Below, one piece after another: positions 1 through 40,929 of a stretch of 40,929 bases of DNA. How positions within the stretch are numbered: the first letter of the stretch is position 1; the number at the start of each line of letters is the position of its first letter. A program made the translations under genes and the position numbers. The notes below the pieces were generated by a model. The model saw nothing but the letters and a program-made list of their open reading frames with translations, did no database searches and was not told the DNA's origin. The stretch comes from Patescibacteria group bacterium (GTDB lineage: Bacteria; Patescibacteriota; Minisyncoccia; JAHIHE01; JAGLIN01): assembly GCA_034660995.1 (NCBI GenBank), contig JAYEKL010000063.1:5449-46377 (forward strand). The letters are read 5' to 3'.

Positions 1-30
1 AACATTGATTCAAATGTTTGTTTTTATGTA

Positions 31-301
31 AGTCACAACTATACTAGAAATAAGAAAGGTTTCGGTGAGATTTAAGTAGTCTACGGATCTCTCCATTTCG
101 TTATCACTCCAGTCGAGATGACAGCTACACATTCCTTCGAGATGACAAGTTTGTTTTATTTTCATTCCAAGTATAGTTGTCATTTCGAATCCCGATAGGG
201 TGAGAAATCTGTAAGCGGATGAAATGTATTTTTTTAAAACAGGTATAGTGTGTTTTCAGATCTCTCCATTTCGTTATCACTCCAGTCGAGATGACAGCTA
301 T
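31..301 (+). repeat. Family-B composite hairpin-repeat cluster, copy B1 (possibly truncated by window start)
   Basis: Two identical units gatctctccatttcgttatcactccagtcgagatgaca (86-123, 259-296) plus an opposed unit tgtcatttcgaatcccgatagggtgagaaatctgtaagcgga (178-219). The same unit order and linker sequence recur at 34353-34686 (same orientation) and 24653-24962 (reverse complement). Confidence 0.85.
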
Positions 302-310
302 CAAAATTTT

Positions 311-1582
311 TTACGTTCCTTCTTGCCAGCTTTCTAGATAATTTTTTTGCGCTTCGGTAAGTTTGTCAATTTTAATATCCATTGATCTAAGTTTTAAATT
401 CGCGACCACATTTTCAATTTCTTCACTAACGTTGTAAACTTTTGGTTCAAGTGTTGCTTTATTTTTAGCTACCCATTCTCCTGCAAGAGCTTGTGTTGCA
501 AAACTCATATCCATAACAGAAGCAGGATGTCCTTCAGCAGCTGAAAGGTTAATAAGTCTTCCTTCAGCTAGAACAAATATTCTTTTTTTTATTCCGTCTT
601 TATTTTTTAGGCTATATTCATCAACGAAGTTTCTGATATTTTTTGTTACATTTTCTGATATTTTTTCAAGACTTTTTAAATTTATTTCACAATCAAAGTG
701 ACCTGAATTGCAAATAGATACTCCATCTTTCATAACTTTAAAATGTTGTTCGTCTATAACATTTATATCGCCTGTAATCGTGCAAAATAAATCTCCTTTT
801 TTAGCAGCTTCAATCATTGGAGAAACTTCGAATCCGTCCATTGCTGCTTCAAGAGCCTTGATTGGATCTATTTCTGTTACAATAACTTTTGCTCCTATTC
901 CTCTTGCTCGGTCTGCAAATCCGCGTCCGCACCAGCCATAGCCGGCGACAACTACATTTTTTCCAGCAATCAACATATCAGTTGCTCTGATTATTCCATC
1001 TAGTGTTGATTGTCCAGTTCCATAACGATTGTCAAACATATTTTTTGTTTTAGCATCGTTAACTGCGACAATTGGAATTTTTAAGGCGCCGTCTTTTTCC
1101 ATTGCTCGAAGACGGATTACGCCAGTTGTTGTTTCTTCCATGCTACCGATAATTTGTTTTATAAGTTCAGGATGTTCTTTATGAACTGTAGAAATTAAAT
1201 CTGCTCCGTCGTCCATCGTTATATTAGGGCTATGAGCTATAACTGCTTTTAAATGTTTATAAAAAGTATTTGTGTCTTCTCCTTTAATGGCAAAAACAGA
1301 AATACCATAATTTTCAACTAAACTTGCCACTACATCATCTTGAGTAGAGAGGGGATTGGAAGCGCATAATGCGACATCTGCTCCTCCTTCTTTTAGGGTT
1401 CTAGCTAAATTTGCAGTTTCTGCAGTCATATGAAGACAAGCTGACATTTTTAGTCCTTCAAATGGTTTTTCTTTTGCAAATCTTTCACGAACTTGAGTTA
1501 AAACAGGCATATCGTTACTTGCCCACTCAATTCTTTTTTTGCCCGCTTGAGCAAGATTTTTATCTTTGATGTCACATTCCAT
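311..1582 (-). CDS. ahcY: Adenosylhomocysteinase (SAH hydrolase)
   Basis: 423-aa ORF. Family hallmarks read directly: N-terminal [26 protein letters not shown]-binding [13 protein letters not shown]-terminal [11 protein letters not shown]. Confidence 0.95.
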
Positions 1583-1634
1583 AATTTTTAATTAAGTTAG
1601 TTGTTTATACTTATTAAACCTCTTACAATACTAA

Positions 1635-2570
1635 TTATGCAAGAGATTTGTTAAAATTTTCTTCGTATCTTTTTTTAGTCTGATTAAAGTCAAATTTATG
1701 GTTTTGAGTTCCATGATTTTCAATTGCATAACAGGAAATAACCCCAGCAAATTCACCAGTAGTTTGGAGTGGCCAATCGTTTATAATTCCTTTTATAAGT
1801 CCTGCTCGATACGCGTCTCCCGCGCCTGTCGGGTCGGTTATACTTTTTGGTTTTGCTGGTTTTATTTTTAAAGTTTCATTTTTTGTTTTTATAATAGACC
1901 CTTGTTCTCCTAAAGTTGTTACTAAAATTTCAACTTTATTGATAATATCTTCTTCACTGTAACCTGTTTTTTTTAAAACCATACTTAGTTCATAGTCATT
2001 AGAAACAAAGATTTTCGCATTCTCAATACAATATTTTAAGTCGGTAGCGTCTAAAACTGGTATTTGTTGTCCAGGATCAAAAATATAAGGTATCTTATGT
2101 TTAGTATAAAATTTTGAAAAATAAATCATATCTTCCATAAGTCCTGGAGCTACTATCGCAAATGAATCTTTAAATTCATTTTTATATTTAACAGTTGATG
2201 AATTTAACATAGCTCCTGGGCAAAAAGCAGAAATTTGGTTATCTGTTTTATCTGTAATTATTGTTGCTAATGCTGTTCTGTCGTTATCAATAGAAGTTAA
2301 ATTATTTAAATCAATTTTGTGTTTTAGAAGCCATTCTTTGTATGGGGTAAAATCATTTCCAATAGCAGAGAATACGGTGGATCTTTCGTCTAAGAGCGCT
2401 AAATTATATGCAATATTACCTGCTGTTCCACCAAAATTTTCATTAACTTTTTCAATAAAAAAACTGACATTAATATTATGAATTTTATTTGGCAGAATAT
2501 GGTCTTTAAAATATCCTGGGAAATTCATTATTTTGTCATAAGCGATAGATCCTGACACTAAAATTTTCAT
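1635..2570 (-). CDS. PfkB/ribokinase-family sugar or nucleoside kinase (adenosine-kinase-like by context)
   Basis: 311-aa ORF with GGTAGNIA (di-Gly) and DPTGAGDAYRAG (PfkB signature 2). It lies 52 nt upstream of ahcY on the same strand; substrate is inferred from that pairing only. Confidence 0.8.
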   Translation of the reverse strand: MKILVSGSIAYDKIMNFPGYFKDHILPNKIHNINVSFFIEKVNENFGGTAGNIAYNLALLDERSTVFSAIGNDFTPYKEWLLKHKIDLNNLTSIDNDRTALATIITDKTDNQISAFCPGAMLNSSTVKYKNEFKDSFAIVAPGLMEDMIYFSKFYTKHKIPYIFDPGQQIPVLDATDLKYCIENAKIFVSNDYELSMVLKKTGYSEEDIINKVEILVTTLGEQGSIIKTKNETLKIKPAKPKSITDPTGAGDAYRAGLIKGIINDWPLQTTGEFAGVISCYAIENHGTQNHKFDFNQTKKRYEENFNKSLA

Positions 2571-2586
2571 AAATTATTCTAATTAT

Positions 2587-2663
2587 ATTATTCGACTTTA
2601 TGGAGAACTATGCGCGAATATAGTCTCTCTGCGCACAACTTCTCCACAAGGTCGAAGAATATT
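2587..2663 (-). repeat. Family-D core element, copy D1 (reverse orientation)
   Basis: The reverse complement reads aatattcttcgaccttgtggagaagttgtgcgcagagagactatattcgcgcatagttctccataaagtcgaataat. Arms ttcgaccttgtggagaa / ttctccataaagtcgaa pair, as does an inner stem tgcgc/gcgca. It ends 17 nt upstream of the kinase start codon, in sense with it. Confidence 0.8.
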
Positions 2664-2769
2664 ATGGGTCAAAGAATATTTAGTAAGAATATAATTTGAA
2701 AAGCGTAGGAGTATAACAATATTTCAATAATAACAATTAAAATTTTCATTGTCAATTTCAATTTAATCT

Positions 2770-2798
2770 TTGACAGAGTGTTTATTTCATTGTAATAT
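2770..2798 (+). promoter_or_regulatory. Putative sigma70-type promoter for tRNA-Tyr
   Basis: TTGACA (2770-2775), 17-nt spacer, TAATAT (2793-2798), about 30 nt upstream of the tRNA 5' end. Confidence 0.45.
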
Positions 2799-2828
2799 AT
2801 CTAAGTATAGAGAAAGTGAAAGTAATTT

Positions 2829-2910
2829 GGGTAGGTACCAAAGCGGTCAAATGGAACTGGCTGTAAACCAGTTGGCTCTGCCTTCGGGGGTTCGAATCCC
2901 TCCCTGCCCA
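2829..2910 (+). tRNA. tRNA-Tyr (anticodon GTA), class II with long variable arm, CCA not encoded
   Basis: The cloverleaf is readable. Acceptor GGGTAGG/CCTGCCC has one G-T pair. D stem is 3 bp (CCA/TGG). Anticodon stem ACTGG/CCAGT carries loop CTGTAAA. Variable arm is GGC-TCT-GCC. T arm is GGGGG-TTCGAAT-CCCTC. Discriminator is A. Confidence 0.85.
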
Positions 2911-2915
2911 CAGAC

Positions 2916-2954
2916 AGTATTAAGCATTTAGTATTGAGTATTAAGCCCAATATT
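2916..2954 (+). repeat. Solo family-D terminal arm (7-nt gtattaa-type repeats) abutting tRNA 3' end
   Basis: agtattaagcatttagtattgagtattaagcccaatatt resembles the left terminal arm of D copies (agtattaagtattaagtattaagcatcccacttaatatt). Confidence 0.6.
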
Positions 2955-3013
2955 AAAACATTATAAAAAATATTATTTTATCTTAGTATCTAAACAACAA
3001 ACTGATAATTATA

Positions 3014-3730
3014 ATGGAAAAAAATAAAAATCTACCAACTCACATTGCCATCATTCCTGATGGAAATCGTAGATGGGCAAAAAAGCACAAGTTAGACGCA
3101 TGGCTTGGGCATAAGAAAGGGGCAGAAAGTTTAGATATGCTAGCAGATGTTATAGTTGAATTAAGCATTCCGCATATTTCTTTTTGGGGGTCTTCAATGG
3201 ATAATATAACAAAACGTTCTAAGGCAGAAGTAGAGTTTTTATTGAAAATGTTTAAAAAGAATTTTTTGGAATTATCTAAAAATAAAAAAATTCATGACAA
3301 TGAGATTAAAATTAATATATTTGGAGACTGGAGAGAACAATTTCCAAAGGAGGTTTGTTCGTCATTGAATACGGCAATAGATTCTACGAAAAATTATAGT
3401 AAGTTTTTTCTTAATTTTTTTCTTGCTTATAGTGGGACTAATGAGGTTTTAAGCGCTATAAAATGTATTGTAAAAAGAGCAAGGGAAGATATGTCTTTAA
3501 AAATTGATAAAGATCTTTTAAAACATTGTCTTCTAACTAGTGATCTGCCTGCGGTAGATCTAATGATAAGAACAGGAGGAGAACCGCATCTAAGTGATGG
3601 ATTTATGATGTGGGACACCGCCAATGCTCAATTGTATTTTTCTGAAAAACTTTGGCCAGATTTTGATCAGAATGATCTTAAAGAGGCAATAAAAGATTAT
3701 ACAAATAGAAGTAGAAGATTTGGTGGATAA
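3014..3730 (+). CDS. uppS: Undecaprenyl-diphosphate synthase (cis-prenyltransferase)
   Basis: 238 aa with HIAIIPDGNRRWA, IRTGGEPHLSDGFMMW and C-terminal RSRRFGG. Confidence 0.93.
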   Translation: MEKNKNLPTHIAIIPDGNRRWAKKHKLDAWLGHKKGAESLDMLADVIVELSIPHISFWGSSMDNITKRSKAEVEFLLKMFKKNFLELSKNKKIHDNEIKINIFGDWREQFPKEVCSSLNTAIDSTKNYSKFFLNFFLAYSGTNEVLSAIKCIVKRAREDMSLKIDKDLLKHCLLTSDLPAVDLMIRTGGEPHLSDGFMMWDTANAQLYFSEKLWPDFDQNDLKEAIKDYTNRSRRFGG

Positions 3731-3775
3731 GTATGGCGATTTATATAGTAGGTTCTATATTTGATTTATAATATT

Positions 3776-4813
3776 ATGAAAAAAAAGAAATTGTTTTTAG
3801 CTTTTATTATTTTTGTATTTGCACTCGTTTTTATTGTAGTAGGGAGTTATTTTTATATTCAAAATGTTATTGAGAATCCTTATAATATTGAAGACAGCGA
3901 AAAACGAGAATTTATAATTCAAAATGGAGAGAGCGTAGAGCAAATTGCTGTTAATTTAGAGAGAGATGGACTTATAGTTGGAAAAGATTTTTTCAAGATC
4001 TGTGTGTGGGAGAAAAAAATAGCAAGTGATCTTCAAGCTGGAAGCTATGAGTTGTCTCCATCAATGACAATTATGCGGATAACAGATCTTTTTATTGGGG
4101 GAAAAATAAAAGGAAATGAAATTTGGGTCACTATACCAGAAGGATTTTCTAGCGAAGAAATAGATGAGAGACTTGCTGAGAGTGGTCTTATTAACAAAGA
4201 AGAATTTATAAATTTCGATAACAATATCCCACAAGATTTTTTGAATAAATATGAATTTTTAGAAGATGCTAGAGATGGTGAAAGTCTTCAAGGATATTAT
4301 TTTCCTGATACATATAAGTATTATAGTGATTCATCAATAGAAGAAATTGCATCAAAAATGCTTAATAACTTTGATTTAAAATTAACAGATGATTTGAGAG
4401 CAGAGATTAAAAGTCAAAATAGAACTATTTTTGAAGTTATAATTTTAGCAAGTATTATTGAGAAAGAGGTTGGAGATTCCAAAGATATGAAAAATGTATC
4501 TAGTGTTTTTTTGAATAGATTAGAAATTGGGCAAGCGCTTGAATCTGATGCTACTATAAATTATGTAACAAAAACAGGTAGGGCACGGTCAACTTATGAA
4601 GATTTAGAAATTGAATCACCTTATAACACATATAAATATACTGGTTTTACCCCTACGCCAATCTCAAACCCAGGATTAGAAGCGATTAAGGCGGCAATAA
4701 GTCCAGAAAAAACTGATTATTTTTATTTTCTTACAAAGGAAGATGGTGGTGCGATTTTTAGCAAGACCTATCAGGAGCATTTAAAAAATAAATATAAATA
4801 TTTAGGACCTTAA
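3776..4813 (+). CDS. mltG: Endolytic murein transglycosylase MltG (YceG-like)
   Basis: N-terminal TM helix (LFLAFIIFVFALVFIVVG), LASIIEKE catalytic-Glu motif and YNTYKYTGFTPTPISNPG. I place the start at ATG 3776 (MKKKK) rather than the TTG at 3761 used by the ORF track. Confidence 0.85.
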   Translation: MKKKKLFLAFIIFVFALVFIVVGSYFYIQNVIENPYNIEDSEKREFIIQNGESVEQIAVNLERDGLIVGKDFFKICVWEKKIASDLQAGSYELSPSMTIMRITDLFIGGKIKGNEIWVTIPEGFSSEEIDERLAESGLINKEEFINFDNNIPQDFLNKYEFLEDARDGESLQGYYFPDTYKYYSDSSIEEIASKMLNNFDLKLTDDLRAEIKSQNRTIFEVIILASIIEKEVGDSKDMKNVSSVFLNRLEIGQALESDATINYVTKTGRARSTYEDLEIESPYNTYKYTGFTPTPISNPGLEAIKAAISPEKTDYFYFLTKEDGGAIFSKTYQEHLKNKYKYLGP

Positions 4814-4860
4814 TGTTTATTCATAAGAGTTTATTATAATAATTATTAATTACAAATATT

Positions 4861-5424
4861 ATGCTTAAAGAAAAAAGACTAAGTCAAAAAAAAGTTTTAT
4901 TTATAGTTGGAAGTAAAAATTTTAGAGATGAAGAATATTTTATTCCATTTGGAATACTACAAAAAGAAGGCGCAACAATTATCACTGCTAGTTCAGTAAA
5001 AGGTGGAGTGATTGGCATTGAGGGAGGAGAAGCTAGATCAACGCTAACGCTAGAAGAGGTAGTTGTGAAAAATTTTGATGTAATCATTTTTGTTGGTGGA
5101 GACGGAGCTAATGAATACTTTGAAAATAATGAGGCTCATAAGATTATAGGAAAAGCAGTAGTAAAGCGCAAAGTTTTAGCTGCGATATGTATTGCTCCAG
5201 TAATTTTGGCAAAAGCAGGAATTCTTAGAGGCAAAAAGGCTACAGTATGGTCAAGTCTTATGAATAAAAGTGGAGCAGAAGCATTGAAAGAAGCTGGATG
5301 TACTGTAGAGGAAAAAAGAGTTGTTGTTGACGGTAGAATTGTTACGGCTGACGGTCCAGCAGTTGCTAAAGAATTTACAGAAGCTATAATTGAAACTCTT
5401 TTAAAGAAAAATGAGGAGGAATAG
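4861..5424 (+). CDS. DJ-1/PfpI family protein
   Basis: 187 aa. Nucleophile-elbow motif LAAICIAPVILAKAG and VIIFVGGDGA are typical of the class I glutamine-amidotransferase-like DJ-1/PfpI fold. Confidence 0.85.
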   Translation: MLKEKRLSQKKVLFIVGSKNFRDEEYFIPFGILQKEGATIITASSVKGGVIGIEGGEARSTLTLEEVVVKNFDVIIFVGGDGANEYFENNEAHKIIGKAVVKRKVLAAICIAPVILAKAGILRGKKATVWSSLMNKSGAEALKEAGCTVEEKRVVVDGRIVTADGPAVAKEFTEAIIETLLKKNEEE

Positions 5425-5433
5425 GTAAGTTAG

Positions 5434-5589
5434 GTATTAAGTATATAGTATTAAGTATTAAGTATATGGTATTAAGTATTAAGCATCCCACTTAATATTT
5501 TTCGATTTACAATATTCTTCAACCTTGTGGAGAAGTTGTACGCATAGAAGTTATTATATGCAAAAGTTCTCCATAAAGTCGAACAATAT
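5434..5589 (+). repeat. Family-D element, copy D2 (left 7-mer arm + core)
   Basis: (gtattaa)n arm ending in hairpin tattaag-catccca-cttaata, followed by the core ttcaaccttgtggagaagttgtacgcatagaagttattatatgcaaaagttctccataaagtcgaacaatat. Confidence 0.8.
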
Positions 5590-5656
5590 AAATTGAATGT
5601 AGCAGACTATATATGTTAAAATGTTAGTATGTTAAAATGACTAGGGGATTGACCCC

Positions 5657-5750
5657 GTTACAAATTTTACATTACTGTTTCGTTGATATTAACTATCCTA
5701 TTCGCTTGGGATAATTAATTTCCATTATACTTTCTTGTAAAATTTGGAAC
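5657..5750. repeat. Single-copy nested inverted repeat (two-level stem-loop) just upstream of rplJ promoter
   Basis: Outer arms gttacaaattttaca (5657-5671) / tgtaaaatttggaac (5736-5750) match 14 of 15. Inner arms attaactatcc (5688-5698) / ggataattaat (5709-5719) match 10 of 11. It is preceded by hairpin gggg-attga-cccc (5644-5656). Confidence 0.5.
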
Positions 5751-5754
5751 GTGG

Positions 5755-5782
5755 TTGACACAATCTTGATTGTGTATATAAT
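5755..5782 (+). promoter_or_regulatory. Putative sigma70-type promoter of rplJ-rplL
   Basis: TTGACA (5755-5760), 16-nt spacer, TATAAT (5777-5782). Confidence 0.55.
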
Positions 5783-5796
5783 ATAGTTAAGTTATT

Positions 5797-5869
5797 CACA
5801 GACAGTAGGCAATCATTAAGTCCTGCCGAGAATAAATCAAATGTATTTGATTTGCTGTTGTCTGTGAGA
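5797..5869 (+). promoter_or_regulatory. Candidate L10 (rplJ) autoregulatory leader structure
   Basis: Located between the promoter and rplJ. Outer stem tcacagaca/tgtctgtga (5797-5805 / 5861-5869) encloses ggca...tgcc and a perfect 9-bp hairpin aaatcaaat-gt-atttgattt. Position and multi-stem shape fit an r-protein leader; homology was not verified. Confidence 0.4.
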
Positions 5870-5900
5870 TTGCAGTTTTTTTATTTTTAAAAACATATTT

Positions 5901-6425
5901 ATGTCAATTACAAAACAAGATAAAGAAAAAATAGTTAAAAATCTTAGTGATAAGTTTTCAAAAGCTAAATCTATTATTTTTTTGGGATTTAAAGGATTAA
6001 CAGTTAAAGAGGATAATGAGTTAAGAAATAAGCTTAGAGGTGAAGATATTGATTATAAGGTTGCCAGAAAAACCTTAATTAAAAGAGGTCTAAAGGATGT
6101 AAATATTGAAGGTGCTGAGGATTTGGAGTTAGAAGGTCCAATTAGTATGGCTGTTTCTTACGATGATGAAGTGGCTCCAGCAAGATTAGCTAATGAATAT
6201 GCTAAAACAAATAAAAAGTTAAAATTGCTTGGAGGATATGTTTCAAATAAATATTTAGATGTGGTGGAAATAAAGGCTTTATCGCTTTTGCAGGGAAAGG
6301 ATCAATTGAGGGCTCAATTAGTAGGAACAATAAATGCTCCTGTGTCTGGTTTTGTAAATGTTCTAGCTGGCAATATTCGTGGATTAGTTAATGTCCTAAA
6401 AGCAATTGAGGATAATAAAAAATAA
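5901..6425 (+). CDS. rplJ: 50S ribosomal protein L10
   Basis: 174 aa with an L10-like pattern (KVARKTLIKRGL, LLGGYV), immediately upstream of rplL as is universal in bacteria. Confidence 0.9.
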   Translation: MSITKQDKEKIVKNLSDKFSKAKSIIFLGFKGLTVKEDNELRNKLRGEDIDYKVARKTLIKRGLKDVNIEGAEDLELEGPISMAVSYDDEVAPARLANEYAKTNKKLKLLGGYVSNKYLDVVEIKALSLLQGKDQLRAQLVGTINAPVSGFVNVLAGNIRGLVNVLKAIEDNKK

Positions 6426-6469
6426 TAATTTATTAATAAATTTTAATTTTAAAAGAAAGGAAAATAGTT

Positions 6470-6928
6470 ATGTCAGATGAAAAAAAAGAAGTTGAAGCTA
6501 AAGAAGAGAAAGAAGTTTCAACAGAAGATAAAAAAGAAGTAGAAGTTCCTAAAAAGTTTCAAGATTTAGTAAAGCAGATTGAAGAACTTAGCGTTCTTGA
6601 ACTTTCTGAGCTTGTTAGCGTTCTTGAAGATAAATTTGGAGTTTCTGCTGCAGCTCCCGCCATGATGGCTGCAATGCCACAGGCTGGTGGCGCGGGAGAA
6701 GCTGAAGAAGAAGAAAAATCAGAATTTGATGTAGAGCTTGTCGCTCCTGGGGACGCAAAAATTGCTATCATCAAAATTGTTAGAGAAGTAACTGGAAAAG
6801 GATTAAAAGATGCAAAGGATATTGTTGATGCTGCTCCTGTAGTTGTTAAAGAAAAAGCTCCAACAGCTGAAGCTGAAGAATTAAAGAAAAAATTAGAAGA
6901 TGCTGGAGCAACAGTAAATCTAAAGTAA
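6470..6928 (+). CDS. rplL: 50S ribosomal protein L7/L12 with Lys/Glu-rich N-terminal extension
   Basis: Canonical dimerisation helix (LVKQIEELSVLELSELVSVLEDKFGV), Ala-rich hinge and C-terminal domain (IAIIKIVREVTGKGLKDAKDIVD...LEDAGATVNLK). About 27 extra N-terminal residues (MSDEKKEVEAKEEKEVSTEDKKEVEVP). Confidence 0.93.
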   Translation: MSDEKKEVEAKEEKEVSTEDKKEVEVPKKFQDLVKQIEELSVLELSELVSVLEDKFGVSAAAPAMMAAMPQAGGAGEAEEEEKSEFDVELVAPGDAKIAIIKIVREVTGKGLKDAKDIVDAAPVVVKEKAPTAEAEELKKKLEDAGATVNLK

Positions 6929-6951
6929 GCTCATTTGTATTTTAGAGATAT

Positions 6952-6984
6952 AAAAACAAGGGATTAAACCTCCCTTGTTTTTTG
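6952..6984 (+). terminator. Rho-independent terminator after rplL
   Basis: Stem acaaggga/tcccttgt (6956-6963 / 6971-6978), 7-nt loop, followed by a T run. Confidence 0.75.
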
Positions 6985-6990
6985 TGATTT

Positions 6991-7088
6991 TAGGTATGGC
7001 CTTTTCTTATAATTCCCCTCTAGAGAGGGGGTTGGGGGTGTGTTAAAAAGCTTGTTACACACCCCTTACCCCTCTCAAGAGGGGAATA
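6991..7088 (+). repeat. Family-A GC-rich triple-hairpin element, copy A1
   Basis: ttttcttataattcccctctagagagggggttgggggtgtgttaaaaagcttgttacacaccccttacccctctcaagaggggaata. Hairpins are cccctct/agagggg, ggggtgtgt/acacacccc and cccctc/gagggg. Termini are inverted (aattcccctctagagagggg vs cccctctcaagaggggaata). Confidence 0.85.
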
Positions 7089-7143
7089 GTCTCCTGGATG
7101 GCCATCTGGATATTGCTGTTTTGTATAAGGTCACATTTATTAT

Positions 7144-9450
7144 TTAAATCTCAATTTCAACTTCAAAAATTTTATCTCCATTTAATATATAAATCTTTTT
7201 ATTTTTTTCATCTACAATGATGTTTTTTAGATTATCAAACTTATTGCTAATGTATTGTCCTAATAGTTCTCCGCTTATCTTGTTAAAAAGTACGATTCTG
7301 TTTTTGGCTGAATCTGTAATATAAAGATATTCAAATTCTGGTTTGGTGTAAATTTCTGATGAGCTAGAGATTAATTCGCTTGGACTTTCTGTTGAAAATC
7401 CTATTACTTTTCTGCCACGATTAAACTTATCAATTAATCCATTTGAATTTAAAAGATAAATAGATCCGTCAATTGCCATTGATATAACATCTTCAATATT
7501 TTCATTTTCTTTTTCAAACCAGGTTTTTCCTGATGCAAAACTATTTGTTAGTTTTTTGTATTTGTAAATTTGGTTTGAATCTAATAGATATAGAAAATTA
7601 CTATAAGCGCTTAAATCTTTTAGTTTAGATATGTTTTCTGGAAGTTCTATCTCTATAGTTGAAAATGTTTCTTTGCTAATATCAAATATTCCCATTTTGT
7701 TAGAGTCTGTGGCGAATATAATTTCTTTGGTTTTTTCCATTGAAGTTGAAGCACTGCTTAGGTTTGCATTATCTTTAATTTTAATTTTAAAATCGGTTAT
7801 ATCTTTTTTAGTAAAGCTTATTCCGTTTAATGTTCCATTTTTTGAGTCAAATACAAAATACTTTTTGTTATCTTTAAATATTTTTTTAGGATCTTTAATA
7901 TCTTCTATTTGATTAAAATCAATTATTACTATTGGGTCTTCTATTCTGCTTACAAGATCAATTATGTCTAATTGTTTTTGGATTTCTTCTAATAAAACAG
8001 AAGCTTTAGCAGACAGTTGTTTATATCTCTCTTTATCGTCTAGTGAGATATTTCTTGTATTTATTATATTTTTTGCTTCAATCAAAGATTTTCTTGCCTC
8101 TGGTTGATTACTTATTGAATCTATTTCTGCTTTTTCTATTTTGTTTTCAGCTTGAATTAATAAACTAGCATAAGCGCTAAATTTTTCATTTTCACTGTCT
8201 GTATAATTTTTGAATATTAATCCTCCTATAAAGACAAATGCAATAAGTACAAATGTGACTAGTATCAATTTTTTTCTATTAGAGGATACCTTTACTTGTT
8301 GTGGAGATTCATCTTCAGATTTTGATTTTCTGACAAATTTAAAAATTGGAAGTATAATTTTATTTTTTATCAAAACAAAAATTTCTTTCAGCTTTTTTAG
8401 TAAATATTCAATTTTAGTTTCAGATTCTTCATCAAGTGAATCCATAAAATTGTTAGTTCTACTTTTTTCGTTTTGATGTTTTTCTTTAAATAATTCTAAA
8501 TTTTTGTCCACTTCTTTTTTTACTTCTATTTTATCCGATGGTTCTTTTTTTTCATACTTATCTATAATATCTTCAAGACTGAGTTTTTCTTTTTTTGTGG
8601 TTGTTTTTGATGGTTGCAGAATTTCTTTTTCAGTTTTATTAAAATTTGCTGGATCTTCAAGTTTTTCTTGTAGGATTGGAATAGCTTCTTTTTCTTCTCT
8701 TTTCTTCTCGACATTTTTTCTTTGTGGTTTTATTTTAATTTGAGTAAGCTTTTCTTCACTTTCTTTTCCAATTTTCATAAGCAATAAGCCCATTGTTTTA
8801 ATATCACTTTCTTTTTCAATGGAATCTTGAATAGTTTTTGCTAAATCTTCAATGGTCAAGGAGAAGGCTAGCTGTTTTAATTTTTCTATTGGAAATATTT
8901 CGAAAAGTTTAGGAGTGGCAAATAAAACAAGATCACCATCTTCTAATTCTCCATTGGCAATGTTAGTAAATGTTTTAAAAGGATGAGGTTTTTCTTCGTT
9001 GGTTATGTTCTTTCCTATGTCGGTAATTTGTTCATCTCTAATAAGGATAGTTTTGATTTTACCTGTTTGACTTATATGAAGTTCATTATTCATATACGCG
9101 CAGTATGTCATATTCAAATTTCCAATCCAATCTACATTTCCTTGTTCAGCAAGTTTGGAAAGTGTTGAATTTACTTTATGCAAGCTTGATTCCAAGCTTT
9201 CCATAGTTGATTTTCCTAAATTAGAGTTGGAATAAAACTCTTTCTTGGCAATTGAAACAAGAAGATTTATAAGATAGGAAGAATTTTCTGAAAAATCTAC
9301 GATTTCTCCAACGATATATAAATTTCCCAATGATTGCTCTTCAATATTTTCGGGTTCATAAATAAATATATCACAAAAAGATTTTCTTTCTTCACTTGAA
9401 AAAACAATTTCTTTCAAGTCTATTTTTATTTTCTTATTTAAACTTGCCAT
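7144..9450 (-). CDS. Large single-pass membrane protein of unknown function
   Basis: 768-aa uninterrupted ORF. It has a central TM helix (LILVTFVLIAFVFIGGLIF), a Lys/Glu-rich linker and an N-terminal domain of about 230 aa. That domain has a faint PP2C/SpoIIE-like pattern (weak). The C-terminal ~350 aa carries repeated beta-strand-like motifs (IYLLNSNG, LYITDSAKNRIVLF, IYILNGDKIFEV) suggesting a propeller. Confidence 0.6.
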   Translation of the reverse strand: MASLNKKIKIDLKEIVFSSEERKSFCDIFIYEPENIEEQSLGNLYIVGEIVDFSENSSYLINLLVSIAKKEFYSNSNLGKSTMESLESSLHKVNSTLSKLAEQGNVDWIGNLNMTYCAYMNNELHISQTGKIKTILIRDEQITDIGKNITNEEKPHPFKTFTNIANGELEDGDLVLFATPKLFEIFPIEKLKQLAFSLTIEDLAKTIQDSIEKESDIKTMGLLLMKIGKESEEKLTQIKIKPQRKNVEKKREEKEAIPILQEKLEDPANFNKTEKEILQPSKTTTKKEKLSLEDIIDKYEKKEPSDKIEVKKEVDKNLELFKEKHQNEKSRTNNFMDSLDEESETKIEYLLKKLKEIFVLIKNKIILPIFKFVRKSKSEDESPQQVKVSSNRKKLILVTFVLIAFVFIGGLIFKNYTDSENEKFSAYASLLIQAENKIEKAEIDSISNQPEARKSLIEAKNIINTRNISLDDKERYKQLSAKASVLLEEIQKQLDIIDLVSRIEDPIVIIDFNQIEDIKDPKKIFKDNKKYFVFDSKNGTLNGISFTKKDITDFKIKIKDNANLSSASTSMEKTKEIIFATDSNKMGIFDISKETFSTIEIELPENISKLKDLSAYSNFLYLLDSNQIYKYKKLTNSFASGKTWFEKENENIEDVISMAIDGSIYLLNSNGLIDKFNRGRKVIGFSTESPSELISSSSEIYTKPEFEYLYITDSAKNRIVLFNKISGELLGQYISNKFDNLKNIIVDEKNKKIYILNGDKIFEVEIEI

Positions 9451-9513
9451 TTTTTATTTTGTTATCACTATTAATGATTCACTTTTTTTATTATAATACT
9501 TTTAGATGTTTTA

Positions 9514-9730
9514 GACAAGGGAAAGGGAATTAGTATTAAGTGAACTAGTATTAAGTATTAAGTATTAAGCATCCCACTTAATATTCTTCGACCTTGTGGA
9601 GAAGTTGTACGCATAGAACCTTATTTCGCGCAAAAGAATATTATATACAATATTCCTTGACTCACAATATCTTTCTGTGACGCTAGTGCTTAATACTTAA
9701 TACTGCATACTTAATACTAGTTCCCTTGTC
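9514..9730 (+). mobile_element. Family-D element, copy D3: complete MITE-like unit with both terminal inverted arms
   Basis: The left end gacaaggga...ctagtattaagtattaagtattaagca and right end tgcttaatacttaatactgcatacttaatactagttcccttgtc are inverted repeats built from 7-nt units. The core ttcgaccttgtggagaagttgtacgcatagaa lies inside. There is no ORF. Confidence 0.8.
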
Positions 9731-9754
9731 ATACTAATCCAAAAATTGTATAAT
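9726..9754 (+). promoter_or_regulatory. Putative promoter of the wHTH gene, -35 contributed by the D3 terminus
   Basis: TTGTCA (9726-9731, the last bases of D3), 17-nt spacer, TATAAT (9749-9754) preceded by TG. Confidence 0.5.
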
Positions 9755-9850
9755 GAAGACACGGTGCGATTTGGCTTGCTGTTTGGTAGTGGAATAAAAG
9801 AACGTTCAAACATTTCTAATCTCCAACCCCTAACTCCTAACCCAATATGT

Positions 9851-10429
9851 ATGTCTGAAGTTTTAGAAAAACTATTTCGTTCAAAAGCCGAAGTTAAACT
9901 TCTTCGTCTTTTTATGAACAATCCCAATGAAAGGTATTTAATTTCTGAAGTAGCTAAAAAGTCAAAAGTAAACGTTTCCACAGTGCGAAAAGAAATTAAT
10001 AATCTTGTGAAAATTAAATTTTTAGTTCAACGGAAAAAATCTGGAAAAACATATTATTATGCTAATCAAGATTTTGGTTTTTATGATGAATTAAAGAAAT
10101 TGATTTTTAAGGCGAGTCCCACATCAGCTGATAGACTTGTATCTTTGGCAATGAGATTAGGACAGATAAGGTTTGTGCTTGTTTCTGGAGTTTTTTTAAA
10201 TTCCGAAAAGAGTAAAATTGATATTTTAATTGTTGGTGAGCAGATAAACAGAAGTAAATTAAAAAGTTTTTTATCTAACACTGAAGCAGAGGTGGGTAAA
10301 GGAATTAATTATGTTTGCATGAGTACAGATGAATATCGATATAGAAAAGGAATGTTTGATAAATTTATAGTGAATATTTTTGAGAATCCGCATAAAATAT
10401 TAATAGATAGAATGAAAAAAGATATCTAA
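9851..10429 (+). CDS. Winged-helix DNA-binding protein with C-terminal uncharacterised (nucleotidyltransferase-like?) domain
   Basis: The N-terminus SKAEVKLLRLFMNNPNERYLISEVAKKSKVNVSTVRKEINNLVKIKFLV has an ArsR/MarR-like wHTH pattern. The start is moved to ATG 9851, because 9746-9850 overlaps the promoter and the repeat edge. Confidence 0.6.
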   Translation: MSEVLEKLFRSKAEVKLLRLFMNNPNERYLISEVAKKSKVNVSTVRKEINNLVKIKFLVQRKKSGKTYYYANQDFGFYDELKKLIFKASPTSADRLVSLAMRLGQIRFVLVSGVFLNSEKSKIDILIVGEQINRSKLKSFLSNTEAEVGKGINYVCMSTDEYRYRKGMFDKFIVNIFENPHKILIDRMKKDI

Positions 10430-10430
10430 T

Positions 10431-10480
10431 TAGGGTCCCTCTCTCCGAAAATACGGGACGCGGCAAGAGTAAGTAAATAG
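10431..10480 (-). repeat. Family-A variant half-element (reverse orientation)
   Basis: ggtccctctctccgaaaatacgggacgcggc is the near reverse complement (about 28 of 31) of gccgtgtcccgtattttcggggagagagggcg at 12031-12062. Confidence 0.65.
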
Positions 10481-10588
10481 TATTAAGTATTAAGTATTAA
10501 GCATCTCACTTAATATTCTTTGACCTTGTGGAGAAGTCGTACGCATAGAAGTAATTACATACAATAGTTCTCCATAAAGTCGAAGAAT
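10479..10588 (+). repeat. Family-D element, copy D4 (left arm + core)
   Basis: agtattaagtattaagtattaagcatctcacttaatattctttgaccttgtggagaagtcgtacgcatagaagtaattacatacaatagttctccataaagtcgaagaat. Confidence 0.8.
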
Positions 10589-10697
10589 GTAATAAGTAGA
10601 GTCTGAATTTTCAATTTGGTATTTTCTCACTCAAGAAACTAATAATATTTGACTTGGGAGAGGACCAGTCTAATGCTGGGAATTTTAAGTTTAATAA

Positions 10698-11942
10698 ATG
10701 AGTGTTTTTTTAAAAATGGCCAGGAGAAATAAATCTAAAGATGATTATTTTATTTCTCTTGATATTGGTTCGGAAGCTGTAAAGGCTTTAATTTTGCGAG
10801 TTGATAAAAAACAGGAAAAAGCTTTTATTATTGGTGTTGGCCAAGAATGTCAAAAACAATCAAATATACAAGGAAGTAGCATAAATGATGTTGCCGGTGT
10901 TGTTTTTGCTTGTAAAAAAGCGATAGATAGCGCTGTTGCAATGGCAAAAACAAGACCTACTAAAGTGATTATTGGGATGGGCGGAGAGTTTATAAAAACT
11001 ATGACAGTAGAGGTTAATTATATTAGAAAGAATTTTAGATCCAAGATAGACACGAAAGAAATAAAAGATGTTGTTTGTCAGGCGAAACTTGATTCATCTA
11101 AAGAGATTGCAAAAAGAATGACGGAAGAAGATGGTCGTAATTCAGATATCAAGATTGCTAGCGCTGTTATTGCAGATGTTTGTATTGACGGATATATGGT
11201 GATGAGTCCCGTTGGTTTTAGAGGAACTGAAATAGAGTTGAGAATATTCAATTCTATTTTATCTGAAAAGAATCTTAAAATAATAAAAGGTATTGCAAAA
11301 AAACTAAATTTGAACATTATTAATATAATAGCTGAACCATATGCAGTTGCGATGTCAATAGGAATTAAGGAAATAATTAAATTTAACGCGATTCTTGTTG
11401 ATATCGGAGGTAAGACGACTAATATAACTGTTATCAGTGAAGGAAATGTTAAAAAAGTAAAGACATTTGATATTGGAGGTAGAACTATTACAAAGGATTT
11501 AGCCAAAGAGCTCAATTTAAAATTTTCCGAAGCTGAAGATCTAAAAATAAATTATTCAAGCAAGCAAAATCAAAAAGACTTTTTAGATAAAATTAAAAAA
11601 GTATTTAATCGTGATTTTAGTACTATATTTTCTGGTATAGAGTTGTCTCTGGGAGAGTTTTCAGATTCTGGTTTATTGCCATTTAAAATTTTGTTTTACG
11701 GAGGGACAAGTCAGATTTTAAGTGAAAATGATATGGTAGACAAGTCTGTTTTGAAGAAAAAATTATCATTTCTTTCAAAAACAAAGTCAAGTTTTATAAA
11801 TATTAGTGATATTTCTAATATTATTGATGAAACTAAAAAGGCAGGCAATTTACAATATGTGAATTCTATTAGTCTTGCTAGTTTTACATTTGATTTATCA
11901 ACAGAGGAAGATTTGCTGAATAAAATATTAAGAGATGCTTAA
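10698..11942 (+). CDS. ftsA: FtsA-like actin-fold cell-division ATPase
   Basis: 414 aa with actin-fold phosphate/adenosine motifs DIGSEAVKALI, VDIGGKTTNITV and FDIGGRTITKDLA. Confidence 0.75.
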   Translation: MSVFLKMARRNKSKDDYFISLDIGSEAVKALILRVDKKQEKAFIIGVGQECQKQSNIQGSSINDVAGVVFACKKAIDSAVAMAKTRPTKVIIGMGGEFIKTMTVEVNYIRKNFRSKIDTKEIKDVVCQAKLDSSKEIAKRMTEEDGRNSDIKIASAVIADVCIDGYMVMSPVGFRGTEIELRIFNSILSEKNLKIIKGIAKKLNLNIINIIAEPYAVAMSIGIKEIIKFNAILVDIGGKTTNITVISEGNVKKVKTFDIGGRTITKDLAKELNLKFSEAEDLKINYSSKQNQKDFLDKIKKVFNRDFSTIFSGIELSLGEFSDSGLLPFKILFYGGTSQILSENDMVDKSVLKKKLSFLSKTKSSFINISDISNIIDETKKAGNLQYVNSISLASFTFDLSTEEDLLNKILRDA

Positions 11943-12002
11943 AAAAATAAATCTTGATAAAGTAGGGATGAGGTATTGTTTTATTTCTACAGTACTTATG
12001 CT

Positions 12003-12066
12003 CTACTGATTTTCTTATAATTCTCTTCTAGCCGTGTCCCGTATTTTCGGGGAGAGAGGGCGTGTT
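12003..12066 (+). repeat. Family-A variant (5' module + alternative hairpin)
   Basis: ctactgattttcttataattctcttctag shares the A-family 5' module. It is followed by ccgtgtcccgtattttcggggagagaggg instead of the ggggtgtgt hairpin. Confidence 0.65.
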
Positions 12067-12112
12067 AAATATTATCAAAAATTTATATAATTTTAAATCC
12101 TAAATAATAAAT

Positions 12113-13873
12113 ATGGAGAATGACAATCAAAATAAAATATATATAAGAGAGGATGAAGAAATTCCATCTATTGTAAGCAAAATCAAAAGGTGTTCAGAAA
12201 AAGATGTAGTATTAATAGTGCCTCGTAATGCGTTGATTTTAAATAACGTATTAAATCTTAAGATACTTAAAAAAGAAGCGGAGAGTTTGAGTAAAGAGAT
12301 TTCAATAATAACAGCTGATGATGAGAGTGAGACGGAAGAAGAGAGCATCGGAATAAATTTTGATGTTGCTGGAAATGAAAAAAAGAGTTCTATTGATCCC
12401 ATTGTAGAACCTGATGATCTTTTGAGAAGTAAAAAAGAAGATAAAACTAATTTCAATTCGTTGAATAATAAAAGGAATATTAAGGCAAGTCATAGAGGTA
12501 AGATTAAAATGTTTGATATAGTGAAAAAAGTAAATAATGTAGGGAGAGTTGATAATATGGTTCGTGAGCCTGATATCGAGAAAATGGATGATGAAAAGAT
12601 AAATAATTACCAAGAAGACATTAAAAATAGTAGTGATAACGCTAAATTTCAAGTAAGGGAAGAAATAGTAAATTCTACAAAAAAAACAAAAAAGAAAAAA
12701 ATAACTATTCTCTCATCATTAAACTCAAAAATGGTCGCGCTTTTTATTTTTATAAGTCTTGTTGCTGTTTCATTGGCAATGGCTATTATTCTTCCAAAGG
12801 CAGATGTAGGTATAATTTTAAAAAAGGAAGTCGCTGTATATGACTTTGAATTTATGGCTGATAAGTCTTTGAGCGAAATTGATATTGCTAATAATAAAGT
12901 TCCATTAAAGAAAATAGAAGTTAGTAGTGAAGAATCTGGAAGTTATTCAACTACTGGAATAAAGCATGTACAGGAAAAGGCGAGCGGAGAGATTACAATT
13001 TTCAATGAATATTCTTCAAGTCCATACAGGATAGTTGCAACTACAAGATTTTTGTCGAAAGAAAGCAATAAACTCTTTAGAATTGCAGAAGCTGTTACGA
13101 TTCCTGGGTTTTCAAGAGTAGAAGGAGTGGATGTTCCTGGTCAAGTTACAATAAAAATTTATGCTGATGAAATAGGAGAAGAATATAATATTGGTCCTGA
13201 TTCTTTTCAATTGCCAGGTTTGCAAGGATCAGCTAAATATACATCAGTTTATGCTAGATCAGTTAAAGCGATGTCTGGTGGAATGGACAAGGAAGTTACA
13301 TATTTTTCAGAGAGTGATTATGCAAATGCCGAAGAAGAGCTTGCAAAACTAGTTGAGAAAAAAAATGAGAAAGATTTTTCGGAAAAAGTTTCTGAAAATG
13401 ACTTTTTATTAGAAAATACAAAAAAAGAAGAGAAATTAGATGTTAGCGCTGATGTTAAGGTTGGGGATATTGTTGACAATTTTCAAATAAGCGTTAAGGC
13501 GAAAACAAGTATTTCTCTGATATCAATATCTGATTTAGATAAAATAATAAATGAAAAGATCAATTCAAGATTAGACACTAATAAAGAGCTTTTGGATGAT
13601 AGTAGAAGCTATGAGGTTGGTGACATTATGGTAGGTGAGGATGAAAAAATAATAATGCCAATCCATATTAATCAAGGTTTAATTGTAAAAATTGATATTG
13701 ATAATTTAAAAGAGAATATAGCTGGAAAAAGTGAAGCAGAATTGAATAGCTATTTTAGCAATATGGACGGAGTAAAATCTACAGATATTTGTCTTTGGCC
13801 TTTTTGGGTAAAAAATATTCCTTCGTCATATGAAAAAATCAATATAGCTATTGACATAAATAACCCTGTGTAG
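12113..13873 (+). CDS. Membrane-anchored protein of unknown function (acidic/Lys-rich N-terminus, one TM, large extracytoplasmic domain)
   Basis: 586-aa ORF with TM MVALFIFISLVAVSLAMAIIL. The segment GEITIFNEY...ATTRFLSKESNKLFRI...VTIKIYADEIGEEYNIGP...MSGGMD recalls baseplate-J/gp47-like proteins (memory only, weak). Confidence 0.55.
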   Translation: MENDNQNKIYIREDEEIPSIVSKIKRCSEKDVVLIVPRNALILNNVLNLKILKKEAESLSKEISIITADDESETEEESIGINFDVAGNEKKSSIDPIVEPDDLLRSKKEDKTNFNSLNNKRNIKASHRGKIKMFDIVKKVNNVGRVDNMVREPDIEKMDDEKINNYQEDIKNSSDNAKFQVREEIVNSTKKTKKKKITILSSLNSKMVALFIFISLVAVSLAMAIILPKADVGIILKKEVAVYDFEFMADKSLSEIDIANNKVPLKKIEVSSEESGSYSTTGIKHVQEKASGEITIFNEYSSSPYRIVATTRFLSKESNKLFRIAEAVTIPGFSRVEGVDVPGQVTIKIYADEIGEEYNIGPDSFQLPGLQGSAKYTSVYARSVKAMSGGMDKEVTYFSESDYANAEEELAKLVEKKNEKDFSEKVSENDFLLENTKKEEKLDVSADVKVGDIVDNFQISVKAKTSISLISISDLDKIINEKINSRLDTNKELLDDSRSYEVGDIMVGEDEKIIMPIHINQGLIVKIDIDNLKENIAGKSEAELNSYFSNMDGVKSTDICLWPFWVKNIPSSYEKINIAIDINNPV

Positions 13874-14060
13874 TAGACTAGATAAGTGAGTAATTGATTA
13901 TCTTTACTCTTCTTGTTTTATCTTTAGATAATCGAAAAATTTTAATAACAAAATCTTATTAAAAAATAGTTTATTAAAAAAATCATCAATGATAGACTAA
14001 CTAATTGGTACTAGTTACTTTTTTGGTTGTTAGTTTGTGATGTGTTTATATTAAGTATTT

Positions 14061-14270
14061 ATGAAGGAAATAGTACAAGTAGAAGGAACTGTTATGGAAA
14101 CACTTCCTGGGACAAAATTTAAAGTTAAAATTGATGAAGGTCATGAATTATTGGCCCATATTTCTGGTAAGATGAGAATGAATTATATAAAGATATTGCC
14201 GGGAGATGATGTTATTGTAGAAATGAGTCCTTACGATCTAACGAAAGGAAGAATTGTAAAAAGAGGATGA
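14061..14270 (+). CDS. infA: Translation initiation factor IF-1
   Basis: 69 aa. The S1-like IF-1 sequence [60 protein letters not shown]. Confidence 0.93.
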
Positions 14271-14353
14271 TTTTATAATAACTGCAGGTTAAGGCTAGTA
14301 TCAAAGTTAAGAGCCTAATCTAAATTCTTATTGTTTTATAAATGTTTTTTTAT

Positions 14354-14420
14354 TGTCAAACTGTTAAATTGTTAAATTGCCACAAGCGAGTAAAATGCGT
14401 GACAATTTAACAATTTGACA
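14354..14420. repeat. Family-C element, copy C1 (inverted arms of 8-nt ttaaattg / caatttaa units)
   Basis: The left arm tgtcaaactgttaaattgttaaattgccac pairs with the right arm gtgacaatttaacaatttgaca around a loop of about 15 nt. It lies between infA and rpmJ. Confidence 0.8.
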
Positions 14421-14516
14421 CTGTGTTGATTTTTATTTCTATTATCAATGGAATTAAAATCTATGATATTTCGATTTTATGCAAGCCTTAATCATATAAT
14501 TATTTAAATATAAAAA

Positions 14517-14630
14517 ATGAAAGTTAGAACTTCAATAAAGAAATTTTGTGATAAATGTAAAATAGTAAAACGCAAAAGAAGACTTTATGTTACTTGTGAG
14601 AATCCCAAGCATAAACAGAGACAAGGGTAA
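14517..14630 (+). CDS. rpmJ: 50S ribosomal protein L36
   Basis: Not in the supplied ORF track because it is under 60 aa. ATG 14517 to TAA 14628-14630 gives [37 protein letters not shown] (37 aa). This shows the CxxC...C...H zinc-ribbon pattern, in the canonical position between infA and rpsM. Confidence 0.9.
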
Positions 14631-14695
14631 CGCAAGTACAAGGCTTAAGTATTTTCTTATGCCCTTTTGTGTTTTATATTTTTAGTGTGTAAATT

Positions 14696-14793
14696 AGGCT
14701 CTGCTGATTTTCTTATAATTCCCCTTTAGAGAGGGGGTTGGGGGTGTGTTAAGAAGCTTGTTACACACCCCTTGCCCCTCTCAAGAGGGGAAT
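14696..14793 (+). repeat. Family-A element, copy A2 (inside the ribosomal operon, between rpmJ and rpsM)
   Basis: aggctctgctgattttcttataattcccctttagagagggggttgggggtgtgttaagaagcttgttacacaccccttgcccctctcaagaggggaat. It is followed at 14797-14820 by a D-arm-like cttaaatactaaatacta. Confidence 0.85.
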
Positions 14794-14823
14794 CCCTACT
14801 TAAATACTAAATACTATAAGTGT

Positions 14824-15210
14824 ATGCCAAGAATTTTAGGAGTTAATATCCCAGAAGAAAAGAGAATAGAGTTTGCTCTTACTTACTTAAGAGGTATTGG
14901 AGTTTTTTCTAGTAGAAAAATTTTAAAAGAAGCTGATATTGATATTAATAAGAGAGCAAAAGACATTACTTCTGAGGAAGTGGGAAAAATTCAAGGAATT
15001 ATTGAAAAAAGCTATAAAGTAGAAGGAGAACTGAAAAGAATTGTTATGATGAATATAAAAAGGCTGAAAGAAATAGGATGTTATCGTGGAACAAGGCATG
15101 CAAAAGGTTTGCCTACTAGAGGACAAAGGACAAAAACTAATAATAGAACTGTAAGAGGTAATATAAGAAGAACTGCTGGTAGTGGAAGATCAAAACTTGA
15201 GAAAACATAG
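14824..15210 (+). CDS. rpsM: 30S ribosomal protein S13
   Basis: MPRILGVNIPEEKRIEFALTYLRGIGVFSSRKIL... The ORF-track start at 14746 translates repeat A2, so the start is moved to in-frame ATG 14824. Confidence 0.93.
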   Translation: MPRILGVNIPEEKRIEFALTYLRGIGVFSSRKILKEADIDINKRAKDITSEEVGKIQGIIEKSYKVEGELKRIVMMNIKRLKEIGCYRGTRHAKGLPTRGQRTKTNNRTVRGNIRRTAGSGRSKLEKT

Positions 15211-15305
15211 AATTAAATTGTTAAATTGTTACGCGTAAAAACTGTTTTTATTGCGCGATAACAGCTATAAGCAATTTAACAATTTAACAGTTTAGCAATT
15301 TAATT
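15211..15305. repeat. Family-C element, copy C2 (fills the whole rpsM-rpsK spacer)
   Basis: The left arm aattaaattgttaaattgttacgcg and right arm gcaatttaacaatttaacagtttagcaatttaatt (4 tandem 8-mers of caatttaa type) flank an inner gttacgcg...cgcgataac pairing. Confidence 0.8.
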
Positions 15306-15314
15306 TAAAAATAT

Positions 15315-15755
15315 ATGGGAAAAAGAAGAGTAATAACAATCGGCGGAAAAGAAAAGGGAGGTTCAAAGACCTCAAAGTCGGGAGTGCCTAAAAAAATCAA
15401 AAGAAAGAATATGCCTAAAGGGCAGGTTCATATTAAATCTACTTATAACAATACTATTGTAACCTTAACAGATTTAAACGGTAATGTGGTTGCTTGGTCA
15501 AGCGCTGGACTTTTAGGTTTTAAAGGAGCAAAAAAGGCAACACCTTATGTTGCAACTACTATCGTTGGTTCTTTATTGGAAAAAATAAAGAAGATAGGGC
15601 TAAGAGAAGTTGAGGTGTTTGTAAAAGGTATTGGAAGTGGAAGAGAATCTGCGGTTAGAGCAATTGTTGCCAACAGTATTGATATTGTTTCTATAACTGA
15701 TATAACTCCAATTCCTCATAACGGTTGCAGACCTCCGAAGCCGAGAAGAGTATAA
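15315..15755 (+). CDS. rpsK: 30S ribosomal protein S11
   Basis: 146 aa with NNTIVTLTDLNGNVVAWSSAGLLGFKGAKKATPYVA and C-terminal HNGCRPPKPRRV. Confidence 0.93.
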   Translation: MGKRRVITIGGKEKGGSKTSKSGVPKKIKRKNMPKGQVHIKSTYNNTIVTLTDLNGNVVAWSSAGLLGFKGAKKATPYVATTIVGSLLEKIKKIGLREVEVFVKGIGSGRESAVRAIVANSIDIVSITDITPIPHNGCRPPKPRRV

Positions 15756-15840
15756 TAGTAGAATTTGGAATAATGTTTAAAAATTAGAAATTTAATTATT
15801 ATTTAAAAATTACAAAATTAAAAATTAAAAATTTTCAATT

Positions 15841-16467
15841 ATGGCCAGAGATTTAAGTCCAAAATGTAAAAGATGTAGAAGGGAAGGAAAAAAACTTTTT
15901 CTGAAAGGAGATCGTTGTTTTAGTATAAAATGCGCTATGATAAAAAGACCTTATGCTCCCGGACAGCATGGACAAGCTAGAAAAATGGGTTTGTCTGAAT
16001 TTGGTATTCAATTAAGAGAAAAGCAAAAGGTTAAAAGAACTTATGGCATTTTAGAAAAACAGTTTAGAAAATATTATGAAATGGCCAGTAGAATGAATGG
16101 TGACGCCGGAGTTTTATTATCTACTCTTCTTGAAAGAAGGCTAGATAATGCTGTTTATCGTCTTGGTTTGGCTAGCTCTAGAAATCAGGCTAGACAGCTT
16201 GTTAATCATGGACATTTTTTGTTAAATGGAAAAAAAGTAGATATAGCATCTTGTCTTGTTAAGGAAGGTGATGTTATTTCGTTTAAAAAAGAAAAAGGAT
16301 TTCATTTTGAAGAAATAAAAAAAATATTAAAAAATCATCAGGCTCCTTCTTGGATGTCTTTGGACGCGCAGAAGGTTCAGGGAAAGATTGTTTCTAGCCC
16401 GGTTTTAAGTGAAATTGACACTAATGTTGATGTTCATTTGATTATTGAATATTATTCTAAGTCATAA
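15841..16467 (+). CDS. rpsD: 30S ribosomal protein S4
   Basis: 208 aa with an N-terminal Cys cluster (PKCKRCRREGKKLFLKGDRCFSIKCA) and S4 domain (LERRLDNAVYRLGLASSRNQARQLVNHGHFLLNGKKV). Confidence 0.93.
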   Translation: MARDLSPKCKRCRREGKKLFLKGDRCFSIKCAMIKRPYAPGQHGQARKMGLSEFGIQLREKQKVKRTYGILEKQFRKYYEMASRMNGDAGVLLSTLLERRLDNAVYRLGLASSRNQARQLVNHGHFLLNGKKVDIASCLVKEGDVISFKKEKGFHFEEIKKILKNHQAPSWMSLDAQKVQGKIVSSPVLSEIDTNVDVHLIIEYYSKS

Positions 16468-16494
16468 ATTTAATAAAATAAAACAAACAAAAAT

Positions 16495-17517
16495 ATGCAA
16501 AAAATAACATTACCAGAAAAACCAATAATAATAAAACAAGATGGAAATTTTGCAATTTTTGAAATAAGGGCTTGCTATCTTGGCTATGGATCAACTATTG
16601 GGAATGCTTTGCGTAGAGTTTTACTTTCTAGTTTGGTTGGATCTGCTATAACATCAGTTAAGATCTCAAATGTAAACCACGAATTTTCTACAATTCCTGG
16701 AGTGGTTGAAGATGTTGTTGAGATAATTCTTAATCTAAAAAGAATAAAATTTAAAATGCACACTAACGAACCTGTAAAACTGAGTTTGAAAGTAGACAAA
16801 GAAGGCAAAGTAAAAGCTTCTGATATAAAAATGAATAGTGATGTAGAAATAGCTGATAAAAATGCTTATATAGCAACTGTAACTGATAAGAATGCTAAGT
16901 TGGAGATGGAACTAAAAGTAGAAAATGGTGTTGGCTATATGCCAATTGAACAGCAAGGTGATGACAAGCTTGAGATCGGCAATATAGCGATAGATGCGAT
17001 ATTTTCTCCAATAAAAAAAGTAGTTTATCATGTAGAGAATATGCGTGTTGGAAAAATGACAAATTATGAAAAATTAATTTTTGAAATAGAGACTGATGGG
17101 AGTATGGCGCCAGAAGAAGCTTTTAAAGAGGCGACAAGATTGCTCGTAGAACATTTTAATTTATTTAGAGAAGTAATTGATCAAAAGACAGAGATAAAGA
17201 ATAAAAAAGCAGAAACAGAAAAAAATGAATTATTAGAGGAAGAAGAGGCTGCAAAGAAAGAAATTGAAAAGAAAAAGAAAGAAGATAAAGATCAACAACG
17301 AAAAGAAGGTAGCGAAGAAATTCTAAAAACACTTATTGAAGATTGTGGTATATCTGCTAGGATTTCAAGGATTTTAACTGAAAATAAAATAAAAACTATT
17401 AGCAAAATATCCAAAAAGTCAGAAGATGATTTAAAGACATTGCCAGGAATGGGAGATAAAGGAATCAAAGAAATTAAAAAAGTTTTAGGAAAGCTAGGGT
17501 TAACTTTAAAGAAATAA
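16495..17517 (+). CDS. rpoA: DNA-directed RNA polymerase alpha subunit with long Lys/Glu-rich inter-domain linker
   Basis: NTD motif GNALRRVLLSSLVGSA and a CTD helix-hairpin-helix (LKTLPGMGDKGIKEIKKVL). A charged linker of about 50 aa (KTEIKNKKAETEKNELLEEEEAAKKEIEKKKKEDKDQQRKEG) separates them. Confidence 0.93.
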   Translation: MQKITLPEKPIIIKQDGNFAIFEIRACYLGYGSTIGNALRRVLLSSLVGSAITSVKISNVNHEFSTIPGVVEDVVEIILNLKRIKFKMHTNEPVKLSLKVDKEGKVKASDIKMNSDVEIADKNAYIATVTDKNAKLEMELKVENGVGYMPIEQQGDDKLEIGNIAIDAIFSPIKKVVYHVENMRVGKMTNYEKLIFEIETDGSMAPEEAFKEATRLLVEHFNLFREVIDQKTEIKNKKAETEKNELLEEEEAAKKEIEKKKKEDKDQQRKEGSEEILKTLIEDCGISARISRILTENKIKTISKISKKSEDDLKTLPGMGDKGIKEIKKVLGKLGLTLKK

Positions 17518-17559
17518 TTATCAGACTCACTGAATCTAACATAAATTTAATAAATAGCT

Positions 17560-17907
17560 ATGAAACATAAGTCAAAAGGAAGACAATTTAAAAGAAATAA
17601 ATCGCAAAAAAAAGCTTTGATGAAACATTTATCAGAAGCAATTATATTGCAGGAAAAAATTACGACTACTACAGCTAAAGCGAAGGAGCTTTCTTCGTAT
17701 GTGGAAAAATTAATAACAGTAGCAAAGAAGGATAATCTTTTAGCAACTAAGGCTATTCACAGTAAGTTATCTGATGAGGCATCTAAGAAGATATTGCGGG
17801 AAATTGCCAGCAAATATAAAGATAGAAACGGAGGATATACAAGAATTATAAAAATAGGTGAAAGAAATAGTGATATCGCTAAAATGTCCGTTATAGAGTT
17901 TGTTTAG
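17560..17907 (+). CDS. rplQ: 50S ribosomal protein L17
   Basis: 115 aa with RNGGYTRIIKIGERNSDIAKMSVIEFV at the C-terminus. Canonical position after rpoA. Confidence 0.9.
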   Translation: MKHKSKGRQFKRNKSQKKALMKHLSEAIILQEKITTTTAKAKELSSYVEKLITVAKKDNLLATKAIHSKLSDEASKKILREIASKYKDRNGGYTRIIKIGERNSDIAKMSVIEFV

Positions 17908-18024
17908 GCTCTGCTGATTTTCTTATAATTCCCCTCTAGCCTTGTCCGCCTTGGGAGGGAGAGGGGGGTTAGTTGGTGTGTTAAAAGCTTGTTACACATC
18001 CCTTGCCCATCTCGAGAGGGGAAT
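17905..18024 (+). repeat. Family-A element, copy A3 (with extra insert in first hairpin); begins at the rplQ stop codon
   Basis: taggctctgctgattttcttataattcccctctag + ccttgtccgccttgggagggagag + gggggttagttggtgtgttaaaagcttgttacacatcccttgcccatctcgagaggggaatag. The first three bases (TAG, 17905-17907) are the rplQ stop. Confidence 0.8.
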
Positions 18025-18083
18025 AGCCATTATTTGAGGAAAATAACGAATCTGTCTGTAGTAATACTGTATATATTTTTTAA

Positions 18084-18110
18084 GACAATTTAGCAGTTTA
18101 GCAATTTAAT
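18084..18110 (+). repeat. Family-C solo right arm (C3), 10 nt upstream of rplM
   Basis: gacaatttagcagtttagcaatttaat, i.e. three 8-mers of caatttaa type. Confidence 0.6.
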
Positions 18111-18120
18111 ATTAATCTTT

Positions 18121-18540
18121 ATGTCAAAAGAAAAAAACGACAAAGTAGAAAAATCAACTCAAGGAAATTGGCATATTTTTGACGCGTCTGAAGAGAATTT
18201 TGGTAGGATGGCATCAAAGATCTCAATTCTGCTTAGAGGAAAAAATAAGGCAAGTTATACGCCTCATATTGATGATGGGGATTATGTTGTAGTTATTAAT
18301 ACCGATAATTTAAAGTATTCAGGAAATAAAAAAGACGGAAAAATTTATTATAGTCACAGTTGGTATCCTGGAGGATTGAAAGAAATTACATTGGGAAATC
18401 AAATTAAAAAAGATTCAAGGATAGTTATTAAAAAAGCGGTTTATGGAATGTTACCTAAGAATAAATTGAGGGATCAAATGATAAAAAGACTAAGAATATA
18501 TAAAGATAAAAATTATTTAGAAAAAGATAAATTTAAATAA
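18121..18540 (+). CDS. rplM: 50S ribosomal protein L13
   Basis: WHIFDASEENFGRMASKISILLRGKNKASYTPHIDDGDYVVVINTD. Confidence 0.9.
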   Translation: MSKEKNDKVEKSTQGNWHIFDASEENFGRMASKISILLRGKNKASYTPHIDDGDYVVVINTDNLKYSGNKKDGKIYYSHSWYPGGLKEITLGNQIKKDSRIVIKKAVYGMLPKNKLRDQMIKRLRIYKDKNYLEKDKFK

Positions 18541-18553
18541 ATTTAAATAAATT

Positions 18554-18973
18554 ATGAGTGAAGACAATAAAAAAAATGGCAAGTATATTTACGCAACTGG
18601 AAGAAGAAAGTCTGCAGTCGCGAAGGTTAGACTTTATCAGAATGTTAAAAAGGATAAGATATCAGTAAATGATAAGGACTACAAAAAATATTTTTCAGAT
18701 AATAGCGTTCTTATTAAAAAAGTTTATTCTCCAATAAAACTTCTTGGTTTAGAAGATAAATTTGATATTTCAGTAAAGGTTTCTGGTGGTGGAATAAATG
18801 GGCAAGCTGAAGCAATAAGACTTGGGATAGCAAGGACTTTACTTATTTTAGATGAAGAATATAAAAAAGAATTAAGAGCCTCTGGTTTTCTTACAAGAGA
18901 TCCAAGAAAAGTTGAAAGAAAGAAACCAGGATTGAAAAAAGCAAGAAGAGCTCCGCAATGGAAGAAGAGATAA
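18554..18973 (+). CDS. rpsI: 30S ribosomal protein S9
   Basis: ATGRRKSAVAKVRL, GGGINGQAEAIRLGIARTL and C-terminal RDPRKVERKKPGLKKARRAPQWKKR. Confidence 0.93.
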   Translation: MSEDNKKNGKYIYATGRRKSAVAKVRLYQNVKKDKISVNDKDYKKYFSDNSVLIKKVYSPIKLLGLEDKFDISVKVSGGGINGQAEAIRLGIARTLLILDEEYKKELRASGFLTRDPRKVERKKPGLKKARRAPQWKKR

Positions 18974-18992
18974 TTTGTTTCATTTTCTTATT

Positions 18993-19036
18993 AAAAAAAC
19001 AAAAACCATTTTATATGAAAATGGTTTTTGTTTTTT
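18993..19036 (+). terminator. Rho-independent terminator after rpsI
   Basis: Long stem aaaaaaacaaaaaccatttt / aaaatggtttttgtttttt with a 5-nt loop (atatg), followed by T-rich sequence. Confidence 0.8.
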
Positions 19037-19050
19037 CATTTTAAGTCTAA

Positions 19051-19213
19051 TGATTCACAATATCCTTCAACCCACAATATACTTCAACCTGAAATATTTT
19101 TCGACCTTGTGGAGAAGCTTGTTCGCGCATAACAGTATTGAAGTACGCTGTACAAAATATCGCTAAGATAAGTAATATATTAGCTTAGCGTTTTGCTTAA
19201 TACTTAATACTAG
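19051..19213 (+). repeat. Family-D element, copy D5 (core + right arm)
   Basis: ttcgaccttgtggagaagcttgttcgcgcataac core, with the right terminal arm gcttaatacttaatactag (19195-19213). Confidence 0.7.
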
Positions 19214-19236
19214 CTACTTGATATTAATATGTAAAG

Positions 19237-19264
19237 TTGACCAAAACCAGATAAAAGCTATAAT
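19237..19264 (+). promoter_or_regulatory. Putative promoter for the 19380 gene
   Basis: TTGACC (19237-19242), 16-nt spacer, TATAAT (19259-19264). Confidence 0.45.
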
Positions 19265-19379
19265 AAGAATAAGGATAAAATCCTTTTTTGAAATTTGGTT
19301 TTTGAAAGAAAAATTAACAGAATTTATTCAATAAACAAAAAATTCATAATTTATAATTCATAATTTTTTATTCATTTTC

Positions 19380-20270
19380 ATGACAAGCGGACAGCGAAAA
19401 ATAAAAAAAGCATTTATTGTTTTAATAATTTTGTCTTTTTTAATTGTTACTTATAAAATAATTTTTCCAAAAGTTCCTGAACCGTGTTTTAATGGAGTTT
19501 TCGATATTGGAGAAGAGAAGGTTGATTGTGGGGGATTTTGTACTAAAGAATGTCCTCCGCCTCTAACACCTCCGAATGTTGATGAGATTGAAGTTGAGTG
19601 GGTAGAATTTATAAAGGATGGTGATGATAACTATGATTTAATTGCGAAAATTACAAATAAAAATTCTTCTTGGGGTATTTCTTCAATGAATTATATATTT
19701 GTAATTTATGGTGACAATAATAAAATAGTAAGAACGTCAAAAAATGAAACTTATATAATGCCAAAAGGATTTTTAAAAGAAAAAGGAGCAAAATATATAA
19801 TTGAGGATAATTATAAATCGGATTTTGATATTAAGAAAGTTGACATTAAACTATCTAAATATAATTGGAAAGAAATAAAAGATCCACGAGATCTTTCTGA
19901 TTTTGGTGCGAAAATTATAAATGTTAAAGATAAAAAAAGTGGGTTTGTCACAGATGGGTCAGGGTTCTACTATGTGTTTGGGGTGACTAAAAATACTTCT
20001 AAATACAGTTTTTATAGGGTTGACATTGATGTTATTATATATGACACAAGTGGTAAGCCACTTGCAGTTGGAAAAACAAATCAATGGACTGTGCCTGGTG
20101 GAGAAGGATGGGAATTCAAAATTTTTTGGAATGAGCCGTTTTTAGAGAATGTTAATCGTTCTGATTACAATATTGAACAGATTGATTATGAAGCTCAAAC
20201 AAATATTTTTGATTCAGAGAACTTTATGAAAGATTTTGGAACTGGAGAGAAATATATGACTCCAATGTAG
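19380..20270 (+). CDS. Membrane-anchored secreted protein with 4-Cys motif, unknown function
   Basis: 296 aa with an N-terminal TM (AFIVLIILSFLIVTY), then CFNGVFDIGEEKVDCGGFCTKEC, then a beta-rich domain. Confidence 0.55.
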   Translation: MTSGQRKIKKAFIVLIILSFLIVTYKIIFPKVPEPCFNGVFDIGEEKVDCGGFCTKECPPPLTPPNVDEIEVEWVEFIKDGDDNYDLIAKITNKNSSWGISSMNYIFVIYGDNNKIVRTSKNETYIMPKGFLKEKGAKYIIEDNYKSDFDIKKVDIKLSKYNWKEIKDPRDLSDFGAKIINVKDKKSGFVTDGSGFYYVFGVTKNTSKYSFYRVDIDVIIYDTSGKPLAVGKTNQWTVPGGEGWEFKIFWNEPFLENVNRSDYNIEQIDYEAQTNIFDSENFMKDFGTGEKYMTPM

Positions 20271-20276
20271 AAATTA

Positions 20277-20575
20277 GTGTTAAGTATTAAGTATTAAGGT
20301 TTTTGTTGCATGAATATTTGAATTTAACTTATTTGAACCATTTTTGCAAATTAATATTTTTTTAAAAATTGCTTAAACAAACTAGGATTTATTATTCATA
20401 TAATAAAGTAAATAAAGTCTGCTGATTTTTTTATAATTCCCCTCTAGAGAGGGGGTTGGGGGTGTGTTAAAAAGCTTGTTACACACCCCTTGCCCCTCTC
20501 AAGAGGGGAATAATCGGTAGTCCCTAAGTATAAAATATTAGGCTTAATACTTGATACTAAATACTTAATACTAAT
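20277..20575 (+). mobile_element. D-type terminal arms enclosing unrelated cargo that includes A4
   Basis: Left arm agtgttaagtattaagtattaagg (20277-20298) and right arm ggcttaatacttgatactaaatacttaatactaat (20541-20575) are inverted. The interior lacks the D core but contains A4. Confidence 0.55.
20419..20512 (+). repeat. Family-A element, copy A4
   Basis: ctgctgatttttttataattcccctctagagagggggttgggggtgtgttaaaaagcttgttacacaccccttgcccctctcaagaggggaata. Confidence 0.85.
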
Positions 20576-20577
20576 CC

Positions 20578-21696
20578 GTGATGAATTTCAATCCATTCGG
20601 GAAAATAGATAAAATATTGTTTATTGCTGTTGTAATTTTAATCTCTATAGGCTTAATAATAATTTTTAGTACATCCTATAGTTCTACCGGAACGGATTTT
20701 ATGAATTTCAGAAAGCAATTTGTTTTTTCGGTGTTTGGAATTTTTTTAATGATGGGCGCAAGTTTTTTTGACTATAGAGCATTAAAAAACTATACAGGTA
20801 TTTTTTATATTTCTGCCTGTTTTATTTTATTTGCAGTCTTGTTTTTCGGATCATCAATTCGAGGTACGACTAGTTGGTTTAGCCTTGGTTCTTTTAATTT
20901 TCAACCTGCTGAATTTGTAAAAATAGTTGTTATAATTATAATGGCAAAATATCTTGCTAAAGAAAATAATTTTTTTAATAATTTTAAAAAAATAATAATT
21001 TCTGGGATATATATATTTTTACCTGTTTCGCTTATTCTTTTTCAACCTGATTTTGGTAGTGCTCTGGTTTTGATTTTTATTTGGTTCTCTATGCTTTTTG
21101 TGGCTGGAGTAAACAAGAAATATATGATGTCAGTTTTGTTTGTCGGATTATTATTATTTACGGCTAGTTGGTCATATACCTTAGAAGATTATCAAAAAGA
21201 TAGAATTACAACCTTTATTAATCCTCAATCAGATCCGTACGGAGCTGGATACAATGTTATTCAGTCAGTGATAGCAACAGGTTCTGGAAGAATTTGGGGT
21301 AAGGGCTTGGGATATGGTTCGCAAAGTCAGTTAAATTTTCTTCCTGAAAAACATACAGATTTTATTTTTGCTGTTGTTGCCGAAGAGATGGGTTTTATAG
21401 GAGTTTTATTTGTTTTTGGACTTTTTGGAATTATTTTTTATCGTCTTTTTAAAATTGTTCGTGAATCACAAAATAATTTTGGAAAGTTATTAGTTTTAGG
21501 AATAATACTTACGCTTGTGTTTCATATAGTTATAAATACTGGAATGAATATGGGTATTATGCCTGTGACTGGAATTCCACTTCCTTTTATAAGCTACGGC
21601 GGAAGTTCGCTTATAAGCTTTTTAATTATGATAGGGTTATCTCAAAGCGTCTATATAAAAGGAATAGGGTATAAAATTGAGAAAGAAGATTCATAG
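20578..21696 (+). CDS. SEDS-family peptidoglycan glycosyltransferase (FtsW/RodA)
   Basis: Polytopic hydrophobic ORF with QPAEFVKIV, NFLPEKHTDFIFAVVAEEMGFIG and PVTGIPLPFISYGGSS. GTG 20578 or ATG 20581 could be the start. Confidence 0.9.
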   Translation: MMNFNPFGKIDKILFIAVVILISIGLIIIFSTSYSSTGTDFMNFRKQFVFSVFGIFLMMGASFFDYRALKNYTGIFYISACFILFAVLFFGSSIRGTTSWFSLGSFNFQPAEFVKIVVIIIMAKYLAKENNFFNNFKKIIISGIYIFLPVSLILFQPDFGSALVLIFIWFSMLFVAGVNKKYMMSVLFVGLLLFTASWSYTLEDYQKDRITTFINPQSDPYGAGYNVIQSVIATGSGRIWGKGLGYGSQSQLNFLPEKHTDFIFAVVAEEMGFIGVLFVFGLFGIIFYRLFKIVRESQNNFGKLLVLGIILTLVFHIVINTGMNMGIMPVTGIPLPFISYGGSSLISFLIMIGLSQSVYIKGIGYKIEKEDS

Positions 21697-21698
21697 AT

Positions 21699-21722
21699 AA
21701 TTGTTATATTGTTAAATTGTTG
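21699..21722 (+). repeat. Family-C solo left arm (C4)
   Basis: aattgttatattgttaaattgttg (ttaaattg-type 8-mers), immediately after the SEDS gene stop. Confidence 0.5.
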
Positions 21723-21871
21723 TTCTGTTTACTGGTTTAGGAGCAGAGTTTTTTTATGTATTCTGATAACCCACAATTTCTAATCCCTAATTTCTAGTTT
21801 ACACGCTCAGTCTCTTGACATAATCTTATTTATAGTGTACGATAAATCGTTATTCTTAACGAATTAATATT

Positions 21872-24613
21872 ATGAAAAAAGTTTTTAAATTGGTAATATT
21901 TTTAGTTTTAGTGGTTTTAATATGTAATACTGCTAAAGCTGTTAATATAGTTCCTTCTGCTATTATAGGGAATACTATTCAAGATGAAAATGATACTATT
22001 GTTATCACTTTTAATGAGTCAGTAACAGCTGCAGATGGAAATTGGTCTAGTAATGAGTTTACTTCTATTAAGAGTCCAATCGGAGTGTCTTTATCTTTGA
22101 CTAACGCATCTTTTGCTTATAGTGGCAATGTTTTAACAATTACACTGGATTTAAATACGGATAACGCCTATCTTAAAAATGGAAATATTATTGCTGTAAC
22201 TCCCGCTCTAGAAGCTATAGTTGACAGTACTTCTAATTTTTTACCAAATAATGAAGTACGAGGAACAATGGCAGTAACTGGAGATACTAGCGCTCCAATG
22301 GTAGCTTTGACTTATGACCCAGATAGAATAGTGGAATATACTGATTTTATAACCATAACTGCAACTTTTAGTGAGAGCTTGGAAGAATCTTCTCCATGTC
22401 CGTCAATTGCAATTAATACAGAAGGAGATGGAAGTCTAAGCAGTACAAATATGTCTAAGGTTTCTGAAACGGTTTGGACATATATCTGGGAAGTCCCAAA
22501 TGGTATTGACGAAAATGGAGTTGCTACTATTAATATTAATGCTACTGACTTAGCTGGAAATTATAGTCAAGTTGCTGCAAATAACACAAGAAATGTTAGT
22601 AATAGTTATGATGCGGTCAGTCCCAATATTATTGATGATTTGGAAGTTTATGCCACTACTAGCAACACTGCGACTTTAATTTGGAAGGCGCCGGGAGATG
22701 ATGGTGATATTGGCGTAGCCTCAAATTATGATATTAGATATGCATTATCGCAAGCTGAAATTTTGAATTGGTATGCTGCCACTCAGGTTAATAATGAGCC
22801 AAAACCTCAAATTGCCGGAACAAATCAAACTATAACTGTAACTAATCTTGATTCAGACGCGACCTATTATTTTGCTATAAGAACTTCAGACGAAGCGTTA
22901 AATATATCGTCACTGTCCAATATTGCTGATGGAATTACGCTAAAACCGTTAGACGAGACTGCTCCAGATGTTGTGACAGATCTAATAGTTTCTTATGTTA
23001 CTTCAAATTCTGCTGTTTTAAGCTGGATAGCGCCGGGAGATGATCGTGATATTGGAACTGCAACGAGCTATGATATTAGATATTCATCTTCGCGTTTGTC
23101 AACTTTAAATTGGTATGCCGCGACACAAATTAACAACGAACCACAACCGCAAATTGCCGGAGCTAATCAAACTGTAACAGTAAACGGACTTGATGCTAAT
23201 GCGACTTACCATTTCGCTATGAAAACTTATGATGAAGTAGAAAATGTTTCCGCAATATCTAACATAGTCAATGGTACTACCTTAGAGTTAGTAGATACTG
23301 TTACTCCTGATGTCATTACAAATTTAAAAGTTTCTCGTGTTACTTCAAACTCTGCTGTTTTAATTTGGACAGAGACTGGCGATGACGAGGATATTGGAAC
23401 TGCTTCAAGCTATGATATTAGATATTCAGAAAAGCCTATTAACGAAGTTGTTTGGTCGTCTGCGAATAGACTTAATCGTTCGATTAATCCATACATTGAT
23501 GGGGCAAATCAGACTGTTACTGTTACTGGACTTGATCCAGACACAATTTATTATTTCGCCATAAAAGTTTCCGATGAAGCATCAAATGTTTCAGAGTTAT
23601 CTAATATTGCAACAGGGACTACTTTAAAATATCTTGATAGAGTTGCGCCAGAAAGAGTGCGTGAATTTAATATAACAAGCTTATCAAAAATAAATAGCAC
23701 TGCTGTTATAACATGGGTAAATCCTGCTAATAAGGATTTTTCTAATGTGTTATTGATTAGAAGTGAAGATAAATATCCTTCACATATTGATGACGGAACT
23801 GTAATCTATAAAGGAAAAGGTAGTATTTTTAAAGATACTAAAACAGAAGATGAAAAAGTCTATTATTATAATATTTATTCTTTTGATAATGACGATAATT
23901 ATTCATTACCAGCGCAGAAAGTGTTTTTTTCTAATAATACGCTTGTAAAAAAACGCTATGAAGATAAAATTTATGTCGTGATTAACAGTGAAAAGCGCTG
24001 GATTCCAACGCCGGGAGTATTTAATAGAAATAGATATAAATGGGAAAATATTTATGAATTTTATGATAATATTATTGATACTATAAAAACTGGTGAACAT
24101 ATAGAGGATGATGAAGAAATAAAACTTGTTAAAAGTATGAACAGTTCGCGAGTTTATCTTATCAAAGGATACAGAAAAATATGGATTAAGACTATGAACG
24201 CATTTGTTGGCAGTGGATATGAATGGAAAAATATTATTGATATGGATATAAACGAGATAAGGGCTCACAATGATATAAAATTAATAAAGGAAGAGAATGA
24301 TTATCGTATTTATTATGTTCATAGTGAAATTGGAATGAAAAGACTTATTCCAAATATGATAACGTTTTTGTCGTATCCTTCAAGTAAGTGGGAAGATATT
24401 GAAATAGTAAGTAGAGCAATAGCGGATAGTTATGAAAATATAAATCTAATTAGAAGATTTGATGATTGTAATGTTTATCTTCTTGAGAATGGAGTTAAAA
24501 GACGTATTATGTCGCAAGAGGTTTTCAATGCAATGGGTTTTGATTGGAATAAAATAGCGGAAATAAATAATACCGAATTTAGCCAATACGAAACAGGTCA
24601 GAGTATTTATTAG
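21872..24613 (+). CDS. Secreted surface protein with tandem fibronectin-type-III-like domains and C-terminal repeats
   Basis: Signal peptide MKKVFKLVIFLVLVVLICNTAKA. Three 114-aa tandem units have an FN3-like pattern (TSNSAVLxWxAPGDDxDIGTAxSYDIRY...ATYYFAIKxxDE). Four C-terminal repeats follow, of the type VYLIxxGxKRxIxxxxxFxxxGxxWxxI. Confidence 0.8.
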   Translation: MKKVFKLVIFLVLVVLICNTAKAVNIVPSAIIGNTIQDENDTIVITFNESVTAADGNWSSNEFTSIKSPIGVSLSLTNASFAYSGNVLTITLDLNTDNAYLKNGNIIAVTPALEAIVDSTSNFLPNNEVRGTMAVTGDTSAPMVALTYDPDRIVEYTDFITITATFSESLEESSPCPSIAINTEGDGSLSSTNMSKVSETVWTYIWEVPNGIDENGVATININATDLAGNYSQVAANNTRNVSNSYDAVSPNIIDDLEVYATTSNTATLIWKAPGDDGDIGVASNYDIRYALSQAEILNWYAATQVNNEPKPQIAGTNQTITVTNLDSDATYYFAIRTSDEALNISSLSNIADGITLKPLDETAPDVVTDLIVSYVTSNSAVLSWIAPGDDRDIGTATSYDIRYSSSRLSTLNWYAATQINNEPQPQIAGANQTVTVNGLDANATYHFAMKTYDEVENVSAISNIVNGTTLELVDTVTPDVITNLKVSRVTSNSAVLIWTETGDDEDIGTASSYDIRYSEKPINEVVWSSANRLNRSINPYIDGANQTVTVTGLDPDTIYYFAIKVSDEASNVSELSNIATGTTLKYLDRVAPERVREFNITSLSKINSTAVITWVNPANKDFSNVLLIRSEDKYPSHIDDGTVIYKGKGSIFKDTKTEDEKVYYYNIYSFDNDDNYSLPAQKVFFSNNTLVKKRYEDKIYVVINSEKRWIPTPGVFNRNRYKWENIYEFYDNIIDTIKTGEHIEDDEEIKLVKSMNSSRVYLIKGYRKIWIKTMNAFVGSGYEWKNIIDMDINEIRAHNDIKLIKEENDYRIYYVHSEIGMKRLIPNMITFLSYPSSKWEDIEIVSRAIADSYENINLIRRFDDCNVYLLENGVKRRIMSQEVFNAMGFDWNKIAEINNTEFSQYETGQSIY
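22610..23635 (+). repeat. Three exact-length 342-bp tandem coding repeats (FN3-like units)
   Basis: Unit starts (Asp codons of DAVSPN / DETAPD / DTVTPD / next DRVAPE) fall at 22610, 22952, 23294 and 23636, each 342 nt apart. Confidence 0.85.
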
Positions 24614-24652
24614 AGACTAGAAATATAGTTTTAGATTGTAGAAAAACGTTTT

Positions 24653-24962
24653 TGTCATCTCAATCCGCCGGCTGGCGGAGAGAGATCTATAAGCTAAACA
24701 AGTCTCATTTAAACCTTTCTTATTTCCTGTATAGTATAGCTTACAGACCTGCCTGTCCGGCAGGCAGGTTTCTCACCCTATCGGGATTTGAAATGACAGT
24801 TACAAAAACTTGTCATCTCGACTGGAGCGATAGCGAATCTCGAAAAAATGCGTTGATGTCATCTCGACTGGAGCGATAGCGGAATGGAGAGATCTGTGAA
24901 CTGATTAAATCTCACATAGCATAGTTCTTAAATTTCTCACCCTATCGGGATTCGAAATGACA
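24653..24962 (-). repeat. Family-B composite hairpin-repeat cluster, copy B2 (reverse orientation)
   Basis: Contains tgtcatctcgactggagcgatagcg... twice, ttctcaccctatcgggatt(c/t)gaaatgaca twice, and tgtcatctcaatccgccggctggcggagagagatct. The reverse complement matches the B1/B3 order, including the linker ctatacaggaaataagaaaggtttaaatgagacttgttta. Confidence 0.85.
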
Positions 24963-24990
24963 GTTATGAAAAGTGTTCTTTTACACCCTA

Positions 24991-25024
24991 AGTCTATTTT
25001 GCAACGGCCGTTGCAAAATAGACT
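24991..25024. repeat. Perfect 34-bp palindrome
   Basis: agtctattttgcaacgg|ccgttgcaaaatagact: 17-bp arms with no spacer and a GC-rich centre (cggccg). Confidence 0.9.
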
Positions 25025-25055
25025 ATATTTATGAAAGTTTTGGGTATAAAGCAAT

Positions 25056-25083
25056 AAAAGACGATTATGAATCGTCTTTTTTG
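25056..25083 (+). terminator. Rho-independent terminator (ends the FN3-protein transcription unit)
   Basis: Stem gacgatt/aatcgtc (25060-25066 / 25070-25076), 3-nt loop, then tttttt. Confidence 0.7.
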
Positions 25084-25156
25084 TTTTACAATAACGATAG
25101 TTTGTGCTATTGTGAAAACGTTGTATGATTAAAATTAATTCAATATATCAAAAAAT

Positions 25157-26548
25157 ATGACACAAAAAAACGAAGATTTAATGGACAAAATAGTTTCACT
25201 TGCTAAAAGAAGAGGTTTTGTTTTTTCTGGAAGCGAAATTTATGGCGGTTTGGCGAATACTTGGGATTACGGACCTGTCGGGGTTGAATTGAAAAATAAC
25301 ATCAAGCAGGTTTGGTGGAAGTTTTTTGTTAAGAGTAGAGAAGATGTTGTCGGAATAGACGCTGCGATCTTAATGAATAGTCGTGTTTGGAAAACATCTG
25401 GGCATGTGGCTGGATTTAACGATGCTCTTGTTGACTGTCGGGCTTGTAAAGCAAGAATCAGAGTTGATCATTTAATTGAAGACAGTTTGAATATGAAGGC
25501 TGAAGGGATGACCACTGAAGATATGACGAAATTAATAGAAGAAAATGATATTAAGTGTCCAGTTTGTGGAAAAAAAGATTTTACAGATGCCAGAAAATTT
25601 GGTCTTATGTTTAAAACTTATCAGGGAGTGACGGAAGAAGATAAAAATATAATTTATCTTCGTCCTGAAACAGCGCAGGCGATGTTCGTAAATTTTAAAA
25701 ATGTTTTAAATTCTACACACAAAAAAATTCCATTTGGCATAGCGCAAATTGGGAAAGCATTTCGCAATGAAATAACACCTGGAAATTTTATTTTTAGAAC
25801 AGTTGAATTTGAGCAGATGGAACTTGAGTATTTTATTGATGAAAAGAATTGGGAAGAATCGTTTAAATATTGGCAAAAAGAAATGGCAAGTTGGCTTGAT
25901 CATATTGGCATAAAAAAAGAAAATTATTCAATAAGAGAGCATGATAAAGACGAGCTTTCGCATTATAGTAAAAAGACAATTGATTTTGAATACGATTTTC
26001 CATTTGGAACAAAAGAGCTTTATGGACTTGCGTATCGGACTAATTTTGATCTAACAAGTCATCAAAATTCAAGCGGGCAAAATATGGAATATTTTGATAC
26101 AGAAGGTAATAGAAAATATATCCCACATGTTATTGAGCCGACATTCGGAGTTGATAGAACTATTCTCGCGGCAATGGTTGATGCTTATTGCGAGGAAGAA
26201 GTATCAACGGCAAATGAAAAAACAGAGACACGAGTGGTAATGAAATTCAATAAAAATATCGCGCCAGTAAAGGTCGCAATTCTGCCTCTTAGCAAAAAAG
26301 AAAATTTAAGCAAAAAGGCAAAATATATTTTTGATTTACTAAAGACAGAATTCGCCTGCCAATACGACGAATCACAAAGCATTGGCAAGCGCTACCGTCG
26401 ACAAGATGAGATCGGCACGCCGTATTGTGTGACGGTTGATTTTGAGTCGTTAGAAGATGATGCGGTGACGGTGAGAGATAGAGATACGATGGAGCAGGAA
26501 AGGGTGAAAGTTGAGGAATTGGTAGGATGGTTGAAAGATGTTTTTTAG
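25157..26548 (+). CDS. glyQS: Glycine--tRNA ligase (alpha2-type class II)
   Basis: 463 aa with RRGFVFSGSEIYGGLANTWDYGPVGVELKNNIKQVWW, YLRPETAQAMFVNF, GIAQIGKAFRNEITP and EPTFGVDR. The last ~195 nt are visibly more GC-rich than the rest of the gene. Confidence 0.93.
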   Translation: MTQKNEDLMDKIVSLAKRRGFVFSGSEIYGGLANTWDYGPVGVELKNNIKQVWWKFFVKSREDVVGIDAAILMNSRVWKTSGHVAGFNDALVDCRACKARIRVDHLIEDSLNMKAEGMTTEDMTKLIEENDIKCPVCGKKDFTDARKFGLMFKTYQGVTEEDKNIIYLRPETAQAMFVNFKNVLNSTHKKIPFGIAQIGKAFRNEITPGNFIFRTVEFEQMELEYFIDEKNWEESFKYWQKEMASWLDHIGIKKENYSIREHDKDELSHYSKKTIDFEYDFPFGTKELYGLAYRTNFDLTSHQNSSGQNMEYFDTEGNRKYIPHVIEPTFGVDRTILAAMVDAYCEEEVSTANEKTETRVVMKFNKNIAPVKVAILPLSKKENLSKKAKYIFDLLKTEFACQYDESQSIGKRYRRQDEIGTPYCVTVDFESLEDDAVTVRDRDTMEQERVKVEELVGWLKDVF

Positions 26549-26598
26549 AGTGTAAGTTTTTGGTTTCTTAGAGTTTTAGAGTCATTAAAATGTGTTAA

Positions 26599-26660
26599 TG
26601 TCATTCAGTATGAAATAAATTCAGAGTCTGTCCTGAATTCAGTTCAGGAATGACAACTAT
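26599..26660 (+). repeat. B-type hairpin unit (ctgaattcag subtype)
   Basis: tgtcattcagtatgaaataaattcagagtctgtcctgaattcagttcaggaatgacaactat. Its 3' half is nearly identical to 29625-29666. Confidence 0.8.
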
Positions 26661-26710
26661 ACTTTTCGATTAAATTGAAAACTTAATAATCATAATATAA
26701 TATTAATATT

Positions 26711-26845
26711 ATGAAGAAAGATAAAACATACTATATTTATATTATAGCAAACATTACTAACAATGTTTTGTATAATAGTAGAAAAATAATTTACATTGAT
26801 GATCTGGAATTTAATTCGCAAGGCTGTTTTTGCCAGAAGAAGTAA
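26711..26845 (+). pseudogene. Truncated GIY-YIG nuclease gene (only the first ~22 codons are homologous)
   Basis: MKKDKTYYIYIIANITNNVLY matches MKTDRAYYIYITTNITNNVLY of the intact gene at 29206. A 27-nt identical run (caaacattactaacaatgttttgtata) ends at about 26776, after which the frame runs into unrelated sequence. Confidence 0.7.
26779..26794 (+). repeat. Left copy of perfect 16-bp direct repeat tagaaaaataatttac
   Basis: Identical 16-mer at 28310-28325. It lies 2-3 nt after the point where GIY-YIG homology stops. Confidence 0.9.
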
Positions 26846-26848
26846 AAA

Positions 26849-26876
26849 TTGACTTCTTTCTAAAATTTAGTATAAT
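26849..26876 (+). promoter_or_regulatory. Putative promoter of the ATPase gene (inside the cassette)
   Basis: TTGACT (26849-26854), 16-nt spacer, TATAAT (26871-26876). Confidence 0.5.
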
Positions 26877-26913
26877 TTAAATTAGGATAATCAGGATTAG
26901 GATAATTCAAATT

Positions 26914-28269
26914 ATGAAATTTATAAACAGGGAAAGAGAATTAGAAGCGATAAAGGAAAAATTAAATTCTGAGAATTTTGAATTTTATGTTATTTATGGG
27001 CGAAGAAGAATTGGCAAAACAGCTCTTTCTCTAATAAGTGTGAAAAATAAAAAAGCCATTTATTATCTAGCGACCGAAGAAAACAATTTGAGAAGATTCA
27101 AAGAAGTTGCTTCTAAATTAATTCCAGAAGTAAAATACGCCGAAGAAGATTTGGAAGCGATTTTTAGTTTTTTGAAAAATAAGACAATAATTATAGACGA
27201 GTTTCCAAATTTGATAAAAGAAAATCCAAAAGTTGTTTCGGAAATGCAAAGGATTATAGACCTTGTCCTAAGGGAAACAAAAACGAAACTGGTTATTTTA
27301 GGGTCGTCTATATCTATGATGGAAAGCAAGGTTTTGAGCTATCGCTCTCCTTTGTATGGAAGAAAGACCGGACAGATAAAACTGAAACCTTTGAAATTTT
27401 CGCAAATGAGAAAGTTTTTTCCCAAAGCGTCCGCGGAGAGAGCGGTTGAAATTTTCGGTTTTGCCGACGGAGTTCCTTTTTATTTGGAAAAAACAAAGTA
27501 TCCCTTTTGGAAATATTTGGATAAAGAATTAAAAAGCGTAGATAGCTTTTTAAAAACAGAAGTTGATTTTTTAATGAAATATGAATTTTCAGAAACAAGA
27601 ACTTATAAAAAGATTTTAGAAGCGATTGCTCTTGGGAATACCAAGTCAGGTGAAATTAAAAATCAAATCGGATTTAAAAAAACAGATATAACTCCGTATT
27701 TAAAAAATTTAATAGAAACGGAGTTCATTGAAAGAGATGTTCCTCTCTTAGAATCCGCAAAATCAAGAAAGGGAAGATATTATATCAAAGATAATTTTGT
27801 GAATTTTTGGTTTAAATTTATTTATCCAAATCGCAGTTTTATGGAAGAGGGAATTTTTTCCGCTGGTGAAATAAAAGAAAAGTATAACGCTTATCTCGGC
27901 TTTGTTTTTGAAAAAATTTGCCGAGAATTCTTAATTGAAAAAAGGAAAAAATTACCGGTTAATTTTTCAAAAATCGGTAGACAGTGGGGCGCGATTCCCG
28001 GCGCTGAAAAAAGAAAGAATCAATATGAAATTGATCTGCTTGCTTTAAACGATAAAACAAAGCAAATTATTTTTATAGAATGCAAGTGGCAGAATTTAAG
28101 AAAAGGGCAAGCGAGAAATATTTTAGAAGAATTAAGAGAGAAAAGCGGTGTTATTGAATGGAACAATAAAAAGCGGAAAGAATATTTCTGTTTAATGGCG
28201 AAGAAAATTGAAAATAAAAAAGAGCTGAGAAAAGAAGGATTTTTAGTTTTTGATTTGGAGGATTTTTGA
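26914..28269 (+). CDS. AAA-type ATPase of the archaeal-ATPase/DUF234 type with PD-(D/E)xK-like C-terminus
   Basis: 451 aa with Walker A GRRRIGKT and Walker B TIIIDEF. A central wHTH-like segment (KKILEAIALGNTKSGEIKNQIG) follows. The C-terminal YEIDLLAL...IIFIECKW resembles a restriction-endonuclease-fold D...ExK motif. Confidence 0.8.
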   Translation: MKFINRERELEAIKEKLNSENFEFYVIYGRRRIGKTALSLISVKNKKAIYYLATEENNLRRFKEVASKLIPEVKYAEEDLEAIFSFLKNKTIIIDEFPNLIKENPKVVSEMQRIIDLVLRETKTKLVILGSSISMMESKVLSYRSPLYGRKTGQIKLKPLKFSQMRKFFPKASAERAVEIFGFADGVPFYLEKTKYPFWKYLDKELKSVDSFLKTEVDFLMKYEFSETRTYKKILEAIALGNTKSGEIKNQIGFKKTDITPYLKNLIETEFIERDVPLLESAKSRKGRYYIKDNFVNFWFKFIYPNRSFMEEGIFSAGEIKEKYNAYLGFVFEKICREFLIEKRKKLPVNFSKIGRQWGAIPGAEKRKNQYEIDLLALNDKTKQIIFIECKWQNLRKGQARNILEELREKSGVIEWNNKKRKEYFCLMAKKIENKKELRKEGFLVFDLEDF

Positions 28270-28309
28270 TTTTTGTTAAAATATGTTTTCCAAATTGGAA
28301 AAAAAATGA

Positions 28310-28325
28310 TAGAAAAATAATTTAC
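28310..28325 (+). repeat. Right copy of perfect 16-bp direct repeat tagaaaaataatttac
   Basis: Identical to 26779-26794. Its last bases run directly into the glyQS 3' remnant. Confidence 0.9.
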
Positions 28326-28522
28326 CTGCCAATATGACGAATCACAAAGCATTGGTAAGCGCTATCGCCGTCAAGATGGAATTAGCACGCCCGTATTGTG
28401 TGATGATTGATTTTAAAAGTTTAGATGATAACGCAGTAACAGTGAGAGATAGAGATACGATGGAGCAGGAGAGGGTGGGGATTGGGGAGATAAAAAAATA
28501 TTTAGAAGAAAAATTAAGATAG
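28324..28522 (+). pseudogene. Displaced, frameshifted 3' remnant of glyQS
   Basis: Hand alignment to 26354-26548 gives about 123 of 146 identical nt up to ggagcagga, plus a 1-nt indel (gcacgcccg vs gcacgccg) that breaks the frame. It encodes ...CQYDESQSIGKRYRRQD then, after the shift, ...PYCVMIDFKSLDDNAVTVRDRDTMEQERV. It has its own stop at 28520-28522. Confidence 0.85.
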
Positions 28523-28526
28523 ATGT

Positions 28527-29186
28527 ATGAGCGAAATAATTATAGTTAAATTATTGTTTGTCATTGGTCCTATTATGCTTATTACCATGGTAGTGTTTTT
28601 AGCTGGAGTATGGCGCAATAAAAAAGCAAACTATTATAAAGAATTGATGATAAATAATATAATTTGTACGACAAACTTTGAAAAAAACAAATATGGAAAT
28701 TTAAAAGGCATTTATAATAATAAGAAAATATTAATAAAGTTTTATTTATTTGATATATATGCTATGCCAGAAAATTCATTTACAATAAATATTGAAACTA
28801 ATTTTTATGATGCGTCAAAACAAGCATTTGTTCCTAAAACATATTTTATTTTAAAGCAAAAAGAGTCATTTTTTAATTTGAAGAAAAAATCAAATGTAAA
28901 TTCTAATGATTTTGAAAATAGTTTTAATGTGAATAATAAGTATAATTTATCATTTGATAATAAAATTAAACAAAAATTAGAAATTCTTTTAAAAAACAAA
29001 TATTTTAACGCTTATACAAAATTAAAAGTTCAATCACCATCTAAAAGTCATGTTCAAAATAGAGGAAAAGTTGTTTTTGAAAAAATAAACAGTAAAATCA
29101 GTAAAAATTCTGATTCTCTTAAAATGGCTATGGATATTGTGGTTGATATAGCGAAACAGATGGACGAGATGAAAATGGGGAGGTGA
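28527..29186 (+). CDS. Hypothetical N-terminally anchored Asn/Lys-rich protein
   Basis: 219-aa ORF starting 4 nt after the glyQS-remnant stop. It has a TM (LLFVIGPIMLITMVVFLAGVW) and no recognisable motif. Very AT-rich, so its coding status is moderate. Confidence 0.45.
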   Translation: MSEIIIVKLLFVIGPIMLITMVVFLAGVWRNKKANYYKELMINNIICTTNFEKNKYGNLKGIYNNKKILIKFYLFDIYAMPENSFTINIETNFYDASKQAFVPKTYFILKQKESFFNLKKKSNVNSNDFENSFNVNNKYNLSFDNKIKQKLEILLKNKYFNAYTKLKVQSPSKSHVQNRGKVVFEKINSKISKNSDSLKMAMDIVVDIAKQMDEMKMGR

Positions 29187-29205
29187 AAATTAGGATTAAA
29201 GTGTT

Positions 29206-29496
29206 TTGAAAACAGACAGAGCATATTATATTTATATCACAACAAACATTACTAACAATGTTTTGTATATTGGAATAACTAATAATTTACCAAAAAGAAT
29301 ATACGAACATAAAAACGGTTTGGTAAAAGGTTTTTCTAAAAAATATAAAGTTAACAAATTAGTATATTATGAGAATACAAACGATGTAAATTCTGCTATT
29401 GCGAGAGAAAAGCAATTAAAAAATTGGCATCGGGAGTGGAAAATGAATTTAGTAGAAGCTAAAAATCCAGGATTTGTCGAGTTATTTATAAGTTGA
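29206..29496 (+). CDS. Small stand-alone GIY-YIG nuclease (UPF0213/YhbQ-like)
   Basis: 96 aa (TTG start) with YYIYITTNITNNVLYIGITNNLPKRIYEHK (GIY...YIG...R...E), KLVYYE and AIAREKQLKNWHREWK. Confidence 0.85.
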   Translation: MKTDRAYYIYITTNITNNVLYIGITNNLPKRIYEHKNGLVKGFSKKYKVNKLVYYENTNDVNSAIAREKQLKNWHREWKMNLVEAKNPGFVELFIS

Positions 29497-29507
29497 TATG
29501 TTATGCT

Positions 29508-29666
29508 TGTCATTCTGAACTTGTTTCAGAATCTATAGTATATTACAGTAAATTAACCTACAAATCACAGACTAAGTGTAGCAGTCAAAAGATCCTGAAA
29601 CCCGCTATCCAGCAGGCACGGCAAGTTCAGAGCCTGTCCTGAATTCAGTTTAGGGATGACAACTAT
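29508..29666 (+). repeat. B-type hairpin units directly downstream of the GIY-YIG gene
   Basis: tgtcattctgaacttgtttcagaatct ... agatcctgaaacccgctatccagcaggcacggcaagttcagagcctgtcctgaattcagtttagggatgacaactat. Confidence 0.8.
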
Positions 29667-29667
29667 G

Positions 29668-29793
29668 TTTGAGTTGAGCCTAGGTTGTACTATCCAAAGA
29701 TTGGGGGGAGTAAGAATTGAGGATTTGGTTGTAGTAACAAAAACTGGATGCAAAAATCTTACAAAATTTCCGAAGTTTTTGGAGATAAAATAG
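29668..29793 (+). pseudogene. 3' remnant of an M24-family Xaa-Pro peptidase gene
   Basis: The frame ending at TAG 29791-29793 reads F-ELSLGCTIQRLGGVRIEDLVVVTKTGCKNLTKFPKFLEIK. GGVRIED...VT..G...LT..PK.L is the conserved C-terminus of PepP/PepQ-type enzymes. No upstream part of the gene is present. Confidence 0.55.
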
Positions 29794-29817
29794 AACAAAT
29801 AATTTCTACCCGGTTTT

Positions 29818-30125
29818 AGCTGATTTTCTTATAATTCCCCTCTAGAGAGGAGGTTGGGGGCAGGGTAATTCACTCTTGACAAAATAAACCTGTCATTCCG
29901 ACCGGAGCAAGCGAGGCACGAGCGAGCGGAGTGGAGGAATCTGTAAACACAATTATGTTTTGCTTATTTAGCAAATTACATTTTATCCGCTCACAGATCC
30001 CTCGGCTCCTATCGTTGCTCGGGATGACAAAAATGAGAAGATTTTAGGAGGAGTGAATTACCCTGGGGTTGGGGGTGTGTTAAAAAGCTTGTTACACACC
30101 CCTTGCCCCTCTCAAGAGGGGAATA
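29818..30125 (+). repeat. Family-A element, copy A5, split by insertion of another element
   Basis: The left part tagctgattttcttataattcccctctagagaggaggttggggg (to 29860) and right part gggttgggggtgtgttaaaaagcttgttacacaccccttgcccctctcaagaggggaata (from 30066) together reconstitute an A copy. Confidence 0.85.
29861..30065 (+). mobile_element. 205-bp MITE with perfect 15-bp terminal inverted repeats, inserted into A5
   Basis: TIRs cagggtaattcactc / gagtgaattaccctg. It is flanked by duplicated ggttggggg (29852-29860 and 30067-30075). The interior holds two opposed B-type units (tgtcattccgaccggagc...ggaggaatctgt and cagatccctcggctcctatcgttgctcgggatgaca). Confidence 0.85.
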
Positions 30126-30161
30126 ATTGGTAAAATAAATTTATAATTAATTTAAAAAACA

Positions 30162-31130
30162 ATGACAAAGAAAACAAACACAATGACAGTTAAACAAATT
30201 TATGATCTGGCGGTTAAGATGGGCGTTAAAACGGATTTTAGATCTAAGGAGGATATGGAAGATCTTCTAAAAAGAGAAAAAGATAGTTATAATAATCTTA
30301 AGAAGGAAGAGAAAAAAGATTATAATATGGAAAGATTGGTAAATCCATATTTGGATTCTGGTATTCTTAATTTAAGTTCAGACAAACCAGTTAAAAGAAT
30401 ATTATCTGGAATAGATATGGATGAGGCAGAAATATTACTAGCGGATAGGCTTGGTAATATTGACCTTGCTTTAGGACATCATCCTCTTGGCAAGAACCTT
30501 GCGAATTTAGATTCAGTAATGCATCTCCAAGCAGATCTTCTTAGCCAATATGGTGTTCCGATAAATATTGCTGAAGGACTTTTGAAAGAAAGGATTTCAG
30601 AAGTTAGCAGGGGAGTTTCCCCGATAAATCACAATAAGCCCGTTGATATGGCTAGGATTTTAAAAATTAACTTAATGAACACTCATACTCCTTGTGATAA
30701 TATGGTTGCAAAATTTTTGGACGATAAAATTAAAGGGGCAAAAATAAAGTATGTATCTGATTTGCTTAAATTATTAAAATCAATTCCTGAATATAATATT
30801 GCTATAAAAAATGGAGCTGGACCACGCCTTTTTTCTGGAAGCGAAGATAATCGGGTTGGTAAAATTGCTTTAACTGAAATTACTGGAGGCACTTCGGGGT
30901 CAGCAAAAATTTATGAAAAAATGGCTCAGGCTGGAATTGGAACAATTATTGGAATGCATATGTCCGAAGAACATAAAAAAGAAGCAGAAAAAGCTCATAT
31001 AAATGTTGTAATTGCTGGTCATATTTCTAGTGATTCTATTGGAATGAATTTATTTTTAGATGAATTAGAAAAGAACGGTATTAAAGTTATTCCTTGTTCA
31101 GGATTAATTAGGGTTAAAAGATTTAAATAA
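30162..31130 (+). CDS. NIF3-family (DUF34) dinuclear-metal protein
   Basis: 322 aa with metal-ligand style motifs GHHPLG, THTPCDN and AGHISSDSIG. Confidence 0.7.
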   Translation: MTKKTNTMTVKQIYDLAVKMGVKTDFRSKEDMEDLLKREKDSYNNLKKEEKKDYNMERLVNPYLDSGILNLSSDKPVKRILSGIDMDEAEILLADRLGNIDLALGHHPLGKNLANLDSVMHLQADLLSQYGVPINIAEGLLKERISEVSRGVSPINHNKPVDMARILKINLMNTHTPCDNMVAKFLDDKIKGAKIKYVSDLLKLLKSIPEYNIAIKNGAGPRLFSGSEDNRVGKIALTEITGGTSGSAKIYEKMAQAGIGTIIGMHMSEEHKKEAEKAHINVVIAGHISSDSIGMNLFLDELEKNGIKVIPCSGLIRVKRFK

Positions 31131-31137
31131 TATACAA

Positions 31138-32946
31138 ATGAAAAAACTAAAAATTAAACAAACTACTTGGAATCTAAAGCCATTATTTAAAAGTGATAAT
31201 GATCCTCAAATCAAAAAGCGGAGAAAAATTGTTGATAGTGAGAGTTATAAGTTCATAAATAAATGGAAAAATAGGAACGATTATCTAAAAGATCCAAAAA
31301 TTTTAAAGCAAGCTTTAGACGAATATGAAAAGTGGCTATATCAATATGGCGCAATGGGTGATGAAGAGGTATATTTTGCTTTACGCTATTATCAAGAACA
31401 AAATAATCCAAAATTAAAAGCTGGACTTAGTATCGCGCAAGATCTAGGAAGTAAAATCTCAAATGATATCCGGTTCTTTATGTTGGGAATTGCAAGAATT
31501 CCGAGTAAGAAACAGAATAAATTTTTAGAATACGAAGGGTTGAAAGACTATAAGCATCTTCTTGAAAAAATATTTAGTGAATCTGAATACTTGTTAAGTG
31601 AAGAAGCAGAAAAGATCTTAAATTTAAAATCAGGACCTGCTTATACAAATTGGGTTAATATGACCGAAGGGATCTTATCAAAGGAAACTAGGAAAATATT
31701 TGATGAAAATGGCAAAAGAAAAAATAAGAATTTTTCAGAAATATTAAGCTTAACAACTAATAAAAAAAAGAATGTGCGTGATGAAGCGGCGAAAGCGTTA
31801 AATGATATATTCTGTAAAAACGGTGATGTTATTGAAGCTGAAATGAATTCTATAATGGCTGATAAAAAAATAGATGATGAATTGAGAGGTTTTTCTAGGC
31901 CAGATTCAGCTATGCATCTTAGTGATGATGTTGATAGTAAAATAGTTGACAATCTTGTTTCTGTTTCTGCTAAAAGATTTGATATCTCAAAAAGATATTA
32001 TCGCTTAAAGGCCAAATTGTTCAAGGTTAAAAAACTTCAATATCACGATTGTAATGTTGAATATGGAAACGCAATAAAGAAATATTCATATAGAGAAGCA
32101 GTCAACATTGTGTTTGATGTTTTTTCTAAAACCGATCAGGAATTTGCTAACATTTTTCAAAAATTTATTGAAAATGGTCAGGTAGATGTTTATCCAAGAA
32201 AAGGAAAAGGCGGAGGAGGTTTTTGTTTTCATCATTTAATGTCTCAGCCTACTTTTATATTGTTAAATTATACCGGAGAATTAACAGATGTATTTACTTT
32301 GGCGCATGAATCAGGACATGGAATAAATAATGAATTAATGAAGAAACAGAATAACGCTCTAAATTTTGGCGGTCCTCTTTTTACGGCAGAAATTTCAAGC
32401 AAGCTGATGGAAGCTATTTTGTTTGAAGAAATATTGAATGAAGAAGATGAAGAATTGCGTTTAGCCGCAATGATGATGAAGCTAAACGATCAGATCAGGC
32501 ATGTCTTTGTGTCAGCAGCTAAAAACAGATTTGAATCTGAATTGCATTATAAATTTAGGGATAAAGGATATTTAGCAAAAGAAGAAATAGGTCAACTACA
32601 TAAAAAGCATGCAATGGAATATATGGGAAATTATGTTAAACAAACACCAGGTTCAGAAAACTGGTGGATGCACATTTCTCATTTAAGAGTATTCTTTTAT
32701 AACTATCAATATAGTTCTGGTATTTTAATAGCAGAAACGTTAAAAAGTCGTCTTAAAAAAGATCCAAATTTTATTAAACAAATAAAGGAATTTTTATCTA
32801 CTGGTTCTGCATTTTCTCCTAGCTACATATTTAAAAATATGGGAATAAACATTGAGAATAAAAATTTTTGGAATAAGGGGATCAATGAAATTGAGGAATT
32901 GCTTGATAGGACAGAAAAATTAGCAAAAAAAATAGGAAAAATATAA
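31138..32946 (+). CDS. pepF: M3B oligoendopeptidase F
   Basis: 602 aa with the zinc motif HESGHGI (HExxH). Length and C-terminal helical pattern are typical of PepF. Confidence 0.85.
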   Translation: MKKLKIKQTTWNLKPLFKSDNDPQIKKRRKIVDSESYKFINKWKNRNDYLKDPKILKQALDEYEKWLYQYGAMGDEEVYFALRYYQEQNNPKLKAGLSIAQDLGSKISNDIRFFMLGIARIPSKKQNKFLEYEGLKDYKHLLEKIFSESEYLLSEEAEKILNLKSGPAYTNWVNMTEGILSKETRKIFDENGKRKNKNFSEILSLTTNKKKNVRDEAAKALNDIFCKNGDVIEAEMNSIMADKKIDDELRGFSRPDSAMHLSDDVDSKIVDNLVSVSAKRFDISKRYYRLKAKLFKVKKLQYHDCNVEYGNAIKKYSYREAVNIVFDVFSKTDQEFANIFQKFIENGQVDVYPRKGKGGGGFCFHHLMSQPTFILLNYTGELTDVFTLAHESGHGINNELMKKQNNALNFGGPLFTAEISSKLMEAILFEEILNEEDEELRLAAMMMKLNDQIRHVFVSAAKNRFESELHYKFRDKGYLAKEEIGQLHKKHAMEYMGNYVKQTPGSENWWMHISHLRVFFYNYQYSSGILIAETLKSRLKKDPNFIKQIKEFLSTGSAFSPSYIFKNMGINIENKNFWNKGINEIEELLDRTEKLAKKIGKI

Positions 32947-32985
32947 TTGTCATATAAATGTTTTTAATATGTTAATAAATTTATT

Positions 32986-34032
32986 ATGAATATCCCAGAA
33001 ATGCCAACAAAAATGCCAACAAACGAGATTTTCAACAAAGAGCTTAATGAGCGTGTTGGTATAGGCGAAAGAATAAGTTTAGAATTGAGGGATGTACCTG
33101 AAATAGATTATGAAAACTTTGATTCTATAAAAGATGAGATGATTCAAAAGATTGGAATTGAAAATGAGGAAGATTTTGTGTTGCTTGAATCAATGATGGG
33201 ATTGAGACTGAATATAAGTAGAAATATTGAAAGAGTTAAGATGATTAATGGCAATAATAAAGATAAAGATATTTTTAGGAACTATGCGATAGAAGATGCG
33301 GAGTGGATGGATTTAATTGCAGAACATATTACATCTATTAACAACGATTCAAGTTTAAAGAAAAAAGAGAAACTGGATAAAATTCACTTATTTTGGAAAG
33401 ATTTAGAAAGAGCGTATAAGGATTTTGAAATATATTATAAGGATTTTACTGCCTCGTTAAAAGAAGATAATCTTGATTTTGATTGCAAAAAAAATGGAAT
33501 ATTGGGTCAAGTGGCAGCTGAAGATCTGGTGAATGGTATAAACGAAATTTCTGAAGAACTAAATATAAAAGAAATTAGCATAAGATCGTCAACTTCTAAA
33601 GAAGATGTTGATGAAAAAATTGATTTTTATGTTAGCATTGAATATCTTAATGGTTTAACCAATACAATGCCATGTCAGGTTAAAGCGCATAAAAATACGT
33701 CTTATACTGGAAGATTTATACTTGATAATCTGATAACCAAGGTTACAAAGATATCTAATGACGAGTTGAAATTATCGCGCGATATAAAAGTTCCCTCTGC
33801 TGCCGAAGAGCAAATAATTAAGGATTTAGAAATATTTAAGGAGAGGGCTTTAACAGAACATAAAGAAGGTTTATTTATTATAATTCCATATGGAAAGGCG
33901 GTTTATAGAAAAACAAAGAGAAAGGTGGAAGAAGTAGATCTGTTAGGGGAAAATGGTCAAGCTCACGAACGTTTAAAAGAAGCGTTTGTGTCACAATTAA
34001 AAGAAAGAAAGGTTTTAGATCTTAAGATTTAG
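32986..34032 (+). CDS. Hypothetical acidic protein
   Basis: 348-aa uninterrupted ORF with no motif I can recognise. Confidence 0.55.
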   Translation: MNIPEMPTKMPTNEIFNKELNERVGIGERISLELRDVPEIDYENFDSIKDEMIQKIGIENEEDFVLLESMMGLRLNISRNIERVKMINGNNKDKDIFRNYAIEDAEWMDLIAEHITSINNDSSLKKKEKLDKIHLFWKDLERAYKDFEIYYKDFTASLKEDNLDFDCKKNGILGQVAAEDLVNGINEISEELNIKEISIRSSTSKEDVDEKIDFYVSIEYLNGLTNTMPCQVKAHKNTSYTGRFILDNLITKVTKISNDELKLSRDIKVPSAAEEQIIKDLEIFKERALTEHKEGLFIIIPYGKAVYRKTKRKVEEVDLLGENGQAHERLKEAFVSQLKERKVLDLKI

Positions 34033-34067
34033 CGCGCAAGTTTTAAATTTAAGACAGTGTGAAAATA

Positions 34068-34095
34068 TTGACAAGATTGGCTAGTGTGATAAAAT
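34068..34095 (+). promoter_or_regulatory. Near-consensus extended -10 promoter
   Basis: TTGACA (34068-34073), 16-nt spacer containing TG, then TGaTAAAAT (34087-34095). GGAGGTG (34114-34120) follows, 3 nt before ATG 34124. Confidence 0.6.
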
Positions 34096-34123
34096 ATTAA
34101 TCTCAACCAAAGTGGAGGTGAAA

Positions 34124-34306
34124 ATGAAAAAAAATGATGATGTACTAGAGCTTAATTGTTCGCAAGCGTTAGAAATTATTGAAGAAATCGGTGAAGGGCG
34201 TGTTGTAATGCATCCTTTAAGTTTTAGTGCGTTGAACAACCATATAAGTGGCTGTTCAGAATGCGCCAAAAGATTAATCGAAGCCACAAAAAAACAGAGA
34301 GAATAA
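34124..34306 (+). CDS. Small zf-HC2-like (anti-sigma-factor-type zinc finger) protein
   Basis: 60 aa. LNCSQALEIIEE...HISGCSECAKRL fits the C...H-x3-C-x2-C anti-sigma zinc-finger pattern. It has a strong SD and its own promoter and terminator. There is no TM segment and no sigma factor gene nearby. Confidence 0.55.
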   Translation: MKKNDDVLELNCSQALEIIEEIGEGRVVMHPLSFSALNNHISGCSECAKRLIEATKKQRE

Positions 34307-34325
34307 CTCTCTGTCTTATTTTTAT
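34294..34325 (+). terminator. Rho-independent terminator
   Basis: Stem acagagag/ctctctgt (34294-34301 / 34307-34314) with the stop codon in the loop, followed by T-rich sequence. Confidence 0.65.
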
Positions 34326-34352
34326 CTGTTTAGGATAACAGTTATATGTGGT

Positions 34353-34686
34353 TGTCATTTCGAACGGAGAGAGAAATCTATAAACTATACTATGCCAGAA
34401 ACGAGGAAGGTTTAAGTGAAACTTGTTTAATTCATAGATCTCTCCATTTCGCTATCGCTCCAGTCGAGATGACAAGTTTGTTTTATTCTTATTCCAAACA
34501 TAGTTGTCATTTCGAATCCCGATAGGGTGAGAAATCTGTAAGCGGATAAAATGGTTTGTTAGGAATAAATTAACTTGAAAACAGAGGTATAGTGTGCTTA
34601 CAGATCTCTCCATTCCGCTATCGCTTCAGTCGAGATGACATCTACGCGTTCCTTCAAGATACGCTATCACTCCAGTTGAGATGACA
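34353..34686 (+). repeat. Family-B composite hairpin-repeat cluster, copy B3
   Basis: Units present, in order: tgtcatttcgaacggagagagaaatct; agatctctccatttcgctatcgctccagtcgagatgaca; tgtcatttcgaatcccgatagggtgagaaatctgtaagcgga; cagatctctccattccgctatcgcttcagtcgagatgaca; plus a partial unit. It ends 32 nt from the leuS stop. Confidence 0.85.
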
Positions 34687-34717
34687 TCTACGCACTCCTA
34701 ACTTCTAACCTTCTAAT

Positions 34718-37700
34718 TCAAACTACCACATTAATTAATCTTCCTTTTACGAATATAATTTTTTTAATTTCTTTTTCCTCAATCCATTTTTTTAATTTTT
34801 CACTTTCAAGAGCGATTTTTTTTGCTTCCTTCTCTGAAATATCTGCTGGGACTTTAATTTGGTCGCGGAGTTTTCCGTTGACTTGAATTACGAGCTGAAT
34901 TTCACTATTTTTGGTAAGCTCAGGATCAAATTCTGGCCAAGATTGCAGATGAATACTTTCTTTTTCTCCAGATAATTTCCATAGTTCTTCTGTAATATGC
35001 GGAGCAAAGGGGGAGAGGAGAATTAAAAATATTGGATATTGGATATTGGATATTGTTTTTTGTTTTTCCATTCCATTTGCAAGAATCATCAATGAACTAA
35101 TTGCTGTGTTGAATTTTAAATTTTCTATATCTTCAGTAACTTTTTTTATTGTTTGATGTAATAATTGTTCTATATTTTTATCTTGTAGGGGCGCAAGATT
35201 TTGCGCTCTCTCATTGTTTGTAGCAACAAGTAGGGACGCAAAATTTTGCGTTCTCGTTTTATCGGGGAACACAAGATTTTGTGTTCCTACTTTGCTTTGC
35301 ATTCCCCAAACTCTTTCTAGAAATCTGTTCATTCCAATTAAACTATGTGTGTTCCATGGAATTGCATCGCCATATGGACCCATAAACATCTCATAGAGTC
35401 TAATTGTGTCTGCTCCATATTCTTTGATAACTTCATCGGGATTTACGACGTTACCGCGCGATTTGCTCATTTTTTGTCCATCTTCGGAAAGTATCATTCC
35501 ATGCGATCTCCTTTTTATGTATGGCTCAGCGGTATTCACATATTTTAGATCAAATAAAAACTTGTGCCAAAAACGAGAATAAAGAAGATGCAAAGTTGTA
35601 TGTTCCATTCCGCCGTTATATAGATCAATAGGCATCCAGTGTTTTAATTTTTTAGACGAAGCAAATTCTTTATTATTTTTAGAATCTATATATCGCAAAA
35701 AATACCAGCTTGATCCAGCCCAATTTGGCATTGTATCAGTTTCTCTTTTTGCGCTATTACCACATTTTGGACATTTCACATTTACCCATTTATCAATTTT
35801 TGCAAGAGGGGATTCACCCGTATCCGTCGGTTCGTAATTTTTTACTTCTGGTAATTCAAGCGGCAAGTCTTTTTTAGATAATGAGATATTTTCAGTTATA
35901 TTTATTTTTTCAAATTCCCAGCCAACAAGTCCGTTTTTTTGAATTCTATCAACGTAATCTTTTGTAAAACTGTAAGTTTTTTTCAAGTCATCTAATTTAT
36001 TTATTTTGATTTCCGGAATAATATTTTTTATTAAATCTTTTTTTTCAAACAGCTCTTCCAGATTTTTGAAATTATAAACTGTCTTTATTTTTACAATTTC
36101 AAAATCATCCGTGTTTTTATTATTTATCTTTATCAGATCACCAATTTTTATGTCTCCGAAATATCTTTCTTTTTCTTCAGGATTTAAAGCTCTGGTTTCT
36201 ACGGTTTTTCTGTCTGCGATGATTTGATTCCAAACATTATCATCTCTAAAATTAAGCTCCATCTTAATTTTAAATCTCCTTGAACCACATTCTTTACACT
36301 TCACAATCGGAATCGGTTCGCCCCAATAATGCTGTCTCGAAAAAACCCAATCTCTTAATTTATAATTTACCGCCTTTTTGCCGAGTTTATTTTTTTCCAG
36401 CCATTCGGTTATTTCTTTTTTAAATTCAGCTGTTGTAAGTCCATTAAATTGTTCTGAATTTATGGCAATTCCGTCTTCTGATAAAAATTTTTCCCCATTT
36501 TGAAAAATATCCCAATGAATTTCTAATTCCGACAAATTTATAAAATCCTTTACCTTTTCTTTTTCTAGCCAAATGCCATTATGGTTTTTTACCTCCTCTT
36601 TTTTTGGTTCTATAAAACTGTTGTCTAATAATTCTATGTAAATACAATTTCTTTTCAAATCGCAACGATTAACATCTTTATGCGCCGCAAAAAAACGACT
36701 GTAAATTGTATTTCCAATTCTTTTAACAACACGCATATTTTGATAACCGGATTCTTCTTTTGCTTCTCTAAGAGCTGCTTCTTCAGCACTTTCTCCTTTT
36801 TCAATGCCACCGACTACAAAAGTTTTCCAATCATTTTTACTTTTACTCCAGTCTAAGCAAAAATATTCATCTTTTTCCCAGTGTTTAATAATTACATCCA
36901 CAACTTCTCTTTTTGTATTTTTTTTGTCTTTCCTGATTTTATTTTTACCCTCACCAATAAATAATGGCGCTATAACTTGTCTTATCTCCAACCCAAATTT
37001 TTTCGCAAACTCAAAATCCCTTTCATCATGCGCCGGCACCGCCATAATCGCGCCCGTGCCATAAGAAGCCAAAACATAATCCGCGATCCAAATTGGAATT
37101 TCTTCGTTATTAATCGGATTTATCGCTTTAATCCCTTTCAATTCAACCCCCGTTTTTTCTTTTGCCAAATCAGTCCTGTCTAAATCAGATTTTTGCTTAG
37201 CTTTTTCAATATATTTTTTCACTTCTTCCAAATTCAAAATTCTAGATTCCAAATTCTTTATCAAATTATGTTCAGGAGACAAAACCATATAAGTACATCC
37301 AAATAAAGTATCGGGTCTGGTGGTGAAAACTTCAATAAATTTTGAATTTTGAATTTGTAATTTTGAATTTATTTGTAATTTGGAATTTGTAATTTGGAAT
37401 TTAATAGTCGCTCCTTCCGATTTACCAATCCAGTTAATCTGCTGTGTTTTAATTTTATCTAAATAGTCAACTGTTTCTAGGTCTTTAATCAATCTGTTTG
37501 CGTATTTTGTTATTCTAAGCATCCATTGTTTCATAGTCTTCTTTTCTGTTGGCGCGCCGCATCTTTCGCAAGCATCATTGACAACTTCTTCGTTTGCTAA
37601 TCCTATTTTACAGTCGGGACACCAATTGATTGACATTTCCGCTTCATAAGCCATTCTTTGATTATCAATGTATTCTTTTTTCTCATTGTCGTTTAAATCT

Positions 37701-38194
37701 TTTGGAATTTTCAATTCTTCAATTGGACATGCTTTGTCTAATTTTTCATCATAAAAACTGTTAAACAATTTTAAAAAGATCCATTGTGTCCATTTATAAT
37801 ATTGTGGATCAGTTGTATTGATTTCACGCGACCAATCAAAACTAGGACCATAGCTTTTGATTTGACGAGTGAAGTTTTTAATATTATTTTTTGTTACGAT
37901 TTTTGGATGAGTTTTTGTTTTAATCGCAAAATTTTCTGTTGGCAAGCCAAAAGCGTCCCAGCCGATTGGGTACATAACATTATGTCCGTCCATCCTTTTT
38001 TTTCGCGCGACAATATCAATCGCAATATGACTTCTCAAATGTCCAACATGAAGCCCAGCTCCAGATGGATAGGGAAACTCAATTAAACAATAAAACTTTT
38101 TCTTTTTAGAAAAATCTTCCGCTTTATAAATGTTACTCTTGTCCCATTCTTTTTGCCATTTTCCTTCAATTTTTTGAGGGTTATATTTTTGCAT
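34718..38194 (-). CDS. leuS: Leucine--tRNA ligase with two large in-frame domain insertions and three repeat-derived insertions
   Basis: 1158 aa. Canonical landmarks in order: PYPSGAGLHVGH, WCPDCKIGLANEEV..CERCG, TTRPDTLFGCTYMVLSPEH, AVPAHDERDFEFAKKFGL, YKLRDWVFSRQHYWGEPIPI, RETDTMPNWAGSSWYFLRY, KMSKSRGN. Confidence 0.95.
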   Translation of the reverse strand: MQKYNPQKIEGKWQKEWDKSNIYKAEDFSKKKKFYCLIEFPYPSGAGLHVGHLRSHIAIDIVARKKRMDGHNVMYPIGWDAFGLPTENFAIKTKTHPKIVTKNNIKNFTRQIKSYGPSFDWSREINTTDPQYYKWTQWIFLKLFNSFYDEKLDKACPIEELKIPKDLNDNEKKEYIDNQRMAYEAEMSINWCPDCKIGLANEEVVNDACERCGAPTEKKTMKQWMLRITKYANRLIKDLETVDYLDKIKTQQINWIGKSEGATIKFQITNSKLQINSKLQIQNSKFIEVFTTRPDTLFGCTYMVLSPEHNLIKNLESRILNLEEVKKYIEKAKQKSDLDRTDLAKEKTGVELKGIKAINPINNEEIPIWIADYVLASYGTGAIMAVPAHDERDFEFAKKFGLEIRQVIAPLFIGEGKNKIRKDKKNTKREVVDVIIKHWEKDEYFCLDWSKSKNDWKTFVVGGIEKGESAEEAALREAKEESGYQNMRVVKRIGNTIYSRFFAAHKDVNRCDLKRNCIYIELLDNSFIEPKKEEVKNHNGIWLEKEKVKDFINLSELEIHWDIFQNGEKFLSEDGIAINSEQFNGLTTAEFKKEITEWLEKNKLGKKAVNYKLRDWVFSRQHYWGEPIPIVKCKECGSRRFKIKMELNFRDDNVWNQIIADRKTVETRALNPEEKERYFGDIKIGDLIKINNKNTDDFEIVKIKTVYNFKNLEELFEKKDLIKNIIPEIKINKLDDLKKTYSFTKDYVDRIQKNGLVGWEFEKINITENISLSKKDLPLELPEVKNYEPTDTGESPLAKIDKWVNVKCPKCGNSAKRETDTMPNWAGSSWYFLRYIDSKNNKEFASSKKLKHWMPIDLYNGGMEHTTLHLLYSRFWHKFLFDLKYVNTAEPYIKRRSHGMILSEDGQKMSKSRGNVVNPDEVIKEYGADTIRLYEMFMGPYGDAIPWNTHSLIGMNRFLERVWGMQSKVGTQNLVFPDKTRTQNFASLLVATNNERAQNLAPLQDKNIEQLLHQTIKKVTEDIENLKFNTAISSLMILANGMEKQKTISNIQYPIFLILLSPFAPHITEELWKLSGEKESIHLQSWPEFDPELTKNSEIQLVIQVNGKLRDQIKVPADISEKEAKKIALESEKLKKWIEEKEIKKIIFVKGRLINVVV
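35039..35065 (-). repeat. In-frame 7-nt tandem repeat (atattgg x about 3.9) inside leuS
   Basis: Plus strand atattggatattggatattggatattg. It encodes ISNIQYPI within the C-terminal anticodon-binding region. Confidence 0.85.
35183..35293 (-). repeat. Three in-frame palindromic units inside leuS
   Basis: gcgcaagattttgcgc (35191-35206), acgcaaaattttgcgt (35236-35251, perfect) and ggaacacaagattttgtgttcc (35266-35287). Centres are 45 and 33 nt apart. They translate as RAQNLAP / RTQNFAS / GTQNLVF. Confidence 0.85.
35870..36283 (-). other. ASCH/PUA-like module of about 138 aa inserted between the two halves of a LeuRS zinc knuckle
   Basis: Residues ~638-775 lie between KCKECG and KCPKCG. The pattern WNQIIADRKTVETRAL...IKIGDLIKI...FEIVKIKTV...LVGWEFEKI resembles ASCH domains such as E. 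coli YqfB (ILAGRKTITIRD...FKTGDVLRV...YVIEFKCL, recalled from memory). Confidence 0.5.
36494..36952 (-). other. Nudix hydrolase module of about 155 aa inserted after the LeuRS editing domain
   Basis: Residues ~415-567. The Nudix box GGIEKGESAEEAALREAKEESGY fits G-x5-E-x7-R-E-U-x-E-E-x-G-U exactly. Confidence 0.8.
37339..37401 (-). repeat. In-frame 7-nt-period repeat tract inside leuS
   Basis: Plus strand attttga attttga atttgta attttga ... atttgga atttgta atttgga. It encodes QITNSKLQINSKLQIQNSKF just before the editing-domain entry IEVFTTRPDT. Confidence 0.8.
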
Positions 38195-38217
38195 ATAAAT
38201 TCAAATATTATAATAAG

Positions 38218-38976
38218 CTATCTAATGTTTTCTATATCTTTATACCTGGTTATTTTATCTAAAATTTTATCTTTAGTTTTATTTATTTTTTTAAATGGAA
38301 GATCAATATCATTTTTTATTATTGCCAAATCAAAATAATATCGTAAAGTGCCCAAAACTCCCACCTTTTCCAGTTTACGAGAAGATGTAATTACTTTTTT
38401 TTCTGGTAAATATTTAACTTTGCCTAATAAATTAATGTCTTTGCTCAGCTGAACATCTTCCAGCATACTGTCTTTAAAGCCTCCGACTTTTTCAAATTTG
38501 TCTTTTAAAATGCAAGTATTAAATCCAGGAAGGGTCGCGCAATCAAGCTGAGAACGCATTAACAAATAACTGTTAGTTATCTCTTCGGCGAAAATAAGAT
38601 TCGGTGACTGTCTAGAAAATTTAAAACTCGTTGAAAGTCCTACGAGATGTGGAATTTTTCTAAATTTTCTAAAAATAAATTCAATATAGTCTGGTAAAAT
38701 TTTAGTATCGGCATCAATAAAAACTAATATTTTTCCTTTGGCGATCAAAGTGCCGGTATTTCTTGCGCAGGAGGGAGTTCTTTTTTTCGAAATGATTATT
38801 TTATCAGCGTATTTTTTGGCAATTTCAATTGTTTTATCACTGCTTTTACAATCAGAAACGATTATCTCATAATTCAAACCTGTTTTTTGGTTTTTAATTG
38901 ATTTTAAAGTTGTCTCAACATATTTTTCTTCGTTATATGTTGGAACAATAACTGAAATATCTGTTTTTATTCTCAT
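38218..38976 (-). CDS. Family-2 glycosyltransferase
   Basis: 252 aa with VIVPTYNEEKY and DADT (DxD) motifs of the GT-A fold GT2. Confidence 0.88.
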   Translation of the reverse strand: MRIKTDISVIVPTYNEEKYVETTLKSIKNQKTGLNYEIIVSDCKSSDKTIEIAKKYADKIIISKKRTPSCARNTGTLIAKGKILVFIDADTKILPDYIEFIFRKFRKIPHLVGLSTSFKFSRQSPNLIFAEEITNSYLLMRSQLDCATLPGFNTCILKDKFEKVGGFKDSMLEDVQLSKDINLLGKVKYLPEKKVITSSRKLEKVGVLGTLRYYFDLAIIKNDIDLPFKKINKTKDKILDKITRYKDIENIR

Positions 38977-39011
38977 TTGTTATTTATTTTAAAATATATT
39001 ATATGTATTTT

Positions 39012-39815
39012 TTAAAGAGAATCTTTTATTTTTTGCAGATTAAATAATCTAATTGCGTTCTCACTTGTCGCTTTCTCAATTTCCTCAAAATTTGTATTTC
39101 TAATATGCGCGATCTTTTCGGCAACATATTTAACAAGAAGCGGTTCGTTTCTTTCTCCTCTGTCGGGAACTGGCGCAAGATACGGACAATCTGTTTCAAT
39201 AAGGATTTTATTAAGTGGCATATTTTCTATGACACGATATATCTCTGGTTTGTTTCCTAGTTTAGATTTATCCTTGTAATAAGTGATAATTCCTGTAAAA
39301 CCGACATAAAATCCAAGCTCTAAAAATTTTTCCGCAATTTTTTGGCTAGCTGTAAAACAATGAATAACGCCACGCCAATTATCTGTTTGATAGCTTTTTA
39401 AAATATCTATCAGGTCGTTATAGGCATCTCGGCAGTGAATAATAAGTGGCATATTGTGATTATCAGCTAATTCAAGTTGTGATCTAAACGCTTCTATTTG
39501 TTTTTTTTGTGGTGATAAATTTCTAAAATAATCAAGACCAATTTCTCCGACAGCAATAACTTTGTAATGTTGAACCAAATCTTCTAGTTTTTTTAAGCTA
39601 TTTTTATCAACCGAATCTGCGTCGTGCGGATGAATACCTGCGGAAGCGAAAATATTTTCATTGTCATTGGCAAGCTTACAGCTTCTGATACTTGATTTTA
39701 AATCACATCCAACATTGATCATTTTTTCTCCACCAGCCTTAAAAAACCGTTTTATAACTTCTTTACGGTCATCATCAAATTCTTTAAAGTCTATATGAAC
39801 ATGGCTATCTATCAT
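39012..39815 (-). CDS. tatD: TatD-family metal-dependent hydrolase/DNase
   Basis: 267 aa with IDSHVHID, GEIGLDY, IIHCR and ETDCPYL. It lies downstream of metG, as in many bacteria. Confidence 0.9.
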   Translation of the reverse strand: MIDSHVHIDFKEFDDDRKEVIKRFFKAGGEKMINVGCDLKSSIRSCKLANDNENIFASAGIHPHDADSVDKNSLKKLEDLVQHYKVIAVGEIGLDYFRNLSPQKKQIEAFRSQLELADNHNMPLIIHCRDAYNDLIDILKSYQTDNWRGVIHCFTASQKIAEKFLELGFYVGFTGIITYYKDKSKLGNKPEIYRVIENMPLNKILIETDCPYLAPVPDRGERNEPLLVKYVAEKIAHIRNTNFEEIEKATSENAIRLFNLQKIKDSL

Positions 39816-40089
39816 AATTGGTTTAATTTATTATTTAATTAAATCTTCTTTGCTTCACATATTTTCTGGATTCATTTCTTCTTTTGTCATGATTTAATTA
39901 TAGTTGATTTAAAGCTTGATCTTTATTATTGTAAATCTACTTGGCAAACATTGTCAATTTCTATTCTTATGCTATATTGGTTTTAAAGAGGGATTCTTTA
40001 TGAGTAAAAAGAAAATAATAAGTTTAAGAAGCATAAAAGACACTTTGATTTTTCGTGTAATAGCACCAAATTTGCCAACAATAGCATTT

Positions 40090-40929
40090 TTAATTGTTAT
40101 TGCATTCATTATTGCTTACATTACCAGAAGTTAAGCGCGGGAACAAAATCTCGCCTTTTTTTATTTTTATTCCAGATTTTAATCCGCCCCATATTTGCGC
40201 TTCTTTTAAGGTTTTATTTAATTCTCCTTTTTTTTCTTTTTCGTCCGCAAATAATTGCGCAAAAATTTTCATTGCAGTTTCTGGCATAAACGGATATATC
40301 ATCCAAGCGATATGGCGCAGGCTTTCTAATAAATTACAAATAATCTCATCTTTTTTCTTTCCTTCTAATTGCCATGGTTTTTCTTCTTCAATATATTTAT
40401 CGCAAACACTAATAAATTTCCAAATAGCATTTAAAGTTTCGTTTAATCTAAATTTATTTAAAGCATCTTCATATTCTTCCCAAGTTTTATTTGTGGTTGT
40501 TTGAAAATTAGAAATTGAAAATTGATTGGAAATTGGAAATTGGAAATTGGAAATTTTAGCCATTGATATAATCCTTGCTGTCAGATTTCCTAGTCCATTT
40601 GCTAAATCTGCCTGATAAACTTCTTCAAATCTTTCATAAGAAAAATTACCATCGCCATTAGAAGGAATTTCTTTCAGTAAATAATATCGCAAAGCGTCTA
40701 CTCCATATTTATCAATAACTTCAAATGGATCAACAATGTTGCCAAGTGACTTGCTCATTTTTTGTCCGTCAGATGTGATAAAGCCGTGAATAAATATTTT
40801 TTGAGGTAGTGAAAGACCAATAGACATTAGCATTGCTGGCCAGATAGCTGCATGAAAACGCAAAATGTCTTTGCCGATGACGTGGATATCGGCAGGCCAA
40901 AAATCAAGTAGAGGCTTAGCCTCCAGGTT
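40090..40929 (-). CDS. metG: Methionine--tRNA ligase, C-terminal part (N-terminus lies beyond the window end)
   Basis: The reading frame stays open to the window edge (…DFWPADIHVIGKDILRFHAAIWPAMLMS…GQKMSKSLGN). It includes the KMSKS loop and the anticodon-binding helical domain. Confidence 0.9.
   Translation of the reverse strand, partial: NLEAKPLLDFWPADIHVIGKDILRFHAAIWPAMLMSIGLSLPQKIFIHGFITSDGQKMSKSLGNIVDPFEVIDKYGVDALRYYLLKEIPSNGDGNFSYERFEEVYQADLANGLGNLTARIISMAKISNFQFPISNQFSISNFQTTTNKTWEEYEDALNKFRLNETLNAIWKFISVCDKYIEEEKPWQLEGKKKDEIICNLLESLRHIAWMIYPFMPETAMKIFAQLFADEKEKKGELNKTLKEAQIWGGLKSGIKIKKGEILFPRLTSGNVSNNECNNN
40501..40553 (-). repeat. In-frame 7-nt tandem repeat inside metG
   Basis: Plus strand ttgaaaa ttagaaa ttgaaaa ttga, then ttggaaa x4 (40526-40553). 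It encodes ISNFQFPISNQFSISNFQ with a 7-aa period. Confidence 0.85.

Follow-up and report, generated by a model that had tools for sequence, protein, structure and literature searches.

We identify three palindromes in the leucyl-tRNA synthetase gene (leuS) of a Patescibacteria bacterium, on sequence grounds, as GTAG-tagged REP elements, which probably are decayed in-frame copies of a hairpin repeat found in many phyla and lie clustered where an inserted HAM1/RdgB domain has been lost. The window, which is the whole 40.9 kb stretch of DNA analysed, contains one such cluster. The identification follows from the occurrence of the same palindrome at at least 119 loci across phyla, with in-frame and intergenic copies, and at nine loci within genes of the RAYT-like type. 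We assign a probability of roughly 0.75 to the account as a whole, comprising decayed GTAG-REP copies in a dispensable loop, loss of HAM1, and in-frame deletions that continue to arise.

The leuS product contains tRNA-synt_1, tRNA-synt_1_2 (the editing domain), Anticodon_1 and NUDIX domains (Pfam), together with an insert of ~130 aa to which no domain is assigned, and matches solved LeuRS structures with E-values of 2e-64 to 1e-46. The palindromes lie in a variable linker that runs from the helix containing RFLERVW to the helix of the anticodon-binding domain, LLHQTIKKVTEDI. Aligned by phmmer to chain 5ah5_A, this stretch shows gaps and poor conservation. The AF2 model gives confident helices at 949-968 and 1006-1024, between which residues 972-1003 have pLDDT values below 50; the repeat-bearing linker is thus predicted to be a disordered surface loop, in line with the suggestion of the first-pass annotation that an insertion had been tolerated at the surface. 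The linker is 52 aa long, compared with 20-26 aa in repeat-free relatives, a baseline drawn from leuS relatives in the metagenome scan that are mostly distant forms without HAM1 and are unsuited for orthologous units. The excess is ~26-30 residues instead of the ~35 proposed, and six of these residues (LVATNN) are not repeat-derived but a remnant of the deleted HAM1 domain. The genome abounds in slippage-prone tandem repeats, some of them within leuS. Rfam, run over the window at gathering thresholds, returned nothing at the repeat locus; a tRNA-Tyr gene, on which ARAGORN agrees, is the sole RNA gene it reported.

Table 1. Positions of features in the window
Feature	Positions	Strand	Basis and content
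leuS, leucyl-tRNA synthetase	34718-38194	minus	1158-aa ORF; Pfam domains; matches to solved LeuRS structures
Variable linker, residues 964-1010	35165-35305	minus	sequence comparison and AF2 model; contains all repeat units
Unit a	35264-35290	minus	sense GTAGGAACACAAAATCTTGTGTTCCCC; GTAG head on 5' side; peptide VGTQNLVFP
Unit b	35230-35254	minus	sense AGAACGCAAAATTTTGCGTCCCTAC; CTAC tail on 3' side; peptide RTQNFASL
Unit c	35185-35210	minus	sense GAGAGCGCAAAATCTTGCGCCCCTAC; CTAC tail on 3' side; peptide RAQNLAPL
Palindrome	35191-35206	plus	GCGCAAGATTTTGCGC
Palindrome	35236-35251	plus	ACGCAAAATTTTGCGT
Palindrome	35267-35288	plus	GGAACACAAGATTTTGTGTTCC
GTAG tags	35185-35188; 35230-35233	plus	
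CTAC tag	35287-35290	plus	
HAM1/RdgB first-strand remnant (LVATNN)	35213-35230	minus	comparison with relatives; deletion scar ~35210-35213
Polymorphic 78-nt (26-codon) in-frame deletion	35194-35271		read joint 35193->35272
tRNA-Tyr	2829-2911		Rfam, ARAGORN

The three palindromes are present as annotated, with arms of 8, 10 and 11 bp (at most one mismatch) and centres 45 and 33 nt apart, and the full units fall within 110 nt (Table 1). A single open frame reads through all of them, giving VGTQNLVF, RTQNFASL and RAQNLAPL; the threefold xTQN peptide described earlier holds for two units, whereas unit c has AQN. Units a and b form an inverted doublet with GTAG termini pointing outward, and they pair with each other in the minimum-energy RNA fold. 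Folding of the linker is stronger than that of shuffled sequence (z -6.1 for RNA, -6.4 for DNA). Unit a departs from the family consensus at two stem positions, and each time both arms have changed (GGAACAC / GTGTTCC vs GGGACGC / GCGTCCC).

Exact matches to the degenerate core YRCAARATTTTGYR are confined to these three sites in 40.9 kb, and with one mismatch allowed there are nine strand-matches against 1.85 expected, a number reached in none of 100 shuffles. No site outside the leuS linker matches GCGCAAAATTTTGCGC with up to three mismatches in the window, and neither the 28-nt form nor any GTAGG...CCTAC hairpin is present there. The longer palindrome to which the first-pass annotation likened the units, gtaggggcgcaaaattttgcgcccctac, is accordingly absent from the window, but the perfect 28-mer occurs in dozens of public genomes. 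The QNF-type core is confined to leuS also in the relatives L001 and L002, whose flanks (~43 kb) hold no copy of this palindrome type outside that gene; intergenic copies, which had been proposed as a check, were found only in other genomes. The DNA available for the window's own lineage yielded no intergenic copy and no RAYT gene, and hence no sign that the palindrome family is dispersed or active there.

Elsewhere, the family is widespread. Unit b matches the genome-scan pattern RCGCAARATYTTGCGYCCCTAC exactly, and units b and c both fit the 22-nt scan pattern, for which about one chance match is expected in 596 Gb. The pattern was matched at at least 119 loci in Bacteroidota, Fibrobacterota, Balneolales, Chloroflexota, Desulfobacterota, Cyanobacteria, gammaproteobacterial methanotrophs and six Patescibacteria classes, with unrelated flanks and with the full 28-nt palindrome in about half of the loci. 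The family consensus is the 28-nt palindrome GTAGGG(R)CGCAA(R)AT(Y)TTGCG(Y)CCCTAC (as a GTAG-tagged REP-type repeat, GTAGGGRCGCAAAATTTTGCGYCCCTAC), of which the leuS units are degenerate copies. GTAGGG is the commonest head (62 of 137 scanned copies), and the outer R/Y pair, left free in the scan pattern, is G-C in 53 copies, A-T in 77, A-C in seven and G-T in none. Several genomes carry multiple copies (Tangfeifania, at least nine contigs with matches; WQTS01, at least eight; Balneola, at least three). Flanks of the palindrome are often locus-specific extensions of it (L016, L019, L028, L037, L105). Matched loci are both intergenic and in frame within real genes, among them Patescibacteria topoisomerase I and RecG, a PLP-dependent enzyme and T9SS-tail proteins, which bears out the idea of a dispersed hairpin repeat that also lies within coding sequence. 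Literature searches by exact string, with GCGCAAAATTTTGCGC and QNFASL, gave no match, and a search on the Candidate Phyla Radiation and repetitive extragenic palindromes found nothing related.

RAYT-type HUH/Y1 transposases presumably move REP-type elements in the form of single-stranded DNA hairpins. At nine loci the palindrome lies within a RAYT-like Y1 transposase gene, and in eight of these it is located just past the HUH motif (L022, L044, L049, L060, L075, L078, L093, L107); in L010 it occurs earlier in the protein. An NCBIfam scan of three of the ORFs (L078, L044, L022) gave NF047646, REP-associated tyrosine transposase, as the sole match (E 4e-17 to 3e-13), although at 50-62 bits the proteins fall below the curated cut-off of 80, and we call them RAYT-like. 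The strict peptide motif (V-E/G-T/A...) is found at the loop in 75 of 111 homologues with an identifiable loop, mostly as V(E/G)TQNFASL, and the remainder mostly have a close variant. RAYT-like genes adjoin leuS at two Patescibacteria loci (L140 and L162), and tblastn detected none in the 41-kb window. Going by published knowledge of the family, the leuS copies would have originated by RAYT-type transposition. If the link with RAYT holds, a single 28-nt hairpin and its transposase would constitute a replicator spanning many phyla. We found no earlier description in the literature of a palindrome carried in frame inside its own RAYT-like gene.

Comparison with relatives reveals what the linker has lost. 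The linker of the closest relatives contains an inserted HAM1/RdgB domain with the same units on its flanks: the sequence reads ...ASLLVATNNQGKLKEL... and then continues into a HAM1 segment of ~195 aa (PF01725), which separates units b and c. The counterpart of unit c is the unit at the C-terminal HAM1 junction (KRTQNFASLQNENIEP in P0011, KKTQNFAPLQNKNIEP in P0012 and KRAQNFVPLQDKSTER in P0015), and unit a has an orthologous unit in L001 and L002. The window LeuRS is nested within the HAM1-bearing clade, in which at least three HAM1-less lineages are independent. As judged from these alignments, the three-unit cluster is the scar of a lost HAM1 domain. Since LVATNN was left behind, simple recombination between two units does not account for the deletion. 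The units are not recent arrivals in this genome but inherited: the same units occupy the same positions in relatives whose LeuRS is 70-84% identical. Database entries for such fusions bear the name 'RdgB/HAM1 family non-canonical purine NTP pyrophosphatase', so these LeuRS proteins are often mis-named after the inserted domain.

The cluster is also polymorphic, and the check for copy-number variation proposed at the outset was borne out in the source brine metagenomes. A 78-nt deletion fuses unit c to unit a via their common 10-nt core CAAGATTTTG, with loss of unit b and LVATNN. This allele coexists with the three-unit allele in two runs (deleted vs full depth 9.1 vs 10.2 in X1 and 9.9 vs 6.4 in X2) and is the only form seen in X3 and X4; in X4 a 788-nt contig spans it, reaching more than 190 nt beyond it in each direction. 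Repeat-mediated recombination is the probable mechanism of the deletion. The presence of three-unit and one-unit alleles in the same brine community offers a natural experiment on repeat-driven protein remodelling.

We hypothesize that REP copies of this kind can survive in an essential gene only if they land in a dispensable, disordered surface loop, if their net length preserves the reading frame, and if they are read in the TAG-free frame, which gives V-G-T/A-Q-N-F/L-A-S/P-L. In LeuRS such a loop would be provided by the linker that joins the catalytic body to the anticodon-binding helices. In the Paceibacteria-like clade of the window, a HAM1/RdgB domain would have entered this loop first, and REP units would then have come to lie at both HAM1 junctions, with an inverted doublet on the upstream side and one unit on the downstream side. 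Deletion of ~180 HAM1 codons in the window's lineage brought the three units within 110 nt. They may even now promote in-frame deletions by serving as short direct repeats, the c-a fusion allele being common in the same brine samples. Against this account speak the lack of a further copy and of a RAYT-like gene in the window, and a unit length (28 nt) that is not divisible by 3. More generally, the linker (RFLxRVW to KKVTEDI) is a sink for all the kinds of short repeat present in these genomes, whether palindromes, heptamer arrays or dispersed repeats of other types.

A further-reaching proposal, which we offer tentatively and consider rather unlikely in its combined form, is that GTAG-REPs serve as portable recombination handles at accessory-domain junctions in aminoacyl-tRNA synthetases of candidate phyla and also persist through a master copy borne by RAYT genes. 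Through such handles, whole domains such as HAM1 might repeatedly be lost, precisely and in frame, and perhaps also be exchanged, and the in-frame copy in their own RAYT-like transposase gene might allow the REPs to persist across phyla. The handle reading fits the at least three independent HAM1-less lineages, the identical 27-nt GTAG units that flank HAM1 as direct repeats in L205, and the segregating 78-nt allele.

Selection for mRNA structure is, we think, an improbable alternative to decayed REP copies, yet it is the best of those considered. Hairpins at this site would slow ribosomes or stabilise the mRNA for co-translational folding of a multi-domain LeuRS, and the similarity to REPs would be secondary. 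In several relatives the units fall exactly on domain junctions, the predicted RNA fold is strong (see the z-score above) and paired changes have kept the arms complementary; many REPs have also been suggested to be transcribed and possibly to act as RNA elements (Di Nocera, 2013; PMC3733652). However, close relatives carry at the same junction either another palindrome or no palindrome at all, many HAM1-bearing LeuRS sequences (P0016-P0038) lack a hairpin there, and the allele that lacks two of the three units is a common one, being the sole form seen in two of four samples.

We regard as very improbable a purely local origin, in which a 33-45-nt coding segment containing a chance palindrome was duplicated by slippage and no mobile element was involved. 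The close spacing of the units in one frame at multiples of 3 would suit such an origin, as would the slippage-prone repeats of this genome, including those in leuS, and the lack of a further copy in the window. Yet the same 22-28-nt palindrome recurs at the unrelated loci described above, unit a is oriented the other way round, its GTAG lying at the opposite side, and the sequence between units is not repeated. Units b and c, moreover, are not in tandem in relatives, where the 195-aa domain lies between them; on this ground and on the cross-phylum occurrence of the palindrome, tandem duplication as the origin was rejected.

That the peptide xTQN(F/L)Ax is itself selected for LeuRS function, for instance in tRNA or partner binding, with DNA palindromy incidental, is scarcely credible. 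Most in-ORF copies, and the RAYT-like family, do share frame and peptide, but TAG in one of the three frames partly accounts for this recurrence. The model predicts disorder across the segment, where its confidence is very low; functionally unrelated proteins contain the peptide, and its DNA also occurs between genes; covariation is at base pairs and not at codons; and two of the three motifs are missing from the deletion allele. QNFASL-type peptides are better read as repeat-derived than as functional motifs. An assembly artefact, by which collapse or chimerism in a metagenome assembly produced the clustered repeats or the absence of HAM1, is no more credible and was rejected on the depths in four runs (X1-X4): repeats below k-mer size can mis-join and the region forms a bubble in assembly graphs, but the three-unit form is found in error-free contigs from two independent runs, flank depth in X1 (14.5-20.7) roughly equals the sum of the alleles, no loose end leads toward a HAM1-containing form, and independent assemblies contain orthologous units.

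Among known systems, GTAG-tagged REPs and RAYTs were reportedly the subject of work by Nunvar in 2010, and REPINs of work by Bertels and Rainey in 2011. The leuS units resemble GTAG-REPs in being short (20-40 bp) imperfect stem-loop palindromes with GTAG at one end and alternative complementary stem variants, in occurring as singletons and as inverted dimers with outward GTAG termini, in their occasional in-frame intragenic copies (tRNA synthetase, uvrD/helicase and topoisomerase-type genes), and, at loci in other genomes, in co-occurring with Y1 transposase genes of the RAYT-like type. They differ in that their full form, 28 nt long, is perfectly palindromic, with even the tag paired (GTAG...CTAC), in that an identical sequence spans many phyla rather than being lineage-specific, and in that the palindrome lies inside the RAYT-like gene's own frame instead of flanking it. 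Many dispersed copies in the same genome are seen in other genomes and not in the window (40.9 kb), L001 or L002, and the DNA available for the window's lineage shows no high copy number and no RAYT gene.

The first-pass annotation had compared the units with Rickettsia palindromic elements (RPEs) and proposed a hairpin MITE. The former comparison is apt for behaviour only, namely a selfish palindromic repeat in frame in essential genes whose short peptide is tolerated at the surface. RPEs are reportedly those of Ogata in 2000, and RPE-1 is said to be ~100-150 bp and to add 30-50 residues per copy. The units here are 22-28 nt, GTAG-tagged, contribute ~7-9 residues each and have a Patescibacteria host, and from their sequence we do not class them as RPEs. 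Nor do they appear to be classical MITEs: a single hairpin makes up the entire unit, which is not divided into terminal inverted repeats and internal sequence, and no target-site duplication is recognisable at the leuS units.

The window protein belongs to the same clade as the multi-domain Patescibacteria LeuRS proteins (LeuRS-HAM1 and LeuRS-NUDIX fusions) and retains the NUDIX insert and the six-residue HAM1 remnant, but differs from them in that the HAM1 domain itself is gone. GTAG REPs, intragenic REPs in genes including those of tRNA synthetases, and the association with RAYTs have been described, and intragenic insertion of GTAG-tagged REPs is thus already published (Di Nocera, 2013; PMC3733652). 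Intragenic REPs often occur twice per gene and encode 20-30 residues, with tRNA synthetase genes among their targets, and the intragenic RPE-4 and RPE-6 of R. conorii belong to a CGTC-tagged superfamily (Di Nocera, 2013; PMC3733652). The intragenic REPs of Opitutus terrae, Thauera, Xanthomonas and further species (Di Nocera, 2013, Figure 7) are likewise GTAG singletons or dimers inside ORFs; in contrast to the case of leuS, that study describes no units at accessory-domain junctions, and neither links to domain loss nor segregating in-frame copy-number alleles. In-frame colonisation of essential genes by REP-type repeats, known from Proteobacteria, Verrucomicrobia and Rickettsia, would thus extend to the reduced genomes of Patescibacteria.

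The three palindromes that the first-pass annotation had placed in leuS were all found exactly there (positions of these and other features of the window are collected in the table). Across the whole window, the degenerate palindrome core matches exactly at these three sites only, and with one mismatch allowed it yields 9 strand-matches versus 1.85 expected, a count reached by 0 of 100 shuffles; the leuS palindromes are real and well above chance. All three units share one coding-strand frame, as proposed. The repeated peptide also claimed for them holds for units a and b, but the third unit, c, encodes AQN rather than TQN. With a 5' GTAG head in unit a and a 3' CTAC tail in units b and c, units a and b make up an inverted doublet, its GTAG termini facing outwards, and unit c is a singleton. 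Relative to the family consensus, unit a is altered at two stem positions, with both arms changed at each. The full palindrome unit is 28 nt long, which is not divisible by three; this longer form, quoted in the first-pass annotation, is absent from the window but real, being found in other genomes.

Positions and sequences of leuS, its palindromes and other repeats and rearrangements in the window
Feature	Position	Description
leuS	34718-38194 (minus)	ORF, 1158-aa leucyl-tRNA synthetase
Palindrome of unit a	35267-35288	GGAACACAAGATTTTGTGTTCC; with flanks, coding strand: GTAGGAACACAAAATCTTGTGTTCC, VGTQNLVF
Palindrome of unit b	35236-35251	ACGCAAAATTTTGCGT; with flanks, coding strand: AGAACGCAAAATTTTGCGTCCCTAC, RTQNFASL
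Palindrome of unit c	35191-35206	GCGCAAGATTTTGCGC; with flanks, coding strand: AGAGCGCAAAATCTTGCGCCCCTAC, RAQNLAPL
Heptamer array (AATTTGG) x 9.7	37338-37402	In leuS coding sequence, editing domain; encodes QITNSKLQINSKLQIQNSKF
Heptamer array (ATATTGG) x 3.9	35029-35055	In leuS coding sequence, anticodon-binding domain
Other 7-nt-unit arrays	2916, 5434, 9547, 9689, 10479, 19196, 20276, 20546, 40501	Most intergenic; units AGTATTA/CTTAATA and TTGGAAA
~94-nt dispersed element	6994-7087, 14700-14793, 17964-18026, 20418-20511, 29816-29870 + 30064-30124	Intergenic
~81-nt second dispersed element	2584-2664, 5511-5591, 9580-9660, 10512-10592	Inverted termini (AATATTCTTCGACCTTGTGGAGAAG ... CTTCTCCACAAGGTCGAAGAATATT)
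Third repeat family	38-309, 24811-24881, 29891-29915, 34353-34699	CGCTATCGCTCCAGTCGAGATGACA and complement
Perfect 34-nt palindrome	24991-25024	AGTCTATTTTGCAACGG/CCGTTGCAAAATAGACT; between fn3-repeat protein gene and glyS
342-nt unit, three tandem copies	22620-23622	Inside a fibronectin type III-domain protein (913 aa)
glyS	25157-26548	3' end duplicated (26340-26517 vs 28310-28488, 81-82% identity)
Inserted ATPase gene	26914-28269	PF01637 + DUF234
GIY-YIG endonuclease gene	29206-29496	Start duplicated (26709-26783 vs 29204-29278)

According to Pfam, the LeuRS of the window comprises class I catalytic, LeuRS editing and anticodon-binding domains and a NUDIX domain at residues 452-548; its closest database relatives are Patescibacteria/Paceibacteria proteins (70-84% identity). 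The NUDIX region spans ~430-570, and a second beta-rich insert of ~130 residues (~630-770) is ASCH-like by eye, yet without a Pfam match. Relatives combine HAM1, NUDIX, alpha/beta-hydrolase and ASCH inserts in various ways, some being mis-named 'RdgB/HAM1 pyrophosphatase', and carry different repeats at both leuS heptamer-array sites.

Heptamer repeats are unusually numerous for 41 kb. The ~94-nt element, of which one of five copies is split by ~190 nt of other sequence, consists of nested GC-rich palindromes (CCCCTCTAGAGAGGGG...GGGGGTGTGT...ACACACCCC...CCCCTCTCAAGAGGGG) and has no Rfam match; the ~81-nt element often adjoins AGTATTA arrays. The third family clusters at the window start and immediately downstream of leuS, and a 97-nt segment of it (137-233 vs 34464-34560) is 92% identical. 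The duplicated glyS end lies downstream of the inserted ATPase gene, and together with the duplicated GIY-YIG start this looks like a mobile insertion bringing a replacement gene end.

In the closest relatives (homologous proteins P0001-P0012 and P0015), a HAM1/RdgB domain (PF01725) is inserted in the LeuRS linker, with palindromic units at both HAM1 junctions, as confirmed on DNA. The linker of P0011 reads ...KVGTQNLVFSSKEKRAQNLAPLQNDKLQTI(LVATNNQGKL...HAM1...DHLKK)RTQNFASLQNENIEPLLHKTI, and that of the window ...KVGTQNLVFPDKTRTQNFASL-LVATNN-ERAQNLAPLQDKNIEQLLHQTI, corresponding to the upstream doublet, the first six HAM1 residues and the downstream unit. LVATNN and LLHxTI are separated by 16 residues in the window versus 194-212 in relatives. 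In a neighbour-joining tree of 785 core columns, the window LeuRS falls within the HAM1-bearing clade, sister to P0002 and adjoining P0004, so that the absence of HAM1 is a derived loss; the same nesting is seen for at least two further HAM1-less lineages. Loss of the domain explains why three units are clustered in the window. Among close relatives the same junction carries different GTAG palindromes: the sister locus L204 has GTAGGGACAGGTTTCAAACCTGTCCGTAC, and in L205 identical GTAGAGACGCGATTTATCGCGTCTAAA units flank HAM1 on both sides as direct repeats. HAM1-less proteins such as P0027 and P0030 read KVETRFIASKPQ..., which resembles, and may be, the leftover of recombination between two flanking repeats. 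Junctions in more distant HAM1-bearing LeuRS (P0016-P0038) are without palindromes; the units were therefore added later than the domain.

Copy number varies between strains. The window is present in four runs of one brine-metagenome study (X1-X4), and contigs compared at ≥97% identity join 35193 to 35272, skipping 78 nt (26 codons), with 10 nt (CAAGATTTTG) common to both sides of the joint. This in-frame deletion allele occurs in all four runs: at a depth of 9.1 next to 10.2 for the full form in X1 (flanks 14.5-20.7), at 9.9 next to 6.4 in X2, and with the full form not seen in X3 and X4 (in X4 at 4.2, on a 788-nt contig). In the deleted allele c is fused to a, unit b and LVATNN are gone (...KVGTQN/LAPLQDKNIEQLL...), and the linker is back to baseline length. 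The segregating fusion indicates that the repeats cause in-frame copy-number change in a living population.

Expansion of this linker is not confined to the window. In 80 further Patescibacteria leuS loci, the distance from RFLxRVW to KKVTEDI has a baseline of 20-26 residues and is often expanded, by other palindromes (three in L176; also L128, L171 and L175), by heptamer tandem arrays (L138, L143, L148 and L199) or by another widespread dispersed repeat, VILSGAKDL (L147). The LeuRS linker is a general sink for repeats. In an AlphaFold2 model of the window LeuRS (51-sequence alignment; mean pLDDT 84, pTM 0.75), pLDDT falls below 50 only at residues 273-283, the heptamer-repeat insert of the editing domain, 385-388, and 972-1003, the palindrome linker. 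The linker is flanked by confident helices at 949-968 (with RFLERVW) and 1006-1024 (LLHQTIKKVTEDIENL), and alignment to the solved LeuRS chain 5ah5_A is gapped and poorly conserved over it. The model thus bears out the suggested placement of the units in a loop, predicted to be disordered.

We scanned GTDB (one genome per species, 596 Gb) with RCGCAARATYTTGCGYCCCTAC, which units b and c fit and for which ~1 chance match is expected, and obtained at least 119 loci. Those listed are from Bacteroidota, Fibrobacterota, Balneolales, Chloroflexota, Calditrichota, Desulfobacterota, Cyanobacteria, methanotrophic Gammaproteobacteria and six Patescibacteria classes; their flanks are unrelated, some genomes have many copies, and about half of the matches listed show the 28-nt palindrome in its perfect form, GTAGGGRCGCAARATYTTGCGYCCCTAC. 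The outer R/Y pair, left free by the pattern, is G-C in 53 of the matches listed, A-T in 77, A-C in 7 and G-T in none, a clean pattern of hairpin covariation. The palindrome is lengthened in many other genomes by locus-specific sequence in its flanks; in L016, L019, L028, L037, L105, L111 and L118 the directly flanking sequence is an inverted repeat differing per locus, as if the element occupied the tip of a hairpin that was already there, or copied its flank upon insertion. No further copy was found in the window outside leuS, nor outside leuS in the flanks of two relatives searched (L001 and L002).

The palindrome also occurs in frame in other genes. Most listed copies with at least 60 open codons on either side share the leuS frame (VGTQNFASL or VGAQNFAPL); one of the three palindrome frames contains TAG. 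Pfam domains confirm several hosts as genuine genes, namely those for topoisomerase I (L042) and RecG (L114), both in Patescibacteria, a PLP-dependent enzyme (L040) and proteins with T9SS sorting tails (L035, L080 and L109). On the Patescibacteria contig L004, the leuS linker contains GTAGGGGCGCAAAATTTTGCGCCC together with another GTAG palindrome, and a third one lies within a UvrD-like gene.

In at least nine loci (L022, L044, L049, L060, L075, L078, L093, L107 and L010) the palindrome lies inside a Y1/HUH transposase gene, directly after the HUH motif in all but L010 (for example, ...MPNHVHGIIII...VGTQNFASL...NKFGPQSKNLGSIVRGFK...). The sole NCBIfam match of the L078, L044 and L022 ORFs is NF047646, 'REP-associated tyrosine transposase' (RAYT; E 4e-17 to 3e-13, short of the curated threshold), and several database sources label homologues 'REP element-mobilizing transposase RayT'. 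A strict peptide motif (V-E/G-T/A...), mostly V(E/G)TQNFASL, is present in 75 of the 111 homologues with an identifiable loop, and a near variant in most of the remainder. A RAYT-like gene family thus carries the palindrome along in its reading frame, and this would account for the identical 28-mer across phyla; palindrome and RAYT-like genes do co-occur in other genomes. A large RAYT-like Y1 clade (P0121-P0240 and the nine loci) has the in-frame palindrome in the post-HUH loop, repeated several times in P0169, P0178 and P0209. No description of a REP (repetitive extragenic palindrome) embedded in its own transposase gene was found. The window has no RAYT-like gene; on two Patescibacteria metagenome contigs such a gene lies less than 2 kb from leuS (L140, 5503-5970; L162, 4042-4269), 0.2-1.7 kb downstream and without an embedded palindrome.

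In the REP/RAYT systems of Proteobacteria, it is established that RAYT-type transposases mobilise the repeats as single-stranded hairpins (see also PMC3733652). The units probably reached leuS in this way, after which selection would have retained a copy only where it lay in a dispensable loop, kept the frame and brought no stop codon; short-repeat recombination probably produced the deletions.

Di Nocera et al. (2013, PMC3733652) define the GTAG REP superfamily by a short hairpin with a terminal GTAG tag, alternative complementary stems, and occurrence as singletons and inverted dimers. They also document REPs contained entirely in ORFs, among them genes for tRNA synthetase, UvrD-type helicase and further repair proteins. 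The leuS units share the short hairpin, the tag, the alternative stems and the singleton plus inverted doublet arrangement, and by sequence they belong to this family. Of the Rickettsia RPEs, with which the hairpin MITE-like units had been compared, the short intragenic RPE-4 and RPE-6 were placed in the second, CGTC-tagged superfamily (PMC3733652). Three aspects are less ordinary: the cross-phylum palindrome embedded in a presumed transposase gene, the location of the units at the edges of an accessory domain since lost, and the live in-frame polymorphism. Overall, the leuS feature is best classed with the intragenic GTAG-type REPs that behave like RPEs, as a further instance of something already known.
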